From assembly GCA_947458095.1 (NCBI GenBank), contig CANGYO010000001.1, forward strand, positions 6,414 to 70,413: DNA of 64,000 nucleotides, read 5' to 3'. A program made the position numbers and the translations under genes. Below the pieces are notes generated by a model that worked only from the letters and a program-made list of their open reading frames with translations, did not search any database and was not told where the DNA came from. Within the stretch, counting starts at the first letter, position 1. Every line of letters begins with the position of its first letter. This document shows positions 1 through 64,000 of this stretch, in pieces. Origin of the DNA: Vampirovibrionales bacterium. Its GTDB lineage: Bacteria > Cyanobacteriota > Vampirovibrionia > Vampirovibrionales > JAJTHC01.

Positions 1-916
1 AAAAGGCTTTAAAAAACCTTAAAAACCTTGCGAATAAAGAAAATAGCCCCATTGCCAATGGGTATTTTACACCCTTGTAATAGAGGGCTTGGCCTGTAAC
101 AAAACAGGTGTTCCCTGACGTCGGATGCGTCCATTGAAAAGTAAACGAACCCTTCTCTGCTCGAGTATGAAACGCCACAACATCCACATACCATCCCCTT
201 CCTAAGGGGAGTAAGCAGGGCATCCACCCACGCACGGCAAGGACTTGACGCTCTAAAACCTCAAGGGGAGCCTCGGGATTTAAGATCACTTGTGTAATTT
301 GCTCCAATCGATGATGAGACGCCCCCCAGACCTCTTGTTCTCTGGCACTATGATGGTAGGCTTCTAAGCCTTTTTCTTCAATATCCGCCAAAACGCTTTC
401 AACAAGTAGTGGAAGCTCGTACAAGGTAAGGTTTTGCAAGTCTAAGCCTGACATCCCCGCCTCAATGGGTACCACGTGTTGTGCCAAAATTTTACCTTCA
501 TCCACGCAAGGTACCACTTGATGTAAGGTTAATCCGCTTTGGACTTCCCCTGCTAATACGCAAGCGATATAAGGATTCACCCCTCGGTGAGCGGGCAATA
601 AGGACGGATGCACGTTCCACACCTTAATTGGTGCCAAGGCTTCAAGTGTATGTGCCGTTAAAATCTCGCCCCACGACGCCAAAAGTAACACATCGGGCTT
701 TACCAAGGCTTTCAAATGATCCATCACAACGGACGCCTGAATACCATGGGGGCATTGAATAAAAGAAATGCCCGCTTCATGCCATTGGGGCATGGCGTGT
801 TCTTGAACGCTCGTGAGTATTGCCACAATTTGGATGCGTTCGGCTTGATGAGCCAAAAGCAAGGGCTTCATCAAGGCATGAAGCATCCGACCTTTTCCAA
901 CCACACAAAGTTTCAA
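1..916 (-). CDS. fmt: Formyltransferase-family protein, most likely methionyl-tRNA formyltransferase (Fmt); C-terminus runs off the window edge
   Basis: Manual translation of the minus strand gives ...KLCVVGKGRMLHALMKP...DVLLLASWGEILTAHTLEALAPIKVWNVHPSLLPAHRGVNPYIACVLAGEVQSGLTLHQVVPCVDEGKILAQ..., which contains the formyltransferase HPSLLP motif and an Fmt-like layout. The reading frame is open to position 1, which would explain its absence from the ORF track. TTG/GTG/ATG start candidates lie at 916/904/886. Confidence 0.6.
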   Translation of the reverse strand, partial: MKLCVVGKGRMLHALMKPLLLAHQAERIQIVAILTSVQEHAMPQWHEAGISFIQCPHGIQASVVMDHLKALVKPDVLLLASWGEILTAHTLEALAPIKVWNVHPSLLPAHRGVNPYIACVLAGEVQSGLTLHQVVPCVDEGKILAQHVVPIEAGMSGLDLQNLTLYELPLLVESVLADIEEKGLEAYHHSAREQEVWGASHHRLEQITQVILNPEAPLEVLERQVLAVRGWMPCLLPLGRGWYVDVVAFHTRAEKGSFTFQWTHPTSGNTCFVTGQALYYKGVKYPLAMGLFSLFARFLRFFKAF

Positions 917-952
917 GCCGTCTTCCTTACTGATGCCTTAAGTACTTGGAGC

Positions 953-1942
953 CTAAGGACTCGCAGGGGGAGGGGGCGTTCCTGCCATGGCATCTGATGC
1001 CATTGTAGCAGAAGAAGCCGCTTCGGTGTTTGATGTGGTGGTTTGATCACTACTGAGGAAAATATCCAATGTTAAGGTCAAAATCAACGGCGTATTGGCT
1101 TTTTTGGTAGAGCTTAAGGAAGAGATCGACGGAAGGGCAGGAAGTCCAGACGTTACACTAGGGGATACGCCTGAAGCAGAAGCCGTCACCGTGCTTGAAC
1201 TCGACGGTTTTGAAGTTGTGGCTCCTGACACAATGGCTTCTGGCACATTTCTAAATAATAAGACACTCGGGGCTTCTGTATCCACCTTAAATTCCAAACC
1301 TTTAATGCCCACCAAAGGCGAATGAATCGCTAATTTTCTGACAAAATTAACAAGTCCCACATAGGATCCACGTACATCAATTTTATAGGTATATTGTTCG
1401 GCAGGCACGTCCAACTTAAGTTGCTCTAATTCAGGGACGGGAAAAGGGGTCAGTTCTGGACTAAAGATATTTTTAGTCGCCCCTGCTTGAGCAGGAGCTG
1501 TTGTGGATGTCCCCGTCGCCGCAGGTGACGTTTCACTAAGCACCTGTTCCACATGAAAAATAGAAACGTCATGATGCGGTGCAGGCAGATTAAGCGGATC
1601 TGCACTAAGCCCTTCTAAGTCTTTCAAAAAATTAAAGATTTTCACAGAAGTAATTTCACCAGGTAAAATACGGAGTAGATCCGTCGTATTTTGCTCGGCT
1701 TCACCTTTGAGTTGAACCAATAACACATCGAGGGCTTCTTTTTCCTTAAGCTCTTGTTGTTTTGTGGCAATGTCTTTTTCAATTTGGGTCGCCGAAGCAA
1801 GTACAGACGCAAACAAGACATTAAACGCAATCACTAAAACGACGACAATACCCGCAATGCCTACCAAAACCTCAGGGGTTTGCATGACCTTTGGGAAGGC
1901 GGGATGATTAGGACCAAAGACGTTACTCGTTGTTTTTCGCAT
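953..1942 (-). CDS. pilO: Type IV pilus assembly protein PilO-like, with an N-terminal TM helix, a coiled coil and a Ser/Thr/Pro-rich C-terminal tail
   Basis: The 329 aa ORF has a TM helix (VLVGIAGIVVVLVIAF) followed by a coiled coil. It has a PilO-like core (YTYKIDVRGSYVGLVNFVRKLAIHSPLVGIKGLEF) and sits directly downstream of a PilM/N gene. Confidence 0.55.
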   Translation of the reverse strand: MRKTTSNVFGPNHPAFPKVMQTPEVLVGIAGIVVVLVIAFNVLFASVLASATQIEKDIATKQQELKEKEALDVLLVQLKGEAEQNTTDLLRILPGEITSVKIFNFLKDLEGLSADPLNLPAPHHDVSIFHVEQVLSETSPAATGTSTTAPAQAGATKNIFSPELTPFPVPELEQLKLDVPAEQYTYKIDVRGSYVGLVNFVRKLAIHSPLVGIKGLEFKVDTEAPSVLLFRNVPEAIVSGATTSKPSSSSTVTASASGVSPSVTSGLPALPSISSLSSTKKANTPLILTLTLDIFLSSDQTTTSNTEAASSATMASDAMAGTPPPPASP

Positions 1943-1966
1943 AATTTAAACCTCTATTAAGCGCTA

Positions 1967-3589
1967 TTAATGACTTGCTGGGGCGGGACTTGCCGGCGGT
2001 GCTGGCGCAGGAGTGGCCGCCGCAGGAGTGGCTTCTTCTGCAGTGGGGTCTGTTCCTGCTTGAGCCTGCCATTTATAGTATATATCTGTACTATTCACCT
2101 TGTCTAAGCCACCTATAGATCCTTCTGTAGGCGTCGGTGTCGTCGTAGGCTTAAAAGGGATTAAAGACGGTATAATGTTTAAAGAGTTGGGTTCTACATT
2201 GGAATAGGCTAATTTGTCTGCTAAAAACGTCGGTTGTATTTTTTCAAAATACCCTGCAATTTCTTGCCCGTTTTGACTACCCCCTTCTAAACGTAAAAAA
2301 CTTTTACCATTTACACATTGTAAAGTAATCGAATTAATCCATAATGTGTCGGGTAAATTTTTTTGTACCGTTGTCAACCATTTCACAATGCTGACATTAA
2401 AATCACTGTAACGTTTCAACCAAAGTGCCTTGGCATGCGCTTCAGGCGAAACATCGGGTGCTTTGTGGTTCGCAATTTTTTTAGTGACTTCATCTAGACT
2501 TAGTGTTTTACCAATGTTCATTGCTGAAAGTACACCATAGGCGACAATAACCAATGCCAAGACCAAAACATTCGTCGCAATCGCAAAAGGTAGTATCTTG
2601 GTACGGTAATCTGCCACCATCACTTCGATTTGACGTTCTTTGGGAAGCAAGTTTAAACTTTCAAATGATGCCAGTTCCTTAAACATCGACGCCCCTAAGG
2701 CTTCAACCGTACAAGGATACAAAGGCTTTTTCGCCCCTAAAGAAGCGATGGTTTCATGGTTTTGCTCAACCAACACCACTTCATCAAACTGTGCAAAGGC
2801 CGTTGCCAGTAATTCGGCAGGCACTTTAGAATTATTATGCACCACAATCGCTTCTTTACAGTCGTGAAGCAAATCGCTTAAGCCTTCAATGTCTTGCTGT
2901 AAATCATTCACAATATCAGACGAATCAATGTTTTGAGCCGAGATAGGGGCTTCAATTAAACTGGTGATATGCGCCCCTTCCAAGACCAATGTGGTGAAAT
3001 TACTTTCATTTAAAATAGAAAGCAATCGTTTTTGACCGTCATTGGCAAGCGTGCCTGTACTAATCAATCCTTTCAAAAGAGCCGTTACATTACTTTCAAC
3101 GGAACAAAGATTTATTTTCAACTGATTTAAAATAGACAGCATTTCAGTCAAAGCCGAAAGGGGATACGCTGTATATACACAGTATTCGTTTTCAGCGTCT
3201 TCCACATTTAAAAACAACCAATCTAAGGTCGGGGCTTCACGTTTAAATAAGACGGAACGTTCCGCTTCACTGACTAAAATGTTATGTAAGTCGCGTTCAT
3301 GCATACCAGGAGGCAGGCCGAGCATACGTGTATAAAAACTAGACAGCATTAAGGTCACTGGCAAATTGGGTGGAATACTCAGTTCTTGGAATAAGGATTG
3401 AACACTTTCCATGAAGTTGTCAGGCACTAAAATAGCTCGAGTCGCCAAATCAACACTGGTAATAGGAATATACCCAGCATTAATAATTTGACCAGATTGT
3501 GTGTTAATCCACACCAATTCAAGCCTTGAAAAATCGGATGAAAACGCCAAGGACACAACACCATTTTGGGGAGCAGCTAAAATCATCAT
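1967..3589 (-). CDS. pilMN: PilM-PilN fusion protein (type IV pilus inner-membrane platform)
   Basis: The 540 aa ORF has an N-terminal ~350 aa actin-like PilM-type region. A TM helix (ATNVLVLALVIVAYGVL) and a PilN-like periplasmic domain follow, ending in a Pro/Ala/Thr-rich tail. Confidence 0.55.
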   Translation of the reverse strand: MMILAAPQNGVVSLAFSSDFSRLELVWINTQSGQIINAGYIPITSVDLATRAILVPDNFMESVQSLFQELSIPPNLPVTLMLSSFYTRMLGLPPGMHERDLHNILVSEAERSVLFKREAPTLDWLFLNVEDAENEYCVYTAYPLSALTEMLSILNQLKINLCSVESNVTALLKGLISTGTLANDGQKRLLSILNESNFTTLVLEGAHITSLIEAPISAQNIDSSDIVNDLQQDIEGLSDLLHDCKEAIVVHNNSKVPAELLATAFAQFDEVVLVEQNHETIASLGAKKPLYPCTVEALGASMFKELASFESLNLLPKERQIEVMVADYRTKILPFAIATNVLVLALVIVAYGVLSAMNIGKTLSLDEVTKKIANHKAPDVSPEAHAKALWLKRYSDFNVSIVKWLTTVQKNLPDTLWINSITLQCVNGKSFLRLEGGSQNGQEIAGYFEKIQPTFLADKLAYSNVEPNSLNIIPSLIPFKPTTTPTPTEGSIGGLDKVNSTDIYYKWQAQAGTDPTAEEATPAAATPAPAPPASPAPASH

Positions 3590-4191
3590 AGGGGGCTTTT
3601 ATTCCTCTTTCTCAAAAAATGTAATGGTTTTACATGTTTTATGCTTTCTCTCTATTTACTATACGCTACACTGCCCGCAATACTTTAAGGCGTACCGTAA
3701 AAATCACTTACATGAAGGAACGTTTTGCGAGAATCATCAAACACACCGTCATTGCCTTGCAACGCATTTCCCCTCATTCCCATCGTGTGTTTTCAACACC
3801 AACCCCACCATCTAATGGAAGCTTTACAAAAAAAGACTTGCCTTTCAATTCGACTGTGCTAACATAACATTGCGGAACGCCTTAAATGCTTTGGTGTGTT
3901 TTAAACACTTATTAGACTAAACATTGATCGCCTTTCGATGCGGCTTAGGCTGCGAACTGTATGCGGAAAAGACGGTGGCTAAACCCCACTTTCGACCTAA
4001 ACCACGGATGCTTTCTTAAGTTCCCTTGTGTTTTGACTGATGACCGAGCATTTCCCCATTGCGGTTACCCCCTTGTGAAATAATACAAGGCACAATTGAA
4101 TCCACGGTAAAGAGCTGTTTGGTCATTCAACGGTAGCGGCGATGCTATACACGGAGCGTTTAAGTTTAGCAAGTACGGAGATTCCACCCTC

Positions 4192-5256
4192 ATGAGAGAC
4201 TGGAAGAATAAAAACACGTTGGCTTGTTTAGTATTGGCTTTATTGATTGCTTCTCATTGGAACGTCCTTGTCTGCGACGCCCAAGAACAAGTCCCTTCGT
4301 TGCCCAGCAACGAAAAATTGACCCTTTTGCCTACAAAAGCAAAAGCATTGATCGCAAACTTGCCCTTAATGAAAGATGTCGCCTTTGCTGAAGGCATGGC
4401 GTCAGGTGACACCTTTAAGTCTAGTAAGCCTGCGGAAACTTCGGTTAAAACAACCACTCAAGTGGTTTCCTTAGAACGCAGTGCCAAAGAAGAACGTCAA
4501 GAACAACTCGATCTTGTCGTGACACGGCACTTGCAAGCCGTGCCTGACAAAATCGTGCTAAACACGATGTTTGCCAAAGAACTACCGTATTCCTTGCGGA
4601 CGGTTTACAATAAGCAACTCGAAGAAGCAGGCTTCTATATTAATGAGCAAGAAGTCTTTCGCTTTCGTTCACGATTGGGCTTTTTAACGCCTTACTTGCG
4701 TTCTAAGCAAGTGGCGGATCGCTTGAGTAGCGTTGCCAAATCACCCCTTCGCTTTCAGGATGTTCACTTAGAACGTCAAGCCGAAGGCGATTACAAGCTC
4801 ATGATTGGTAAGCATCTGCTTACGGTGGTGGATGAATCCACGGCTGTTGCGGCTCACATGCCCTTAGATACCCTCGCTAAATTGTGGATGAAACAGCTCC
4901 GCACCGCACTGGGTGAAAAGCCTGTACCCGCCCCTTCGATGTTTGATTTAAAAGCATCAGGACGCTTCATCGCCAAAGGTGTGGCATCTTGGTACGGACC
5001 AGGGTTTCACGGTCGTAAATCGGCGGATGGGTCTCGTTTTAACATGCACCACATGACCGCTGCCCATAAAACCTTGCCGTTTGGCACGAAAGTCAAAGTC
5101 ATTAACGAGCGTAACGGCAAAAGCTGTGTGGTTCGCATCACGGATCGAGGGCCGTATAGCCATCATCGTGTGATTGATTTGTCTAAAGCGGCGGCTCAAG
5201 CGATTGGGGCGGTGTCTTCAGGCGTGGCGAAAGTCCGCCTCGAAGTCTTGAATTAG
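4192..5256 (+). CDS. rlpA: RlpA-family septal-ring lytic transglycosylase (DPBB domain) with a signal peptide
   Basis: The C-terminal WYGPGFHGRKSADGSRFNMHHMTAAHKTLPFGTKVKVINERNGKSCVVRITDRGPY is a canonical RlpA double-psi beta-barrel. The N-terminus is a hydrophobic signal sequence. Confidence 0.75.
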   Translation: MRDWKNKNTLACLVLALLIASHWNVLVCDAQEQVPSLPSNEKLTLLPTKAKALIANLPLMKDVAFAEGMASGDTFKSSKPAETSVKTTTQVVSLERSAKEERQEQLDLVVTRHLQAVPDKIVLNTMFAKELPYSLRTVYNKQLEEAGFYINEQEVFRFRSRLGFLTPYLRSKQVADRLSSVAKSPLRFQDVHLERQAEGDYKLMIGKHLLTVVDESTAVAAHMPLDTLAKLWMKQLRTALGEKPVPAPSMFDLKASGRFIAKGVASWYGPGFHGRKSADGSRFNMHHMTAAHKTLPFGTKVKVINERNGKSCVVRITDRGPYSHHRVIDLSKAAAQAIGAVSSGVAKVRLEVLN

Positions 5257-5270
5257 ATTATTTTTCAACT

Positions 5271-5307
5271 AAAAAGCCCTCTTTTCTTTATGCAAGGAGG
5301 GCTTTTT
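5271..5307. terminator. Bidirectional Rho-independent terminator between convergent rlpA and holA
   Basis: The sequence aaaaagccctc-ttttctttatgcaag-gagggcttttt has a 7-bp GC-rich stem flanked by an A-run and a T-run. Confidence 0.6.
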
Positions 5308-5318
5308 GCTTACTGGAT

Positions 5319-6296
5319 TTACGTCAGCATCAACTGCTCTAGGACTAAGACAGGGTTGTCGTCCCCACTTTTCAGGCGAAACTCCACTTCAAGTAAACGA
5401 CGCTTCAACGCCTCAAGATTCGCCAGACTCAAACCACGCACCTTCTCTAAATCCTTTTGAATAGGGAAGACCTTCTTCCCCTCAACTTGAGCCATCTCTT
5501 CCAATGACTGCCCCACCGCCAACCCACGCTTGATGCGGTAATAATAGTTCACCCGACTCGACAATAAGGCGAGAAACTTAATCGGAGCATCGCTCACCAA
5601 CAACGCATTGAGATCGTGCATGCTCCGATGCGTCAAGCGTTTTTGCAACCACGCATCCACCACGCTAAAGGTTTGGGCATCTAGCACACTAAAGCTTCGC
5701 ACATGGTGGGCTTCAATGACTTGAGCATTCGTAAAGGCATGGAGCTTTTCACATTCATTCACCAAAGGACGCAAGTCATTGCCCATGAACTCCACCAATA
5801 AAAAAGCGGCGTCTCGACTCAAGCGAATATCGAGGTACTGGCATTCTTCCATAAGAAAATGTACGGCTTTTTCAGCGTCCCAAAAGGCGGGCGTATCAAA
5901 CAAGTGAAGCACGCTTGCTTTATGAGATTTTATCCACTTGCCTAATTTCATGCGAACATCCAGCTTCGACGTCAAAAAAATGATGTCCTTCTGCTCCGCT
6001 TGAGCCTCCAACGCCTCAATGAGTTCAGGCACACGCCCCTTGTCGTCTTCTTTGAGATCATACAACCCCTGCCAGTGATGCACTTCCACCACAGGCAAGC
6101 CGCCCAAGGCAAAAAAGCTGGTGTTCAAGGTTTCCAACAACTGCGAAAAACTCGGATCGTCCAAGACATGATGCGTCAACGCACCCAACTCGCTATTGAC
6201 GACCTGCTTCCGCAAAGCCCTAAACGCCCGTTCCTTGCGGTATTCATCCGTGCCGTAAAACACATGAATCGCCATACTTAAAACGCCAATTTCCAA
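5319..6296 (-). CDS. holA: DNA polymerase III delta subunit
   Basis: The 325 aa ORF starts IHVFYGTDEYRKERAF..., a typical HolA start, and its size and helical C-terminal domain are consistent with HolA. It overlaps the upstream MlaD-like gene by 19 nt, suggesting an operon. Confidence 0.65.
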   Translation of the reverse strand: MEIGVLSMAIHVFYGTDEYRKERAFRALRKQVVNSELGALTHHVLDDPSFSQLLETLNTSFFALGGLPVVEVHHWQGLYDLKEDDKGRVPELIEALEAQAEQKDIIFLTSKLDVRMKLGKWIKSHKASVLHLFDTPAFWDAEKAVHFLMEECQYLDIRLSRDAAFLLVEFMGNDLRPLVNECEKLHAFTNAQVIEAHHVRSFSVLDAQTFSVVDAWLQKRLTHRSMHDLNALLVSDAPIKFLALLSSRVNYYYRIKRGLAVGQSLEEMAQVEGKKVFPIQKDLEKVRGLSLANLEALKRRLLEVEFRLKSGDDNPVLVLEQLMLT

Positions 6297-7639
6297 AGCA
6301 CAAAATGCCCTTGCAATTTTTGGCTAAATTGCTTGAGATTTTGAAGGGTCACGGTGGCGTCTTTCACCACATTTTGAAGCACTTCCTTCGTAATCGGATT
6401 GGTTTTGTCATTCGTCACCTGATTCGCTTTCACGAGCAAGGTATTCAGCTCGCTTAAGGTGACTTCCATTTTCGTGGTGAGCGTTTCGGCTTCGAGCTTG
6501 GTTTTCGCCAAAGTCGCCACATTATTCACGTTGTCTAACGCCAAGTTGGCTTTTTTCAGTGTCTGCCCCAGTTCAGGCGAACTAATCAAGGCTTGAGCCT
6601 GCAAGACGGTTTGACGCAAATCGGTGATGAGTCCCTTGAAATCGTCTTTCAGCATAGGGTCGTTCACCAAAATGTTGATATTGTTCATCAAGCGGTTCAG
6701 CGATTTACTCAACGTCGCCACCGATTGCACCATGCTGTGAATGTCTTGTTTCAAGGTTTTGAGCAAGCTTTGTGTGGTCGAAACCAATTCCGTCGTTTGC
6801 CCAGAGAGCAATTTCACGTTTTCAATAATTTGTTGAATATGCACAATGGTTTCAGCATCCAACAGCGCATTGATTTTGTCGTTGGTTTCTTTCAACGCTT
6901 CAGCAGATGCGATCGACGCTTGCAAGAATTTTTTGAGTCGTAACGGCGTTTCCACCGTAAAATAAGTACCACTCGCAGGCAACGACTGAGGCGACCATTC
7001 CGCATCATACGAATCAATCCGCAAGGCAAGCCCCTCTTTAGAAGGCTTCATAAAGTAAAACGGCACTTCAGGCAATAAAATCCCTGGCCGTGTAATGCGA
7101 AAATACAGACGTTTACCCAAGTAAAACTTCTTTTTGTTCAACGGCGTTTCAGGAGGTGCCTGCAAGGCTTCCACCTTTTCAACCGTGCCAATATCCACCC
7201 AGCCTTCTTTCATGCGAAGCTCCAAGTTCCACGGCAAGGGATGCTTAGGCACATTATACGCCGTTTCCACATCCGTCCACTGTAGGTGAGGCGGTGTAAT
7301 CTCAAGGAGCTTTTCGCTAATCAAGCCCGATTGCTCAATCGACAACACCGACGCCTTGGGGATGGGATTGTCTTTGCTGGCGAGGCGAAACTGCACGTCG
7401 ACATCAAACTTGTTTTTGTCGAACTGCGGGATGATTTTTTCCACATAGCCGACTTGGGTTCCCATGAGTTGCACGGGTGCGCCTTCACGCAAACCGTCGA
7501 CATCGGGGAAGGAGACGCTATAGGCGAGGCCTTGTTGGAACTCACGGCTTTTGAGCCAATACACGGTGCCAAATAAAACGCCCAAGCTGAGCAAGGTGAA
7601 GAGTCCTACTTTAACGGCATTGCTTTTTGAAAAAGACAC
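6278..7639 (-). CDS. MlaD/MCE-family protein with a long C-terminal coiled coil
   Basis: The N-terminal TM helix and Mce domain (VKVGLFTLLSLGVLFGTVYWL...GLAYSVSFPDVDGLREGAPVQLMGTQVGYVEKI) are followed by an extended coiled-coil region. Confidence 0.65.
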   Translation of the reverse strand: MSFSKSNAVKVGLFTLLSLGVLFGTVYWLKSREFQQGLAYSVSFPDVDGLREGAPVQLMGTQVGYVEKIIPQFDKNKFDVDVQFRLASKDNPIPKASVLSIEQSGLISEKLLEITPPHLQWTDVETAYNVPKHPLPWNLELRMKEGWVDIGTVEKVEALQAPPETPLNKKKFYLGKRLYFRITRPGILLPEVPFYFMKPSKEGLALRIDSYDAEWSPQSLPASGTYFTVETPLRLKKFLQASIASAEALKETNDKINALLDAETIVHIQQIIENVKLLSGQTTELVSTTQSLLKTLKQDIHSMVQSVATLSKSLNRLMNNINILVNDPMLKDDFKGLITDLRQTVLQAQALISSPELGQTLKKANLALDNVNNVATLAKTKLEAETLTTKMEVTLSELNTLLVKANQVTNDKTNPITKEVLQNVVKDATVTLQNLKQFSQKLQGHFVLWKLAF

Positions 7640-7832
7640 GTCTAACGCTCCTTGTGGATGATTGTCTCTTATCTTACCTCAAAGAACGTTTTTGCACAAT
7701 TTTATTGTTTTGGGTGAACGTGGATTGTGGCTTGAAAGGCTTACGACTTTATGCTAGCCTAATGAAAACCTGAACTAAAAGGGTTGCTAATAAGCAACAC
7801 CCCCATTCTGTAACGAAAGGAGGTGAGGCAAA

Positions 7833-7895
7833 ATGGATCATATAGAACATCTTTCGATGTTACTAATTATCCTCCTTCTAGTGTGGAAACGTTAG
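7833..7895 (+). CDS. Candidate 20-aa hydrophobic peptide MDHIEHLSMLLIILLLVWKR (type I toxin-like small ORF)
   Basis: ATG lies 7 nt after AAAGGAGGTGA. The ORF frame and length are conserved across 4 of the 5 copies, and the C-terminal half is a single hydrophobic helix. Confidence 0.5.
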   Translation: MDHIEHLSMLLIILLLVWKR

Positions 7896-7954
7896 GAGGA
7901 TAGCTTTCAAAGGAGTTCTCAAGCCTCGCAAGCTTGGGGACTCCCCCTTTTTAT

Positions 7955-7983
7955 ATTGTGGCAAATGTCGTGAGCTTTGTCAA
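7955..7983 (-). promoter_or_regulatory. Convergent (antisense) sigma70-like promoter TTGACA-N17-CACAAT
   Basis: On the minus strand the sequence reads TTGACAaagctcacgacatttgcCACAAT. The hexamers and 17-nt spacing are conserved in all five copies while the spacer sequence differs. Confidence 0.55.
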
Positions 7984-8028
7984 GGGGGCGGTTCTATTCT
8001 TCCTCCTGATTTGGGGAGGGCAACCGCC

Positions 8029-9531
8029 TTAGCGTTTCACCTTATTGCGGATCGCCGCCCCAATTTGGAAGAGCAAGTACCCTTGAATGAGGTGTTGCAG
8101 GATGTACACGAGGTAAAACCGCTCCCCCATTTTAGTGGCGACGGTTTTAATAGCGTTTTGAATAGGTTCAACTTTATATAATATAAGTGGGAAGCTAGCA
8201 CTCAAACTAGTCCACAATGGATCCCAAAAACAATTGCCTCTATAGTAAAGAAACCCAAAACAGACCACTATGAAAAACCAAAGTAGCGGAAGCATTGCAC
8301 TTAGTCCATACGCTGATGTCCACAAGTAAAAGGTGTTCCAGCTAAACCATTTGTTTTGATAGAACTGATGCCAAAAGTGAAAGTCGTTAGACAATTGAGC
8401 ATCTCCTGCATCTAAGGCACTGACTTTTAAATAGCCGTAGGATTCTATTTTTTCGAGGGTGTCCGTGGTATTAAGTTTTTTAAAAGCTCGAAACTTTAGC
8501 CAAAACGGGAGAAACTTGAAACATTCAAGTGCTTTTTCAGAATCCCATTTGCAGAGGTAAAATCCCATGCCTGCGACGTAACTACCGCCTGTAATGGAAA
8601 CCTGTTGCATGGCAACCTTTGTAAAGACGACGTTTTTGCCGTAAAAGCCACATTCTTTAAAGTGAACCGTCACCTTTGATTCTTTTTTGAGATTACGCAC
8701 TTTAATACAGATACCACTACTATCCACTTCTATATTTTCAAATTGAACGTTGCCTGTACTTTCTTCTAAGCAATTTTCCAAGTCTACAACAAGCGAACGT
8801 TTATCTGACTCAAAACTCGTGTCTTTTATGATAATCTCGCCGTTTAATTCATTTGGTACAATTCCTAAATAATCGTGCGTGGTGGCGTGGTCAAAATTAA
8901 GTTGAGCATTTTCTAAAATTATTTCTTTAAAAGAAGTGTGCTTTTCGAAGGTGGTGTCTGCGAAATACGCTAAGCCTGAAAAGGAGGCCTTGTAAAAATC
9001 CGCCTTTCTTGAGAAGGTGGTGTTTATGAAATACGCTATGTCTGAAAAGGTGGCCCGCCAAAAATACGCATTACGTTTGAAGGCGGTGTTTGTGAAATCC
9101 GCTATGCCTGAAAAGGTGGTACACCTGAAATCCGCCCTTCTTGAGAAGTTGGTGTGTGTGAAATCCACCTCGCTTGTGAAGGTGGTGTTTGTGAAATACG
9201 CTATGCCTGAAAAGGTGGTGTGTGTGAAATACGCATTACGTGTGAAAATTGTTTTGGTTCCGAAATCACAAGCAATAAACTCTTTTTCAAAAGTGGCACT
9301 CTTGCTATTGAAGGTAAAAGGACATTCTAGGGTGTCCCAAATACCATCATCTGTTTCTATGGGCTTTTTTTCAATACCACACGCAAGTAACAATTCAGCC
9401 AAGTTAAAGTCTACTTTGACTTGGCAGTTTTCAAGGTCTAATACGCCTGAATCGAGGGCTTGACGTAACAGCTCTTCAAGGTCTTTTTTTGTGCTAATCA
9501 CACATTCAATTTGGCGTTCTTTGACGTTCAC
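8029..9531 (-). CDS. Pentapeptide-repeat protein with a C-terminal multi-TM domain
   Basis: Long tandem A(D/N)FxxTxF pentapeptide repeats (NAYFTHTTFSGIAYFTNTTFTSEVDFTHTNFSRRADFRCTTFSGIADF...) are followed by hydrophobic helices (MLPLLWFFIVVCFGFLYY...). Confidence 0.75.
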   Translation of the reverse strand: MNVKERQIECVISTKKDLEELLRQALDSGVLDLENCQVKVDFNLAELLLACGIEKKPIETDDGIWDTLECPFTFNSKSATFEKEFIACDFGTKTIFTRNAYFTHTTFSGIAYFTNTTFTSEVDFTHTNFSRRADFRCTTFSGIADFTNTAFKRNAYFWRATFSDIAYFINTTFSRKADFYKASFSGLAYFADTTFEKHTSFKEIILENAQLNFDHATTHDYLGIVPNELNGEIIIKDTSFESDKRSLVVDLENCLEESTGNVQFENIEVDSSGICIKVRNLKKESKVTVHFKECGFYGKNVVFTKVAMQQVSITGGSYVAGMGFYLCKWDSEKALECFKFLPFWLKFRAFKKLNTTDTLEKIESYGYLKVSALDAGDAQLSNDFHFWHQFYQNKWFSWNTFYLWTSAYGLSAMLPLLWFFIVVCFGFLYYRGNCFWDPLWTSLSASFPLILYKVEPIQNAIKTVATKMGERFYLVYILQHLIQGYLLFQIGAAIRNKVKR

Positions 9532-9600
9532 AGGGTCGTCCTTCTTGCGTTGGGGGTGGGTTTCCCCTAGTCTAGCATGAAAACGCTGTCCCTTGGTTCT

Positions 9601-9730
9601 GTCCCCCCTCCTAATTTTAGGAGGGGGTTAGGGGGCGGTTAAACCCTAGACTCCGTTTGTGGTTTAACCTCACCCTCGAACGTCCTTCAGACGTTCTCTT
9701 CCCTCTCCTAAAATTAGGAGAGGGGACAAG
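9601..9730. repeat. Composite palindromic element P1 (three nested hairpins), reverse complement of the 16679 element
   Basis: It contains cccccctcctaattttaggaggggg, ggttaaaccctagactccgtttgtggtttaacc, gaacgtccttcagacgttc and cccctctcctaaaattaggagagggg. Related copies are at 15140 and 16679. Confidence 0.8.
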
Positions 9731-9793
9731 AAAAAGCTGTAAGCCAATAATAAGAAACACCCCCATTCTGTAACAGAAAGGAGGTGAGCTAAA

Positions 9794-9856
9794 ATGGATA
9801 CTCGTGAAGGACTAATCTTCTTGATTATCTACCTATTAGTCTTAAAACTAAGCTAA
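9794..9856 (+). CDS. Candidate 20-aa hydrophobic peptide MDTREGLIFLIIYLLVLKLS
   Basis: It has the same RBS, frame and length as the other copies. The sequence is divergent but hydrophobicity is preserved. Confidence 0.45.
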   Translation: MDTREGLIFLIIYLLVLKLS

Positions 9857-9911
9857 TAGGCTAGCATGGAGTCTTCAAGTCTCGAACACTTGGGGACTCC
9901 CCCTTTTTTGT

Positions 9912-9940
9912 ATTGTGGCAAATCCCGCACACTTTGTCAA
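9912..9940 (-). promoter_or_regulatory. Convergent promoter TTGACA-N17-CACAAT (copy B)
   Basis: The minus strand reads TTGACAaagtgtgcgggatttgcCACAAT. Confidence 0.5.
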
Positions 9941-9954
9941 GGGGTTTGGCTTTA

Positions 9955-10057
9955 CTCCCTCCATTTTAAGGGGAGGGTTGGGGTGGGGAGTAATGTGTCA
10001 CGCTGGGTTTTCAAAATCCCCCCCTCTCCCTAGCCCTCTCCTCAAGGAGAGGGAACA
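9955..10057. repeat. Palindromic element P6 (a second sub-family; related copy at 50585)
   Basis: The sequence is ggctttactccctcc...ggggagggttggggtgggg...cccctctccctagccctctcctcaaggagagggaacaag. It shares its ends and core with 50585-50700. Confidence 0.65.
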
Positions 10058-10142
10058 AGACACAAAATCGCCCCTCTAGTCAAAAAATCGTGTTTTCAGT
10101 AAACTAAAGCTCTAAACCTAATAAAAAAGGACACCCCCACAA

Positions 10143-11744
10143 ATGAACACCCCCACTCGCTACGCCTTTATCTCCGTCTGGGACAAAACCCACATCGTCG
10201 AACTGGCCACCGCCTTGCAAGCCAAGTTCGGCTTTGGCCTCATCGCCACGGGTGGATCTCGTAAAACACTGGAAGAGGCTGGCTTAAACGTCGTGGATCT
10301 CTCCACCGTCACAGGCTTTGACGAAATCCTAGAAGGGCGGGTGAAAAGCCTTCACCCCACCGTGTTTGCGGGCATTCTCGCCAAGCGTGACAAGGCCGAT
10401 CACATGAAAGAGGTCACCTTTAAAATTGATGTCGTCGCCGTGAATTTGTATCCCTTTGAACTCGGTTTGGCTCAATCGCAAACGGCGGAAAGCCCCAACG
10501 CCATGGTGGAACTCATCGATATTGGTGGGTCTTCGCTCATTCGAGCCGCGGCGAAAAACCATGCAGATGTCGCCGTCGTGTCAAGTCCTGATCAATACGA
10601 AGCACTCATTGCCGATTTAACTGTGAACGGTGGGCAAACGTCGCTAGGCTTGCGTAAACGCCTCGCACTCGCTGCGTTTCAGCGGTCTTCGACCTATGAC
10701 AACGCCATTAGTGGCTGGTTGTCGAGCCAAATCCTCGCCGAAGCCTTGGGCGACAAGGCTGAAGCCCTCGAGTTCCCCACGACGATGAACCTGACCTTGC
10801 ACAACATTCAAAGCCTGCGTTATGGCGAAAATCCGCACCAAGCGGCGGCGTTATTTGCCATTCGTCCTGATGAAGTGGATTTTCACGTCTTGCACGGCAA
10901 GCCCTTGTCGTACAACAATATCGTGGATATGGAAGCGGCGTGGAACCTGATTTGCGAATTTGATGATGAGCCCGCGGCGGCGATTATCAAGCATAATCAG
11001 CCCTGTGGCGTGGCGGTTGGGGCGACTTTAGCCAAAGCGTACCAGCGTGCCTTGGATTGTGATCCGTTGTCTGCTTTTGGGGGCGTGGTCGTGCTAAACC
11101 GTGCGGTGGACGAATCTACCGCGAAAGCGATGGTGGATATTTTCACCGAAGTCATTCTCGCGCCGAGCTTTAGCGAAGAGGCTTTGGCGATTTTGCAAGC
11201 CAAGAAAAACCTACGTTTGGTCACTCGCCCATGGGTGACGCCTGAATCGGGCAAGCATCCTGCGGAAACCCGTGATGGTCTGTATTTAAAGCAGGTGAGT
11301 CCGAATTTGGTGTTGGTGCAAGAACAGCAGTTCGCCAAAGCTGAAGCGGTCATGGCCAAAGAGTTGAAGGTGATTTCCAAGAAAAAGCCCACCGAAGACC
11401 AGTTGAGGGATGCCGCCTTTGCGTGGAAAGTGGCGAAGCATTTGAAGTCCAACGCCATTGTCGTAGCCAAAGACGGTCAGGCGTGGGGGCTTTCAGGCGG
11501 TCAAACCAGTCGTGTCGGTGCGGTTGAGCAAGCCTTGGCTCAAGCCTGTGAAAACGCCAACGGAGCCGTTTTAGCGTCCGACGGCTTCTTCCCAGCGGTC
11601 GATAACATCCAGCTTGCGGCTCAAAACCGTGTGGCGTGTATCATTCAGCCCGCGGGTAGCATTAAGGATGCCGACGTGATTTCGGCGGTGAATCAATACG
11701 ATATCGCCATGTTAGCGACCTCCGTTCGAGAATTTCGCCATTAA
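10143..11744 (+). CDS. purH: Bifunctional AICAR transformylase / IMP cyclohydrolase
   Basis: The 533 aa ORF has a PurH-type N-terminus (RYAFISVWDKTHIVELATALQAKFGFGLIATGGSRKTLEEAGLNVVDLSTVTGFDEILEGRVKSLHPTVFAGILAKRD...NLYPFE...DIGGSSLIRAAAKNH). Confidence 0.9.
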   Translation: MNTPTRYAFISVWDKTHIVELATALQAKFGFGLIATGGSRKTLEEAGLNVVDLSTVTGFDEILEGRVKSLHPTVFAGILAKRDKADHMKEVTFKIDVVAVNLYPFELGLAQSQTAESPNAMVELIDIGGSSLIRAAAKNHADVAVVSSPDQYEALIADLTVNGGQTSLGLRKRLALAAFQRSSTYDNAISGWLSSQILAEALGDKAEALEFPTTMNLTLHNIQSLRYGENPHQAAALFAIRPDEVDFHVLHGKPLSYNNIVDMEAAWNLICEFDDEPAAAIIKHNQPCGVAVGATLAKAYQRALDCDPLSAFGGVVVLNRAVDESTAKAMVDIFTEVILAPSFSEEALAILQAKKNLRLVTRPWVTPESGKHPAETRDGLYLKQVSPNLVLVQEQQFAKAEAVMAKELKVISKKKPTEDQLRDAAFAWKVAKHLKSNAIVVAKDGQAWGLSGGQTSRVGAVEQALAQACENANGAVLASDGFFPAVDNIQLAAQNRVACIIQPAGSIKDADVISAVNQYDIAMLATSVREFRH

Positions 11745-11805
11745 CCTTCCCAAAGAGCAAAGCTCGTGTTGTATCTTCACGCTTTGACAATAAAAGGAGC
11801 TAGAA

Positions 11806-12630
11806 ATGTCTTTAAACACCCTGAAAATCGGCATTGTCGGCTTGGGCAATATGTCGGGGGCGATTCTGAAAGGCTTGTTGAAGGCAGGGGTTTTGCCTGA
11901 AAACGTTGTAGGCATTGCGTCTTCACCCGAACGAGCGACCTTGCGTCAAGCCGAATACGACGTAAGCTGTACCACACTTGAGCTTGGCAAAGAGGCCCTT
12001 TCACAGGTGGATCTGCTCCTTTTAGGCGTGAAACCCTTTGTGATGCCCGCTGTTTTAGCCGATTTAGAAGGCATCACGCTGAAGGCGGAGGCTGTGGTGG
12101 TGTCTGTCGCAGCGGGTACGACCTTGGCGACGATAGGTGAGTCCTTGCCGAATACGGCGATTGTGCGAGCCATGCCGAATACGCCAGCCCTTGTGGGACA
12201 AGGGTTTACGGCAATGGCTCCGAATGCGTATGTGGGGGATGCTCAAAAAACGCTGGTGGCATCGGTGTTTGAAGCGGTGGGTAAGGCGGTGTGGCTCGAA
12301 GAGGGGCAGATCAACGCCTTTACAGGGCTTTTTGGTAGCGGCCCTGCGTATGTGTTCTACATCATGGAAGCCTTGGTAGAAGCGGGTTTAGCCGAAGGAT
12401 TGCCCCCTGAATTGGTGGAAGCAGGCGTGCTTCAGCTGGTGAAAGGATCCGCCTTATTGCTGGAAACCCGTGCGACGACCGCATCTCAGCTAAAGGCGGA
12501 GGTCGTCACCCCTAACGGCACCACAGCGAAAGGCTTAGAGGCGTTGGCATCAGCGAAGGTGGATGTCGCCTTACAAGAGGCCGTCCATCAAGCGACACGT
12601 CGAGCAGAAGAGTTGTCGAAAAACGTGTAA
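11806..12630 (+). CDS. proC: Pyrroline-5-carboxylate reductase
   Basis: The 274 aa ORF has GIVGLGNMSGAIL, AMPNTPALVGQG, GSGPAYVFYIMEAL and VTPNGTTAKGL motifs. Confidence 0.85.
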   Translation: MSLNTLKIGIVGLGNMSGAILKGLLKAGVLPENVVGIASSPERATLRQAEYDVSCTTLELGKEALSQVDLLLLGVKPFVMPAVLADLEGITLKAEAVVVSVAAGTTLATIGESLPNTAIVRAMPNTPALVGQGFTAMAPNAYVGDAQKTLVASVFEAVGKAVWLEEGQINAFTGLFGSGPAYVFYIMEALVEAGLAEGLPPELVEAGVLQLVKGSALLLETRATTASQLKAEVVTPNGTTAKGLEALASAKVDVALQEAVHQATRRAEELSKNV

Positions 12631-12644
12631 AAAGGCGTTAATTT

Positions 12645-12756
12645 CCGACACACGAAAGTCGATTCTTGACACACGAAACCCTGTTTTCTGACACACGAAA
12701 CCCGCCTTTCTGACACACGAAACCCGCCTTTCTGACACACGAAACGACGCCTTTTT
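12645..12756. repeat. Tandem array of five 22-bp direct repeats (tgacacacgaaacccgcctttc)
   Basis: The units are ccgacacacgaaagtcgattct, tgacacacgaaaccctgttttc, tgacacacgaaacccgcctttc (x2, identical) and tgacacacgaaacgacgccttttt. The array is flanked by inverted aaaggcg/cgccttt and lies between convergent proC and the RHH-like gene. Confidence 0.85.
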
Positions 12757-12759
12757 CAT

Positions 12760-13191
12760 CTAGTGAGGGCCCTCCTCGCTTCGAAGCTCCCACAACTCCT
12801 TATGGGCTTCTTTCTTAAAGTAGTGCATAAACGCATGTTCAATCATATCACTAAACGATAGATGCAAGACCTTGGCTTCTCGTTCAAGGATTTTCTTGAA
12901 TTGAGGCGACACCCAAAGACCCATCCGCACCCGATCGCTTTTCGGACGCCCCACAATTTTCGGAGGCCTTTCATAGGTCTCTGAACGCTCCATCGCTTGG
13001 TCGGCTTCTTCCATCACCGCAAACCACGCTTCCAATTTGTCCATAAAATGCTCTTCTGATTCAGTGCGGGATCCGCCTGTGGTGGTGAAAAAGTTAAAAA
13101 GTGCATGCGACGTGACGAAGCAACCTCGTCGCATGTCGTAACGGGTGCGTAAGCCGATGCGAGGGTCGTCGTCTCCACGATAGAGTTTCAT
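12760..13191 (-). CDS. Hypothetical protein with a C-terminal ribbon-helix-helix-like DNA-binding motif
   Basis: The 143 aa ORF has a strong RBS (AAAGGAGA-N7-ATG). The C-terminal VRMGLWVSPQFKKILEREAKVLHLSFSDMIEHAF fits a beta-strand/helix/helix RHH pattern. The N-terminal 70 aa are unassigned. Confidence 0.4.
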   Translation of the reverse strand: MKLYRGDDDPRIGLRTRYDMRRGCFVTSHALFNFFTTTGGSRTESEEHFMDKLEAWFAVMEEADQAMERSETYERPPKIVGRPKSDRVRMGLWVSPQFKKILEREAKVLHLSFSDMIEHAFMHYFKKEAHKELWELRSEEGPH

Positions 13192-13235
13192 TTCGGGGTC
13201 TCCTTTGGTTTTTTTTGGGGGGGATGCCTTATGTT

Positions 13236-13260
13236 CCCCCTCCTAATTTTAGGAGAGGGG
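13236..13260. repeat. Single palindromic hairpin P2 (ccccctcctaattttaggagagggg)
   Basis: A perfect 9-bp stem, identical to the arms of the composite P elements. T8 and G7 homopolymer runs lie immediately adjacent. Confidence 0.7.
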
Positions 13261-13357
13261 ACACAGGCTACTATCCTAAGCATGACAACTATTTACGCCA
13301 TTGCATAGTGCGTAAAACCCACTATTTTCCACACGGCAATGTAACAATTTAAAACGC

Positions 13358-13419
13358 CGATCAAACATAGCAAAGATCAAGGGCTTGATCTTCACCTGAT
13401 CTGATCGTACGATCCGATC
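13358..13419. promoter_or_regulatory. Cluster of seven GATC sites, including the 12-bp palindrome GATCGTACGATC, about 65 nt upstream of the methyltransferase gene
   Basis: The sequence is cgccGATCaaacatagcaaaGATCaagggcttGATCttcacctGATCtGATCgtacGATCcGATCgcc, giving 7 GATC sites in 62 bp. Confidence 0.6.
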
Positions 13420-13483
13420 GCCTTATCAGAGGCGTTTTTTCGACACAGAAAGAATGTCCCTATAAAGCACGGAGTCCCCCACA

Positions 13484-14392
13484 ATGAAAAGCCCCGAAAC
13501 CCTCATGTTATTACACCAAGACGACACACTAAGCTTGCACTTAGGCGATGTGCTAGAAACCCTAGCCAGCTTGCCCCAAGAAAGTGTCGATCTTATTTTT
13601 GCCGACCCCCCCTACAACTTGAGCAACGACGGCTTTACCTGCCACGCAGGCAAACGAGTCAGCGTCAACAAAGGGGTGTGGGACAAAAGCAACGGCGTGC
13701 AAGCCGATTTCGATTTTCACCGTGCGTGGATTTCCGCCTGTTACCGAGTGCTAAAACCCAACGGTAGCCTATGGATTAGTGGCACCTACCATTCCATTTA
13801 CGCTTGCGGATTCGCCCTACAACTCGACGGCTGGCATGTGATTAACGATGTCGCATGGTTCAAGCCCAACGCCGCCCCGAACTTGAGTTGCCGTATGTTT
13901 ACCGCCAGCCATGAAACGCTGATTTGGGCGAGAAAAAGCAAAACCGCCAAGCACACGTTTAACTATGACTTGATGAAAAACGGCATGTGGCATGAAGACG
14001 ATTTCATTAAAAAGCCTGAAAAACAAATGCGAAGCGTGTGGGCAAGTGGCACGCCCAAACCCCACGAAAAAGCCTTTGGTAAGCACCCCACCCAAAAGCC
14101 CGAACTGCTGTTAAGACGCATTGTAATTGCCAGTAGCTTACAAGGTGACGTGGTGCTAGACCCCTTTTGTGGGAGCGGTACAACAGGCGTAGTCGCCTTA
14201 CAACACGGACGCAACTTCATTGGCATTGACCAAAACCGTGAGTATTTGGAAGGGATTGCCATTCGCCGTTTAAAACACATTCAAGAACAAGTGCAAGCGT
14301 GTATAATAAAGGAACAGTTAGAGTCCTTGTATGCACTGGATGCCTATATAGATGAGTCTTCAATTCAACTTAGCTTATGCGGAATCTTATAA
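13484..14392 (+). CDS. Beta-class N6-adenine/N4-cytosine DNA methyltransferase of the CcrM/M.HinfI/DpnA family
   Basis: Motif IV DPPY (VDLIFADPPYNL) precedes motif I (LDPFCGSGTTG). Conserved blocks AHETLIWARKSKTAKHTFNYD and HPTQKPELLLRRI match the CcrM/HinfI methylase family. Confidence 0.85.
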   Translation: MKSPETLMLLHQDDTLSLHLGDVLETLASLPQESVDLIFADPPYNLSNDGFTCHAGKRVSVNKGVWDKSNGVQADFDFHRAWISACYRVLKPNGSLWISGTYHSIYACGFALQLDGWHVINDVAWFKPNAAPNLSCRMFTASHETLIWARKSKTAKHTFNYDLMKNGMWHEDDFIKKPEKQMRSVWASGTPKPHEKAFGKHPTQKPELLLRRIVIASSLQGDVVLDPFCGSGTTGVVALQHGRNFIGIDQNREYLEGIAIRRLKHIQEQVQACIIKEQLESLYALDAYIDESSIQLSLCGIL

Positions 14393-15134
14393 TAGTGAAA
14401 CGCAACGTGTTAGACGTATGTCTGAAAAATGGCTGGTGGAAGAATCATATTGCCCTGCGTGTGGGGGACGTTTGGCGGAATATCCCAATAATAAACCTGT
14501 GCGAGATACGTATTGTGAAGATTGTGGTGAAAAATACGAGCTAAAATCTAAAAAAAGTAGTGAAAAAGGACTTTTAAAGCTTCCTGAAAAAATTGTGGAT
14601 GGGGCGTATGCCACGATGATGCAAGATATGGAAGCCCAAACGACTCCCAATTTATTATTTTTACAATACTTAAGTGGCTATACGGTGGCGTCTTTACTGG
14701 TGATTCCTAAGCAGTTTTTCGTGCCTGCTTTAATTGAAAAGCGTAACCCTTTATCCAAGACGGCACGACGTGCAGGCTGGGTGGGTTGTAATATCCTACT
14801 AGAACCCATTCCACAAGTGGGACGGATTCCCATTATTCAAAACAAAGTATTTGAACCGAAGGATAAGGTTATTTCTATTTTTCAGAAAACCTTATTTTTA
14901 CGACATCAACAAAAACTTGAAGCTAAAGGCTGGTTGCTGGATGTGATGCGGTGTGTGGAACTCATCGGCAAAGAAGAGTTTACGTTGCAAGATATTTATC
15001 AACATGAAGCGATGCTGAAAGACTTACATCCCGACAATAATAATGTGCAAGCGAAGATACGGCAACAATTGCAAGTCTTGCGAGACGCAGGCTTCTTGGC
15101 GTTTGTGGGTCGTGGGGTGTATCGGGTGGTGTAA
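14352..15134 (+). CDS. DpnI-like methyl-directed (G6mATC-type) restriction endonuclease; overlaps the methyltransferase by 41 nt
   Basis: The 260 aa ORF resembles DpnI along its length as recalled from memory: MSLQFNL...SYCPACGG...YCEDCGEKYELKSKK...DGAYATMMQ...ARRAGWVGCNI...EFTLQDIY...KIRQQLQVLRDAGFLAFVGRGVYRVV. DpnI has an N-terminal PD-(D/E)XK nuclease and a C-terminal winged helix. Confidence 0.8.
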   Translation: MSLQFNLAYAESYNSETQRVRRMSEKWLVEESYCPACGGRLAEYPNNKPVRDTYCEDCGEKYELKSKKSSEKGLLKLPEKIVDGAYATMMQDMEAQTTPNLLFLQYLSGYTVASLLVIPKQFFVPALIEKRNPLSKTARRAGWVGCNILLEPIPQVGRIPIIQNKVFEPKDKVISIFQKTLFLRHQQKLEAKGWLLDVMRCVELIGKEEFTLQDIYQHEAMLKDLHPDNNNVQAKIRQQLQVLRDAGFLAFVGRGVYRVV

Positions 15135-15139
15135 ATGCC

Positions 15140-15267
15140 GTCCCCTCTCCTAATTTTAGGAGAGGGAAGAGAACGTCTGAAAGACGTTCGAGGGGGAGCT
15201 TAGACTCACCACGGGCATCTAGGGTTTAACCGCCCCCTAACACCCTCCTAAAATCAGGAGGGGGGAC
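15140..15267. repeat. Composite palindromic element P3
   Basis: It contains gtcccctctcctaattttaggagaggg, gaacgtctgaaagacgttc, ...tagggtttaacc... and ccctcctaaaatcaggagggg. It has the same architecture as the elements at 9601 and 16679. Confidence 0.75.
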
Positions 15268-15286
15268 AAAGCCAATTGGGTTTCGT

Positions 15287-15360
15287 CATTGCGAGCGTAG
15301 CGTGGCAATCTGTCAAGACGTCGCAGGTGGGGGAACAGATTGCTTCGTTGCACTCGCAAT
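15287..15360. repeat. Long nested inverted repeat (cattgcgag...gcaatctgt-N22-acagattgc...ctcgcaat)
   Basis: Two nested perfect inverted repeats of 9 bp each enclose a G-rich loop. It is a possible structured RNA or protein-binding site. Confidence 0.5.
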
Positions 15361-15422
15361 AACGGTGTTTTTTATCACTTTGCGTAGAGTCTCCTCAAGG
15401 AGAGGGAACAGAGCCGAAGCAC

Positions 15423-15451
15423 TTGACAAAGCGTGCAACATTTGACACAAT
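15423..15451 (+). promoter_or_regulatory. Convergent promoter TTGACA-N17-CACAAT (copy C, plus strand because the module is inverted)
   Basis: The plus strand reads TTGACAaagcgtgcaacatttgaCACAAT. Confidence 0.5.
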
Positions 15452-15507
15452 ATAAAAAGGGAGAGTCCCCAAGTCGGTAAACTTGAGAACTCTTTTTCGC
15501 TATCCTC

Positions 15508-15570
15508 CTAGAGTTTTGTCACTAGAAGGAGGATAATTAACAGCGACATAAGTTTCTGAAGTTCATCCAT
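15508..15570 (-). CDS. Candidate 20-aa hydrophobic peptide MDELQKLMSLLIILLLVTKL
   Basis: It has the same RBS spacing, length and C-terminal LLIILLLVTKL as copies A and E. Confidence 0.5.
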   Translation of the reverse strand: MDELQKLMSLLIILLLVTKL

Positions 15571-15711
15571 TTTAGCTCACCTCCTTTCTGTTACAGAACG
15601 GGGGTGTTGCTTATTAGCAACCCTTTAAAGGTTTTTATTAGACTAGCACAAAGCCTTAGCAGGTTCAAGCCAGATACGGCAACAATGGCAAGTCTTGCTT
15701 GAATCCGCCTG

Positions 15712-16668
15712 ATGCTTTTTTGTGAAAGGATGCCCTCTTTGATTCCACGCACCGACATCCAAAAACAGCTCAACGACGTGGGCATTACGCAGTGGGGCGT
15801 TCTCACCACCGATGCCCTCAAAAACGAAGCCCAACGCCTGACGGCGTGGCTGGAGGCTGGGCATCACGCCGACATGGACTGGATGCCTCGTCACGCCGAA
15901 AAACGGGTGTCTCCGTCTGATTTGTGGGAAGGCGTGCAAAGTGTCGTGGTGGTGGCCGTCAACTACTTCCCTGGTTGGGAAGCAGGGCAAGGCGACGATC
16001 TGAAAATCGCTCGCTACGCCCTAGGCAAGGACTATCACAAGGTGATTCGTCGTAAGCTTGGCAAGGTTTTAAAGGCGTTACAGGCGGAACATGAGGGCTT
16101 AGAGGGTCGTCCCTTTGTGGATTCGGCGCCTTTGCTTGAAAAGGCGTTAGCCGTTCAAGCAGGCTTGGGCTGGCAAGGCAAGCATAGTCTTTTAATCACG
16201 AAAGAAGCAGGGTCATGGGTGATGCTTGGGGCGTTGTTCCTCAATCAAGCCGTTGATGCCTATACCAGTCCCCACGAAAACACGCTGGAATCGGGGCATT
16301 GTGGGACCTGTACGCGGTGCATCACGGCTTGCCCCACGGAGGCGATCGTCTCGCCCACGGTCGTCGACAGCCGTCGGTGCATCGCCTATTGGACGATTGA
16401 AAATGGAGATGATGCTTTGCCTGATTTTATCCAAGACAACCAGCAGGATTGGGGCTTTGGATGCGACATTTGCCAAGATGTCTGCCCATGGAACCTGAAG
16501 TTTTCTAACGTGACTGAGGAGCCTGCCTTTGCCCCTCGGGCGGTGTTGGCACATCCGAATCGGGCGTATTTTCAGAGTTTGAGTGAAGCCGCTTTTGCTC
16601 AAGCCTTTGAAAATAGTCCCTTGCGTCGCACGGGCTTGAGGCGGATCCAGCGGAATATCATGCTTTAG
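15712..16668 (+). CDS. queG: Epoxyqueuosine reductase
   Basis: The 318 aa ORF has a QueG-type layout with a C-terminal 4Fe-4S ferredoxin motif (CGTCTRCITACPT) and a second Cys cluster (CDICQDVCPWN). The start may be the downstream ATG at 15730. Confidence 0.75.
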   Translation: MLFCERMPSLIPRTDIQKQLNDVGITQWGVLTTDALKNEAQRLTAWLEAGHHADMDWMPRHAEKRVSPSDLWEGVQSVVVVAVNYFPGWEAGQGDDLKIARYALGKDYHKVIRRKLGKVLKALQAEHEGLEGRPFVDSAPLLEKALAVQAGLGWQGKHSLLITKEAGSWVMLGALFLNQAVDAYTSPHENTLESGHCGTCTRCITACPTEAIVSPTVVDSRRCIAYWTIENGDDALPDFIQDNQQDWGFGCDICQDVCPWNLKFSNVTEEPAFAPRAVLAHPNRAYFQSLSEAAFAQAFENSPLRRTGLRRIQRNIML

Positions 16669-16678
16669 AGAATCGCCT

Positions 16679-16808
16679 TGTCCCCTCTCCTAATTTTAGG
16701 AGAGGGAAGAGAACGTCGTTAGACGTTCGAGGGTGAGGTTAAACCTTAGACTCCGTTTGTGGGTTTAACCGCCCCCTAGCCCCCTCCTAAAATTAGGAGG
16801 GGGGACAA
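16679..16808. repeat. Composite palindromic element P5
   Basis: It contains gtcccctctcctaattttaggagaggg, gaacgtcgttagacgttc, ggttaaaccttagactccgtttgtgggtttaacc and ccctcctaaaattaggagggggg. It is the reverse complement of P1. Confidence 0.8.
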
Positions 16809-16880
16809 AACAAAAGCTACATTTGGATATTTCCCATAAAAGCTAAACACCCCCAATCTAATAGAAAGGAGGTGAGCTAA

Positions 16881-16955
16881 ATGGATAATAGTCAACAAGT
16901 GTTGATTTTAATGATTATCCTCCTTCTAGCGACAAAAACTAGGAGGATAGCATAA
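16881..16955 (+). CDS. Candidate 24-aa peptide MDNSQQVLILMIILLLATKTRRIA (a 1-nt indel extends the C-terminus)
   Basis: It uses the same RBS and frame as the other copies. A single-base difference relative to copy E removes the usual TAG and extends the ORF by 4 codons. Confidence 0.4.
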   Translation: MDNSQQVLILMIILLLATKTRRIA

Positions 16956-16998
16956 AGGAGTTCTCAAGCTTTTACGCTTGGGGACTCCCCCTTTTTAT

Positions 16999-17027
16999 AT
17001 TGTGGCAAATGTAGAAGCCTTTGTCAA
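16999..17027 (-). promoter_or_regulatory. Convergent promoter TTGACA-N17-CACAAT (copy D)
   Basis: The minus strand reads TTGACAaaggcttctacatttgcCACAAT. Confidence 0.5.
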
Positions 17028-17170
17028 GAGGGCGGCTGGTTTATAGTACCCCTGTTTGTAGACCTTGTTTATACTTGAAAGCCTTGCGATTTTATGCTAG
17101 CTTATAAAAAACCTTAAAAGGGTTGCTAATAAGCAACACCCCCAATCTAACAGAAAGGAGGTGAAGCAAA

Positions 17171-17233
17171 ATGGATCATATAGAACATCTTTCGATGTTA
17201 CTAATTATCCTCCTTCTAGTGACGAAACTCTAG
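17171..17233 (+). CDS. Candidate 20-aa hydrophobic peptide MDHIEHLSMLLIILLLVTKL
   Basis: ATG lies 7 nt after AAAGGAGGTGA. The 3' end of the ORF sits inside the anti-SD-containing hairpin. Confidence 0.5.
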   Translation: MDHIEHLSMLLIILLLVTKL

Positions 17234-17289
17234 GAGGATAGCTGAACGGAGTTCTCAAGCTTTTACGCTTGGGGACTCCCCCTTTTTAT

Positions 17290-17318
17290 ATTGTGGCAAA
17301 TGTAGAAGCTTTTGTCAA
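17290..17318 (-). promoter_or_regulatory. Convergent promoter TTGACA-N17-CACAAT (copy E)
   Basis: The minus strand reads TTGACAaaagcttctacatttgcCACAAT. Confidence 0.5.
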
Positions 17319-17433
17319 GATCTCGCCATCAATTACACATCATGCAAAAACTGTATTTTTAAGCTCACACGTTAAAAATCCGTTGAAACGTTTCTATAAT
17401 AGTAGGCATCACTAAAATGAGGAAGCCCCTGCT

Positions 17434-18777
17434 ATGTCCACCAATACTATTAGCCCTCCCAGAACCGAAACCGTAAGCCCACGAGGCATCCCCTTACTAG
17501 AAAACGTCCCCACGTCACTAGACGCCTTGGCAGACTATATTTATAGCCACGCCCCCAAACTCACCCAAAAACAGCAAGTGCTTTTGGTGGAAGGCGGTTC
17601 GCAATACGGCGCCTTAAATCAATTCACCCAAAACCTCAACGAAGCCTTTCGCTTACGAGGTCACGCCACCGCACAGCTTAACCTGCATGACAATCCCCAC
17701 GCCAACCAAGAACTCGACGGCATTCTTAAGAACTTTAAACCCAGTATGCTATTTAGCCTTAATGCCATCCATGAAGCGGTCGAATTAAGCAACCGAAAGA
17801 CGCTTGGGCAACATCTCAAAGTGCCTAGCCTGTCGTGGTTTGCGGATCACCCCTTGATTCAGTGGCCTCGTATCGTTGAGGTGGACTATCCTGAAAAAAT
17901 AAATGCTCATTTTGCGATTGAAGGCTTTCGAAATACCCAGCATCGTGTGGTGAAGCATCCGCTTAAAGCCTTTAATACGACGCTTCCCGGTGTAGGCTTT
18001 CCGTCCTTTGAAACGCAAAAACCGTTTAAAGAACGGACGATTTCACTTTTGGTGCCGTGTAGCTTTACCCCCTTTCAAGAAAAGCTAGAATCGCTCAAAT
18101 TCCCCAAATTTCCTGCCTTTGAAGCCCTTTGCAAAGAAGCGATCGACTACCTCATCGCATCACCTGAACATCCTGCCGATACCTTCTTGCTCGACGGGCT
18201 AGAACGCCTTGGTGTGGATCCTAAGGCGGTTCACCCTTATCAGTATCCCCGCCTCATGGCGTGGATCAATCACAGTGCGGAAATGTACTGGCGAGAAAAC
18301 TTTTTAAGACAAGCGAAAAACATTCCGCTGACCTTGTGCGGTAATGGCTGGGAAAAGGCCTCCTTTTTGTCGGACAAATGGACGCTATTGGCGCCGCCTA
18401 AAACGGGGACATCCGTGGCGTTGTATGGCGACACTCAAGCCGTTTGGCACATTTTCCCGATGTATCCTGAAAGTGGGCATGACCGCATTGATAACGCTAC
18501 GGCGAATGGAACCAATCTCATCACGGAGCCGAAAGAATGGCTCCAAGGCTATTACGGCAAGGCGTTGCAGTATATCGCTCAAGATTTATCGACGGTGGAA
18601 GAAACCTTGCAAAGCTATTTGAACGCTCCGCTAGCCGAGCGTGAGGCTCAAGCGAATTATGCCCAGCGTTTTACCTTAACGAACCGCACCTTCTTCAATA
18701 GTGTGATTGATATTGAAGATATTTTGGAGCGTTTTGCCTTGCGTCAAGCCTTGAGCGAGTATCCGAAAAGTGATTAG
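17434..18777 (+). CDS. Hypothetical protein, possibly a CgeB-family (Glyco_trans_1_2-like) glycosyltransferase
   Basis: In this 447 aa ORF the only recognisable motif is near the C-terminus (DRIDNATANGTNLITEPKE, reminiscent of the CgeB-type R.FE..a.G..l.te motif). Confidence 0.3.
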   Translation: MSTNTISPPRTETVSPRGIPLLENVPTSLDALADYIYSHAPKLTQKQQVLLVEGGSQYGALNQFTQNLNEAFRLRGHATAQLNLHDNPHANQELDGILKNFKPSMLFSLNAIHEAVELSNRKTLGQHLKVPSLSWFADHPLIQWPRIVEVDYPEKINAHFAIEGFRNTQHRVVKHPLKAFNTTLPGVGFPSFETQKPFKERTISLLVPCSFTPFQEKLESLKFPKFPAFEALCKEAIDYLIASPEHPADTFLLDGLERLGVDPKAVHPYQYPRLMAWINHSAEMYWRENFLRQAKNIPLTLCGNGWEKASFLSDKWTLLAPPKTGTSVALYGDTQAVWHIFPMYPESGHDRIDNATANGTNLITEPKEWLQGYYGKALQYIAQDLSTVEETLQSYLNAPLAEREAQANYAQRFTLTNRTFFNSVIDIEDILERFALRQALSEYPKSD

Positions 18778-18824
18778 AATTAGGTCTTTTAGAAGATTCA
18801 CCCACTTATACCAATTAAACGATT

Positions 18825-18949
18825 AAATAGCGTCTGGCGTCTTCGTTGTCGCTACTATTCTCGATGTGCTTATGTACGTTTTATGTACACCTCACACATC
18901 TGCGAGTCTAGGCTCCTAGAATCCGCCTATACGCTTTTCAATCGTTTAA
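18825..18949. repeat. Gene-3'-end repeat family 3, copy 1, flanked by 10-bp inverted repeats ttaaacgatt/aatcgtttaa
   Basis: It shares gtcgctac.attctcgatgtgcttatg...cacacatctgcgagtctaggctcctagaatccgc with 57841-57955, including a 34-bp identical block, and more loosely with 36041-36150. Confidence 0.7.
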
Positions 18950-18999
18950 ATGGTATTACAAACTGTAACAAATCTGTTATATTAAAAAAAAGTGTTGCT

Positions 19000-19176
19000 T
19001 TCTGTATGTTTGGCATATAATTAAAATCTAATCAAGTGAATAATTGACTAGCCTCTTATGCTTGCTGGTTGATTCATTTGTAGGATGTCTTCAAAGGGTC
19101 ATGGCGTTTTAGGGACGCTCAATTGTGGGGATGTCTGTATTTAGTAGTAGTTTTAAGCGACATGAAGGGCAAGATT
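19000..19176 (+). promoter_or_regulatory. Probable rplJL leader / L10(L12)4 autoregulatory 5'UTR
   Basis: A long untranslated region sits upstream of rplJ in the conserved rplJ-rplL-rpoB context. Its structure was not verified. Confidence 0.3.
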
Positions 19177-19710
19177 ATGCCGACGCTATCTCAGAAAAAG
19201 GGTTTTGTCAGTCAACTTACGGAAGATATTTCAACCGCTAACATTATTTTGCTAGTGGACTATCGTGGGCTTTCTGTGGCAGAAATGACGAATCTTCGTC
19301 GTGCGTTAAGTGCGGCGGATGTTAAAGTCAAAGTGGCGAAGAATACGCTGGTTAAGCGTGCTGCTTTGGGTACGGATATTGAAAAGCTCGCCCCTTACCT
19401 TAAAGGGCCTACGGGTCTTGTATTGGGGTATGGTGATGAAGTTTCTGCCGTTAAGGTGATTAAAGAATTCCTTAAAAAGAATAAAAAAGAAAACGAGCTT
19501 CGTGCCGCCTTCTTAGAAGGTAATGCAATGAATGCTGTGGGTGTGAACGAGCTTGCGACAATGCCTTCTAAGGAAGAGCTTCGTGGTAAGTTGCTCATGT
19601 GTATTGCAAGTCCTTTGATGGGCTTGGCGAATGCCTTGAGCCATAACCAAAGTGGCTTGGTTCGTTTGCTTGATCAACTTTCTACAATCAAGCAAGATGA
19701 AGAAGCGTAA
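19177..19710 (+). CDS. rplJ: 50S ribosomal protein L10
   Basis: MPTLSQKKGFVSQLTEDISTANIILLVDYRGLSVAEMTNLRRAL... is a typical L10 sequence. The ORF-track start at 19123 is probably an upstream in-frame extension. Confidence 0.85.
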   Translation: MPTLSQKKGFVSQLTEDISTANIILLVDYRGLSVAEMTNLRRALSAADVKVKVAKNTLVKRAALGTDIEKLAPYLKGPTGLVLGYGDEVSAVKVIKEFLKKNKKENELRAAFLEGNAMNAVGVNELATMPSKEELRGKLLMCIASPLMGLANALSHNQSGLVRLLDQLSTIKQDEEA

Positions 19711-19809
19711 GCTTTCTTTGTGTTGTGGGTTGTGATTCCCAAACTTAGGTGAATGCCTATTTTATTTGTTAGATTCTATGTTATATAAGTCGAAAGAGGT
19801 TCTTTCATT

Positions 19810-20205
19810 ATGATGATGGCTGTTGAATTAGATTCCAAAACGTCTCAAGTTTTTGAGCAAATTAAAGAATTGAGCTTTTTACAAACTGCTCAGTTGGTAA
19901 AAGCATTTGAAGATGAGTTCGGCATTTCTGCTGCGGCTCCTGCTGCCGCTGCTGCTCCTGTGGCTGCTGCTGCGGTTGAAGCGGTTGAAGAGCAAACCGA
20001 TTTCACCCTTGTTTTGTTGGACGCTGGTGCGACCAAAATTCAAGTGTTGAAGGAAGTTCGTGCGATTACAGGCTTGGGCTTGAAAGAAGCCAAAGATCTT
20101 GTAGACAGTACGCCTAAAACGGTTAAAGAAGGCTTGAAAAAAGAAGAAGCTGAAGAGTTGAAGAAGAAACTCGAAGAGCTTGGTGCGAAAATCGAGCTTA
20201 AGTAA
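19810..20205 (+). CDS. rplL: 50S ribosomal protein L7/L12
   Basis: It has an Ala-rich hinge ([21 protein letters not shown]) and a C-terminal domain ([56 protein letters not shown]). Confidence 0.9.
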
Positions 20206-20213
20206 GTATCTTA

Positions 20214-20255
20214 GGGCAAGTTTCCTTTGGGGAAGCTTGCCCTTCTTTGCATTTT
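20214..20255 (+). terminator. rplL-rpoB intergenic attenuator/terminator hairpin
   Basis: gggcaagtttcctttggggaagcttgccc is followed by ttctttgcattttt. Confidence 0.6.
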
Positions 20256-20455
20256 TATCGTAACGCCTTTGGTGAGCGTTTCAGGAGCTTCATTTTAAAT
20301 GATTTCGAATCGCTTTTTGCTGATATAATATAAAAGGTTTGAGGTGGCGAGAGGCCTCCTCAATTCGTGTATTTTTTAAAATGCTCCGCATGTATGAAGT
20401 AGAATAGCAAGGTTTTATTGCCAAAACCTTGTGCCATAGCTAAAGAGGGTTTGAC

Positions 20456-23400
20456 ATGACGGCTAAAAAGGTTCAGCGTTCAACGCTTCCTGGAATTGGT
20501 GACCTTCCCCTTGATCATATGCCTGATCTTGCGGAGATTCAAAAAAAGTCATTTCAATGGTTTCTTGAAAAAGGCTTAAAAGAAGAATTGCTTTCTTTTT
20601 CTCCTGTTAAGGATTACACAGGTCGCTTGGAATTGTATTTCTTGCCTGAATATCAATTCGACAAGCCTAAGTATTCAGTGGAAGATGCTCGACATAATGA
20701 AGCGACCTATTCCAAGCAATTGCGTATTAAAATGCGTTTGATTAACCGTGATACAGGTGAAATCAAGGAACAAGAAGCCTATATCGGCGAAGTTCCCATG
20801 ATGACCGATCGTGGTACCTTTATTATCAACGGTGCGGAACGTGTTATTGTTTCGCAGTTGGTACGTTCACCCGGTATTTACTTCAAAAAAGAAACCGCCT
20901 TAAACGGTAAGCGTACCTTTAATGCGACCTTGATTCCCAACCGTGGGGCGTGGTTGAAGTTTGAAACCGATGTGAACGATGTAATTTACGTCAAGATCGA
21001 CAAAAACCGTAAGATTCCTGCCACGGTCTTATTGCGTGCCTTGGGCTTGACCGAGCAAGACATGGAAGGGCGTTTGCGTCACTTTGAGTTCTTGCGTCGT
21101 ACGCTGGACAAAGATTCCACCGAAACCATGGAAGAAGCCTTGATTGAAGTCTACAAAAAGCTTCGCCCAGGTGATCCGCCGAGTGTGAGTGGTGGTCGTC
21201 AATTGCTTGAGTCTCGCTTCTTTGATGACAAGCGTTATGACTTAGGTAAAGTCGGTCGCTATAAGATGAACAAAAAATTGGGCCTAAGTGTGCCTGACAA
21301 CGTGCGTACCTTGACCATTGGCGATATTATCACCGCTGTCGATTACTTGATTAGTCTTCACTACGATGAAGGGGCGGTCGATGACATTGATCACCTCGGC
21401 AACCGTCGTATTCGTGCGGTAGGTGAACTCCTTCAAAACCAGTTTAGAGTAGGTCTTTCACGTTTGGAACGTATCGTGAAAGAACGTATGACCCTTCAAG
21501 ACACCGAAACCTTGACGCCGAATAACTTGTTGAATCCCAAGCCTTTATTGGCGGCAATTCGTGAGTTCTTTGGGTCTTCACAGTTGTCTCAGTTTATGGA
21601 TCAAACGAACCCCTTGGCTGAATTGACGCACAAGCGTCGTTTATCGGCTCTTGGGCCAGGTGGTTTGACTCGTGAGCGTGCAGGCTTTGCCGTTCGAGAT
21701 ATTCACCCGTCTCATTACGGACGGATTTGTCCTGTAGAAACGCCTGAAGGTCCAAACGCTGGATTGATCGGTAGCCTTTCTGCGTTTGCTCGAGTCAACG
21801 ACTACGGATTCCTTGAAACACCTTATTTTGTTGTGAAAAACGGTGTCGTCACCAGTGATTTGGATTACTTGTCTGCGGATGAGGAAGATCGTTACCGCAT
21901 CGCCCCTGGTGACTTGCGTCGTGATGTGGAAACAGGTGCCATTATCGGCAATGCTGTTCCTGTTCGCTACCGCAACGACTTCACTACGACTACGGCGGAT
22001 ACCGTTGATTATGTCGGTAGCTCACCGATTCAAATCGTTTCAGTCGGAACGTCTTTGATTCCTTTCCTAGAGCATGACGATGCCAACCGTGCCTTAATGG
22101 GTGCGAACATGCAACGTCAAGCGGTGCCTTTGGTTCGTACGCAACGAGCCGCTGTTGGAACAGGGCTTGAAAAGCGGGTCGCTCTCGATTCGGGCATGTG
22201 TATGAAAACCACGGTTGCTGGGACGGTTGAAAAAGTGACAGGCGTCTTTGTGGATGTGCGTGATGAAGAGACCAATAAGGTCATCCGTCATAAGATGATG
22301 AAATATGTCCGTTCAAACCAAGACACTTGTTTGAATCAAACGCCTATTGTTAGTGAAGGCGATGTCTTAAAATTGGGCGATGTTATTGCCGATGGAGCGT
22401 CCACCAAGGACGGTGAACTTGCTTTGGGTAAGAATGTTCTCGTGGCGTTTATGCCATGGGAAGGCTACAACTTTGAAGATGCGGTCTTGATTTCTGAACG
22501 CTTGGTTCAGGATGATATTTTCTCGTCCATTCACATCGAAAAGTTTGAAATCGATGCTCGTGCCACGAAGCTAGGGCCTGAAGAAATCACCCGTGAGCTC
22601 CCCAATGTGGGTGAGGATGCCTTGAAAAATCTTGATGAGCAAGGCATTATTCGTGTGGGTGCAAGGGTTTATGCCGATGATATTTTGGTCGGTAAAATTA
22701 CCCCCAAAGGTGAAGCGGAACATCCCCCTGAAGAGAAGCTTTTGCGAGCCATTTTCGCTGAAAAAGCTCGGGATGTGAAGGACAATTCCTTGCGTGTGCC
22801 TCACGGAGAAGGCGGTCGTGTGGTGGATGTCAAAGTCTTTGAGCGTGAAAAAGGTGATGATCTCCCTCCTGGGGCCAATACCGTTGTTCGTGTATACTTG
22901 GCTCAGCGTCGTAAAGTCAGTGTCGGAGATAAAATGGCGGGTCGCCACGGTAACAAAGGGATTGTGTCCCGTATTTTGCCTGTGGAAGACATGCCGTTCT
23001 TGCCTGATGGTACGCCTGTTGATGTGGTCTTAAACCCGCTCGGCGTACCGTCTCGTATGAACGTGGGTCAAACGTATGAAACCATGTTGGGACTTGCGGC
23101 CTTTTTAAACGGCAAGTTGTATGAAGTGCCTCCCTTTGATGAGATGTATGGCGAAGAAGCGTCGCTTAAAGCTGTTCGTCAAGAGCTTGAAGAAGCCATT
23201 GAAGCGTCTGGCAAATCATGGATTTACCCCACAGGTAAGGCCACTTTGCTCGACGGCCGTACGGGTGAAGCCTTCCACAACCCTGTGGCACTTGGCTACA
23301 TGTTCTTGATGAAGCTGGTTCACTTGGTGGATGACAAAATCCACGCCCGTTCGACAGGGCCTTACAGTCTTGTAACGCAACAGCCCTTGGGTGGTAAGGC

Positions 23401-23761
23401 TCAATTTGGTGGTCAGCGTTTCGGAGAAATGGAAGTGTGGGCGTTGGAAGCTTATGGCGCTGCTTACACCTTGCAAGAAATGTTGACGATTAAGTCCGAT
23501 GATGTCACGGGTCGTAGCCGTGCGTATGAAGCCATCGTCAAAGGTGAAAACCTCACACGCCCTGGTATTCCTGAATCGTTTAAGGTTTTGGTGCGTGAAC
23601 TTCAAAGTATCGGCTTAGATCTTTCGGTCGTCAAAAAAGATGAAAACGATCGAGAAGTTGAAGTCGATCTCATGTCGGATGAATCTGCCGCTAAAAAAGC
23701 CCTGAAACAGCGTGTGATCATCCCCAATGACACGGAGTTGTTGAACTTTTTCGCTGAATAG
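20456..23761 (+). CDS. rpoB: DNA-directed RNA polymerase subunit beta
   Basis: The 1101 aa ORF has canonical RpoB blocks throughout (e.g. [50 protein letters not shown]). Confidence 0.95.
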
Positions 23762-23840
23762 CCAATGAATCCCCTTGAGCGGACTTAAATTCACTTAAGG
23801 GGAGCCTCATGCTTTAATCCCGCTTAAATATATCGTCTTA

Positions 23841-25616
23841 ATGGTTGCTGGCAAACGCCATTCATCCATGAACAATCGGAGGAACGCCCCCTTGGTTAGC
23901 ACAAATATCGATCACTTTGACTATATTCGCATCGGCATTGCATCGCCGACCCGCATTTTAGACTTGTCTCATGGCGAAGTTCTAAAGCCTGAAACCATTA
24001 ACTACCGTACTTTAAAGCCTGAAATGGGCGGTCTCTTCTGCGAACGCATTTTTGGGCCAACGAAAGACTGGGAATGCTATTGCGGAAAATACAAACGTGT
24101 GCGTCATAGAGGCATTATTTGTGAGCGTTGTGGCGTTGAAGTCACCGAAGCCCGTGTGCGTCGTGTGCGTATGGGTCACGTTCAGTTGGCAGCCCCTGTT
24201 AGCCATATTTGGTTCTTGAAAGGCATCCCCAGTTATATGGGGCTTTTGTTGGACACGCCCTTGAAAGATTTAGAGCAGATCATCTACTTTAATGCGTACG
24301 TTGTCTTAGATGCGGGTAATACCGAACTCACCTACGGGCAACTCTTGAGCGAAGAAGAGTATGATAAGCTGTTGGACGACAATGAAGATGCTCAGTTTGA
24401 AGTAGGTATCGGGGCAGAAGCCATTAAAGTCATGTTGCAAAACATTGATTTAGTGGAACTCGTCAACGAATTGCGTGGGCAAGTCGACACCCTAGGGGCA
24501 ACCGCCAGCCAAAAGAAAACCAAGCTCATGAAACGCTTGCGTTTGGCTGAACTGTTAATGGGCAGTAAGACTGATCCGAGCTGGATGGTCATGGATGCGT
24601 TGCCTGTGACACCACCAGATCTTCGTCCGATGGTGCAGTTAGATGGTGGACGCTTTGCGACATCCGACTTAAATGACTTGTACCGCCGTGTCATCAACCG
24701 TAATAATCGCTTGGCTCGCTTGATTGACATGGGCGCACCTGAAATCATCATCCGCAACGAAAAACGCATGTTGCAAGAATCGGTGGATGCCTTGATTGAC
24801 AACGGTCGTCGTGGACGAACGGTTGTTGGTCCAAACAATCGTCCCTTGAAATCGTTGTCTAACATCATTGAAGGGAAGCAAGGTCGTTTCCGTCAAAACT
24901 TGTTAGGTAAACGTGTGGATTATTCAGGGCGTTCCGTTATTGTGGTTGGGCCTAAATTGAACTTGCACCAGTGCGGATTGCCTAAAGAAATGGCGATTGA
25001 ACTGTTTAAGCCCTTTGTGATCAATAAATTGATTGAAGGTGGGGAATGCCAAAACATTAAATCCGCCAAGAAAAAAATCGAACGTGGTGAGACCATTGTG
25101 TGGGATGTCTTGGAAGAGCTGATTAAGGGGCATCCTGTCCTACTCAACCGAGCACCGACCCTGCACCGTTTGGGGATTCAAGCCTTTGAACCTGTCTTGG
25201 TAGACGGTCGAGCGATTCAGTTGCATCCCTTGGTCTGTATGGCGTTTAACGCCGACTTTGACGGTGACCAAATGGCTGTTCACATTCCTTTGTCTTTAGA
25301 AGCTCAAGCGGAAGCCCGCATGTTAATGCTAGCGACCAATAACGTCTTGCTTCCTGCGACAGGCAAACCTGCGATCACCCCAACGCAAGACATGGTTTTG
25401 GGTCTGTACTACTTGACCTTGGACAACCCCAACTCCAATAAGGGTGAAGGGATGCGTTTCTTCAGTTTTGACGATGCCTTGGCTGCTTTTGAAGCAGGCG
25501 TGCTTCACATTCATGCCCGTATTGCGGTCAGAGATTCCGACGGCACGATGATTGACACGACGGTCGGACGCATTATTTTCAATAAAACCGTGCGTCAAGC
25601 CCTCGCTCAAGTTTAG
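23841..25616 (+). CDS. rpoC1: DNA-directed RNA polymerase subunit gamma (the N-terminal part of a split beta-prime)
   Basis: It has a Zn-finger region ([35 protein letters not shown]) and the catalytic [12 protein letters not shown] motif, and ends after about 590 aa. The start may be the ATG at 23868. Confidence 0.9.
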
Positions 25617-25705
25617 CGATCCATAGGCAAGCCTCTTTAAAAGGCTTGCCTGCTCTTCATCCTTCTTAATACCATTTTTTAATTCAATGAAAGAGGTTTT
25701 GCGAT

Positions 25706-28700
25706 ATGACAACCCTGCAAAGCAAGAAAAAAACCGAGTTCTATAATAAAATCATGAATAAAAAAGAGCTGGGCAAGCTCATTTTAGGCGTATATAACGA
25801 ACATGGTGGTGCCAAAGCAGGCAACCTCGCTAACTTGCTCAAAAACTTAGGCTTTCGTTATGCGACTTTAGCAGGTGTGACGATTTCCATTGAAGATTTA
25901 GACGTGCCTGCCGTGAAAAAAGAGTTGATGCAAAAAGCGGAAGATGAGATTAGTCAATCTCGTCAACGTTACTTGCGAGGCGAAATCACCGAAGTAGAAC
26001 GCTACACGAAAGTTATCGACACATGGGCGGAAACGAACGAAACCTTGACCAAAGCGGTCGTCGACAATTTCGACAAGTTGAACTCCATTTACATGATGGC
26101 GTTCTCAGGCGCTCGTGGTAACTTGTCACAAGTTCGTCAGCTGGTGGGGATGCGTGGTTTGATGGCGGATTCTCAAGGGCAGATTATCGACGTTCCCATT
26201 AAAACCAATTTCCGTGAAGGCTTAAGCGTAACCGAATACATTATTTCAAGCTACGGAGCCAGAAAAGGCTTGGTAGATACGGCTCTTAAAACCGCCGACT
26301 CGGGTTACTTAACGCGTCGCTTGGTGGATGTGGCGCAAGATGTCATCATCACCGAAGAAGATTGTGGCACCCAAAAAGGCGTGTGGATGCGTTCCATTAG
26401 CGACGGTAGTTCCGTTGTGGTAACCCTTGAAGATCGTATCGTCTCAAGAGCGTCTGCGGTTGATGTCGTGCATCCTGAAACAGGGGAAGTCTTGGTGCAA
26501 GCTGGGCAAGTAATGACCGAAGCCATTGCGGAAGCCATTAACGAAGCAGGGATTGAAGCGATTTTGGTTCGTTCAGGTCTGACTTGCGAAACCAATTTCG
26601 GGATCTGCCAAAAATGCTATGGTTGGTCGCTCACCACCAATAAGTTGGTGGATCAAGGTGAATCGATCGGGATTATGGCAGCGCAATCCATCGGCGAACC
26701 TGGTACTCAGTTGACCATGCGTACCTTCCACACAGGGGGTGTATTTAGTGGTGGCGTCTCTCGTGAGATCGTCAAAGCCAAAGCCAGCGGTAAAGTGAAA
26801 GTTGAAGTGCCTGTTCGGGACTTCCGTACACGTCATGGGGACGTGGTGGATATTGCGACTCGTGATGGTCAACTGGTGATTGAAAACCCCAAGGGCAAAG
26901 ACGAGGTCTATACGGTTCCCTTTGGAGCGACCTTGTTTGTACATAAAAAAGGGACTGCGGTTGAAGCAGGGCAAGCCATTTTTGAGTTTGATCCCAGTTC
27001 GGCTCGTGGTAACATGAACCGCTTGACTGAAAAAGCGACCAAAGATATTACGGCGGATTTAAGCGGTAAAGTGCGTTATGAAGACTTTGATGCCGATGAA
27101 AAGCGAGATCGTCAAGGTAACATTTCACGCACCGCCAACCGTAGCGGTACGATTTGGGTCTTGGGTGGGGATGTTTACAACTTACCCGCTGGTTCAGATC
27201 TTAAAGTGCAAGACGCTCAAAGCGTTTTTGAAGATGATGTGTTGGCTGAAACCATGCTACAAAGTGAGTATGGTGGAGAAGTCCGCCTGCCTGAAGATTT
27301 AGTCACGGTTGAAGCGAACATCAATAACGAAGATGTCAAAGTCATCGAAAATGGTAAGGAATTGACGGTTGTGATTGCCTCTGTCAGTCCTGCCAATGCC
27401 ACCTTTGTTCAAACGAAAAAAGAAATGTTGTGGCAAGTCGTGGGTGATACGGATGATGTGGAAGAAACCTACATTATTAAAGCACCTCAAGGCACCACTG
27501 TTGAAAACGGCAGTATCATAGCAGAACTCGTCGATGATAGCGTTTCTGTGCCGACTAGCGGTGAAATCCGCTATGAAGGCGTAGAAGTCGACGAGCAACA
27601 AATCGTCACCAAAGCGGGCAAAGTCCTCTTCATTCCTGAAGAGATTCACCAAGTGTCGAAAGATATTTCGCTCAAAGCCCCTGGTTTGGATTCAGGCATG
27701 TTTGTCAAAGCAGGCACAGAACTCGTTAACGGTATTTATGCCCGTATTGACGGGGTCGTGAACTTTGTGGAAGAAAATGATATTATCCATGAAGTGATTG
27801 TACGCCCCGGTGAACTGTATCGTGTGGATGAAGTCAAAGACTTGCAAGTCGATGACGGCACGATTATTGAAGTCGGTGATGAAGTGGCGCCTGGTATTGC
27901 GGCAACGGTTCGTAGTTTGGTCACCATTACCTATCAAATCGATGATGCCGAAGATAGCTTCAATCCTGATACAGATGACACCTCTTCGCTGGAATATGCG
28001 GAAGTCTTGATTCGTCCTGTTTATGAGTACGAAGTCGCTCCTCGTGACGTGAACATTGAGTTCATGTCGACTGAAGAAGAGCATATTCGTGTGATTCCTG
28101 TGACACAGTTGCAAGCCACTGATGGAGCCAAGCTTCGTTCTGTCGAAGGCACGTCTTTATTGCGTACCAGCCTTGTGCTTCAAATGGGAGGCTTCATGTC
28201 TCGCCTAAAAGGGGTGACGGAATTGCAATCCTTAACCGAAGAAGAGCAAGAATTGAAAGTGGTTGTGTTAGAACATATCACCATTCGTCACAACAATAGT
28301 TCTGAAACGGTTCGTGCCAATGCGACCAAAACCATGTTGTTGGTTGAACATGGCGAAATTATTGAGAAAAACGGATCCGTGGTTAAGTCACAAGTTTTGG
28401 CGACGACCAACGGAACGATTTTACTGCCGAAAGATGCCGATGCTCGTGAAGTGCGTCGTTTATTGTTGGTGTCTCAAAAGCACTTGAAGGAACAGACCTT
28501 AGCAGGCGATGTCATCGTCAAAGTGGGCGACTTCATTCGTGTTGGGCAAGCCTTAGACAATAAAGGCACGCTGTCGATTGATTCGGCGCAAGTGGAAGCC
28601 GTCGACGGCAAAACCGTTACCCTCCACATCGGACGCCCTTACTTGATTAGTCCCGGTACGCAGTTGCAGGCTGAAAATTACGGCTTGTCTCAACAAGGCG

Positions 28701-29674
28701 ATTTGATTGCCACCTTGATCTTTGAACGTCAAAAAACAGGGGATATTGTTCAGGGTCTTCCTAAAGTTGAAGAACTCTTGGAAGGTCGTAAGCCTAAAGA
28801 AATTGCGGTTTTGGCACCTTTTAATGCCAAAATTGAAATTGTGTGGGACGAAGAAGTGCCTCATGTGTACCTTGTGGATGATGAAGCAGGTCGTGTGGAA
28901 GTCTCGATTCCTTTGGGAGCAAACCTCTTGGTGGAAGACGCTCAACGCATCAAAGCAGGTGAGCAAGTCACTGATGGTTCGATTAATCCGCATGAACTTT
29001 TGGAGATTTCAGGGGTTGAAGCGGTTAGCCAATTCTTGGTTGAAGAAGTACAACGGGTCTATCGTTCGCAAGGCGTTGAAATTGCCGACAAGCACTTGGA
29101 AATCATTGTGCGTCAAATGACTCGCAAGGTTCGTATTGATGAAAGTGGCGATACCTTCTTGTTGGGTGGCGAATTGGTGGATATGAAAGTCCTCAATGAA
29201 GCCAATCGTCAAGCGGAAGAAGCAGGACAACGTCCTGCCGCTTACTCTCCTGTTTTACTGGGGATTACCAAAGCCAGCTTGAACACGGAAAGTTTCATCT
29301 CCGCTGCTTCGTTCCAAGAAACGACACGGGTCTTAACGGAAGCCGCTGTTGAAGGACGTATCGACCTCTTGCGTGGACTGAAAGAAAACGTCATTATCGG
29401 ACGCCTCATCCCCGCAGGTACTGGCTTCCCACGCTTTAAGGATCAGCGTCGTGAGCTTGAGCAAGACGATTCGGCTAACCTCAAATCCAACGCTCGTAAG
29501 CCTTCTGCGATTTTAGAAGAAATCGAAAGCATGTTCGGTTCGCCTGATGTGGAAAGTTTCAGCGATTTCTTGCTGGATGATAGCTTTGCCTCTTCGATGG
29601 GCATGGGCATCGAAACGGAAGAAGAGTTTGATGATTTAGCCGCTAACATCGCCGATGATGACCTGATTGGTTAG
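25706..29674 (+). CDS. rpoC2: DNA-directed RNA polymerase subunit beta-prime (the C-terminal part of a split beta-prime)
   Basis: The 1322 aa ORF begins at the region that continues from rpoC1 and carries a large lineage-specific insertion, as in cyanobacterial rpoC2. Confidence 0.9.
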   Translation: MTTLQSKKKTEFYNKIMNKKELGKLILGVYNEHGGAKAGNLANLLKNLGFRYATLAGVTISIEDLDVPAVKKELMQKAEDEISQSRQRYLRGEITEVERYTKVIDTWAETNETLTKAVVDNFDKLNSIYMMAFSGARGNLSQVRQLVGMRGLMADSQGQIIDVPIKTNFREGLSVTEYIISSYGARKGLVDTALKTADSGYLTRRLVDVAQDVIITEEDCGTQKGVWMRSISDGSSVVVTLEDRIVSRASAVDVVHPETGEVLVQAGQVMTEAIAEAINEAGIEAILVRSGLTCETNFGICQKCYGWSLTTNKLVDQGESIGIMAAQSIGEPGTQLTMRTFHTGGVFSGGVSREIVKAKASGKVKVEVPVRDFRTRHGDVVDIATRDGQLVIENPKGKDEVYTVPFGATLFVHKKGTAVEAGQAIFEFDPSSARGNMNRLTEKATKDITADLSGKVRYEDFDADEKRDRQGNISRTANRSGTIWVLGGDVYNLPAGSDLKVQDAQSVFEDDVLAETMLQSEYGGEVRLPEDLVTVEANINNEDVKVIENGKELTVVIASVSPANATFVQTKKEMLWQVVGDTDDVEETYIIKAPQGTTVENGSIIAELVDDSVSVPTSGEIRYEGVEVDEQQIVTKAGKVLFIPEEIHQVSKDISLKAPGLDSGMFVKAGTELVNGIYARIDGVVNFVEENDIIHEVIVRPGELYRVDEVKDLQVDDGTIIEVGDEVAPGIAATVRSLVTITYQIDDAEDSFNPDTDDTSSLEYAEVLIRPVYEYEVAPRDVNIEFMSTEEEHIRVIPVTQLQATDGAKLRSVEGTSLLRTSLVLQMGGFMSRLKGVTELQSLTEEEQELKVVVLEHITIRHNNSSETVRANATKTMLLVEHGEIIEKNGSVVKSQVLATTNGTILLPKDADAREVRRLLLVSQKHLKEQTLAGDVIVKVGDFIRVGQALDNKGTLSIDSAQVEAVDGKTVTLHIGRPYLISPGTQLQAENYGLSQQGDLIATLIFERQKTGDIVQGLPKVEELLEGRKPKEIAVLAPFNAKIEIVWDEEVPHVYLVDDEAGRVEVSIPLGANLLVEDAQRIKAGEQVTDGSINPHELLEISGVEAVSQFLVEEVQRVYRSQGVEIADKHLEIIVRQMTRKVRIDESGDTFLLGGELVDMKVLNEANRQAEEAGQRPAAYSPVLLGITKASLNTESFISAASFQETTRVLTEAAVEGRIDLLRGLKENVIIGRLIPAGTGFPRFKDQRRELEQDDSANLKSNARKPSAILEEIESMFGSPDVESFSDFLLDDSFASSMGMGIETEEEFDDLAANIADDDLIG

Positions 29675-29690
29675 TTATTTATAGATATTA

Positions 29691-29731
29691 AAGGGATTCT
29701 TCCTTGCTTTGCCAAGGAATGAATCCCTTTT
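29691..29731 (+). terminator. Rho-independent terminator after rpoC2
   Basis: aagggattc-ttccttgctttgccaaggaa-tgaatccctt forms nested stems and is followed by ttt. Confidence 0.55.
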
Positions 29732-29749
29732 TAGAAGGAATAGAAGACC

Positions 29750-31096
29750 GTGCTTTCAAAAAGCAAAGAAGCCTTTCGTCGTGTACTGCTTTATCAAGCC
29801 TTGCTTTTGATCGCTGTTTTTTTTACCTCGCCTTTTTGGGTATTCGCCTTTGTGTTTGTACCGAAGTTACGAGCAGGCTTTTGGCAAAAATGTGGCTTTA
29901 TTTCCCCAGCCTTAGAAGAAAAGCTCGACAAACTGAACCGCAATCAGCCTGTGTTGTGGATTCACGCCGTTTCAGTCGGTGAACTATTGGCGGTTAAACC
30001 CTTGATTCACCTGCTTTTAGAGCAGAACATCACGGTAGTCATTAGTACCACCACCAAAACAGGGCAAGCCCTTGCCCAAACCGATTTAGGCAATCAGTGT
30101 GTGGTTTTGTATTTTCCCTATGATGCCTTTTTTGCGGTGAATCCGCTTGTGAAAGCCATTCGCCCTGATTTGGTGATGATTATGGAAACCGAATTATGGC
30201 CTTATTTTATTTGGTATGTGGGTCATCGTAATGCCACCGCCTTATATTTAATCAACGGACGCTTGTCGGACAAATCATTTTTGGGCTATCAAAAAATAAA
30301 ACGCTTTTTAAGACCCATTTTAAGCTTGTTGGATCACGCCTACATGCAAACCAAGTTGGATGCCCAGCGTTTTAAGTCCTTACTCTTGCCCCATGCCATC
30401 AATAAGGTCTCTGTTTTGGGCAATTTAAAGTTTGATTTACCGCCTTGGCATGAGCGGCAAGACAAAATCCAGCATCTCAAAAAGCTTTTCAATTTCCCGA
30501 AAGACAGCACCGTTATTACGGTTGCTTCTACGCATGAAGGGGAAGAGGCTCTGTTGTTGAATGTATTATACGAGTTGTCACGAGATTTTCCTGAATTGCG
30601 GGTGGTTTTGGTACCTCGACACCCTGATCGGATTCCCCAAGTCAGCCGTTTGTTGCGGGAAGAAACGTTTCGCTTTCGTTTGAGATCATCTTTAAGTGAA
30701 ACGTCTTTAAATACCGAAAAAACCGTTTTGGTGGACAGCATCGGTGAATTGAAAGACATCTTGGCGTTTTCGGACATGGCGATTGTCGCAGGGAGCTTTT
30801 TGCCTCATTTGGGGGGGCATAACATTTTAGAACCAATTATGGTGGGGACGCCTGTTTTGTATGGCTCTTATATGAGCAATTTTAAGGAAATCGTGTACAC
30901 GGTCGAACAACATGAAGCAGGCATTCAGGCACAAGATGCCCTTGCCTTGAAGCATGCCATTGTGGAATTGATGACCAATCCCAGTGAGCGTGAGCGTTTG
31001 ATTAAAGCGGGCTATGTGATGTTGGCGGCTCATCAAGGGCAGACGCATAGCTTGGTGGAAGCCGTCTTGAAGCAACTCCATTGGCATGCGGTATAG
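29750..31096 (+). CDS. waaA: 3-deoxy-D-manno-octulosonic acid (Kdo) transferase
   Basis: The N-terminal TM helix is followed by LWIHAVSVGELLAVKPLI, a Kdo-transferase signature. The GT-B C-terminal domain is consistent with this call. Confidence 0.8.
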   Translation: MLSKSKEAFRRVLLYQALLLIAVFFTSPFWVFAFVFVPKLRAGFWQKCGFISPALEEKLDKLNRNQPVLWIHAVSVGELLAVKPLIHLLLEQNITVVISTTTKTGQALAQTDLGNQCVVLYFPYDAFFAVNPLVKAIRPDLVMIMETELWPYFIWYVGHRNATALYLINGRLSDKSFLGYQKIKRFLRPILSLLDHAYMQTKLDAQRFKSLLLPHAINKVSVLGNLKFDLPPWHERQDKIQHLKKLFNFPKDSTVITVASTHEGEEALLLNVLYELSRDFPELRVVLVPRHPDRIPQVSRLLREETFRFRLRSSLSETSLNTEKTVLVDSIGELKDILAFSDMAIVAGSFLPHLGGHNILEPIMVGTPVLYGSYMSNFKEIVYTVEQHEAGIQAQDALALKHAIVELMTNPSERERLIKAGYVMLAAHQGQTHSLVEAVLKQLHWHAV

Positions 31097-31130
31097 AAGA
31101 CTGCCCTACACAAAAAATCCAAACAAAAGC

Positions 31131-32510
31131 TTAAAACGCTCGCATTTTTTTGAAGAGCATGAGGTAAACGCCGTAGCCTCCCCACAAGGCAAACGGCAAC
31201 GCCAACCACAACATCATGGCTTGCACGCCCATGAAATGCGAACTTAAGCCTGCAATCAACGCAGGCAAGGTCGAACTCGTCGACAGCATGGTGAATTGCA
31301 CACCCAAGACCTTCCCACGAATCGCTTCAGGGATGCGATCATGCAAGAAAGCCTGTAAGGGAATCGCCACCGCTGCCGCCCCCAAACCCATGACGATGCT
31401 GGCGATATACGTCCACGCCATACGATCGCTTAAGACCAGAGGAGGCATCCCGCTGGGCATGGGGATGCTCGCAAACAAGGTGCCTAAATCAGGGAAAATC
31501 AAAGGCACACCTGCCATCCCGACTAAGCCTGCCATCAATAAAAGCATGCCACTATACACGGTAAAAGGCGCAGACAAGCGTTTTAAGGCGGTACTCACCA
31601 GCACCGCTCCCACTGCCATGCCAATGCCTGAACTGGCGACAATATAGGCAAACTTGCGAGCCGCTACCGTTGGATCTACATACAAAAAGTTTTTAGAAAA
31701 GGTAATCGACAAAATACACATGGCGACAATTGCGGAAAACAACAACGCTAACTTTGCCATGGCATGCCATACGGCGGTATGTTCACGAATATAGGCAAAG
31801 CCTTCTTTCAGTTCAGCACTAAAGCGATTCACGCTTTCTCGCATCGTGCGAGGTTTCGTGGGATCGATACGATCAGGCAAGGCGACGTTTTTGTCGATGC
31901 GAAGTCCAAACAAGCAAACGGCTGCCCCTATAAAGAGCAAGCTTAACGCCCAATGCACTTCTTCTAGGCTCAACAATTCAATGAGGGGGTCGCCAAGAGC
32001 AAAGCCGACAATCACACTTGCCATCATGGTGGTGGTAAACAGCGAATTGGCGGAAAGTAGTTGTGATTTCGGCACAATCGTGGGAATCGTGGCGGATTCA
32101 GCAGGCACAAAAAATTGAGTCACACTCGACAATAAAAACGCCAGCATATACAGATAAGCCAAGCCTGCTTCTGCCATTTGAGGCAGGGCAAAAACCAAGA
32201 TGCCTCGAATGACGTTGATGGCAACCAGCGTTAGGCGACGGGGCCAGCGATCCACAAAAACGCCGGCTACTGCGGTCAGCAATATCGCTGGAATGGTAAA
32301 GGCGACGTACAAGTAACTGGTAAAGCGTTCATCGCCTCCGTACAGGTGCGTGATATAGGCGACAAAGACCACGAAAATAATGCGATCCGCCAGTTGGGAC
32401 AAGACTTGCGACCACCACAGGCTCATAAACGACGCATTCTTCAAAATAGAGCCGTCTTGGGGGGCTGTCGCTTCTTGGGATGGTAGAGGAGGGGCTTCAA
32501 TAAGGGGCAT
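31131..32510 (-). CDS. MFS transporter
   Basis: The 459 aa ORF has 12 predicted hydrophobic helices and an MFS-like loop motif (VDRWPRRLTL). Confidence 0.7.
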   Translation of the reverse strand: MPLIEAPPLPSQEATAPQDGSILKNASFMSLWWSQVLSQLADRIIFVVFVAYITHLYGGDERFTSYLYVAFTIPAILLTAVAGVFVDRWPRRLTLVAINVIRGILVFALPQMAEAGLAYLYMLAFLLSSVTQFFVPAESATIPTIVPKSQLLSANSLFTTTMMASVIVGFALGDPLIELLSLEEVHWALSLLFIGAAVCLFGLRIDKNVALPDRIDPTKPRTMRESVNRFSAELKEGFAYIREHTAVWHAMAKLALLFSAIVAMCILSITFSKNFLYVDPTVAARKFAYIVASSGIGMAVGAVLVSTALKRLSAPFTVYSGMLLLMAGLVGMAGVPLIFPDLGTLFASIPMPSGMPPLVLSDRMAWTYIASIVMGLGAAAVAIPLQAFLHDRIPEAIRGKVLGVQFTMLSTSSTLPALIAGLSSHFMGVQAMMLWLALPFALWGGYGVYLMLFKKMRAF

Positions 32511-32566
32511 AGACGGTTTTCTTTCAGTCTAAAACTTCTGTTTTAACGAATGCTATAGTTCATCAT

Positions 32567-33688
32567 CTAATGAAAGACATATTGACGCAAGGCACGAGCC
32601 AAAATATCGGCGGACGCTTCCCATGAAAAGCTTTGGGCTTGCTTAAAACCCTTGTGGATGAGTTCCATACGCAAAGGGGCATTTCCTTCCAGTTGCATAA
32701 TCGCATGTTGCACCTGTTGAGGATGATCAGGATCCACATACAAGACGGCTTGACCGCAGGCTTCAGGAATCGCCGTTAGGTTCGTGGCAATCACGGGGCA
32801 GCCTTGCGTCATCGCTTCCAGCGGAGGCAACCCAAAGCCTTCAGAGCGTGACAAATACAACAGCCCTCGACTTTCGTGCATCAACGTCGCCAAGTGTTCA
32901 TCACTCACATAGCCGAGTTCTTTGATAATGCCCAAGTCTGTGGCTTTTTTGACAAGGGCTTCAAAGTCGTCACTAAAATAATGGATCTGCCCTGTCAGCC
33001 AAAGTTGACTCGTCAACGCTTGGCGTTCATGCAAGGCGATCATGGCTTCAATGGCGGTATCAATGCCCTTTCGAGCCTCATAACGCCCTGTATACAAAAA
33101 GTAAGGCTGGGTTTCAGAAAGGGCTAAGGGGAGGCGTCCGTGTTTTTTGGGGAGCGTAGACGCATTCGGCACCACGACAATCTCATTTCGGCTGGTGAAA
33201 TGGCGTAAAATCTGCGATTTAGAATACTGCGACACGGTCATCACAAAGGCACAGGCATCAATTTCATCTTGAATGCGTTTGATATAGCGTTCCCGACGCT
33301 CACCTTCAAGGTAGCCGTCGACTTCCAAAGGCAGGACATCATGCAAGGTCATAAACGCCTTGCGAGGAAACGGGAAATTTGACGTGCCAAAGGGGATGCG
33401 TCCATTATTGGGGAAGTGAATGGCGTGTACGTTAGGCATCCATGAGAGGGGGGTCAAAATGAGTGAACGCCATATTTCACGCACAGGGGAATAGCCAAGG
33501 GGCAGGTCTTTCATGCCTTTTGGCAAGGGATGTTGTAATTTTTGAGATCGCCGAATGGCTACGACGTTGAAGTCATCGGCGTATTTGTGGCAAAAGGCGT
33601 CATACAATCCCCATGTGGCTTTGGCAACACCGCCAAAGGGGCGAATAAAGCATTCGGCATCGAGGTAAATTGTGTGAGGGGACGGCAT
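32567..33688 (-). CDS. Glycosyltransferase family 1 (GT4-type)
   Basis: The C-terminal EGFGLPPLEAMTQGCPVIATNLTAIPE is the GT1 EX7E region. Confidence 0.75.
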   Translation of the reverse strand: MPSPHTIYLDAECFIRPFGGVAKATWGLYDAFCHKYADDFNVVAIRRSQKLQHPLPKGMKDLPLGYSPVREIWRSLILTPLSWMPNVHAIHFPNNGRIPFGTSNFPFPRKAFMTLHDVLPLEVDGYLEGERRERYIKRIQDEIDACAFVMTVSQYSKSQILRHFTSRNEIVVVPNASTLPKKHGRLPLALSETQPYFLYTGRYEARKGIDTAIEAMIALHERQALTSQLWLTGQIHYFSDDFEALVKKATDLGIIKELGYVSDEHLATLMHESRGLLYLSRSEGFGLPPLEAMTQGCPVIATNLTAIPEACGQAVLYVDPDHPQQVQHAIMQLEGNAPLRMELIHKGFKQAQSFSWEASADILARALRQYVFH

Positions 33689-33806
33689 AATTATCCTTTT
33701 TTAATCAATAGTTTTGTTTCAAATATAGCATAAAAACAGGAGGCAGATTACAAGGTTTCGTGTATAATAAAGGTTCATTACCCATTAAATTAAAGAGAAA
33801 TCGTCG

Positions 33807-35030
33807 ATGTCATCTTCTAAAACGCCTCAACTCAAATTTTTCGTCCTGCTGATTCTACTCGCAGGGGCTGGCTTTTATGCCGTCAAGCATCCGCCTAGCC
33901 TTGGACTCGACTTAAAAGGTGGCACTCGCTTGACCCTAGAAGCCATCCCTAACGCGCAAGTGAAAGACATTACGCCTCGTGTTATGGACAGCCTTCAACT
34001 GGTGATTGAACAACGGGTCAACAAATTTGGCGTTTCTGAAGCCATTGTGCAGAAATCGGGTGAGTCTCGCTTATTGGTGGAAATCCCGGGGATTAAAGAC
34101 CCTGAAGAAGCGAAAAACCAGCTCGGCAAGGTGGGTTTGCTGGAGTTTAAGCGGAAGAAAAACGGCACTTGGGCAAACACCGATGTCACAGGGCGTGATT
34201 TAAAAGTGGCTCGTTTGGATCAAGACCCCATGGGTGGCTGGATGATCGGCTTTGAACTTACAGGCGAAGGGGCTAGAAAATTTGCGACACTCACCGCCGA
34301 TATGGCAACGCAAAAAGAACCCCTTGCCGTCTTTTTTGACGGGCAACTGGTGTCGTCTCCTTCCGTGCAGGATGCCATTTTAAGTGGTTCGGGTCAAATC
34401 ACGGGTGATTTCAGCAAAGACGAAGCCAAAACCATTGTCGATACGCTCAACGCAGGTGCCTTGCCTGTGAATGTGGAAGTCGTGGAAGAAAGTACGGTCG
34501 GTGCTTTATTAGGTGAAAACTCCTTGTCTCAAAGTTTGAAAGCAGGCATCGCTGGACTGCTCGCCGTATTGGTCTTTATGATTGGCTATTACCGCAAGTT
34601 AGGACTCGTCGCCAATGTGGGCTTGGTTGCCTATACCTTACTAAGCTATGTCGCCTTAATGCTGGTGGGCGTGACCTTTACGCTAGCAGGGATTGCAGGC
34701 TTTATTTTGTCGATCGGTATGGCGGTGGATGCGAACATCCTGATTTTTGAACGCACGAAAGAAGAACTCGCTCAAGGCAAAGCCTTTAAAAAAGCGTTGT
34801 CTTTAGGGTTTGACCGAGCATTACCGTCTATTTTAGACTCCAACATTACGACGCTCATCACCTGTGCCGTCTTGTGGGGCTTGGGGACAGGATCTGTGAA
34901 AGGCTTTGCCGTGACACTCGCATTAGGTGTTGCCATGAGTATGTTTACGGCATTGACGGTGACTCGCACGATTTTAGAATTGGCGTTAGGGGCGGAAACC
35001 CGTTCACGCATGACATTTTCAAAAGGATAA
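33807..35030 (+). CDS. secD: Protein translocase subunit SecD
   Basis: It has a signal anchor, a periplasmic domain and a C-terminal 6-TM SecD block (GIAGLLAVLVFMIGYYR...AVDANILIFERTKEE). Confidence 0.85.
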   Translation: MSSSKTPQLKFFVLLILLAGAGFYAVKHPPSLGLDLKGGTRLTLEAIPNAQVKDITPRVMDSLQLVIEQRVNKFGVSEAIVQKSGESRLLVEIPGIKDPEEAKNQLGKVGLLEFKRKKNGTWANTDVTGRDLKVARLDQDPMGGWMIGFELTGEGARKFATLTADMATQKEPLAVFFDGQLVSSPSVQDAILSGSGQITGDFSKDEAKTIVDTLNAGALPVNVEVVEESTVGALLGENSLSQSLKAGIAGLLAVLVFMIGYYRKLGLVANVGLVAYTLLSYVALMLVGVTFTLAGIAGFILSIGMAVDANILIFERTKEELAQGKAFKKALSLGFDRALPSILDSNITTLITCAVLWGLGTGSVKGFAVTLALGVAMSMFTALTVTRTILELALGAETRSRMTFSKG

Positions 35031-35036
35031 TCCGCT

Positions 35037-36029
35037 ATGACACTCATCACCAACACAGAAACCGCCACAACGGCTCAAGAGACAACCGTCGCTTCTAAAC
35101 TCAAATACTGGGTGGATATTGTCAAATATCGAGCTGTCTATTTATGGATTGCGGTCGCCATGATGGTACCGGGTCTGGTCTTTATGGGACTGAATATCGC
35201 TCAAACACCGACACATTCACCGCTGAAGCTCGGCATTGATTTTGTGGGCGGTACGTTGACCGAAATCCATACGCCCCAAACCGTGAAACAAGAAGACTTG
35301 CCCCACATCGCTCACGCCTTGGACGCCTATGAGATTGAAGATGCCGTCGTACAAATTAACACGCCGATTAAGGTCAATCAAAAAGAAGCAGGCACCGTGC
35401 TTTCCATTCGCACCAAAATGCTGGATGCTCCCCAAATCAAAACGCTCGATGCCACACTCAAAAACAACGTGGGAGATTTTCAGCTCTTACAACGTAATAC
35501 GGTCGGCCCAACGCTCGCCAGTGAACTGCTCACCAATGCCTTGTTGGCTCTAGGCTTTGCGTACTTGCTGATTACAGGTTATTTGACCTATCGCTTTCAG
35601 TTGGATTACGCCATTTGTGCCTTAGTGGCTTTATTGCACGATACCGTCATTGTGCTAGGCATCTTTGCAGGCATGGGATACTTGGCTAATGTAGCGGTGG
35701 ATAGCCTTTTCATTACAGGGATTCTAACCGTCATTGGCTTTAGTGTGCATGACACGATTGTGGTTTTTGATCGTTTGCGTGAAAATAACCGCTTGATGTT
35801 TTCGCAGAAAAAGCCGTTTTCAGAAGTGGTGAACGTGTCGATCAATCAAACCTTGGCTCGTTCGATTAACACATCCTTAACCGCTTTATTACCTTTAGCG
35901 ACGCTCTACTTCTTTGGGGGAGAAAGCACGCAGAACTTGGTGCTTTGCATGGGCTTGGGGATCATCATCGGGGCGTATTCGTCTATTGCGATTGCGTCTT
36001 CGTTGCTGTGCTGGTGGCGTGAATTATAG
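35037..36029 (+). CDS. secF: Protein translocase subunit SecF
   Basis: It lies immediately downstream of secD and has SecF TM blocks (GILTVIGFSVHDTIVVFDRLREN). Confidence 0.85.
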   Translation: MTLITNTETATTAQETTVASKLKYWVDIVKYRAVYLWIAVAMMVPGLVFMGLNIAQTPTHSPLKLGIDFVGGTLTEIHTPQTVKQEDLPHIAHALDAYEIEDAVVQINTPIKVNQKEAGTVLSIRTKMLDAPQIKTLDATLKNNVGDFQLLQRNTVGPTLASELLTNALLALGFAYLLITGYLTYRFQLDYAICALVALLHDTVIVLGIFAGMGYLANVAVDSLFITGILTVIGFSVHDTIVVFDRLRENNRLMFSQKKPFSEVVNVSINQTLARSINTSLTALLPLATLYFFGGESTQNLVLCMGLGIIIGAYSSIAIASSLLCWWREL

Positions 36030-36040
36030 CCATCTTTATA

Positions 36041-36150
36041 ATTTCCTGTACCGTGTCTATACGTTGTCGCTACGATTATTTTGTTCCGTTATGTAGGTCT
36101 GTCTACACACCCTCACAAAATAATCTAGGCTCCTCGTCTAGCCTAAGTAC
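36041..36150. repeat. Gene-3'-end repeat family 3, copy 3 (divergent)
   Basis: cctgtaccgtgtctatacgttgtcgctacgatt...cacac...tctaggctcctcgtctagcc is related to the 18841 and 57841 copies. Confidence 0.5.
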
Positions 36151-36293
36151 AGAAAACTCTAAAGACGGCTATGCAAGAAAAACAGAAGGCGACGGCTCAA
36201 ACAGAGGCTTGACGTGTAACGAAAGGTAACAATCAAGCAAGATGTCCAAATGTGATTGTTTTATTAAGGTAAGAATGTCTTAATAACCCCACA

Positions 36294-36752
36294 TTGGAAC
36301 CTCTCGCCATGATTAACAGCATTACCCAAAACTATGGTACGCATCAATGGATGTCGACCCAACCTTCGCCAAGCACTACAGACAACAAAGTAGCTGATTG
36401 GGGCGTTTCTGCAAAAAAAACAGAAGAAGCCTCCACAAAAAGAACTGTTGAAACAACACCTATCGCAACGAAGCCTCCAGAAAGTAAGTTAAATCTTTTG
36501 GGGTATAATGGACTCTTAGGGAATAATACCCTAGGTACTTCTTTTACACAGCCACTTGCGTTCAATCCGCCCAAATTAAACACTCCCCAAGCAATAGATA
36601 CATGGAATACCATTCAAGCGAACGCCTTTATGCCTGCAAATCCTAACGATATTCTAAATCCGCAGACCACATCGTTCAACACGACCCCTAACTTAGGAAA
36701 TGGCTCACTCGGCACGAATTTGCTTACGGGTCTATTCAGTAAGCTAACGTAA
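36294..36752 (+). CDS. Hypothetical Asn/Thr-rich low-complexity protein
   Basis: The 152 aa ORF has a biased composition and no recognisable domain. It contains an A8 run in its coding sequence. Confidence 0.3.
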   Translation: MEPLAMINSITQNYGTHQWMSTQPSPSTTDNKVADWGVSAKKTEEASTKRTVETTPIATKPPESKLNLLGYNGLLGNNTLGTSFTQPLAFNPPKLNTPQAIDTWNTIQANAFMPANPNDILNPQTTSFNTTPNLGNGSLGTNLLTGLFSKLT

Positions 36753-36868
36753 CGATTCCGTTACATAGATAAAAACATTGACGTGGACGTTAGGGTTTTG
36801 TTAGACTGGACGTATCCAAAATAAGCAGGTCTGACGCTTATTTTAAATGTCTGTGTGGTGAATCTTAA

Positions 36869-37360
36869 ATGTCTGCTCTGTCGTCTCAACATAGGTTTGT
36901 AAAATCATCGGATGCCTTGATGACCATTGGCACCCTCGCCAAAGCCTGTGGCGTGACGGTTCGTGCGTTGCGGTATTATGAAGAGCTTCAACTAATTTGT
37001 GCCACCCAGCGTAGCGAAGGGGGCTACCGCCTTTACGATGCATCCGCCCAAAAGCGGATTGCCGCTATTTTGACCTTGCAGGACCTCAACTATTCGCTGG
37101 ACGATATTTTGGAGATACTCGGCAAGGCGTCAGACGGCAATAGCTTGCCCTTGAAGGCTCAACGCATTGAACGTAGTCGCACGTTGTTGGAGCGTCAACA
37201 CCAGTGCTTAAGCGAAAAGCTTGCAAGCCTCACCGCCTTACAGACCGATTTAGCCAAACGCCTTGCGGTGCTTGAAACCCAGTGCACCCCTTGCGAAACC
37301 CATAACCCCGATGCTGGGGCGTGCCAAAGCTGTGAGCATCAAGACACCCACTGGCATTAA
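36869..37360 (+). CDS. MerR-family transcriptional regulator with a Cys-rich C-terminus (CX2CX9CX2C)
   Basis: It has an N-terminal HTH ([26 protein letters not shown]) and a coiled coil, and the C-terminal [19 protein letters not shown]. The start may be the ATG at 36920. It lies directly upstream of sufB. Confidence 0.7.
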
Positions 37361-37386
37361 GCCCATTAACTAAAAAAGGATTCCCC

Positions 37387-38823
37387 ATGACCAGCACCCT
37401 AGACGTCATTAACGAAGATTATAAATACGGCTTTACCACCGACATGCCCATGGAAACCTTCGCCAAGGGCTTGAATGAAGACGTTATTCGTGCGATTTCA
37501 GCCAAAAAAAATGAGCCTGACTGGATGCTTCAATTTCGCCTAGACGCCTACAAGCAATGGCAAAAAATGGAAGAACCGACTTGGGCAGATGTTGATTACG
37601 ACCCCATTGATTATCAAGCCATTAGCTATTATTCCGCACCGAAGAACTTGCCCAAAAAGCAAAGTTTAGATGAAGTGGATCCTGAATTGTTGGCGACCTT
37701 TGAAAAGTTGGGCATCCCTTTGAATGAGCAAAAAAAACTCGCCAATGTCGCCGTGGATGCGGTCTTTGACAGTGTTTCGATTGCCACGACCTTTAAGAAA
37801 GACCTCGCCAAGCACGGCGTGATTTTCTGTTCCATTTCAGAAGCCCTTGAAGAACATGCGGATCTCGTCAAGCAATACCTTGGATCCGTCGTGCCAGTCA
37901 CCGACAACTACTTTGCTGCTTTGAACGCCGCTGTTTTCACCGACGGTTCCTTTGTCTACATTCCTGAAGGCGTCACCTGCCCCATGGATCTGTCGACCTA
38001 TTTTCGGATTAATACGGAAGAGTCAGGTCAATTTGAACGCACTTTGATTATTGCGGATAAAAACGCCAAAGTCAGCTATTTGGAAGGGTGTACGGCTCCT
38101 GCGTTTAGCACCAAGCAGTTACACGCTGCGGTGGTTGAACTCATTGCCCTTGATGATGCCGAAATTAAGTATTCCACCGTGCAGAACTGGTTTGCGGGCG
38201 ATCCCAAGACAGGGGCAGGCGGGATTTACAATTTTGTGACCAAACGAGCCCATTGCAAAGGCGATCGTAGCCGTGTGTTTTGGACGCAAGTGGAAACAGG
38301 ATCCGCCATTACATGGAAGTACCCCAGTTGCGTGCTAAAAGGCGATGATTCGGTCGGCGAGTTTTACAGCGTGGCACTTACCAACCATTTCCAACAAGCC
38401 GACACTGGCACGAAGATGATTCACATTGGCAAGAACACGAAAAGCCGTATTGTCTCAAAAGGCATTAGTGCAGGGGTTTCGAAGAATTGTTACCGTGGGT
38501 CTGTGGTGATTAAGCCCAAAGCCGAGAATGCTCGTAATTTTACGCAGTGCGATAGCATGTTGATCGGCTCGACCTGTTCAGCGAATACGTACCCTTATAT
38601 CAATGTGGAAAATCCGACGGTGCAGTTGGAACATGAAGCGTCGACCTCCCGTATTAGTGAAGACCAGTTGTTTTACTTTCAAAGTCGTGGTATACCTATG
38701 GAAGAGGCGGTCACGGCGATTGTCAACGGCTTTTGTCAGGATGTCTTTAATGAATTGCCAGCTGAATTTGCCGCCGAAGCCACGAAATTACTTTCTCTCA
38801 AATTAGAAAATAGTGTCGGTTAA
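37387..38823 (+). CDS. sufB: Fe-S cluster assembly protein SufB
   Basis: The 478 aa ORF shows SufB conservation ([34 protein letters not shown]...). Confidence 0.9.
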
Positions 38824-38860
38824 AAAAGTCTCCTCGTATTATATTTAAAGGAAAGCCCCC

Positions 38861-39634
38861 ATGTCCACTCCCATTCTCCAAATCACGGATCTACACGCGA
38901 AAGTCGTCGACGGCCCCACGATCCTCAACGGCATTAGCCTCACCATTAACGCTGGGGAAACCCACGCCATTATGGGACCCAACGGCTCGGGCAAAAGCAC
39001 CTTGAGCAAGATTTTGTCAGGGCATCCCAATTTTGAAGTCATTTCAGGCGAAGTCTTGTTCCTAGGGCAGAACTTGCTTGAACTTGAAGCCGACGAACGA
39101 GCCAGAGCAGGCGTGTTCTTGGCGTTTCAATACCCTGTTGAAATCCCTGGGGTCAACAACGCCGACTTTTTACGCTTGGCTTACAACGCCAAAGAAAAAG
39201 CCCAAGGACGTGAAGAACTCGATGCCGTCGCTTTTAAAGACGTACTAAAAGCCAAGTTACCCATCGTTGAAATGGCGGAAGAATACCTCGATCGTGCCGT
39301 CAACGAAGGCTTTAGTGGTGGCGAAAAGAAACGCAATGAAATCCTGCAAATGGCAGTTTTAGAGCCTCGTTTAGCGGTTTTAGACGAAACCGATTCGGGT
39401 TTGGATATTGATGCCTTGCGTATCGTGGCAGGCGGCGTGAATCAGTTGATGAATCCGCAAAACGCCATGATCGTCGTCACGCACTACCAACGCTTATTGG
39501 ACTACATCGTGCCTGATGTCGTGCATGTTCTCGCCCACGGACGCATCCTCAAAACGGGAGACAAATCCCTTGCCCTTGATCTTGAAAGCCGTGGTTATGA
39601 CTGGTTACTAGAAGAAGCCGGCTTAACTGCTTAG
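38861..39634 (+). CDS. sufC: Fe-S cluster assembly ATPase SufC
   Basis: It has a Walker A (GPNGSGKST), the ABC signature ([13 protein letters not shown]) and a Walker B ([12 protein letters not shown]). Confidence 0.9.
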
Positions 39635-39650
39635 AAAAGGAGGCATTAGA

Positions 39651-40952
39651 ATGTCCGCCATGTGTACGTTAAATCCCCCCGATCTTGAGTTAAGCCCTTT
39701 TGAAGCAGGCATCCAAGACGCCTTTCAAGACTTAGCAACCGATAGCCTCATGTCCTTGCGTCATGCCGCTAAAGCACGTTTTGACGTTCTTGGTTTGCCC
39801 AAACCACGCCGTCAAGAAGCGTGGAAGTATGTGGATGTGCAAGGCTTAAGCCGTCGTAGCTTTAGCCTGCCTCGCCCCAAAGGCGTCGACGAAGCCTTTG
39901 TAGAATGGATTTATCCAAAAGCCTGTCGCTTGTCCATGTTTAACGGTCGAATCTACAATCATGGCACTTGCGGGATGGTGCAACCCTTGGCAGATGCCGT
40001 CATCGCCAACCCCGAACGCTTGGCTCGTTTAACGCACGACGTGCATCAAACAGATGACGCCCTGAGCTTGTTGAACGTCGCTTTAGCTCCCGAACCGTAT
40101 AGCTTGCATGTGCCAGCGGGGAAAACAATGGAGCGTCCTCTTGAAGTGGTGATTCATCACAATAAGGCTTCCAATAGCTTTCCTGCGTTTTACATTGAAC
40201 TAGACGAGAATGCCACAGCGGATGTCCTCATCCGCATTAAAGGCGACAAGCACAGTGTGGGAAGCACTTATGTGCAGGGGTTAATCCATGTAAGCCAAGC
40301 CAAAGGGAGTCGTTTGAATTTGACGGTGTTAAGCAATATCGCTTATGCGGGCTACAATTTCTTCAATACCCAAGCAGTTTTAGCCGAAGATGCTCAACTT
40401 AAGCTTTTTAGCACCGCCTTAGATGCCGAGCATTTCCGCCACCGCATGGATGTCACCCTTGCTGGTGAACGAGCCGATGCCACGCTCAACGGCTTGTCGA
40501 TTCTTTCAGGCCAGAACAAAACGCATATGCACCTTCGTTTGACGCATGCCGTGCCAAACTGCACGTCTAGCCAGCAATTCAAGGCTGCTATTGGGGGTTC
40601 TGCCTTACATGAGTTTGACGGCACGATTTTTGTGTTGAAAGACGCCCAACAAACCGATGCCAAACAGTTGTCTCGTAACTTGTTGTTGTCCGCCAAGGCG
40701 AAAGCCTTTGCTCGACCATGGTTGCAGATTGATGCCGATGATGTGAAATGTTCGCATGGAGCGACGGTGGGTCAGCTCGATGAAGCCCAGCTCTTTTACT
40801 TGCAAAGCCGAGGCATCACCGAAGAGCGTGCGAAAGCCCTGCTCACCCAAGGCTTTTGCGACAGCATGTTGAGCGACACGTATTTGGATGCCCACGTGAA
40901 GCGTTACTTTATGAAGCGTGTGCATTGTGCCTTGGTCGCCGCCACTATATAA
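39651..40952 (+). CDS. sufD: Fe-S cluster assembly protein SufD
   Basis: The 433 aa ORF has a SufB/D-family C-terminal beta-helix and follows sufC. Confidence 0.8.
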   Translation: MSAMCTLNPPDLELSPFEAGIQDAFQDLATDSLMSLRHAAKARFDVLGLPKPRRQEAWKYVDVQGLSRRSFSLPRPKGVDEAFVEWIYPKACRLSMFNGRIYNHGTCGMVQPLADAVIANPERLARLTHDVHQTDDALSLLNVALAPEPYSLHVPAGKTMERPLEVVIHHNKASNSFPAFYIELDENATADVLIRIKGDKHSVGSTYVQGLIHVSQAKGSRLNLTVLSNIAYAGYNFFNTQAVLAEDAQLKLFSTALDAEHFRHRMDVTLAGERADATLNGLSILSGQNKTHMHLRLTHAVPNCTSSQQFKAAIGGSALHEFDGTIFVLKDAQQTDAKQLSRNLLLSAKAKAFARPWLQIDADDVKCSHGATVGQLDEAQLFYLQSRGITEERAKALLTQGFCDSMLSDTYLDAHVKRYFMKRVHCALVAATI

Positions 40953-41005
40953 TCATGGTATGATTTAATAAAGTTCTTTTAAGCAAATAATACAAGGGGA
41001 TTACA

Positions 41006-41620
41006 ATGTATCGTGTTGATCGCAATAATTTCTACGAGAATACTAAAGTAGCTACAATTTATACACCTGAAAAAATGAGTGCGTTGTTATTTGAAATTTT
41101 AAGTCCTCAAATTAGAAACGGGCTTATTTTTGATCCCTGTGTGGGACAAGGGTCTTTACTGAAGCCATGGATGAACGGAGGGTACTCTGTTTTAGGTGTT
41201 GATATTGAAGAGCAAGGCTTTGAAAATACTATTGTAAAAAACTATCTCACTGTTGAAAAAGGTGAGTTAGCAACCCCTTCTTTGGTGATTATGAACCCTC
41301 CATTTAATATTGATGATAAAACAAAGGATTATATTAAAGCCACCTATGGGAGTCGCCCTTTATTACCCGAAATATGGCTGTTGAAAGCGATTGAACTTTT
41401 TGGCAAGAATATCCCTATGGCAATGTTTACACCTTACGGCTTTAGGCTTAATCAAACGGTTAACAGTAAGCGTTGGCAAAGATTCCAGCAAGGGGACTAT
41501 CCTGAAATATCGAGTATTATTAGTTTGCCTAAAGATTTGTTTGAAGGCATTCTGTTTCATAGTGAAGTCTTGATATTTAACGTTAAGGGTCTAAAAGGAC
41601 ATTACTTTTATGATGGCTAA
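41006..41620 (+). CDS. Small gamma-class N6-adenine DNA methyltransferase (R-M island, low GC)
   Basis: Motif I is IFDPCVGQGSLL and motif IV is VIMNPPFN. The local GC (~35%) is much lower than that of the flanking suf genes. Confidence 0.7.
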   Translation: MYRVDRNNFYENTKVATIYTPEKMSALLFEILSPQIRNGLIFDPCVGQGSLLKPWMNGGYSVLGVDIEEQGFENTIVKNYLTVEKGELATPSLVIMNPPFNIDDKTKDYIKATYGSRPLLPEIWLLKAIELFGKNIPMAMFTPYGFRLNQTVNSKRWQRFQQGDYPEISSIISLPKDLFEGILFHSEVLIFNVKGLKGHYFYDG

Positions 41621-42338
41621 GTCAGAAGATTTAAGAAAAAATATAAATCAGCATAAGCCTAAAAATGAAAAATCGAAATTAGATGACAAGCTCATTTATC
41701 AAGCGATGTATGACACAATTGATTATCTAAATCAACGTTTTGAAAAAGCTGATAATTTTAAAGGATATACGCTGAAATTTCAAGACAATTTAAGCTATGA
41801 AGAAATGATTTCCGTTATTAAACGCTCTAATTTAAGAACGGAGTATGAAGCTTTTTTCAGAAACTGTACGATTAAGCCTGACGGTGGTGTTATTGTGCTT
41901 ACACGAAGTAATGATCCCGATTTTTTTAAAATTGTTTTGGTTTCTGAAGTAAAACGTCAAGGCACTAATGATGTTCGTCAAGAAGAAGGTAAGAAAAAAC
42001 AATCTCAGGGCAATGCCATTGAACGTTTAGGTAAAAACCTTACAGGCATTAAAGCAATGTTGAATCACGAAAAAATAACCCCCTTTGTTTGTTTTGGTTG
42101 GGGATGCGATTTTAATCAAAAGTATACAGATGATGATTTTGTCATGGCGAAAATTAGCATGTTAAATGAGTTTTACCCACTCAATAAAATCTATGTCCAT
42201 AAAAAAGATGGCAGTAGTGACCAAAATTATTTTTCGCCTACTTCCATGTTTTTTAGAGAAGAAGCTTGGACTAAAGAAGAGATGTTTGAGATTTTGAAAG
42301 AAGTCGGTGAAACCTCTATTCGATATTACTTATTTTGA
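41610..42338 (+). CDS. EcoRI-family type II restriction endonuclease (recognition site may be GAATTC or a relative such as CAATTG)
   Basis: It has an EcoRI-like catalytic region (IKPDGGVIVLTRSNDPDFFKIVLVSEVKRQG) and GNAIERLGKN. It also has a C-terminal ...EEMFEILKEV block resembling the EcoRI ...KIMFEIMFD block recalled from memory. It overlaps the methyltransferase gene by 11 nt. Confidence 0.7.
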   Translation: MMAKSEDLRKNINQHKPKNEKSKLDDKLIYQAMYDTIDYLNQRFEKADNFKGYTLKFQDNLSYEEMISVIKRSNLRTEYEAFFRNCTIKPDGGVIVLTRSNDPDFFKIVLVSEVKRQGTNDVRQEEGKKKQSQGNAIERLGKNLTGIKAMLNHEKITPFVCFGWGCDFNQKYTDDDFVMAKISMLNEFYPLNKIYVHKKDGSSDQNYFSPTSMFFREEAWTKEEMFEILKEVGETSIRYYLF

Positions 42339-42358
42339 AAGTTAAGGTATTGGAATAT

Positions 42359-43639
42359 ATGATTATTGCAAATCCATCACCCCTCATTGCGGTTGACTCG
42401 TTTTCGGGCGAAAGTCTTACGCCTAACGAAGTCCTCGCCTTGCGTGGAGACTTCCCCATTTTCAAGACCCACGTCAACGGCAAACCCTTGGTGTATCTCG
42501 ACAACGGAGCCACCACGCAGAAGCCTCAAGCCATGATCGGTCGCATTAGTCGCTTTTACGCCGAAGAAAACGGCACCGTGCGTCGAGGGGTGTATCACTT
42601 GACGGCTCAAGCAACCTCTGCTTTTGATGCCGTGCGTGAGCAAGTGGCGGATTTTCTCAACGCCCCCAATGCGGAAGGCGTCGTTTTTGTGCGTGGTTGC
42701 ACCGAAGGCATCAATTTAGTGGCGTTTTCGTATGGACGTGAACACCTCAAAGCGGGCGATGAAATCCTCATCACCGAAATGGAGCATCACGCCAACTTAG
42801 TGCCGTGGCAAGAACTGTCTAAAGATTTAGGCACGGTGCTTAAAATTATTCCCATGAATGATGAAGGCGTGCTGGATTTAGAGGCTTATGCGTCTTTGTT
42901 GTCTGAAAAAACCAAGTTCGTGAGCCTGATTCATGTATCCAACGCCTTAGGCACGGTGAATCCTGTGAAAGAGATGATCCGTCAAGCTCACGCCGTGGGT
43001 GCGAAAGTCCTCATCGACGGGGCTCAATCGACGCCTCATATGAGCGTCGATGTGCAAGACTTAGATTGCGATTTCTTCGTCTTTAGTGGGCATAAGGTCT
43101 ATGCCCCCACAGGCGTAGGCGTGCTATGGGCAAAGCCTGAAATCCTGAATACCATGCGTCCGTATCAAAGTGGAGGCGATATGATTGATGTGGTGACACA
43201 CGCCAAAACCACTTTTTTAGATGGGCATCGGCGTTTTGAAGCAGGCACCCCTGCGATCGCTCAAGTCATCGGGCTAGGGACGTCCTTGTCTTATGTGCAA
43301 GCCATTGGCTTAGACCGTATTGGGCGTTATGAGCAGGCGCTTTTGGCGTATGCGACCGAAGCCCTCGAAAGCATCGAGGGCTTGCGGATTTACGGCAAAG
43401 CCCCTCATAAGGCGGCGGTGATTTCCTTTTTGGTGGGGGACGTGCATCCGCTGGATTTGGGGACGCTCTTGGATTTGGAAGGCGTCGCCATTCGCACGGG
43501 GCATCATTGTGTGCAACCCTTGTTGAAGCATTACAATGTAAGTGCGACGGCTCGGGCGAGCTTTAGCTTTTACAACACCTTTGCCGATGTCGATGTTTTG
43601 GTGTCGGCGTTACGCAAGGCGATCCGTTTGTGCGGCTAG
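42359..43639 (+). CDS. sufS: Cysteine desulfurase SufS
   Basis: It has the PLP-binding SGHKVYAPTGVGVLW and the active-site RTGHHC. An alternative TTG start lies at 42335. Confidence 0.9.
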   Translation: MIIANPSPLIAVDSFSGESLTPNEVLALRGDFPIFKTHVNGKPLVYLDNGATTQKPQAMIGRISRFYAEENGTVRRGVYHLTAQATSAFDAVREQVADFLNAPNAEGVVFVRGCTEGINLVAFSYGREHLKAGDEILITEMEHHANLVPWQELSKDLGTVLKIIPMNDEGVLDLEAYASLLSEKTKFVSLIHVSNALGTVNPVKEMIRQAHAVGAKVLIDGAQSTPHMSVDVQDLDCDFFVFSGHKVYAPTGVGVLWAKPEILNTMRPYQSGGDMIDVVTHAKTTFLDGHRRFEAGTPAIAQVIGLGTSLSYVQAIGLDRIGRYEQALLAYATEALESIEGLRIYGKAPHKAAVISFLVGDVHPLDLGTLLDLEGVAIRTGHHCVQPLLKHYNVSATARASFSFYNTFADVDVLVSALRKAIRLCG

Positions 43640-43716
43640 TTTTATAGCAGGTATTTGGAGATGCAACAAGCCCGACCTGTGTAGCTATTGATTCAACCTT
43701 TTTGAAACTGTAGGGT

Positions 43717-44043
43717 CTAAGCTTGTTTATTTAAAAGAGGGCGTGTTCCACTAAAAGCCTTAGGGTTAGATGCTTCTAGTTGGTAGATAGCCTCAACTAA
43801 TTCTTCAAAACGTTTCTGCGTGGTTTCTGGAATAGAAATGAGGTCTGGATTTTCTGCTGCAAAATCAAGCTTCGCTTTAAGTGAGGTAAGAAATGTCGTG
43901 AATGAATTTTGATATGTTTGAAAATTGTTGTGATCTCCTTCTACCAAGCTTTTTTTTGCTCGCTCTATAAGGCGAAAAGAAAAATCTATATCCGTATTTA
44001 TACCTGATATGAAGGAGGGTACATGTATATGCTGACGAGACAA
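43717..44043 (-). CDS. Hypothetical protein in an AT-rich segment
   Basis: The 108 aa ORF uses a TTG start and has no recognisable domain. Low-GC surroundings extend from 43640 to 44230. Confidence 0.3.
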   Translation of the reverse strand: MSRQHIHVPSFISGINTDIDFSFRLIERAKKSLVEGDHNNFQTYQNSFTTFLTSLKAKLDFAAENPDLISIPETTQKRFEELVEAIYQLEASNPKAFSGTRPLLNKQA

Positions 44044-44100
44044 GGGAGTAACAGCTTTACTTGGAACAAGACCAGAACCTGATCTGTGTGTGTTTAAAGC

Positions 44101-44112
44101 GGGGGGGGGGGG
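44101..44112. repeat. Homopolymeric G12 tract (C12 on the minus strand), about 58 nt upstream of the 43717-44043 ORF
   Basis: The local sequence is gtttaaagc-gggggggggggg-cgagatg. This is a classical slipped-strand mispairing substrate. Confidence 0.8.
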
Positions 44113-44226
44113 CGAGATGTAACGAAGAAATAGACATAAGTAGAATCCTTAACTGCGAATTATGTAATAAGTAAGTAAACTTAAGTGCTTACATTTACAT
44201 AAAAACACCCTCAACCCAAAAAGATG

Positions 44227-44808
44227 CTAGTAGTTTTTAGGCGGAATCACGAGTTCTTGATCCAATTTCAAGGCATCGCTTTTGAGATTATTCGCTTTCT
44301 TCAAACGAGCCACGTAATCAGGCGAATAAGATCCGTAAAACTTGTGAGCAATCCCACCTAAGGTATCGCCACTTTTTACGCTATACATGGTCGCTTTCAC
44401 GGCTTTTTCACCTGTGGGTTCAGCCGTCGGTTCAGCACTCACATTAGGGGACGCTTTTCCCACAACTTGAGGAGCTTTAACCGTTTTAGGAGCTTCTTTG
44501 GTACTTTCTTGAACCACGGTTTGACTCACAGCATCCATCGAAGGGGTTTGAGGGCGTGAACTAAAGACCCAAAAGAACAAGGTCGTCAAAATTAAACCTG
44601 TGAGCAAGCCTGCCACAAAAGTGAGCAAAGGATGATGCTCTTCTTTAATATCGGAAAGCACTTGTGTGTCCGCTGTTTGAGACCACAGTACATCGAGTTC
44701 TTTTTGAGCGGACACAGGGGTACTGCTTTCATTACGCAAGTAAACACCTAAGTTTTCAGAAGGCGTGATATTTTCACTTACAGGGGTTTCTACAGAAGGA
44801 GTCGCCAT
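44227..44808 (-). CDS. LysM domain membrane protein
   Basis: It has a TM helix (LLTFVAGLLTGLILTTLFFWVF) and a C-terminal LysM (YSVKSGDTLGGIAHKFYGSYSPDYVARLKKANNLKSDALKLDQELVIP). Confidence 0.75.
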   Translation of the reverse strand: MATPSVETPVSENITPSENLGVYLRNESSTPVSAQKELDVLWSQTADTQVLSDIKEEHHPLLTFVAGLLTGLILTTLFFWVFSSRPQTPSMDAVSQTVVQESTKEAPKTVKAPQVVGKASPNVSAEPTAEPTGEKAVKATMYSVKSGDTLGGIAHKFYGSYSPDYVARLKKANNLKSDALKLDQELVIPPKNY

Positions 44809-45151
44809 AATGGGTTTCCTTTTTTAATTGAATCCATTTACAAGCAAAACGCAAATGGGATGAGGGGGTAAATCAGTAAACTTAAGTAACCGAAGGTCAC
44901 CATAACGAAAAGAGGGATTCTATAAGAACGCACATCAACGGTTTTTCGGGGTGTGACGGCAAAGAACCTTACAGAAACGGACACTTTTACAAATACAATC
45001 ACCATTATAAGGCAAACATGCAAGACGTGACAAAAATGTGAAGCTATCGTAACAGAAGAGGCAGTTCTTCACGTTTTTTGTTACATTTGTCCCTTGTTTG
45101 TGTGATAATTAGGTTCGAAGACCTAAAAATTATTTAGAGAGAGTTTCACTC

Positions 45152-47893
45152 ATGCCTCACCCGAACGTATCCCCTCAAGATGCCCTACCCACAGCCTATC
45201 AACCTCATACCATTGAATCCACCTGCTATACGTTTTGGCTGGAGCAGAACCTCTTTGAGCCTGATGTCGCTTTGAATGCTTGGTTTGACGCCCAAGGGCA
45301 GTCAACGCCCCAAGACAAATCGAGCATCCCTCATTTTAGTATGGTGATTCCGCCGCCGAATGTCACGGGTAACCTACACATGGGGCATGCCTTAGACAAC
45401 ACCATCCAAGATGTGTTTACCCGCTGGCACCGTATGCTAGGACACCGCACCTTATGGATGCCGGGGATGGATCACGCAGGCATTGCCACGCAATCGATTG
45501 TGGAGCGTCGTTTAAAGGCGGGCGACGTCGAAGGCTTTCCTAAAGGGACTTTACGACATGATTTGAGTCGTGAAGATTTTATTGAAAAAGTGTGGGATTG
45601 GGCAAAATCCTGCCAAGTCAATATCAAAACGCAGTTTCAACGTTTGGGCATTTCACCCGATTGGTCACGCTCTCGCTTTACGTTGGATGAAGGCTTGAGT
45701 GATGCCGTCCGTAAAACCTTTGTCGACTTATATAAAGACGGCCTCATCTATCGAGGCGAACGCATCGTGAATTGGGATCCTGCCACGCAATCGGCGATTT
45801 CGGATATTGAAACCGATTACACCGATGAAGAAGGTTATTTATGGCATATTGCTTATCCGTTAACGCACGGAGGTGGCGAACTCATTGTCGCCACGACTCG
45901 TCCTGAAACGCTGTTTGGAGACGTGGCAGTGGCGGTCAATCCCAAGGATGAACGCTACTCCAAATACATTGGGCAGACCGTTTTATTGCCTCTTACAGGA
46001 CGCAAGATCCCTGTGATTGGGGACGATTATGTGGAAATCGAGTTTGGCACAGGGGCGTTGAAAATCACGCCTGCTCACGACCCCAATGACTTTGAAGTCG
46101 GCTCTCGGCATCAGTTGACGCCCCTGCGTATTTTTAATGACAAGGCGGAGCTACTTCCGCTGGACTTCATCCCTCAAGCCTTGCACGGCTTGGATCGCTG
46201 GAAGGTGCGGGAACAAGTTGAACACCTGCTTGAAGGGCAAGGCTACCTACGAGCCAAAAATCCGCATGCCCACCGTGTCGGACGCGCCCAACGTAGTGGC
46301 GAAGTCATCGAGCCGCTTTTGTCTAAGCAATGGTTCGTCAACACCAAACCCCTTGCTCAAGCGTGTTTAGACGCTTACGAAAGAGGCGAACTGCATTATG
46401 TGCCTGAACGCTGGGGCAAGGAATACTTGCGGTGGATGAATAATATTAATGACTGGTGTATTTCTCGTCAATTGTTGTGGGGGCATCGTATCCCCGCATG
46501 GCATCATAAAACGAGCGGTGAAATCTACGTTGGCGAAACGGCACCGCTCGATGCTGAAAACTGGAGCCAAGATCCAGATGTCTTGGATACCTGGTTTTCG
46601 TCAGGCTTATGGCCTTTTAGTACCATGGGCTGGCCCGATGAAAATGCTCAAGACTTTAAGGATTTTTATCCTACGTCGATGCTAGTAACAGGCTTTGATA
46701 TTATCTTCTTTTGGGTGGCTCGCATGACGATGTTTGGGCATCAAATGACGGGGAAATCGCCGTTTGAAACCGTGTACATTCACGGCTTAATTCGAGACGA
46801 AAAAGGGCAGAAGATGTCCAAATCCAAAGGCAATACGATCGATCCTGTTGTGGTGATTGACGAAAACGGCTGCGACGGTTTTCGCTTTGCCCTCATCAAC
46901 CTCATTACTTATGGCGGTCAAGATATTAAGCTTTCGAAAGACAAGCTAGAGCAAGGCAAGCTCTTTAGCAACAAATTGTGGAACGCGTCTCGCTTTGTGT
47001 TGATGCACTTGGAATCGGGCGAGATCGCCAGCGAACTCGACACCGCCTTATTGAGCGACATGGATCGTTGGATTTTGGGGCGTTATGAGTTTGTGGTGCG
47101 TGAAGCCAACCGCATGTTGAGCGAGCATCGTTTGGGCGAATATGCCCAACTCATGCTGGATTTCGTGTGGTACCAGTTCTGCGATTGGTACATTGAATAT
47201 GCCAAAGCCCCTATGAAAAGCGAAGATGAGGCTCTTAAAGCCAACACTCGCTTGATTTTACACCAGTTGCTAGAAGGCATTCTGAAGTTGTTGCATCCCA
47301 TTATGCCGTATATCACGGAAGCCTTATGGCAACGCTTGCCCTTGAAAAAAGGGATTAGTATTAGCGTTTCGGCGTTTCCTCAACAGGAAAATCTCTATTA
47401 CCACAATAGCAATTTGAATGAAGAAGTGAGCTTTTTGCTCGGGGTTGTGCGTGCTTTGAGGCAGATTCGCCAGCAGTACAATGTACCGCCTTCTAAGCCT
47501 GTCGATGCCTTGTTTGAAGCATCGGAAGGGCAGGATTACCGTGTGCTTCAACGCACCCAAGAGACCTTGCGTCACTTTGTGGCGTTGGGGGAACTCACCA
47601 TTGAACGGCAAATTACGCAGAAGCCTGAACAAGTGGCGACTGGCGTGGTAGGGCATTGTAAAATCATGGTGCCGTTGGCGGGTTTGATCGATGTGGAGCA
47701 AGAAGTGGCTCGTTTAAAGAAGCAAGAAGCAACCTTGAGCAAGGAGCAACAAAAGCTATTGGGGATGCTCAACAATCCGCAGTTTTTGGCTCGTGCCAGT
47801 GAAGAGGTGGTGTCGAAAAACAAGCACTTGTTGGATGAAGTCAATCAACAGCTTCGTCTGCTAGAAGAGCAATTGCACGGCTTGTTGGGCTAG
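45152..47893 (+). CDS. valS: Valine--tRNA ligase
   Basis: It has a HIGH-type motif (PPPNVTGNLHMGHAL) and KMSKS (QKMSKSKGN), and a C-terminal coiled coil, in a 913 aa ORF. Confidence 0.9.
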   Translation: MPHPNVSPQDALPTAYQPHTIESTCYTFWLEQNLFEPDVALNAWFDAQGQSTPQDKSSIPHFSMVIPPPNVTGNLHMGHALDNTIQDVFTRWHRMLGHRTLWMPGMDHAGIATQSIVERRLKAGDVEGFPKGTLRHDLSREDFIEKVWDWAKSCQVNIKTQFQRLGISPDWSRSRFTLDEGLSDAVRKTFVDLYKDGLIYRGERIVNWDPATQSAISDIETDYTDEEGYLWHIAYPLTHGGGELIVATTRPETLFGDVAVAVNPKDERYSKYIGQTVLLPLTGRKIPVIGDDYVEIEFGTGALKITPAHDPNDFEVGSRHQLTPLRIFNDKAELLPLDFIPQALHGLDRWKVREQVEHLLEGQGYLRAKNPHAHRVGRAQRSGEVIEPLLSKQWFVNTKPLAQACLDAYERGELHYVPERWGKEYLRWMNNINDWCISRQLLWGHRIPAWHHKTSGEIYVGETAPLDAENWSQDPDVLDTWFSSGLWPFSTMGWPDENAQDFKDFYPTSMLVTGFDIIFFWVARMTMFGHQMTGKSPFETVYIHGLIRDEKGQKMSKSKGNTIDPVVVIDENGCDGFRFALINLITYGGQDIKLSKDKLEQGKLFSNKLWNASRFVLMHLESGEIASELDTALLSDMDRWILGRYEFVVREANRMLSEHRLGEYAQLMLDFVWYQFCDWYIEYAKAPMKSEDEALKANTRLILHQLLEGILKLLHPIMPYITEALWQRLPLKKGISISVSAFPQQENLYYHNSNLNEEVSFLLGVVRALRQIRQQYNVPPSKPVDALFEASEGQDYRVLQRTQETLRHFVALGELTIERQITQKPEQVATGVVGHCKIMVPLAGLIDVEQEVARLKKQEATLSKEQQKLLGMLNNPQFLARASEEVVSKNKHLLDEVNQQLRLLEEQLHGLLG

Positions 47894-47919
47894 TCGTTCC
47901 GATTTAGAGCAAGGGTAAG

Positions 47920-48399
47920 ATGGCGTCTCTATTGCTGGTGGTGTTAGGAGCCTCTGTACTGACAGGTGTCACGAACGTTACAGGCGTTTTGGGTATTTTA
48001 TGCGTCGAGTTTTTTGAGATGGAAGACGGCAACTTGCTGGTGAACGAACTTGCCCCACGTCCGCATAATTCGGGGCATTTCACGATCGAAGCCTGCCATG
48101 TGAGCCAGTATCAGCAACAAGTGAACGCCTTAACAGGCATGCCCTTGGGCAATGCAGAAATGCACGTTAAAGCCGTGGGATTGATGAACTTGTTGAGCAA
48201 TCGTTGGAGTAAGAAGGGGGATTCCCCAAATTGGCAGGAGTTGTTGTCTCGTTACCCTCGTTTGAGTGTGCATTTGTATGGCAAGAAGGAGTTGCGTCCT
48301 AACCGTAAAATGGGGCATATTACGTTGACGAAAAAGGATACGGCTATGGTGGAATCGGCGTTTGACGAAATTAACGCCATGCTCACCACTTACGATTAA
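47920..48399 (+). pseudogene. purK: 5'-truncated remnant of N5-carboxyaminoimidazole ribonucleotide synthase (only the C-terminal ~150 aa)
   Basis: GILCVEFFEMEDGNLLVNELAPRPHNSGHFTIEACHVSQYQQQVNALTGMPLG...KMGHITL matches the PurK ATP-grasp C-terminal half. The N-terminal ~200 aa are absent. It starts 27 nt after the valS stop. Confidence 0.55.
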
Positions 48400-48437
48400 A
48401 CGGTATCGACTGAAAGCGTCGTGATGCAAGATTAGAA

Positions 48438-49298
48438 TTACTTGGCTGAAAGGTTGTCGCTCCATGCCTTAAGCAAGGCGATGTAGGTGTCCAAGGTATG
48501 TTGATACTCCAGAGCCGTCATGTGACGTCCTTTGGGTATTGTGGTTAAATTTGTAGAGATGGGAGGCTCACTTTGGAAGCTGAAAAGGGTATGCTTAGGT
48601 TCATCTACACAAGGGACGTTCTGAAATACATGCACGTTCAAAAGACTATCCTCTTTATGATTCAATAGTCTCTCGTATTTTGTAGGGCGACTCAAAATTC
48701 CTTCAAGTTGAGTTTCCTTTGGAAAGGCTGAAGATATATTACGGCTACCACTTACCCAGGCGTAGCTTGTCAAAATAGATGGAACAAATATTTTTTTTAA
48801 TTGACCTAATGTCTCTGCCATAAAATCGATATAGGGAACTAATCCCCCCTTTTCTTTTGAAAAAGCTTCTAGTATTAAGCTGTAAGACTTAGTCGCATTT
48901 TCACCCTGAGAATTGATTCTTTGTTCGTAATGCGGATCTGAATTATTAGGATTTAATAAATCATCGAATTCTCTATTATCAAAGTAAGAGTGTTCCATCT
49001 CGACATATTTAGCTGTTTTCGTCTCCATTGTCTTCTCGACAAAGCTATCGAAATTCATACCATCATTATAACCTTCTAATAATTGGCTTAGCTGCTTGTT
49101 TTGCTTAAAAGAAAAGTCGTCAAATTTAAAAAAGACTTGTAAATCTATTGAATAAGGATTCTTTCCTCCACCATCTCCTTCGGGGAAAGGCGGCAAGGGT
49201 GGAAAGCCTCCCCGCCAAAAGGGGACTATGCTAGAGATTCCTTCAGTGGGTCTCCCAAGATTTGAAACAGCTAGAGAACGAGGTAACGTTAGTGTCAT
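48438..49298 (-). CDS. Hypothetical protein in an AT-rich (probably horizontally acquired) segment, upstream of the heptosyltransferase
   Basis: The 286 aa ORF has no recognisable domain. GC is markedly lower than its neighbours from about 48500 to 49420. Confidence 0.35.
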   Translation of the reverse strand: MTLTLPRSLAVSNLGRPTEGISSIVPFWRGGFPPLPPFPEGDGGGKNPYSIDLQVFFKFDDFSFKQNKQLSQLLEGYNDGMNFDSFVEKTMETKTAKYVEMEHSYFDNREFDDLLNPNNSDPHYEQRINSQGENATKSYSLILEAFSKEKGGLVPYIDFMAETLGQLKKIFVPSILTSYAWVSGSRNISSAFPKETQLEGILSRPTKYERLLNHKEDSLLNVHVFQNVPCVDEPKHTLFSFQSEPPISTNLTTIPKGRHMTALEYQHTLDTYIALLKAWSDNLSAK

Positions 49299-49424
49299 AA
49301 AAAATATTTCCTTTCGAGATAAAGAGCATCAGTAAAGTTTGCAGAGGTTTTTTCAAACGAAGAAGCCCAAGTAATGGCTTTAACGCAGATCATAAAAATA
49401 GTGTGCTATCTCAAATGCGACACA

Positions 49425-50543
49425 TCACAACTGTGACAAAACCGTTACAACCGAAAGCGTCTTCATGCAGGCGTTGGTCCCCAAGGGGCAGACCTTCTTA
49501 TGACAGGGCATGCACGGTAAATTCACATGCAAGTTGACGGCCTTGCCACTCGCGCCCCCCGTGCGTAACGGATGCGTCGGGCCGAGCAGTGAAACGACTT
49601 TCCCTGTTGAATGCACGCCTTCTCGAATCAGCCAATCCATGAGGTGCAAGGGAGCAGAATCGGATCCCACCAGTACATCCAACTTTTTTAGCACGTGCAT
49701 GAGCTGTAGTAAACTCGTTTGACCTTCCAAGTGAATCAAACGGGCTTGAGCATTTTGTGAAAGCCCTTGAGCCAAGGTCTGCCATTTTTCCACTTCCGCA
49801 GGGCTACCGATGCACACGCCTAAGGCGTGTGGGTGCTTTTCAAAGACGCTTTCAATCAAACCCTGCCAATGAGACGAGTCCCAATGCTTGGATGCCCACA
49901 TCGTAAAAGGGGCGAGTCCGATTAGCGACTTGCCTTCTTCGTGAGCCACGTCTAACGCATTGAACAAGGGCGTTTTCGGTAAGGGGGGCTTCCATTCTAA
50001 AGGTGCTAAATCAGGCAAGTCGGCTTCTAAGTGCTTGTTCCAAGGGGCAAGCAGGGACAAGAACTCTTGCGTAGCGTGTTGCGTGGGCTGAAAGAATCCG
50101 CCTAAGCAAGCAGGCGTGGCGGTATACAGAAAACGGGCTTGTTCGCGAGCGTTGGCGAATCCCACCCGATGCGGAATACCCACCACAAAAGGCAAAACTG
50201 CACTTTTGTTGAGTCCCTGCACATCAATGGCAAGCTCATAATGTTGGGCATGAATTTCATTCAAGCAATGATGCACCTTGGCATCCACATGTCCGAGCTT
50301 GTTGAGGTGAAGGAGTTCCCACACCCACGCCTTGCTCCACGCCTTATTCGGCAAGATATGCACGGCGTTGAGCCATGGCATCACGGGCTTGAGCAGGCTT
50401 GCCCCTGCTTCACCCACCGCCCAACCGATAAAGGCATGGGGGAATCGTTGACGTAGGCGTTTCAAGGTATCAAAACTTTGCACAATATCGCCATTGGCAC
50501 TCAATCGAACGAGTAAAATACGTTTGGGTTCCTTTGGCAACAT
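49425..50543 (-). CDS. ADP-heptose:LPS heptosyltransferase (GT9)
   Basis: The N-terminus KRILLVRLSANGDIVQSFDTLKRLRQRFPHAFIGWAVGE is GT9-typical. The C-terminal domain includes GSDSAPLHLMDWL. Confidence 0.8.
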   Translation of the reverse strand: MLPKEPKRILLVRLSANGDIVQSFDTLKRLRQRFPHAFIGWAVGEAGASLLKPVMPWLNAVHILPNKAWSKAWVWELLHLNKLGHVDAKVHHCLNEIHAQHYELAIDVQGLNKSAVLPFVVGIPHRVGFANAREQARFLYTATPACLGGFFQPTQHATQEFLSLLAPWNKHLEADLPDLAPLEWKPPLPKTPLFNALDVAHEEGKSLIGLAPFTMWASKHWDSSHWQGLIESVFEKHPHALGVCIGSPAEVEKWQTLAQGLSQNAQARLIHLEGQTSLLQLMHVLKKLDVLVGSDSAPLHLMDWLIREGVHSTGKVVSLLGPTHPLRTGGASGKAVNLHVNLPCMPCHKKVCPLGTNACMKTLSVVTVLSQL

Positions 50544-50584
50544 TGAATTAAATCCTATCGTTTTGCTATAGAAAGATCTGTGAA

Positions 50585-50700
50585 AGTGGCTTTACTCCCT
50601 CTCCCTTTGGGAGAGGGTTGGGGTGAGGCTTGCAGGATGCCCTTTATAGCTGGTGTTTCCCTCATCCTAGCCTTCTCCCAAAGGGATAAGGAACAAGGCA
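50585..50700. repeat. Palindromic element P7 (same sub-family as 9955-10057)
   Basis: ggctttactccctctccctttgggagagggttggggtgagg...ccctcatcctagccttctcccaaagggataaggaacaagg. Confidence 0.65.
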
Positions 50701-50721
50701 AATAGACTTTCGCAGAGCTTT

Positions 50722-51735
50722 CTATATCTGTTGCCGTCTTAAATATAGGTTCTCGTTCCAACTCACATCCACCCGATCGATCAAGTTTTTGGGGGACGCT
50801 TCATTAAGTTCGTGGATCTTCTTCAACGCAGGCTTTAAACGAGCCAACCGCTTGAAGATGCCTACATCCAATAAACCAGCCACCACCACCACAGGATGCC
50901 CCTCTAGGGTGACATCGAGTTGTAGGTGCTGGCGTTTAGAAAGCGTGACACTTTCAACATCCACGCCTTTAATTTGACGGATTCCTTCAATAATACGGTC
51001 TAAGTGTTCCAATCGCTGTTGACGAGCTTGAGGACTCAAACGACGGTAATCGTCCGTGTCCATAAACATGAAGGTGAAGCGATCGGCGAGGGCTTCTTTA
51101 GGCAACTGATACTGGTTTTTGGTAAAATGCAAACTTTTATACGAATCCAAGACAAAGGCGTAGGGAGGGGGTACCTTTTGACTCGTCTTATTGTGGTGAT
51201 GCCACGCCAAGACGCTCGCCTTTTCCCACGGATTGTACACCAGCCCCCACGGACGATGCTCACTCACTCGCAACAACACATGCGGTTTCGGCAATAGCAC
51301 ACGGCGAACTTGCACTCGATCAATCAAGGGGTCGCTGGCTTCTAAGACTTTCGCCACTTGTGCAGGATTCACCGTCAATAAATGCGTGCCAAGCACCTGT
51401 TTCATGCCTTGCTTGAGTCGAGATGCTTGCATCATGCGGTTGCCTTCCACTTGCACTCGCTGGGGCGTCAACGTCCAATACGGTTGAATCAACCAAAGAT
51501 AGATCCCGTAAAACAACCCGACAAAGACCACGAATCGAGCGACTTCTATAAGGCGAGCCTGCCACAAACGCTGGATCTTTTCACGTCGACGCAAACGAGC
51601 GTCCGCTTCAGGGGAAAGTTCAAGTGACGGGGGAGGCTCCGTCGAGGAAACGTCAGGTAAAGACGACACCAGCAAAGACGGTGAGTCTTTCTCTTCAACA
51701 GGACTTTGCTTTTCTTCTGAAACGTCTTCTGACAT
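50722..51735 (-). CDS. ftsQ: Cell division protein FtsQ (POTRA domain)
   Basis: It has an acidic/Ser-rich N-terminus and a TM helix (VARFVVFVGLFYGIYLWL), followed by POTRA and FtsQ domains. It sits at the end of murC-murB-ddl. Confidence 0.7.
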   Translation of the reverse strand: MSEDVSEEKQSPVEEKDSPSLLVSSLPDVSSTEPPPSLELSPEADARLRRREKIQRLWQARLIEVARFVVFVGLFYGIYLWLIQPYWTLTPQRVQVEGNRMMQASRLKQGMKQVLGTHLLTVNPAQVAKVLEASDPLIDRVQVRRVLLPKPHVLLRVSEHRPWGLVYNPWEKASVLAWHHHNKTSQKVPPPYAFVLDSYKSLHFTKNQYQLPKEALADRFTFMFMDTDDYRRLSPQARQQRLEHLDRIIEGIRQIKGVDVESVTLSKRQHLQLDVTLEGHPVVVVAGLLDVGIFKRLARLKPALKKIHELNEASPKNLIDRVDVSWNENLYLRRQQI

Positions 51736-51753
51736 GTTCCGATTTTCCTTTAG

Positions 51754-52806
51754 TTACGCAAAGCTCGGGGTTTGACGTTTAGCAATAAGTTCAGGGGTCT
51801 GAACGGCGGTGTGCAAGACATGGTTCACCAGCGTGTCATACGCAATGCCCATGGCGTTGCATTGGGCCGGTAAATCGCTTAAGTCCGTCATACCGGGGAT
51901 GCTGTTGACTTCTAAAATGTAGAAATCGCCTGCTTCTGTGGTGACAAAATCGGTGCGACTCATCCCATGGCAACCCAGCGTTTCATGTACAGCAAGGGCT
52001 TCATCTTGGATGGCTTTTGTGGCGTCAGGTGTGAGTTCCGCAGGCAGAATGAATTCCGTCAACCCCTTGGTGTACTTGGCTTTGGTGTCGTACCACCCTG
52101 TTTTAGGACGCAGTTCTAAAATCGGCGTCACCGTTGGCACGCCGTCCACATTCACCACACCCACGGTGAGATCCTTGCCTTTGGCGAAGCGTTCCACCAT
52201 GATTTTTCCACCATGTTCAGCGGCTAAATCTAGGGCATCGACGAGTTCATCGGCATGTTCGACTTTTGACATCCCAACGCTTGAGCCTGTTTGTAAAGGT
52301 TTCACCATCATCGGCAAGCCAATTTCTTTTAAGAGACTTTCGATAAAATGAAAATCAGCCCCTTCATCAGGGTTCCAATAAAAGGTCTTCGACGCCAAAA
52401 CAGGATGCCCCCCTGCTTTGAGGACACGCTTGGTCAAGTCTTTGTCCATCGTAATCGCACTGGCTTGAAGACGGTTGCCTGTATAAGGGATGCCCAATAT
52501 CTCAAGCAAGCCTTGAATGGCGCCGTCTTCGCCTTGTTCACCATGGACAGCCAAAAAGGCGACTTGTACATTTAAATCCAGTAAGACTTGGGGCAGGTAC
52601 TTGTCGACTTCAATGAGTTTCACATGCGTGTAACCCAATCTTAGCAAGGCTTCGTAGCAATTTTTGCCTGAACGCAGAGACACCTCACGCTCTGAAGAGG
52701 CTCCTCCGCAAAGCACCGCAATGCGAGCCGAAGGGTTAATTTGAAGCAAACCGTGCGTGGCAGGATTCGTCCAGCCTTCAAAGGGATTCGTTTGAACGAC
52801 GAGCAT
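51754..52806 (-). CDS. ddl: D-alanine--D-alanine ligase
   Basis: It has an ATP-grasp fold (GEDGAIQGLLEILGIPYTG, LEVNSIPGMT). Confidence 0.85.
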   Translation of the reverse strand: MLVVQTNPFEGWTNPATHGLLQINPSARIAVLCGGASSEREVSLRSGKNCYEALLRLGYTHVKLIEVDKYLPQVLLDLNVQVAFLAVHGEQGEDGAIQGLLEILGIPYTGNRLQASAITMDKDLTKRVLKAGGHPVLASKTFYWNPDEGADFHFIESLLKEIGLPMMVKPLQTGSSVGMSKVEHADELVDALDLAAEHGGKIMVERFAKGKDLTVGVVNVDGVPTVTPILELRPKTGWYDTKAKYTKGLTEFILPAELTPDATKAIQDEALAVHETLGCHGMSRTDFVTTEAGDFYILEVNSIPGMTDLSDLPAQCNAMGIAYDTLVNHVLHTAVQTPELIAKRQTPSFA

Positions 52807-53821
52807 GGTGGGGGTCTCCTTCTTTAAGGGCGTGCCATAAGGTTTTTTCTGCTTCGGTGGCTAGCCCAATGAAACGGTTTTCGGGGTAGATGCGTAGTGT
52901 GTAAGCGTCCCACACGGCGACTTGCATCTGTCGCATAAGGGTGAGGACATCGGTAGATGTGGCGTGATTCGTATTGACGATAAAATTGGCGTGTAAGACA
53001 CTAACTTCCGCACCGCCGACCTTCCACGTGCCTTTTGCGCCTAAATCTTCGAGCAATTTGCCCGCACTTAGAACGACGTCTCCACCTTGAGGGGGCGTGG
53101 TGGGGTTGCGGAAGACACTGCCTCCGTTGGGTTCAATCGGGTGATGTGCTTTTCGAAACGCGATATTTCGCTCCATGAGGGCTTTGCTTTCAGAAACATC
53201 CCCTGCTTGAAAACGGCATTCCGTGGCGAGAATAATCTGTTTTTGAGAATCCACCGCACTATAGCGATAGTCATAGGCTAAATCAGATGCTTCCACCCAA
53301 TCGGCGATGCCTTTTTGAAGGTCAAATACGAAAACACGCTCCACAATGCGAGCCGTGTCCTGCCCCATGGCTCCTGCGTTCATCACGGCGGCTCCGCCCA
53401 TCGTACCGGGAATACCGATCATGTATTCGCCCCACTGAAAGCCTGCTTCGACAACCGTGTGAGCCACTTTCGCCAAATGCACGCCTGCTTCAATCAAGAA
53501 GCGTCCGTCGCCGAGGGCTTGCATGTTGGCTAACTTGCGAGTAATCAGCGTATGCCCTGCAATGCCAGCACTGGCGATTAAGGTATTGCTCCCCCAACCC
53601 AGCACATTGAGCGTGGTTTCGCCTGATTTCACCTTGGGAGCTAAATGCTGCAAGACGTCCACGGCTTCATCAAGCGTGGTGGGAAACCATGCGACATCCA
53701 TATTACCCCCAATGCGATACGTCGAATACGGCGCTGACGGCTTCTCATATTCAGGGGAAAAACTCACGGAAGCGTGTGACGACGGTGTGTCAAGCATGAG
53801 CAGATGCCTCCTCTGACTCAA
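52778..53821 (-). CDS. murB: UDP-N-acetylenolpyruvoylglucosamine reductase
   Basis: It has an FAD-binding domain and MurB motifs (GGAEVSVLHANFIVN, SVFRNP). It overlaps ddl by 29 nt and murC by 32 nt. Confidence 0.85.
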   Translation of the reverse strand: MSQRRHLLMLDTPSSHASVSFSPEYEKPSAPYSTYRIGGNMDVAWFPTTLDEAVDVLQHLAPKVKSGETTLNVLGWGSNTLIASAGIAGHTLITRKLANMQALGDGRFLIEAGVHLAKVAHTVVEAGFQWGEYMIGIPGTMGGAAVMNAGAMGQDTARIVERVFVFDLQKGIADWVEASDLAYDYRYSAVDSQKQIILATECRFQAGDVSESKALMERNIAFRKAHHPIEPNGGSVFRNPTTPPQGGDVVLSAGKLLEDLGAKGTWKVGGAEVSVLHANFIVNTNHATSTDVLTLMRQMQVAVWDAYTLRIYPENRFIGLATEAEKTLWHALKEGDPHHARRSNESL

Positions 53822-55493
53822 ACGGGATGCTTCTCAAGAGGCTCGTAATCGTGCCTGCCCCCATAGAAAGGATACAATCGCCTGCTTCTGCGGAAGCTTG
53901 CAGTTCACGTTTTAACGCCTCTACATCAGGAGCATAGGCAATCTGTTGTTGAGGGTATTTTGCTTTCAACGCCTCCACAAAATGTGGACTGTCGACGCCT
54001 GCAATCGGATCTTCAAAGGCGTGATAGGTGTCTATAATATAGACGACATCTGCCGATTGAAAGGCGTCGAGGAAGCCTTCCCACAAGGCTTGAAGGCGGG
54101 TGTATCGATGCGGTTGAAAACAGGCGATGAGCTTGCCGTTTAAGTTAAGTTCTTGCATACGTTGACGGCTGGCATCTAACGTGACACGGACTTCGGTGGG
54201 ATGATGGGCGTAATCGTCCACCCACAGGGCGTTTTTGTAGCATCCCAAGACTTCAAAACGGCGTCCCATGCCTGTAAAGGCTTGCAACCCTTGAGCGATG
54301 TCGTCAAAGGCAATCCCTAGTTGAGTCGCTACAATAGCCACCATAGAGGCATTCCAAGCATTGTGCCATCCCGGTATTTCTAGTTTAAGCATTCCAGTCG
54401 GCTCACTAACTGTGTCATTTTCAGTACTCAAATCCTCGTGTACGTTTATGTACACGTCGGATTCTCCGTGCTTCAATTCCTTGTTATTGAAGCCGTCTGA
54501 AACGCTTAAACTAGAAATACTATCGCTGTTTTCAAATCCAGCCGATTGACTCGCCTGATTGATATTTTGCCACGTTGAATCAGCATAGAGCCACAAGGAA
54601 AAGCCGTCACTTTCTTGCTGAATCAAGTAACGATCCCCTGCTTCTTCAAAGGATTCCGCACGAGTCTTGTCATCAAAAACCCATAAACGACAAACATTTT
54701 CAGGCAAGGCATGGATAGTTTTTAGCGTATTCTCACACTGTCCGTTTAAAACAACCGTCGGCGTTTGACTGGTATTAAAACTGGTGATCTGGCTAAAAAA
54801 GCGTTCAAAGGTAGTCAACAAATGCGTTAACCCGTCGGTGTAGTGATCCGCATGATCCAGCTCCAAGTTAGCGAGAATGGTGAAGGTCGGGGCATAGCGT
54901 AAAATCGTGCCGTCGCTTTCGTCCAATTCCGCCACGCAGGTCGTCGCCCCTTCTGCCAAGCGAATGTTCTGCCCCAATTGAGGCAACTTACCCCCAGCAA
55001 TGCTCATGGCTGGATAGTTCGCCTGATGCAAGACGCTGTCCATCAAGCCTGTTAGAGTCGTTTTGCCGTGCGTGCCTGTTAAGCCTATCGTGGTTTGGGT
55101 TCCCAAGCTTGGGCTGTGCATCAAGCCTTGCAAAACTTGCGATCGATGCCACAACGGCTGTTGCCGTGCGAGTGCCTGTTGAACTTCGGGATTCGCTTCG
55201 TCAATGGCGGTCGAAAGCACCACCACCGCCTGTTCTGGCACCTGTTCTGCTAAATGCCCTTGAAAGACCGTGATGCCTTTTTCTTGCAAGCGTTGCGTCG
55301 TGCTAGACACGTTCACATCACTGCCTGAAACGTCGAAACCCTTGGCTTGCATCGCCAAAGCCAAGGCACTCATGCCTGCACCACCAATGCCGACAAAGTG
55401 AAACGGTGGACGTGTTTTTAGCACACCGTCTAGTCGCAAGGCATCGAGGGGGTTAAGGCTTTTTTCAAGTGTTATGCTATCAACAAGGGTCAT
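53790..55493 (-). CDS. murC: UDP-N-acetylmuramate--L-alanine ligase, carrying an in-frame insertion of about 45-50 aa
   Basis: It has a Mur-ligase P-loop (GTHGKTTLTG) and the C-terminal ...LEIPGWHNAWNA...DDYAHHPTEV. At 567 aa it is about 70 aa longer than typical MurC, and the extra segment maps to the TIR-bearing element at 54373-54521. Confidence 0.85.
   Translation of the reverse strand: MTLVDSITLEKSLNPLDALRLDGVLKTRPPFHFVGIGGAGMSALALAMQAKGFDVSGSDVNVSSTTQRLQEKGITVFQGHLAEQVPEQAVVVLSTAIDEANPEVQQALARQQPLWHRSQVLQGLMHSPSLGTQTTIGLTGTHGKTTLTGLMDSVLHQANYPAMSIAGGKLPQLGQNIRLAEGATTCVAELDESDGTILRYAPTFTILANLELDHADHYTDGLTHLLTTFERFFSQITSFNTSQTPTVVLNGQCENTLKTIHALPENVCRLWVFDDKTRAESFEEAGDRYLIQQESDGFSLWLYADSTWQNINQASQSAGFENSDSISSLSVSDGFNNKELKHGESDVYINVHEDLSTENDTVSEPTGMLKLEIPGWHNAWNASMVAIVATQLGIAFDDIAQGLQAFTGMGRRFEVLGCYKNALWVDDYAHHPTEVRVTLDASRQRMQELNLNGKLIACFQPHRYTRLQALWEGFLDAFQSADVVYIIDTYHAFEDPIAGVDSPHFVEALKAKYPQQQIAYAPDVEALKRELQASAEAGDCILSMGAGTITSLLRSIPFESEEASAHA
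54373..54521. mobile_element. MITE-like element (~149 bp) with 17/18-bp terminal inverted repeats, inserted in-frame within murC
   Basis: The left end is ggtatttctagtttaagc and the right end is gcttaaactagaaatact. Internal hairpins are cgtgtac-gtttat-gtacacg and cttcaat-N8-attgaag. The gtacgtttatgtacac core resembles repeat family 3. Confidence 0.6.
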
Positions 55494-55628
55494 GGGTTGA
55501 AGATGTCCTTTTACGGTATAAACACTTCATATTGTAGCATAAAAAGCGATAGAAAGCTCTAGCCAAAAAGGTAAGCAGGCTCTATAATGGGAGTCATACC
55601 CTAATTTGATGATAAGGTCACTTCTGCC

Positions 55629-57797
55629 ATGCTAAAATCTCGTTTTTCTTCGCTTTCGTTGACGTTACTCGTTTTAACAAGCCTATTCCTAACGCAAATG
55701 GATGCCTTGGCGTTGTCTCCCACCGCCGTAGAATGGCATCAAAAGTCACGCAACGCCATTCGTGAAGAACGTTACACCGATGCAGAATCCGACATTCGCC
55801 AAGCCATTACCTTCGATTCTTACGATCCGCTTTTGTACATCACGCTCGGTGAAATCTACCAAAAGCAAGGCTTGGTGGATCAAGCCATTCAAGCGTACGA
55901 TCGTGCCGCCCAGCTCGATTCTAAGGATCCTGCGATTTACTTTAGCTTGGGAACCTTGTACGAGCAGAAGCAGGATTATCCTTCGGCTCAATACAACTAT
56001 GAAATCAGCCAGCAGAAGAATCCGTCTTATACCTATGTGGAATCTCGCTTGGCTCGCTTGCTGGGCTTTCAAAAAAAATACGATTTAGCCATCGACAAAT
56101 ATGAGAGCTATCTCAATCAAGCCCCCCGTGATTTTGAGGCTCATTCGCAGTTGGCTCGCTTTGCGGTAGCCACCACTCGCCCTGAAGATGCCCAAACCGC
56201 CATTCAACATTTGTTGTATGTGAAAAAAGAAGCCCCCGCTCTTTATAAGGATGAAGCCCTGCTGGCTAAAGCCTACCTGCGTTTAAACGATCCGAAAAGT
56301 GCGTTGGCGGAACTGGCATCCGCCAAAGAAAACGGTCGCTATAGTACGGAAGTGGCTAATTTACAGTCGGTCGCCAATGAAGCCTTGGGCAATATCGCGG
56401 TTGCCATCAAAGACTTGAAAATCGCGGCGGAAAGCAATCCTGAAGATGCCAATTTTCAGTATCGTCTGGCGTTTTTAAGTGCCAAACAAAACCAGTATAC
56501 GGATGCACTCAAGTATCTCACCAGCTATTTGCAGTTGAATCCCAGCGATGTCAACGCTCGGGTGACGCAAGTGGCGTGGCTGAACCGCCAAGGAAGCTAT
56601 GTCACCGCTAAAAACGTGGCACAACAGCTCTTGACTCAAGAAAAACTCAATGAAGACCAAGCCCTTGAATTGTGGACGCAACAGGCGTTTGCTGCTTTAA
56701 AAACCAACGACTATAAAACATCTGCCGATTTGTATGAAAAAGTCTTTGCAGCAACCGCTCCCGCTGAAGAAAATTACCGTACGATTCAACAAAACTTGGG
56801 TGTTGCCTTTTATCAATCAGGGCAACTACAAAAAGCCTTAGGCGTATATCAAGATCTTTTAGCCAGTAAAGCCCTAGACACCGATGAAACCGCCCTTGTC
56901 AAAAAAGATGTCTACCATATTTACCTGAAAAAAGGGCAATTGGCGAGTGAAAGTAAGGACTTTGAAACGGCAAAAAACTTCTTAATTGACGCTAAGCCCT
57001 ATGCTCAATCCACCGAAGATTTGCAGGATTTACGCCTTGAACTTGGTGCCTTGTACTTGGAAAATCAGTATGCCGCCGAAGCGGTGGCGTTGTATGAAGA
57101 AGCCTTGGTGCAAGATCCCAACAACGTCGAAGCAGGTTTGAACTTGGCTAGCGTGTGGCGAGAGTCCGCCCCTGCCAAAGTCTTGCCTTTGCTAGAGACT
57201 ATCTTAAAACAAGCGAATCTGCCTGAATCCGCTAAGTGGGACGCCACCTATTACAAAGCCAGTGCGTTGATTGAGCTAAGCCGAAAAGCGGAAGCCTTGC
57301 CTTTGCTGGAATCATTAAAAGCATCCGCTTTAAGTGCTAAGCCGAAGGCGTTGAATGCCGAAGGCTGGTTGGCACTGGGTACCTTGTATCATGAAAAAAA
57401 GTTGTATCTCCAAGCAGAACAGGCTTATCAAGAAGCCGTTAAGCTTGATGCCGACAATGCCTTAGCGTCTTATAATTTGGGGTCCGTGTACTTGGCACAA
57501 AAAGAATACGGCAAAGCACGAGTCGCTTTACTGCAAGCCATTCAAGGGGAAAAGCCGATTACCCAAGCGTTTTATGCCTTAGGCTTGGTGGAAGAAAATA
57601 GTCAAAACAAGCCCAAGGCGATTGAATACTTGCAGGAATACTTGAATCGAGCAGGGGAGCTTTCTGCTCAAACCAAGGAAAAGGTCGAAGCCAAGCTGAA
57701 ACTTTTAAGTGGCACACCTTCTGCAGTAACACCTTTAAAGCCTGTCGCATCAACTGTTAGTCCGCCTGCGCCTAAGACAGATCGCTTGCCTTTATAG
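55629..57797 (+). CDS. TPR-repeat protein with an N-terminal signal peptide
   Basis: The 722 aa ORF has tandem TPR-like 34-aa units (AIQAYDRAAQLDSKDPAIYFSLGTLYEQKQDY...) and a hydrophobic signal sequence. Confidence 0.75.
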   Translation: MLKSRFSSLSLTLLVLTSLFLTQMDALALSPTAVEWHQKSRNAIREERYTDAESDIRQAITFDSYDPLLYITLGEIYQKQGLVDQAIQAYDRAAQLDSKDPAIYFSLGTLYEQKQDYPSAQYNYEISQQKNPSYTYVESRLARLLGFQKKYDLAIDKYESYLNQAPRDFEAHSQLARFAVATTRPEDAQTAIQHLLYVKKEAPALYKDEALLAKAYLRLNDPKSALAELASAKENGRYSTEVANLQSVANEALGNIAVAIKDLKIAAESNPEDANFQYRLAFLSAKQNQYTDALKYLTSYLQLNPSDVNARVTQVAWLNRQGSYVTAKNVAQQLLTQEKLNEDQALELWTQQAFAALKTNDYKTSADLYEKVFAATAPAEENYRTIQQNLGVAFYQSGQLQKALGVYQDLLASKALDTDETALVKKDVYHIYLKKGQLASESKDFETAKNFLIDAKPYAQSTEDLQDLRLELGALYLENQYAAEAVALYEEALVQDPNNVEAGLNLASVWRESAPAKVLPLLETILKQANLPESAKWDATYYKASALIELSRKAEALPLLESLKASALSAKPKALNAEGWLALGTLYHEKKLYLQAEQAYQEAVKLDADNALASYNLGSVYLAQKEYGKARVALLQAIQGEKPITQAFYALGLVEENSQNKPKAIEYLQEYLNRAGELSAQTKEKVEAKLKLLSGTPSAVTPLKPVASTVSPPAPKTDRLPL

Positions 57798-57840
57798 TAT
57801 TTTTTATACAAAATGTTCTATAGTGTTTTAAATAATTTCC

Positions 57841-57955
57841 CCTACAGTGTCTATACTTTGTCGCTACGATTCTCGATGTGCTTATGGTCGTCTCTGTAAA
57901 CTTCACACATCTGCGAGTCTAGGCTCCTAGAATCCGCTTATGCGCTATTCAAACT
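57841..57955. repeat. Gene-3'-end repeat family 3, copy 2
   Basis: cctacagtgtctatactttgtcgctacgattctcgatgtgcttatg...cacacatctgcgagtctaggctcctagaatccgc is near-identical to the 18841 copy over its conserved blocks. Confidence 0.7.
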
Positions 57956-57966
57956 GTGAACAGGTA

Positions 57967-59601
57967 TTAATGACCCATCATGGCTAGCGGAGGCGCCTCA
58001 ATATCTAACGACTCTAACGCCACAGGATCCTTCATAATGCTGTTGTGCATGCCGTAAGTGAAGTAAATCGCCAAGCCAATCGCCAACGCCACAAGGGTAA
58101 GGAACCACGCCGAAGACGACAGGCTCATCATCAACCAAAGGCACCCTGCCACGCCCAAAAGGGGAATGGTGATGCCGAAGGGGACTCGGAAGGGACGTTT
58201 GGCTTCAGGCATGGTAAAACGTAAAATCACCACACCCACGCAGGCCATGAGGAACACAAACAACGTGCCTAAGCTTGCGATATGCGACACCAACGAAATC
58301 GGCAATAAGGCGGCTCCTAAAGCACCGATACCTGCCACAATCCACGTCGCAGCCAGCGGTACACCCATGTGGGGGTCCATTTTTTTCAAGAAAGCAGGTA
58401 AAAGACGGTCTCGGGCAATGGAATAGACGACTCGCACAGTCGCCATTTGCATGATGAGCATGACTGAGCTAATGCCGATGACTTCGCCAATCACCACGAG
58501 CAGGTCGGCACCTGGCACTTTCATGGCGGTCATGGTTTGAGCCACCGCTGCGGTGCGGTGAATGGATTCAATCGGATTCACTGCTGTGACCACAACCGTC
58601 ACCAAAATATACAAAACGGTACAAATTAAGAGCGATCCCAAAATGCCAATGGGCATGTCTTTCTGCGGATCTTTCGCTTCTTCGGCGGAACAGGCGAGGG
58701 CGTCAAAGCCGACGTAGGCAAAGAACATCAACGCCGCCCCTTTAATGATGCCGTCATTGCCAAAGGGAGCAAACGTTTTCCAGCCTTCAGCGAACCAATG
58801 CTTGGGCAGTAAATCAGGGTTGCTAAACAAGAACCAGCCCCCGATCGCTAAGAAAAAGAGGATAATGCCGATTTTGGTATAGACCATCGCCGTGGCGAGC
58901 TTGGCGTTTTCTTCCACGCCTTTGGTCAACAACCACGCACAAAAAAGCAGTCCCACCAAAGGGAAAATGTCAAAACTATGGTTGATGACGAGCGTCAAAA
59001 TATCGGGGGAACCAGGTAGTGTGAAGGGTATCTTGCTTGTAGCGACCGACGCTTCATGGAGGGGGATCTTCTGCCCTTTTTCAAGCACGGTAAAGGTGGA
59101 TGTATTCAACCAAGTCGGCACACCGACGGCTAAAGCAGGGTTATGAAAAAGATTCGCCAAGGCTTCGCCAAAGATTTTGACGCCATATAAAATGGTTTTA
59201 CCCCAGCCTTGGGCAATACACATGTTGCCCGCCAAGTATTCCACCACGAGCAACCAGCCCACGATCCATGCCACGAACTCGCCTAGGGCGATGAACATGT
59301 AGGAGTAGGCGGATCCTGAAATGGGAATCAACGTCGAAAGTTCGCTGTAAGACAAGGCACAAAAGACGCAAATTAAGCCTGAAATCAAGAAGGAAATGAC
59401 CAAAGCAGGCCCTGCATTGTCGGCCGCCCCTTGCCCTGTAAGGACGAAAATCCCTGTGCCGATCATGGCGGAAACGCCGAAGACGATGAGATCTTTTGCG
59501 GTAAGGGTGCGTTTTAAGCCTGCGTCATCCGCTTGATGTTCAGGCAGGGGGCGGGATCGGGTGAGGCTGTCCAACAAGGAAGGAATAGAGGGCATCAACA
59601 C
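57967..59601 (-). CDS. APC-superfamily amino acid permease
   Basis: The 544 aa ORF has about 12-14 TM helices and APC-type N-terminal motifs (LKRTLTAKDLIVFGVSAMIGTGIFVLTG). Confidence 0.8.
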   Translation of the reverse strand: MLMPSIPSLLDSLTRSRPLPEHQADDAGLKRTLTAKDLIVFGVSAMIGTGIFVLTGQGAADNAGPALVISFLISGLICVFCALSYSELSTLIPISGSAYSYMFIALGEFVAWIVGWLLVVEYLAGNMCIAQGWGKTILYGVKIFGEALANLFHNPALAVGVPTWLNTSTFTVLEKGQKIPLHEASVATSKIPFTLPGSPDILTLVINHSFDIFPLVGLLFCAWLLTKGVEENAKLATAMVYTKIGIILFFLAIGGWFLFSNPDLLPKHWFAEGWKTFAPFGNDGIIKGAALMFFAYVGFDALACSAEEAKDPQKDMPIGILGSLLICTVLYILVTVVVTAVNPIESIHRTAAVAQTMTAMKVPGADLLVVIGEVIGISSVMLIMQMATVRVVYSIARDRLLPAFLKKMDPHMGVPLAATWIVAGIGALGAALLPISLVSHIASLGTLFVFLMACVGVVILRFTMPEAKRPFRVPFGITIPLLGVAGCLWLMMSLSSSAWFLTLVALAIGLAIYFTYGMHNSIMKDPVALESLDIEAPPLAMMGH

Positions 59602-59987
59602 ATTTCCTTTAAATCTTTAAATACAAAACAGGGATTGAAGGCACAGAGAAAGTTCAAGTCGGATGAAGATTCAAGGAAAAACAAACGGCTTTTGAGGCGT
59701 GTAGACATACTACATAACGAAAAAACGGCTTGTTTTGTTGATTGCTTGCAATCACTCACGCTTCGTGCACATGAAGATTCGCCGAATGGGACTTTCTCTG
59801 TACCTTCGATTATAAACCAAACGATGGATGAAATCCATAGGACCTATTGTCATCATTAAAGGTGAAGGACAAATACGTCGAAAGAAGCGTAAGATTTATT
59901 TGTTTAAGAATGCATAAATCTTAACAAAAACACAAGCTTTTTGAAAGCTTTTGCTTAAAAATTGTTACCTTATAAGGACAAAATACG

Positions 59988-61730
59988 ATGGGTATTACAT
60001 TCGGCGGCATCAGTTCAGGCTTGCCTGTCAACCAAATTATTGATGCGACCATCGCATCTGAACGTAAACCCTTAGATGTCATTCAGACTCGCATCGATAA
60101 AACCAATACTCAAAAAAGTACGTTAGCCACCATTACCTCTCGTGCGAAAACCTTTCAAACCGCCTTAAAAGTCTTTACGTCGACCTCTATTTTGGATGCG
60201 AACATCTTCCAAGCCCGCAAAGCTACATCCACCAACACCGACGCCTTGGATGTCACGACATCCGCAGGAGCCAATCTTGCAAACTTAGCCGTAAAAGTCA
60301 ATACCCTTGCCACAACGACAACGGCTCGTTCGACGGCAAAACCCGGAGCGTCTGCGACGTCAGGGACGCTCTTAAGTTCGATTAAAAATATGTCGCTGAC
60401 CTCAGGCACCTTTAACGTCTACGTAAACGGCGTGGCTTCAAGCGTAAGCGTGGATGCAACCACCGACACCTTTGGCGATGTACTCGGACGCATCGGGGCG
60501 ATTGCAGGCGTGACTAGTGCCACCATCAATGCGGATGGGCAATTGGTCGTGAATGCCACCACAGGCGGAACCGTCCGATTCGGATCAACAGGCGATACGT
60601 CAAACTTTTTGAAGTTGTCTAAATTAGACACGGCGTTGGAAGCAGGATCCACCTTTACAGGCACTCAATTCTTTTCAACGGTGGACACGAGCCAAGATGT
60701 TTCCACAGGTGCGGCGGGCTTGAATACGCCTGTTACGGCAGGATCCACCTTCAAAATTGGCAAAGCCACCTTTGACACCACAGGAAAAAGCATCGCTCAA
60801 ATTATGAATGCCATTAACAATTCGGCGGATGCTGGCGTTAGTGCCGTTTTCAACAGCTTGAGCAACCGCATGGAATTAACGTCCAAATCCACAGGCCAAG
60901 TCGGGATTCAAATGGAAGATGTCACAGGTAACTTCCTTACCGCCATGAATATGGTGAGTGGCGGTAATAGCTTGGCGTCTCAAACCTTGGGAACGAACGC
61001 TAAAGTCACCGTAAACGGTACGCAATACCTTTCCACCAGTAACGAAGTGGGTGAAGCTCAAACAGGGCTAAAAGGCATTACCTTAAAGCTTAAGCAAGTC
61101 AAAACCGATGCGGACATCAACGTGCTGGTGGATCAAGACACGGACAAACTCACCAAAGCCATTGACAGCGTGGTGACGGCTTTTAACACGATGATTGGTA
61201 CCATTGACACGGAAACCAAGGCGGACACAGGTAAATTGGGGGTTCAAAATAGTGTGCGTGCTTTCAGAACTCAGATTCGTCAAACCATGACTTCCAGCAC
61301 CACAGGGCAAGTGACTTATAATAGTTTGGGGCAAATTGGTATTGCCACGGCGAGTAGCAACGGTCAGTCGGCTAATTCAACGCTAACGTTTGATTCGGCG
61401 AAGTTAATCACCGCATTAAAGACCAGTCCCGATGAAGTGGAAAGCTTGATTAAGGGAACGACAGGGGTATTTACGCAATTACAAACCCTTGTAGAAAATG
61501 CCGTAAAAACAGGCAGTGCGACTGCGGATAAAGGCCTATTTCAGTCGGTTTCAGATAGTTATGACAGCTTTATTACCCGTTCTAAAAAAAGTATTACAGA
61601 TGGGGAAGCTCGACTAGAAAAGCGACGTGTTCAGCTTCAACGGCAATATGCGGCGTCTGATTCGTTGATTTCGCAATATAAGAGTCAAGGCAATGCGTTG
61701 AGTAGTATTGGTTCGCAAACGACTAAATAG
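59988..61730 (+). CDS. fliD: Flagellar filament cap protein FliD (hook-associated protein 2)
   Basis: The N-terminus GITFGGISSGLPVNQIIDATIASERKPLD is FliD-typical. The C-terminus is helical and the central region is Thr/Ser-rich. Confidence 0.8.
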   Translation: MGITFGGISSGLPVNQIIDATIASERKPLDVIQTRIDKTNTQKSTLATITSRAKTFQTALKVFTSTSILDANIFQARKATSTNTDALDVTTSAGANLANLAVKVNTLATTTTARSTAKPGASATSGTLLSSIKNMSLTSGTFNVYVNGVASSVSVDATTDTFGDVLGRIGAIAGVTSATINADGQLVVNATTGGTVRFGSTGDTSNFLKLSKLDTALEAGSTFTGTQFFSTVDTSQDVSTGAAGLNTPVTAGSTFKIGKATFDTTGKSIAQIMNAINNSADAGVSAVFNSLSNRMELTSKSTGQVGIQMEDVTGNFLTAMNMVSGGNSLASQTLGTNAKVTVNGTQYLSTSNEVGEAQTGLKGITLKLKQVKTDADINVLVDQDTDKLTKAIDSVVTAFNTMIGTIDTETKADTGKLGVQNSVRAFRTQIRQTMTSSTTGQVTYNSLGQIGIATASSNGQSANSTLTFDSAKLITALKTSPDEVESLIKGTTGVFTQLQTLVENAVKTGSATADKGLFQSVSDSYDSFITRSKKSITDGEARLEKRRVQLQRQYAASDSLISQYKSQGNALSSIGSQTTK

Positions 61731-61746
61731 AGGCTTCTATCAAAGG

Positions 61747-62955
61747 CTACATCGTGCTTTTGTGATACGCCTTCTTCAAGACTTGAGCAGGCACTAAATC
61801 CTGCATGGCGACTTCATCCCACACTTTCACGATGTTGTAAAAGGCATCACGCTCCACAGGCAAACGACCTGACTGGCGAATGAGATGCGTCAGTTGACGC
61901 ATCGTAAGCCCTTGCGAGCTTTGTGTGCCAGCGGCATGGGCAATTTTTTCTTGAATCACCGTGCCATCAATATCATCCACCCCAAAGTTCAAGCCCACTT
62001 GCGAGATCTTTTCACCAATGTGAATCCAAAAGGCTTTGATATGGGGGAAATTGTCCAAAACCAAGCGAGACACGGCAAAGTTTTTGAGATTTTCAAAGCC
62101 TGTTAATGCATATTTCGGATCAATACGGTTGCCTTCATAATAGCAATTCAGCGGAATAAAGCTCAAAAAGCCCCCCGATTTGTCTTGCTGTTCACGAAGA
62201 GACATCATGTGAGCCACTCGCTCTTCAGGGGTTTCGCCTAAGCCAGCGAGCATCGTGGCGTTGGATTTTAAGCCCATAGAATGGGCTAAGCCGTGAATAT
62301 CGAGCCATTCTTCACCCGTGATTTTACCTGGGCAAACTTCCTTACGGATGCGTTCGGCGAAGACTTCGGCTCCTCCTCCAGGTAAGGCTTGCAAGCCAGC
62401 ATCGATGAGGGTTTGAATCACTTGCTCAATCGGTAGGGCTTCTAGTTTAGCGATGTAATCGAGTTCCGCAGCGGTGAGTCCCTTAACATTGACGTGAGGA
62501 AACTCCTTTCGCAAGGCTTTGAAGAGATCCGCATAATAGGCGAGATCCGCCCCTTTGTAATGCCCTGCCACAATGTGGAACTCTCGTAGGGTGTCTTTTT
62601 CAGGGTAGGCGTGAATATCCGCAATCACTTTGTCGATCGCCCAAAAGTACGCATGAGGCGACGCTGGGCCTTTTTTGAAGGAGCAGAAATGGCAGGTGTC
62701 TTCGCAAATGTTCGTGGGGTTAATGTGGTAATTATGCACCCACCACACATAGGCTTGTTCGGCTTCGGGGGTGCGAATTTTACGAGCCAAATCGGCGAGC
62801 ATACCAACCCCTAGAAGGTCGGGGCTGTTATATAGGTGGACGGCATCGTCATAGCTAAAGCGTTCACCAGCGAGGACTTTGTCTAAATACGGTTTAAGGG
62901 AATCGTGTTGATGAGTGAAGTAAGCATCGATGTAATCAGGCACGTCGTAAGGCAT
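61747..62955 (-). CDS. mqnE: Radical-SAM menaquinone (futalosine pathway) enzyme, MqnE/MqnC family
   Basis: It has a radical-SAM CX3CX2C motif (CEDTCHFCSF), a C-terminal ...GVDDIDGTV... block and a TIM-barrel size typical of aminofutalosine synthase or cyclic dehypoxanthine futalosine synthase. CofH/CofG cannot be excluded. Confidence 0.6.
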   Translation of the reverse strand: MPYDVPDYIDAYFTHQHDSLKPYLDKVLAGERFSYDDAVHLYNSPDLLGVGMLADLARKIRTPEAEQAYVWWVHNYHINPTNICEDTCHFCSFKKGPASPHAYFWAIDKVIADIHAYPEKDTLREFHIVAGHYKGADLAYYADLFKALRKEFPHVNVKGLTAAELDYIAKLEALPIEQVIQTLIDAGLQALPGGGAEVFAERIRKEVCPGKITGEEWLDIHGLAHSMGLKSNATMLAGLGETPEERVAHMMSLREQQDKSGGFLSFIPLNCYYEGNRIDPKYALTGFENLKNFAVSRLVLDNFPHIKAFWIHIGEKISQVGLNFGVDDIDGTVIQEKIAHAAGTQSSQGLTMRQLTHLIRQSGRLPVERDAFYNIVKVWDEVAMQDLVPAQVLKKAYHKSTM

Positions 62956-63039
62956 GGGGTTTTCCTGTTTCTAAGTTTAGATTATAGTGATTATACCCCA
63001 TTCTAACATGGATAAGCGTGGGGATTCTATAAAAATCTA

Positions 63040-63078
63040 AAAAGAACCCCCCCCTCTCTTCGTGAGAGGGGGGCTTTT
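63040..63078. terminator. Bidirectional Rho-independent terminator downstream of flagellin
   Basis: cccccctctc-ttcg-tgagagggggg is flanked by T-runs on both strands. Confidence 0.65.
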
Positions 63079-63173
63079 ATTTGAGAGAGAGAGATGGAAA
63101 TTAGAGAAAGAGAACAAATACCTTAGAAAGAAAAGCCAGAACTACAATAAACAGAGAGAGAGAGATGAAAAAA

Positions 63174-64000
63174 TTATTGCTGCAAAAGCTTCAACGCCAA
63201 TTGTGGCAATTGATTCGCTTGCGATAAAACTTGCGCCGACGCCTGCTGTAAAATCTGATTCTTCGTCATTTCCGCCGATTCTTTTGCAATATCCGTATTG
63301 CGGATGCGTGATTCAGACCCTGACAAGTTTTCTATGGCGATCCCGAGGTTCTTACTGCTCGATTCTAAGCGGTTAATCATCGCACCTAAGGACGCCCTAC
63401 GGTTGCCGATGCGAGCTAAAGCGATATCAATTTTACTGAGTGTGTTGAGTGCTGAGCTGTTGTTACTAAAACCGAGAGAAGAACCCGCCGTCATTGTAAA
63501 TAAAGCCGACGAGGTAATGCTACTAAAGGGATTGACGCCCCCCACGTTGGCGATATTGATGCGATCGACTTGTGAATTGGCGTTTGAACCCACCTGTAAA
63601 TAATAGCTCGTAATCGATCCATTCAATAAGCTACGCTTGTTGAATTGCGTTGCTGCGGCAATACGGTTTAAATCAGCAGAAAGCTGGCGAACTTCAATAC
63701 TCACCGCACTACGTTGTTGGGAAGAGTTCGTGTCGTTGGCGGCTTGAACGGTGAGTTCACGCATCCGCTGGAGGTTTTCAACCACGGTTTGAAAGGTTCC
63801 ATCCACCACGTTTAGGACGTTAATGCCGTCTTGTGTATTGTCTAACGCTCTTTGAGAACCTCGAATTTGTGAACGCAAACTCTCAGAAATTTGAAGCCCT
63901 GCGGCGTCATCGCTGGATCGGTTAATTTTAAAGCCTGACGATAATTTTTCATAGCTTTTGGACAGCTGCATGGTGTTGACGTTTAATAAACGTTGTGAAC
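63174..64000 (-). CDS. fliC: Flagellin (5' end lies beyond the window)
   Basis: The C-terminus ...NLSGSESRIRNTDIAKESAEMTKNQILQQASAQVLSQANQLPQLALKLLQQ and the N-terminus ...LSSGFKINRSSDDAAGLQISESLRSQIRG are canonical flagellin D0/D1. The minus-strand frame stays open to position 64000 (...SQRLLNVNTMQLSK...). Confidence 0.85.
   Translation of the reverse strand, partial: SQRLLNVNTMQLSKSYEKLSSGFKINRSSDDAAGLQISESLRSQIRGSQRALDNTQDGINVLNVVDGTFQTVVENLQRMRELTVQAANDTNSSQQRSAVSIEVRQLSADLNRIAAATQFNKRSLLNGSITSYYLQVGSNANSQVDRINIANVGGVNPFSSITSSALFTMTAGSSLGFSNNSSALNTLSKIDIALARIGNRRASLGAMINRLESSSKNLGIAIENLSGSESRIRNTDIAKESAEMTKNQILQQASAQVLSQANQLPQLALKLLQQ

Follow-up and report, generated by a model that had tools for sequence, protein, structure and literature searches.

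An EcoRI-like restriction-modification cassette in the sufD–sufS spacer of a Vampirovibrionales lineage

Genes at the sufD–sufS boundary

Within the window (the whole 64,000-nt stretch of Vampirovibrionales DNA analysed here), a low-GC segment in the orientation of the suf operon separates sufD from sufS and contains two intact, overlapping genes that encode a methyltransferase (M) and a restriction endonuclease (R). The identities of the neighboring SufB, SufC, SufD, and SufS proteins were confirmed with Pfam and NCBIfam profiles, and the MerR-family gene that precedes sufB is found at the same place in all relatives. The features of the locus are the following:

36869..37360, + strand: MerR-family regulator gene, host context (Pfam MerR_1, MerR), directly 5′ of sufB
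37387-38823, + strand: sufB (Pfam SUFBD_core/ABC_tran set for sufBCD)
38861-39634, + strand: sufC (same Pfam set)
39651-40952, + strand: sufD (NCBIfam sufD TIGR01981, 238 bits vs. a cut-off of 222)
40953..42346, + strand: inserted segment, 1,394 bp, 33.8% GC, delimited by alignment of filled and empty sites
40953..41005, + strand: cassette leader, 53 nt, with an AAGGGGA ribosome-binding site 7 nt 5′ of the M start
41006..41620, + strand: methyltransferase gene (M), 204 aa, a stand-alone gamma-type N6-adenine methyltransferase catalytic domain
41610..42338, + strand: restriction endonuclease gene (R), 242 aa (241 aa from the ATG at 41613), EcoRI family
42339..42358, + strand: spacer from the nuclease stop to the sufS start, with an AAGG ribosome-binding site kept from the empty-site state
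42359..43639, + strand: sufS, 426 aa, last gene of the operon and right flank (NCBIfam sufS TIGR01979, 560 bits; Pfam Aminotran_5)

The left edge of the insert falls directly after the sufD stop codon, where the junction alignment shows the spacer between sufD and sufS to be split, and the right edge can be placed no more precisely than 42339–42346, just 5′ of the sufS ribosome-binding site. A module of low GC content between these genes had been noted in a preliminary description of the sequence, and the composition bears this out: the insert has the lowest GC content of all 1,394-bp windows in the 64 kb, approximately 4.3 standard deviations below their mean (47.1%, s.d. 3.1%). In 300-bp windows, GC content is 0.30–0.38 over positions 40850–42350 vs. 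approximately 0.47–0.55 in the flanks. The GC3 values of M (0.33) and R (0.28) are likewise far from those of the suf genes (0.53–0.58; for sufB-sufC-sufD, GC is 0.47–0.51 and GC3 0.53–0.55).

The 11-nt overlap of the two cassette genes reported in the preliminary description is real (41610–41620). Homologues of R begin one methionine later, so translation of R may in fact start at 41613 rather than 41610, which would make the overlap 8 nt, as in related loci. The same description had the nuclease stop overlapping a TTG start of sufS, which did not hold up, as the TTG at 42335 is only a mechanical open reading frame start. Gene calls on identical contigs, together with alignment to empty-site relatives, place the sufS start at ATG 42359, 20 nt past the nuclease stop and with its own AAGG ribosome-binding site 5′ of it.

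The window appears to be from a metagenome-assembled genome, and a segment of such deviant composition could then be an assembly chimera. Against this, the insert is the same on independent contigs: both junctions recur with 100% identity on an ENA contig of 50 kb (61x coverage) and on a Logan contig of 3.6 kb that was assembled separately. The protein has also been recorded on a contig of 123 kb. Both junctions moreover coincide exactly with gene boundaries and leave the ribosome-binding site of sufS in place, and we regard a chimeric origin as vanishingly improbable.

Families and genomic pairing of the two enzymes

Profile and fold searches agree in placing the 242-aa open reading frame in the EcoRI family. 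R matches the Pfam EcoRI profile (PF02963) over residues 23–169 with 61.5 bits (cut-off 22; E = 8.3e-17) and PADLOC REase_II with 55.6 bits, and comparisons to EcoRI itself gave E = 4.5e-10 against PDB sequences (phmmer) and 98.4% probability over 231 columns (hhalign). All five Foldseek matches in the PDB at E ≤ 0.001 are EcoRI entries (E of 3e-12 to 3e-11, 238–246 aligned columns, TM 0.58–0.62). The model of R is of moderate confidence (pLDDT 73, with residues 178–201 below 50), and its low-confidence stretch includes the sequence aligned to the outer-base contacts of EcoRI.

With EcoRI and RsrI (PF02963; PDB 1eri, 1ckq, 2oxv), R shares the whole-length fold and the PD..E-x-K active site: its catalytic residues D91, E113, and K115 align to D91, E111, and K113 of EcoRI (within IKPDGG and at SEVK vs. 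AEAK). The G134-N-A-I-E-R139 block is identical to residues 140–145 of EcoRI (GNAIER), and the C-terminal helix (W..EMFEI...ETS.R) is conserved between the two proteins. In a 13-sequence sample of the family, the G, N, A, E, and R of this block are invariant and the isoleucine nearly so, and R retains 69 of 69 family-invariant residues, including D91, E113, K115, and GNA-ER. However, R is only 25.8% identical to E. coli EcoRI and 35 residues shorter, and belongs to a separate, populous subfamily (735 homologues of ~239 aa, the closest 66% identical), distinct from EcoRI and with a partner methyltransferase unrelated to M.EcoRI.

The label of an EcoRI-family restriction-modification system therefore suits the nuclease and not the methyltransferase. 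The only Pfam match of M at E ≤ 0.1 is N6_Mtase (PF02384; 36 bits, cut-off 20.4), which rules out an M.EcoRI-type enzyme. This match and the motif order X - I - IV (IYTP at aa 18–21, DPCVGQG at aa 43–49, and NPPF at aa 97–100) support the earlier call of a small gamma-class N6A methyltransferase, and all of the sequence motifs named at that time were found (DPCVGQGSLL, NPPF, IKPDGG, SEVKRQG, and GNAIER). Core residues of motifs I and IV are invariant in an alignment of the M family. In total, 509 homologues of about 204–230 aa were recovered, with those aligned being 65–72% identical to M.

The AF2 model of M (pLDDT 85) consists of a single Rossmann domain, which Foldseek matches to catalytic domains in type I HsdM, M.TaqI, the PacII methyltransferase, and BsaXI. 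Scores against gamma N6A DNA methyltransferases range from E = 1e-8 to 1e-7 with probability 1.0, and in these far longer enzymes only the catalytic domain is covered (target-normalised TM of 0.15–0.44 for the DNA methyltransferases). M thus shares with HsdM, M.TaqI, and the PacII methyltransferase the X - I - IV order, the NPPF motif, and a superposing catalytic domain. While HsdM and PacII use an S subunit and M.TaqI a C-terminal domain, M ends with the catalytic domain: no target-recognition domain is present in the 204-aa model, and no S-like specificity-subunit gene is found among the open reading frames of the two-gene cassette. The family also has an invariant N-terminal peptide, MYRVDRNNFY, which is its own feature relative to these enzymes. 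The length of M had been called unusually short. Lacking a recognition domain, it is short compared with DNA methyltransferases at large, but it is typical of its own clade, in which 203–230 aa is the norm and nearly all of 587 clusters at 50% identity measure 180–250 aa. Such ~200-aa DNA methyltransferases without a recognition domain form an abundant clade, paired with a compact EcoRI-like nuclease, and within the literature searched their specificity and recognition mechanism have apparently not been worked out.

A search with the M profile found 80 genomic loci, in half of which (40/80) an EcoRI-family R lies immediately 3′ of M on the same strand. R is essentially full-length in 35 of these 40 loci, and the M stop and R start usually overlap briefly. 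The paired loci range from Spirochaetia to Chloroflexota, the candidate phyla radiation (CPR), and Alphaproteobacteria, so that M and R constitute a cognate Type II restriction-modification pair, conserved as neighbors across unrelated genomes.

The remaining 40 loci have no detectable R beside M, five further loci carry R fragments only (L014, L036, L048, L066, and L078), and in Ca. Phytoplasma australiense an R gene follows just one of 13 M copies. In about half of the loci M stands alone or its R has decayed, so an intact-looking R is no proof of activity. The cassette studied here could, on these grounds, be approaching the usual end-state of its family, decaying under an intact appearance, with M working as an orphan and R inactive or silenced. 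R is nevertheless full length and free of frameshifts, keeps every residue invariant among the 13 sequences, catalytic D, E, and K included, and preserves the M/R overlap of intact pairs, and we consider such decay quite unlikely.

Gain of the cassette

Comparison to relatives uncovered the uninterrupted sufBCDS order that had been proposed as a check: in four sister lineages the two genes are missing, and sufD and sufS are directly adjacent, 11–14 nt apart. SufD of these lineages is 95–96% identical to that of the window, with about 91–92.5% identity at the DNA level. The same 91–92.5% nucleotide identity holds across sufB-sufC-sufD, and sufS is 88.9–92.4% identical. Four empty-site sister lineages show the cassette to be a gain specific to this lineage, and its composition has not converged on that of the host. 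Host-like GC, which the preliminary description would have taken as the mark of an ancient insertion, is not seen. No strain-level relative with an empty site was found, the closest SufD in the cluster being 96.1% identical, and since the closest empty-site relatives have only ~92% DNA identity, "recent" is loosely bounded: it refers to the time since divergence from species-level relatives at ~92% nucleotide identity, not to a strain-level event.

As the comparison is limited to these species-level relatives, the cassette might alternatively be ancestral at the site and have been precisely deleted elsewhere. This would need four separate clean deletions, each restoring an 11–14 nt spacer with a ribosome-binding site. 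It also fits poorly with a cassette GC3 (0.28–0.33) that is not shifted towards that of the host (0.53–0.58), with closest homologues in unrelated phyla, and with the nesting, partly shown, of the cassette-bearing lineage within empty-site lineages. Ancestral presence is in our judgement highly improbable. The locus very probably represents a Type II restriction-modification cassette that is complete with its two genes, an EcoRI-like R and a catalytic-domain-only M. One Vampirovibrionales lineage would have acquired it horizontally, with insertion precisely into the 14-nt sufD-sufS spacer. An acquired restriction-modification system within a presumably essential operon for Fe-S biogenesis, as first described, is thus upheld by the empty sites and by GC3.

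No target duplication, inverted repeats, recombinase, or mobility gene was found at the insert. Neither flanking direct repeats of at least 20 bp matching the empty target nor terminal inverted repeats were detected, the best end-to-flank matches (7–11 nt) being at chance level. Three collinear 10-mers shared by the 3′ end of sufD and the 5′ end of sufS were also considered as a repeat trace and are at chance level. A plasmid or phage origin was considered as well, but no vector was identified: M has no plasmid match and its phage match, in podophage Lau218, is only 32% identical, and the best plasmid match of R is 34% identical. The closest homologues share just 66% (R) and 72% (M) identity with the cassette proteins, too little to name a donor.

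Restriction-modification complexes have been reported as mobile units at gene boundaries and in operon-like clusters, including an explicit case of a Type II system inserted into an operon-like structure (Furuta, Abe and Kobayashi 2010, PMC2853133). Like those units, the cassette consists of restriction-modification genes only, has no linked mobility gene, is an indel between related genomes, and sits at a translation stop/start boundary with its flanking genes intact. Unlike the cases stressed in that study, which have target duplications of ~25–60 bp or flanking inverted repeats, it has neither. Insertion of restriction-modification genes into operon-like clusters is thus already described, and the present locus is a clean but ordinary case of a selfish defence module within an operon. 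It provides a natural example, with matched empty sites, of a minimal cassette entering an operon at a stop/start boundary while leaving both neighbors unbroken. For the host genome its chief significance is as a defence locus gained by horizontal transfer, and nothing fundamental is altered in the understanding of restriction-modification biology or of SUF.

Predicted specificity and expression

By analogy to its family, R would act as a homodimeric PD..ExK nuclease on a palindrome with an AATT core, cutting 5′ of AATT as characterised EcoRI-family enzymes do. M would be an AdoMet-dependent N6-adenine DNA methyltransferase, consisting of the catalytic Rossmann domain only, that shields the DNA of the host through methylation of an adenine within the site of R. 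The AATT core is probable because Asn141, Ala142, and Arg145, with which EcoRI reads AATT, are kept in R as N135, A136, and R139. The outer G:C pair of the EcoRI site is read by Met137, Ala138, Arg200, and Arg203. In R, Met137-Ala138-Ala139 align to Q-S-Q (Q-A-Q in the family consensus), Arg200 falls in a gap of the alignment, and Arg203 aligns to K181, an invariant lysine. Since Met137-Ala138 and Arg200 are not conserved, the site prediction stops at the AATT core.

R could be a true isoschizomer of EcoRI (GAATTC) or MunI (CAATTG) rather than an enzyme with another outer-base specificity, such as AATT or RAATTY. An identical GNAIER block and a whole-length fold match to EcoRI alone speak for it. 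It is nonetheless doubtful, given the 25.8% identity to E. coli EcoRI, the loss of the outer-pair residues, and the absence of MunI from the fold matches at E ≤ 0.001. Neither hexamer is specially depleted. Markov-corrected counts of all 4- and 6-bp palindromes in the host sequence of the window single out no NAATTN site as avoided, nor do those in pooled flanks of the 35 loci with full-length R vs. the 40 M-only loci, and the counts thus favour no particular site.

Characterised enzymes with an AATT core, namely MunI/MfeI (CAATTG), MluCI/Tsp509I (AATT), and ApoI (RAATTY), fit the conserved GNA..R of R, and EcoRI, MunI, and MluCI have been grouped as possibly mosaic relatives (Pingoud et al. 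2014, PMC4081073). Organisms with methyltransferases for RAATTY (M.CjeNI, M.Spe19205I, and a Spirochaeta orphan) or AATT (M.Tsp509I) do not occur among the 80 M loci (PMC3526280, PMC7380536, PMC4752239, PMC3287169). M.MunI is a circularly permuted beta-class enzyme (PMC4738411) and M.Tsp509I was cloned on an insert of ~1.1 kb, as estimated from plasmid sizes (PMC3287169). Therefore, neither resembles the 204-aa gamma-type M.

No + strand terminator was detected in the insert and no convincing cassette promoter, the best hit of a promoter scan being weak (9/12) and overlapping the start of M. With only weak consensus matches, the idea that the cassette supplied a promoter was rejected. In such a layout, transcription of the cassette is probably by read-through from the suf promoter. 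The sufS gene would then lie on a transcript lengthened by 1.4 kb and be translated from the ribosome-binding site that it has kept. Because M precedes R and its stop overlaps the R start, the two genes may be translationally coupled, with methylation running ahead of restriction. The pair may also have a stabilising (addiction) effect.

More speculatively, the M clade may comprise sequence-specific adenine methyltransferases that have no recognition domain and read their palindrome with the catalytic domain, perhaps as a dimer through MYRVDRNNFY, and the cassette may at the same time be wired to the suf promoter and so to Fe-S stress. We hold this combination to be unlikely. If true, the clade would be the most reduced kind of restriction-protecting methyltransferase known, iron or oxidative stress would change the capacity for restriction, and sufS would constrain deletion of the cassette.

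As a separate observation, made by eye and given no weight here, a perfect TATAAT hexamer with a poor −35 element spans the left junction (40948–40953).

A low-GC restriction-modification cassette between sufD and sufS

The suf region encodes the following features (window coordinates):
36869-37360, +, MerR-family regulator gene
37387-38823, +, sufB
38861-39634, +, sufC
39651-40952, +, sufD
41006-41620, +, 204-aa ORF, the methyltransferase gene (M)
41610-42338, +, 242-aa ORF, the nuclease gene (R)
start ATG 42359, +, sufS (filled/empty site alignment and the gene call on L001, a separately assembled contig with the identical cassette)

A GC scan gave 0.30–0.38 across 40850-42350, with both flanks at approximately 0.47–0.55. 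The segment 40953-42346 (1,394 bp, 33.8% GC) is the lowest-GC window of its length in the entire 64 kb (mean 0.471, sd 0.031), and third-position GC is 0.33 for M and 0.28 for R, compared with 0.53–0.58 for the four suf genes. The low-GC two-gene module reported in the preliminary description is therefore a real island, far beyond the local compositional spread.

The SufD protein of the window belongs to a 45-sequence cluster (90% identity), several members of which are named Vampirovibrionales MAGs. Other contigs of this organism, some of them assembled separately, encode cassette proteins with 100% identity, and both junctions are unchanged on L001 and on L002, a second such contig. Empty sites were sought on contigs that encode four further SufD variants from this cluster (94.9–96.1% protein identity to the window SufD; 89–92.5% DNA identity across the suf genes for the two lineages compared as DNA). 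In all four, sufS directly follows sufD after a gap of 11–14 nt. Alignment of filled and empty sites places the left break directly after the sufD stop codon, between ACTATATAA and TCATGG. On the right, the cassette ends in TTTTGAAAGTTA and host sequence resumes with AGGTATTGGAATATATG at the AAGG ribosome-binding site, 12–13 nt 5′ of the sufS ATG, so that sufS starts at ATG 42359, as also called on L001. The TTG at 42335, which overlaps the nuclease stop and had been proposed as an alternative sufS start, is merely the beginning of a mechanical ORF, and the suggested overlap of the two genes was abandoned.

R-M gene pairs are well documented as mobile units. Comparisons of related genomes reveal them as indels, often placed where translation starts or stops, which spares the adjacent genes. 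[quoted passage not shown] 2010 (PMC2853133), who also cite an earlier example; that study stresses long target duplication, whereas the window cassette lacks one. The insert has no recombinase gene, and neither a target-site duplication nor terminal inverted repeats nor a long target duplication was found at its ends. The cassette may have entered via illegitimate recombination, or possibly via homologous exchange with an already-invaded relative. Because the + strand of the insert contains no terminator-like element, promoter-like matches in it are weak only, and the alignment shows the sufS ribosome-binding site retained beside it, the simplest reading would be that M, R, and sufS are transcribed by read-through from the suf promoter.

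An EcoRI-family nuclease

Profile searches place the 242-aa protein in the EcoRI family, as first proposed from sequence motifs. Its score of 61.5 bits against the EcoRI model of Pfam exceeds the cut-off of 22, a sequence comparison with PDB retrieves EcoRI chains (E 4.5e-10), and a profile alignment to EcoRI has 98.4% probability over 231 columns. The EcoRI sequence used for the profile alignment is 277 aa long, with all literature-numbered residues in place and residues 49–175 independently confirmed by alignment to PDB EcoRI. For the AlphaFold model (pLDDT 73), the only solved-structure matches at E <= 0.001 are EcoRI entries, across the whole length. Having withstood both this placement and the comparison with empty relatives, the preliminary description is correct in substance.

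Nuclease residues D91, E113, and K115 align with EcoRI D91, E111, and K113, and the nuclease segment G134-N-A-I-E-R139 is identical to EcoRI 140–145, within which Asn141, Ala142, and Arg145 contact the inner AT pairs (PMC4081073). EcoRI Met137-Ala138-Ala139 is replaced by Q-S-Q, Arg200 lies opposite a gap, and Arg203 lies opposite the invariant Lys181 of the nuclease. The core target is very probably AATT, an assignment made from sequence and confined to the core, as the outer bases are not readable in this way. The nuclease is a new addition to the family, with 25.8% identity to real EcoRI on E. coli plasmids, and its subfamily is populous, with 735 homologs (E <= 1e-3) of approximately 239 aa, the nearest 66% identical.

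A compact methyltransferase clade and its partners

The 204-aa protein scores 36 bits against Pfam N6_Mtase, above the cut-off of 20.4, and carries the IYTP, DPCVGQG, and NPPF motifs in gamma-class order, which bears out its initial assignment as a gamma-class N6-adenine methyltransferase. No other Pfam family was matched, and M is therefore not an M.EcoRI relative. Its length had been considered unusually short but is the family norm: the 509 homologs are mostly 204–230 aa, those aligned share 65–72% identity with the window protein and come from distant phyla, and a profile run against 1.84 billion cluster representatives recovered 587 clusters at 50% identity, nearly all 180–250 aa. AlphaFold models M as one Rossmann domain (pLDDT 85), which can be superposed on the catalytic domains found in type I HsdM, M.TaqI, PacII M, BsaXI, and BpuSI. 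All of these enzymes rely on a further domain or subunit to recognize their sequence, whereas M has no recognition domain. It is thus a typical member of a clade without this domain rather than a truncated form of a longer family. The N-terminal MYRVDRNNFY peptide, invariant in the family sample and poorly modeled, is one candidate element for site reading. This large clade of mini-enzymes is, as far as we found in the literature searched, uncharacterized. M.MunI, a permuted beta-class enzyme (PMC4738411), falls outside it, as does M.Tsp509I, cloned on an insert of ~1.1 kb as estimated from plasmid sizes (PMC3287169). How such methyltransferases recognize their sites, and with what specificity, is a more interesting loose end than the insertion itself.

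Scanning one genome per species with the M profile yielded 80 loci. An EcoRI-family gene follows M directly on the same strand in 40 of these; R is essentially full length in 35 of the 40, commonly with a short overlap of M stop and R start, and present only as fragments in five. The other 40 loci encode the methyltransferase alone. M-only loci and R fragments reflect the way in which R-M systems are known to decay. The M and R genes of the window are both intact, and neither has lost any residue that is invariant in the family samples. Related ~239-aa nucleases, one from Treponema phagedenis and one encoded on a plasmid of Paracoccus, are partnered with D12-class methyltransferases, indicating that partner swapping has occurred within the nuclease subfamily. 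At the T. phagedenis locus (CP031394; L013, 3812-4996), the homolog is 58% identical and lies downstream of a D12-class (Dam-like, DPPY) methyltransferase gene rather than a mini-methyltransferase gene. A frameshift splits the D12-class gene into two ORFs, which would leave a nuclease with a broken partner unless it is a sequencing error.

The 880-kb genome of Ca. Phytoplasma australiense (AM422018) contains 13 mini-methyltransferase gene copies (loci L049, L052-L054, L057, L058, L060-L063, L068, L069, and L082). Only L049, flanked by genes for a P-type ATPase and an ABC transporter, has an intact 242-aa EcoRI-family nuclease gene after it. Of the orphan copies, one was examined (L052); its neighborhood reads dnaB - tmk - himA - M - AAA ATPase, a gene order characteristic of potential mobile units.

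Other variation around the suf operon

The sufB-sufC spacer is a second intergenic site of the operon that varies in the clade. It spans 37 nt in the window (38824-38860) and in some relatives, and contains a 449-aa ORF in the related contigs L006/L007 (L006 3849-5198) and a 226-aa ORF in L096/L097 (L096 1518-2198). The former is low-complexity and E/K/P-rich with no Pfam or PADLOC match; the latter has no Pfam match on record. They have only the N-terminus in common (MxVQTRMSxLSPxSxQRSGHI), and their GC is ~0.42. The interval from secF to the MerR-family regulator gene contains a 152-aa low-complexity ORF (36294-36752) that lacks a Pfam match, as does the ORF of variable length (133–154 aa) at this position in relatives.

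Directly 3′ of sufS, synteny is lost between sister lineages (window 43640-45150 compared with L003, L006, L094, and L096). The window region contains valS and two further genes:
43717-44043, -, low-GC 108-aa ORF, no Pfam or PADLOC match
44227-44808, -, LysM protein
In other lineages, this position is occupied either by small ORFs and then rpsR-rpsB-tsf, or by a glycosyltransferase (Glycos_transf_N) gene and then rpoC.

In the host part of the window, CGCG, CCGG, GCGC, and GGCC are depleted to 0.09–0.17 of Markov expectation (z −10 to −14), far exceeding the depletion of AATT (0.76) and of every other 4-mer palindrome. This suggests long exposure to restriction systems targeting such GC-rich 4-mers, or another compositional constraint.

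Follow-up and report, generated by a model that had tools for sequence, protein, structure and literature searches.

How a palindromic segment came to lie, in frame, within the essential gene murC of a Vampirovibrionales-like bacterium is the question raised by this locus, which is located in a 64-kb stretch of DNA analysed as a whole (the window). The initial annotation described the segment as a MITE bounded by 17/18-bp terminal inverted repeats (TIRs). The part of that description concerning a palindromic, in-frame and lineage-specific insertion holds, whereas the part concerning a mobile element does not, because one arm is native to the gene, no target-site duplication is present and no second copy was found in the sequences searched. 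The feature is probably a single-copy coding quasi-palindrome that was made in place and not transposed. An inverted duplication produced in place by a template-switch error, accompanied by ~85 nt of untraceable filler, is its most likely origin.

An enlarged turn in MurC and the quasi-palindrome that encodes it

The murC gene, encoding UDP-N-acetylmuramate--L-alanine ligase, is an open reading frame of 567 aa at positions 53790–55493 on the minus strand, followed on the same strand by murB and ddl. As first proposed, the frame reads through the element without interruption. The product is predicted to be a MurC by its three Mur ligase domains, its catalytic motifs and its fold. The Pfam domains Mur_ligase, Mur_ligase_M and Mur_ligase_C are present in protein P0001, which is identical to the window MurC; the GTHGKT, DESD and PGxHN motifs are invariant; and the sequence matches PDB sequences at E = 2e-71. 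The AlphaFold2 model (mean pLDDT 89.3) resembles solved structures in Foldseek comparisons, with TM scores of 0.88–0.90 to 1p31 and 1p3d (0.90 for H. influenzae MurC, 1p3d).

MurC consists of 523 aa in close relatives that lack the segment, as against 567 aa in the window. The additional residues (~44) are situated at the turn of a β-hairpin just ahead of the PGxHN motif, where the turn is 64–66 residues long with the insert versus 14–22 residues in 64 other MurC sequences, in agreement with the polar extra loop that had been suggested to precede this conserved block. It had also been proposed that the loop be placed on a MurC structure, and in the AlphaFold2 model the extra residues form a disordered loop, with pLDDT below 50 for residues 321–363 within an otherwise confident model.

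The complete quasi-palindrome, delimited by repeat search and folding, spans 147 nt (54374–54520) and comprises an outer stem, a poorly paired middle and a central hairpin. The 17/18 inverted repeat originally described, GGTATTTCTAGTTTAAGC at 54373–54390 with its reverse complement at 54504–54521, is present at both positions, which are the only matches in the window at up to three mismatches (expected 0.03; none of 100 shuffles reached two). The repeat is longer than first described: its arms cover 30 nt at 90% identity (54374–54403 and 54491–54520), and they extend to 38 nt with 33 of 38 positions matching and one gap. Of the three mismatches between the 30-nt arms, two become G-U pairs in RNA of the sense strand. 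The 147-nt element is predicted to fold into a single long hairpin, with a ΔG of −70 kcal/mol (z = −11.0) as RNA and a z of −8.7 as DNA.

Both of the internal hairpins recorded in the initial annotation exist. The central hairpin, GAATCCGACGTGTAC-ATAAAC-GTACACGAGGATTTG (54429–54464), appears in the RNA and DNA folds and has GTGTAC and GTACAC at its centre (54438–54455). The other is a nested local hairpin, GCTTCAAT-N8-ATTGAAGC (54470–54493), an inverted-repeat pair that forms in the DNA fold and whose gene-5′ arm lies inside the gene-5′ arm of the outer stem.

Origin of the two arms and of the remaining insert

The gene-3′ arm (54374–54410, minus strand) is ordinary murC coding sequence, present in relatives without the insertion. 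It encodes residues V362–P374, which form the strand running up to the conserved PGxHN motif, and lies outside any inserted DNA. The same codons occur in the insert-less alleles L058 and L061, the latter being the DNA of the insert-less relative protein P0003; L058 is identical to the window over 50 nt across this arm, and L002 and L003, which are more distant and also insert-less, carry the homologous sequences RLQLSIP and LRLSIP. In an exact scan of 185,579 species-representative genomes, which do not include the window's own genome, the 17-mer of the native arm gave 17 scattered matches in unrelated taxa and one match in each of two Vampirovibrionales genomes, both in murC without the insert, reading ...WERLSG/ENDTVSEPTGMLKLEIPG. 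Exceptional conservation of the native arm was considered and rejected, the identical run of 51 nt being only the third longest in the gene.

The gene-5′ arm (54483–54520, minus strand; residues 325–337), judged from local alignment and BLAST, is an inverted copy of this native stretch, placed ~70 nt upstream of its source. When the L058 gene, which lacks the insert, is reverse-complemented, the arm aligns with it at 33 of 38 positions with one gap, giving a score of 26 against a null of 9.4 ± 1.2 (maximum 14) that none of 300 shuffles reached, and the native-arm match is the only significant one in a BLAST search of the insert against the window (E = 1e-4). One stretch of DNA is translated both ways, as VSEPTGMLKLEIP forwards and as SISSLSVSDGFNN in the inverted copy. 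The arms differ by four substitutions (in 37) and one indel; either some time has passed since the event, or the copying was imperfect. Compared with four-fold-site distances, this divergence is too imprecise to tell a gain after the split from a gain followed by loss.

According to codon alignments, the non-native inserted DNA in the window amounts to 120 nt (54423–54542, minus strand), encoding approximately residues 319–357, and is common to alleles L001 and L065 and absent from L058, L061, L002 and L003. The insert of L001 is 126 nt when counted from the end of GGTGA to the start of AAATGAC, and the in-frame insertion is 126–132 nt overall. Just upstream of the insert, the same alignments delimit a strongly diverged stretch specific to the window (54543–54569, minus strand), which reads QNINQASQS where other alleles have ERLG-G-E-P, is 6 nt longer and contains the direct repeat TCAATC..TCAATC.

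The inverted copy is preceded by 26 nt and followed by 61 nt of further insert, for neither of which was a local source found (p = 0.18–0.9). Nothing in the window, or in the gene with 500 nt on either side, matches the central hairpin significantly, and the core has no exact match in viral contigs. A direct-inverted-direct triplication, with GAGCCAGCTGGA-TTTAAA compared with GAGCCGACTGGAATGCTTAAA, fails shuffle tests as an explanation of this remainder, and so does the similarity of HEDLST to WERLSG as evidence of a direct copy. Both insert junctions of L001 carry TGA, a microhomology of only 3 nt that is uninformative. L058 and L061 are 18 nt longer at the same site than L002 and L003, a surplus that could be left over from partial loss of the insert instead of representing the ancestral state.

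Mobile element, foreign core or copying in place

In a MITE, both TIRs should belong to the inserted DNA. Because L058 and L061 retain the gene-3′ arm, the empty site still contains one of the supposed TIRs. It is this origin of the arms that overturns the MITE idea, and not the refutation test put forward with it, namely the same segment in relatives that lack the TIR repeat; relatives without the second arm lack the segment as well. The reading in question, a non-autonomous transposon of the MITE or Rickettsia palindromic element type that brought its own 17/18-bp TIRs, transposed in frame and belongs to a family with intergenic copies, draws on a real likeness: those elements are also ~150 nt long, form a long hairpin, are read through in housekeeping genes and add a surface segment to the protein (PMC10969869, PMC5896051). 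They are, however, multi-copy and own both of their ends, whereas the murC insert is single copy, has one host end and lacks a target-site duplication, the flanks ...CAGCGAT before one arm and CGGGATG after the other containing no direct repeat. The only flanking repeats are the 3-nt TGA at the L001 boundaries and a 12/14 similarity to GAGCCNNCTGGA that does not abut the arms.

Searches for further members of such a family agree with this. No other copy with the same TIRs occurs in the 64-kb window, two whole related genomes give only the native murC arm, and the flanks of related loci contain no further copy of the insert; nor was an autonomous insertion sequence with matching termini seen in the window. 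An exhaustive HMMER scan of 1.84 billion protein representatives revealed no relative of the insert peptide, the one match (E = 5e-4) being a low-complexity chance match; a Rickettsia palindromic element was rejected on this lack of peptide homology and on the host, which is Vampirovibrionales-like and not Rickettsia. Dispersed palindromic repeats are, by contrast, readily seen in the same 64 kb (three full copies and one partial), but the real repeat families of the window share nothing with the insert. The proposal that the core is shared with repeat family 3 was not sustained, the match being at chance level: no second occurrence of GTACGTTTATGTACAC turns up at three mismatches or fewer, and gapped local alignment of the core to the rest of the window scores 15–16 against a null of 14.1 ± 1.6, a score equalled by 15% of shuffles. 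Family 3 is located at 18846–18958 and 57858–57969. The site at 18877 matches the core only with an indel, sharing with the insert an 11-mer, or 19 of 21 positions with one gap, and the copy at 57858 lacks the core motif. Transposition of such an element into murC is thus very unlikely. More generally, a clean TIR with in-frame readthrough can mimic a MITE in annotation, and comparison with the empty site reveals host coding sequence.

In the preferred explanation, copying in place, DNA synthesis would have switched strands in error, through a template switch or fold-back priming, and copied the adjacent coding sequence from its opposite strand, producing the inverted copy. The corresponding region of the insert-less L058 allele folds as a weak hairpin (z = −2.96), and a pre-existing hairpin of this kind possibly seeded the switch. 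A template switch is expected to produce the reverse complement of sequence that already existed nearby, and the 38-nt arm corresponds to this expectation. One excursion to the other strand cannot account for all of the insert: only ~38 of ~126 inserted nt can be traced locally, and hence a single clean template switch is insufficient. The ~85 nt of filler may have arrived with the inverted copy or have been built up by further small fold-back events, and the nested hairpins favor the latter. As murC is essential, persistence would have required a length divisible by three, an absence of stop codons and a position in a surface loop that tolerates change; the copying error presumably survived because it added only a floppy surface loop.

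An alternative that is possible, although rather unlikely, is that the ~61-nt hairpin core, perhaps together with the upstream 26 nt, first entered the loop as a short piece of foreign or distant genomic DNA, and that template switching between the imperfect arms later brought in a copy of the native flank and so lengthened the stem outward. The lack of a local source for the core and upstream parts is consistent with such a sequence of events, as is the GC content of the insert (42% versus 50% for murC), although a difference over 126 nt is weak evidence, and extension and homogenization of inverted-repeat arms by template switching are documented (PMC8604942, PMC13100816). No donor was found, however, in the window, the flanks of related loci, the protein representatives or viral contigs, and two events would be needed where copying in place requires one class of event. 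Inverted junctions are in themselves a recognized type of assembly or amplification artefact, for example as inverted chimeras. Such an error is extremely improbable here, since at least six contigs that encode P0001, assembled independently of one another, contain the insert, as do three diverged alleles recovered from other samples. In the latter it has acquired substitutions and an in-frame deletion, and the reading frame is always intact.

Insert-bearing alleles and comparison with known inverted repeats

Together with ~75 nt of native sequence on its downstream side, PGWHNA included, the insert forms a 195-nt patch (54348–54542, minus strand), delimited by sliding-window identity, alignments and four-fold-site distances, that is 97–99% identical on three otherwise diverged murC backgrounds. 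Alleles L001 and L002 are ~98% identical over most of the gene and 64–84% identical around the insert, where identity between L001 and the window rises to 97%; L065 resembles L002 at 97.5%, and its patch covers only ~230 nt. At four-fold sites the window and L001 are 0.53 apart, whereas the insert differs at 1–3 of 126 nt. The occurrence of a near-identical patch on three diverged backgrounds indicates short-patch homologous recombination, by which the allele would have spread between lineages after its formation, although selection could be an alternative cause. A metagenome scan with P0003 returned only distant murC (at most 56% identity).

In the natural allele L064 (P0124), which is 99.0% identical to L001, allele alignment reveals an in-frame deletion of 45 nt (54435–54479, minus strand) that removes the central hairpin and 15 residues and leaves the ORF intact. 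The deletion junctions share the 4-nt microhomology AGGA. Loss of the centre between short direct repeats is expected of unstable palindromic DNA and has occurred naturally in this allele, and the insert seems to behave as such a palindrome. The murC alleles would therefore record the decay of a palindrome and its movement between lineages as well as its formation, and together they form a multi-allele natural record that strand-switching can add ~40 residues to an essential enzyme.

It is improbable that the hairpin or the loop is functional and selected, whether as a structure in the murC-murB-ddl mRNA acting on translation or processing or as a loop altering the regulation or interactions of MurC. 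Selection would explain the spread of the identical patch across backgrounds, and both the extreme stability of the structure and the G-U pairs among the arm mismatches are in keeping with it. There are, however, no compensatory changes, and the only substitution located in a stem, where L001 has TCG in place of TCC, disrupts base pairing; L064 dispenses with the central hairpin; Rfam, promoter and terminator scans at the element were all negative; the loop is modelled as disordered; and close relatives manage without the insert. Similarly doubtful is a cassette that promotes its own spread (for example, through hairpin-induced breaks and gene conversion from insert-bearing DNA) or that is positively selected through the MurC surface loop or mRNA structure, which would explain a patch at least 98% identical on three backgrounds ~0.5 substitutions per four-fold site apart. 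A non-autonomous element that targets murC by carrying the complement of its target is more remote. We regard the insert as a tolerated passenger polymorphism that needs no function to be explained; it is a well-documented curiosity without evidence of function and does not open a new class of system.

Template-switch (quasi-palindrome-associated) mutations create and extend hairpin stems (PMC8794818), including in coding sequences (PMC8604942) and in E. coli (PMC7202029). As in these mutations, the murC inverted copy adjoins its source and makes a long stem, the allele of putatively ancestral type already folds as a weak hairpin, and the DNA is coding and the protein changed. Documented template switches mostly involve a few to tens of nucleotides and replace sequence, whereas murC shows a net gain of 126–132 nt of which only ~38 nt is traceable to a local template. 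Inverted duplications and triplications offer a second comparison. Tandem inversion duplications were reportedly described in Salmonella by Kugelberg et al. in Genetics in 2010. Origin-dependent inverted-repeat amplification is another process of this kind (PMC4689423). The murC locus resembles them in a palindromic junction later remodelled by deletion, as at the centre of L064, and in a direct-inverted-direct hint, GAGCCAGCTGGA upstream of the inverted arm in L001 matching the native GAGCCGACTGGA at 12 of 14 positions, a direct copy that lacks statistical support. Those rearrangements measure kilobases to megabases and represent intermediates that are unstable and under selection, whereas the murC duplication is ~0.15 kb long, fixed in lineages and translated.

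A further comparison is with protein-coding genes that contain numerous perfect inverted repeats, where, as in murC, a long repeat lies inside a functional gene with both arms translated in one frame. In those genes both arms code for conserved protein, whereas murC has one imperfect repeat with only one arm coding for conserved protein, the other encoding a disordered loop. This loop would represent a small example of new protein sequence derived from a gene's own antisense strand.

The coding palindrome of murC and its lineage distribution

The 567-aa ORF at positions 53790-55493 (minus strand) is murC. Its product carries three Mur ligase Pfam domains and finds MurC entries in a PDB sequence search (E = 2e-71), and its AlphaFold2 model (mean pLDDT 89.3) superposes on H. 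influenzae MurC with a TM of 0.90. The closest homologues are from Vampirovibrionales/Melainabacteria, and the gene is followed by murB and ddl, both likewise on the minus strand. The frame is open across 54373-54521, as the initial annotation had stated, and the 17/18 inverted repeat described there is also present, the 18-mer and its 17/18 partner being the sole matches in the 64-kb window (expected 0.03). The arms measure 30 nt at 90% identity, or 38 nt with one gap; both of the internal hairpins that had been proposed are found, and all 147 nt of the quasi-palindrome (54374-54520) form a single hairpin (RNA, -70 kcal/mol, z = -11; DNA, z = -8.7). Besides the actual frame, only one of the six, an antisense frame, is open across it.

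Among MurC homologues, the extra segment is found only in the protein of the window (P0001) and a cluster of insert-bearing sequences (P0002), and is absent from P0003 (90% identical over aligned residues), P0004 and P0005. In an alignment of 66 MurC sequences, P0001 and P0002 have 64-66 residues in the turn that precedes the conserved PGxHN motif, versus 14-22 in the others. The orthologue alignment that the initial annotation had called for thus bears out its expectation that the insertion is lineage-specific. Because residues 321-363 are the sole region besides the chain termini with a pLDDT below 50, the added residues are predicted to form a disordered loop projecting from a beta-hairpin. 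One insert-less murC of the P0003 type is split into two called ORFs, P0125 (111 aa) and P0135 (361 aa), on the same 64,846-nt JGI contig; this split probably reflects a frameshift, a misassembly or a pseudogene, and is unrelated to the palindrome.

Origin of the arms and of the remaining insert

The exact 17-mer GTATTTCTAGTTTAAGC, when searched in 185,579 species-representative genomes, gave 17 scattered matches in unrelated taxa and, in two Vampirovibrionales genomes, a single match apiece, both within insertion-free murC alleles (L058 and L061, the latter encoding P0003). In gene orientation, L058 reads TGG GAG CGT TTA AGC GGT / GAA AAT GAC ACA GTT AGT GAG CCG ACT GGA ATG CTT AAA CTA GAA ATA CCT, which is translated as WERLSG ENDTVSEPTGMLKLEIP, and positions 54373-54422 of the window are identical to L058 over 50 nt. 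L002 and L003, which are also insert-less but more distantly related, encode homologous residues at the same position (...GRLQLSIPG and ...PLRLSIPG). Since the arm is present in L058 and L061 and its residues have homologues in L002 and L003, the gene-3′ arm (54374-54410), which encodes the strand running into PGxHN, is native murC coding sequence and no element supplied it. Its inverted copy is the gene-5′ arm (54483-54520), as a local alignment shows (33/38, one gap; score 26 versus 9.4 +/- 1.2 for shuffles).

Compared with L058, the insert-bearing allele L001 is longer by 126 nt, which lie between GGTGA and AAATGAC, and TGA occurs at each of the two junctions; the window is longer by 132 nt, because a further 27-nt upstream stretch has diverged and gained 6 nt. 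The 38-nt inverted arm is the only part of the insert with a traceable source; neither the 26 nt upstream of it nor the 61 nt that separate it from the native sequence has a match in the gene with its 500-nt flanks or in the window as a whole. This remainder of about 85 nt holds a 13-bp central hairpin and a nested 8-bp hairpin, the latter with one of its arms inside the inverted copy. Some similarities hint at a direct-inverted-direct arrangement (e.g., upstream GAGCCAGCTGGA versus native GAGCCGACTGGA), without statistical support. At exactly the insertion site, L058 and L061 carry 18 nt (about ENDTVS; L058 2171-2260, minus strand) that are missing from L002, L003 and most MurC relatives; these may be ancestral, may mark a repeated indel hotspot at the turn, or may be the remnant of a partly deleted insert.

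Mechanism and alternative explanations

The murC feature behaves as a quasi-palindrome, or template-switch product. Template switching creates and lengthens hairpin stems, including those in coding DNA (PMC8794818; PMC8604942), and the insertion probably arose in place in this way: a strand switch during DNA synthesis would have produced an inverted duplication of the adjoining murC sequence together with filler, and the insert would have been retained because by chance it was in frame, contained no stop and fell in a surface turn where this essential enzyme tolerates change. The insert-less L058 already forms a weak hairpin with the same native stretch (z = -2.96), which could have seeded the switch. 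The main rival, that the core with no traceable source is foreign DNA and that template switching added the outer stem only, is less likely. Selection of the hairpin or loop for a function would fit its repeated introgression; however, compensatory changes are absent, one stem substitution breaks a pair, the insert-bearing allele L064 does without the palindrome centre, and Rfam, promoter and terminator signals are all lacking, so that this reading is not supported and its probability is low.

The initial annotation had regarded the feature as a MITE whose core was common to a "repeat family 3". A true MITE is highly improbable: one of the supposed terminal inverted repeats is native host sequence, nothing similar to a target-site duplication stands beside the repeat, and the search for further copies, which had been recommended, found no second copy in the 64-kb window, in the flanks of related loci or in viral contigs. 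At the peptide level, 1.84 billion protein representatives yielded one match only, to a low-complexity repeat protein and not to a true copy. The feature fails the defining tests both for MITEs and for RPEs (PMC10969869). The link to family 3 likewise did not hold, since the claimed core has no copy in the window at <=3 mismatches and its best gapped match does not rise above chance (scoring 15-16 versus 14.1 +/- 1.6 for the null); the site at 18877 matches only via an indel, and the copy at 57858 is without the motif. The MITE-like family of this genome is instead an unrelated dispersed intergenic palindromic element of about 130 nt (full copies at 9600-9728, 15140-15275 and 16678-16808; partial copy at 13233-13270) with terminal inverted repeats of 27-29 nt, GTCCCC(Y)CTCCTAATTTTAGGAG(R)GGG. 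Because these genuine repeats were readily found in 64 kb, a real family behind the murC insert would probably have been visible too. The murC case is a useful caution for annotation, and translation of both arms is a trait that it shares with the nematomorph mitochondrial "coding palindromes" (PMC6649704).

Later history of the insert and other repeats

By overall murC identity, the window groups with L061 and L058 (87-89%) and L001 with L002 (92%), yet the insert is present in the window and L001 and in neither of their respective relatives, a distribution attributable to recombination. L001 and L002 are about 98% identical over most of the gene and 64-84% identical in a patch of ~400 nt around the insert, where L001 is 97% identical to the window. 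A protein-cluster look-up gave two more alleles with DNA: L065 is 97.5% L002-like, with an insert-bearing patch that is only about 230 nt long, and L064 is 99.0% identical to L001, minus 45 nt removed in frame at the palindrome centre. Only 1-3 of 126 insert nucleotides differ between backgrounds, although the four-fold-site distance is 0.53 for window-L001 (window-L058, 0.31). These mosaic identities, with a near-identical insert on diverged backgrounds, indicate that homologous recombination has recently carried the insert-bearing patch from one diverged lineage to another. The deletion in L064 lies between AAG/GA and GAG/GA, a 4-nt AGGA microhomology, and shows the palindrome to be unstable through loss of its centre, as a DNA hairpin would be expected to be. 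An assembly artefact is ruled out, since the insert recurs in several samples and in no fewer than six independent contigs.

Several other repeats were observed in the window. The structured intergenic repeat called family 3 (~110 nt; 18846-18958 and 57858-57969, partial copy at 36025-36077) is 85-91% identical between copies outside a variable loop of ~20 nt bounded by GATGTG and CACATC, and has no Rfam match at the gathering threshold. Intergenic modules of ~200 nt, 64-97% identical, recur at 7776-7985, 9752-9908, 16840-17029 and 17115-17320 (families D2, D4-D7 and D15), each combining a start context of the form GGAGGTGA...ATG with a terminator-like hairpin, GGGGACTCCCC-TTTTT, and may represent a small-gene or small-RNA family. 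An inverted repeat of 16 nt (94%) with a 111-nt spacer (34772-34787/34899-34914) inside the ORF at 33807-35030 is estimated to be about the chance expectation for 64 kb, and is not another coding palindrome like that of murC. Tandem repeats occur in an intergenic array of 22-nt period at 12667-12745 (TGACACACGAAACCC(N7), four TGACACACGAAAC units; family D10) and, in coding sequence, at 8948-9246 (33/66-nt period; family D1) within a 500-aa ORF (8029-9531, minus strand). A G-rich palindromic repeat, GGCTTTACTCCCTC...GAGGGTTGGGGTG, occupies 50587-50699, where 50589-50699 is an inverted repeat with 40-nt arms, and a related copy lies at 9947-9988.
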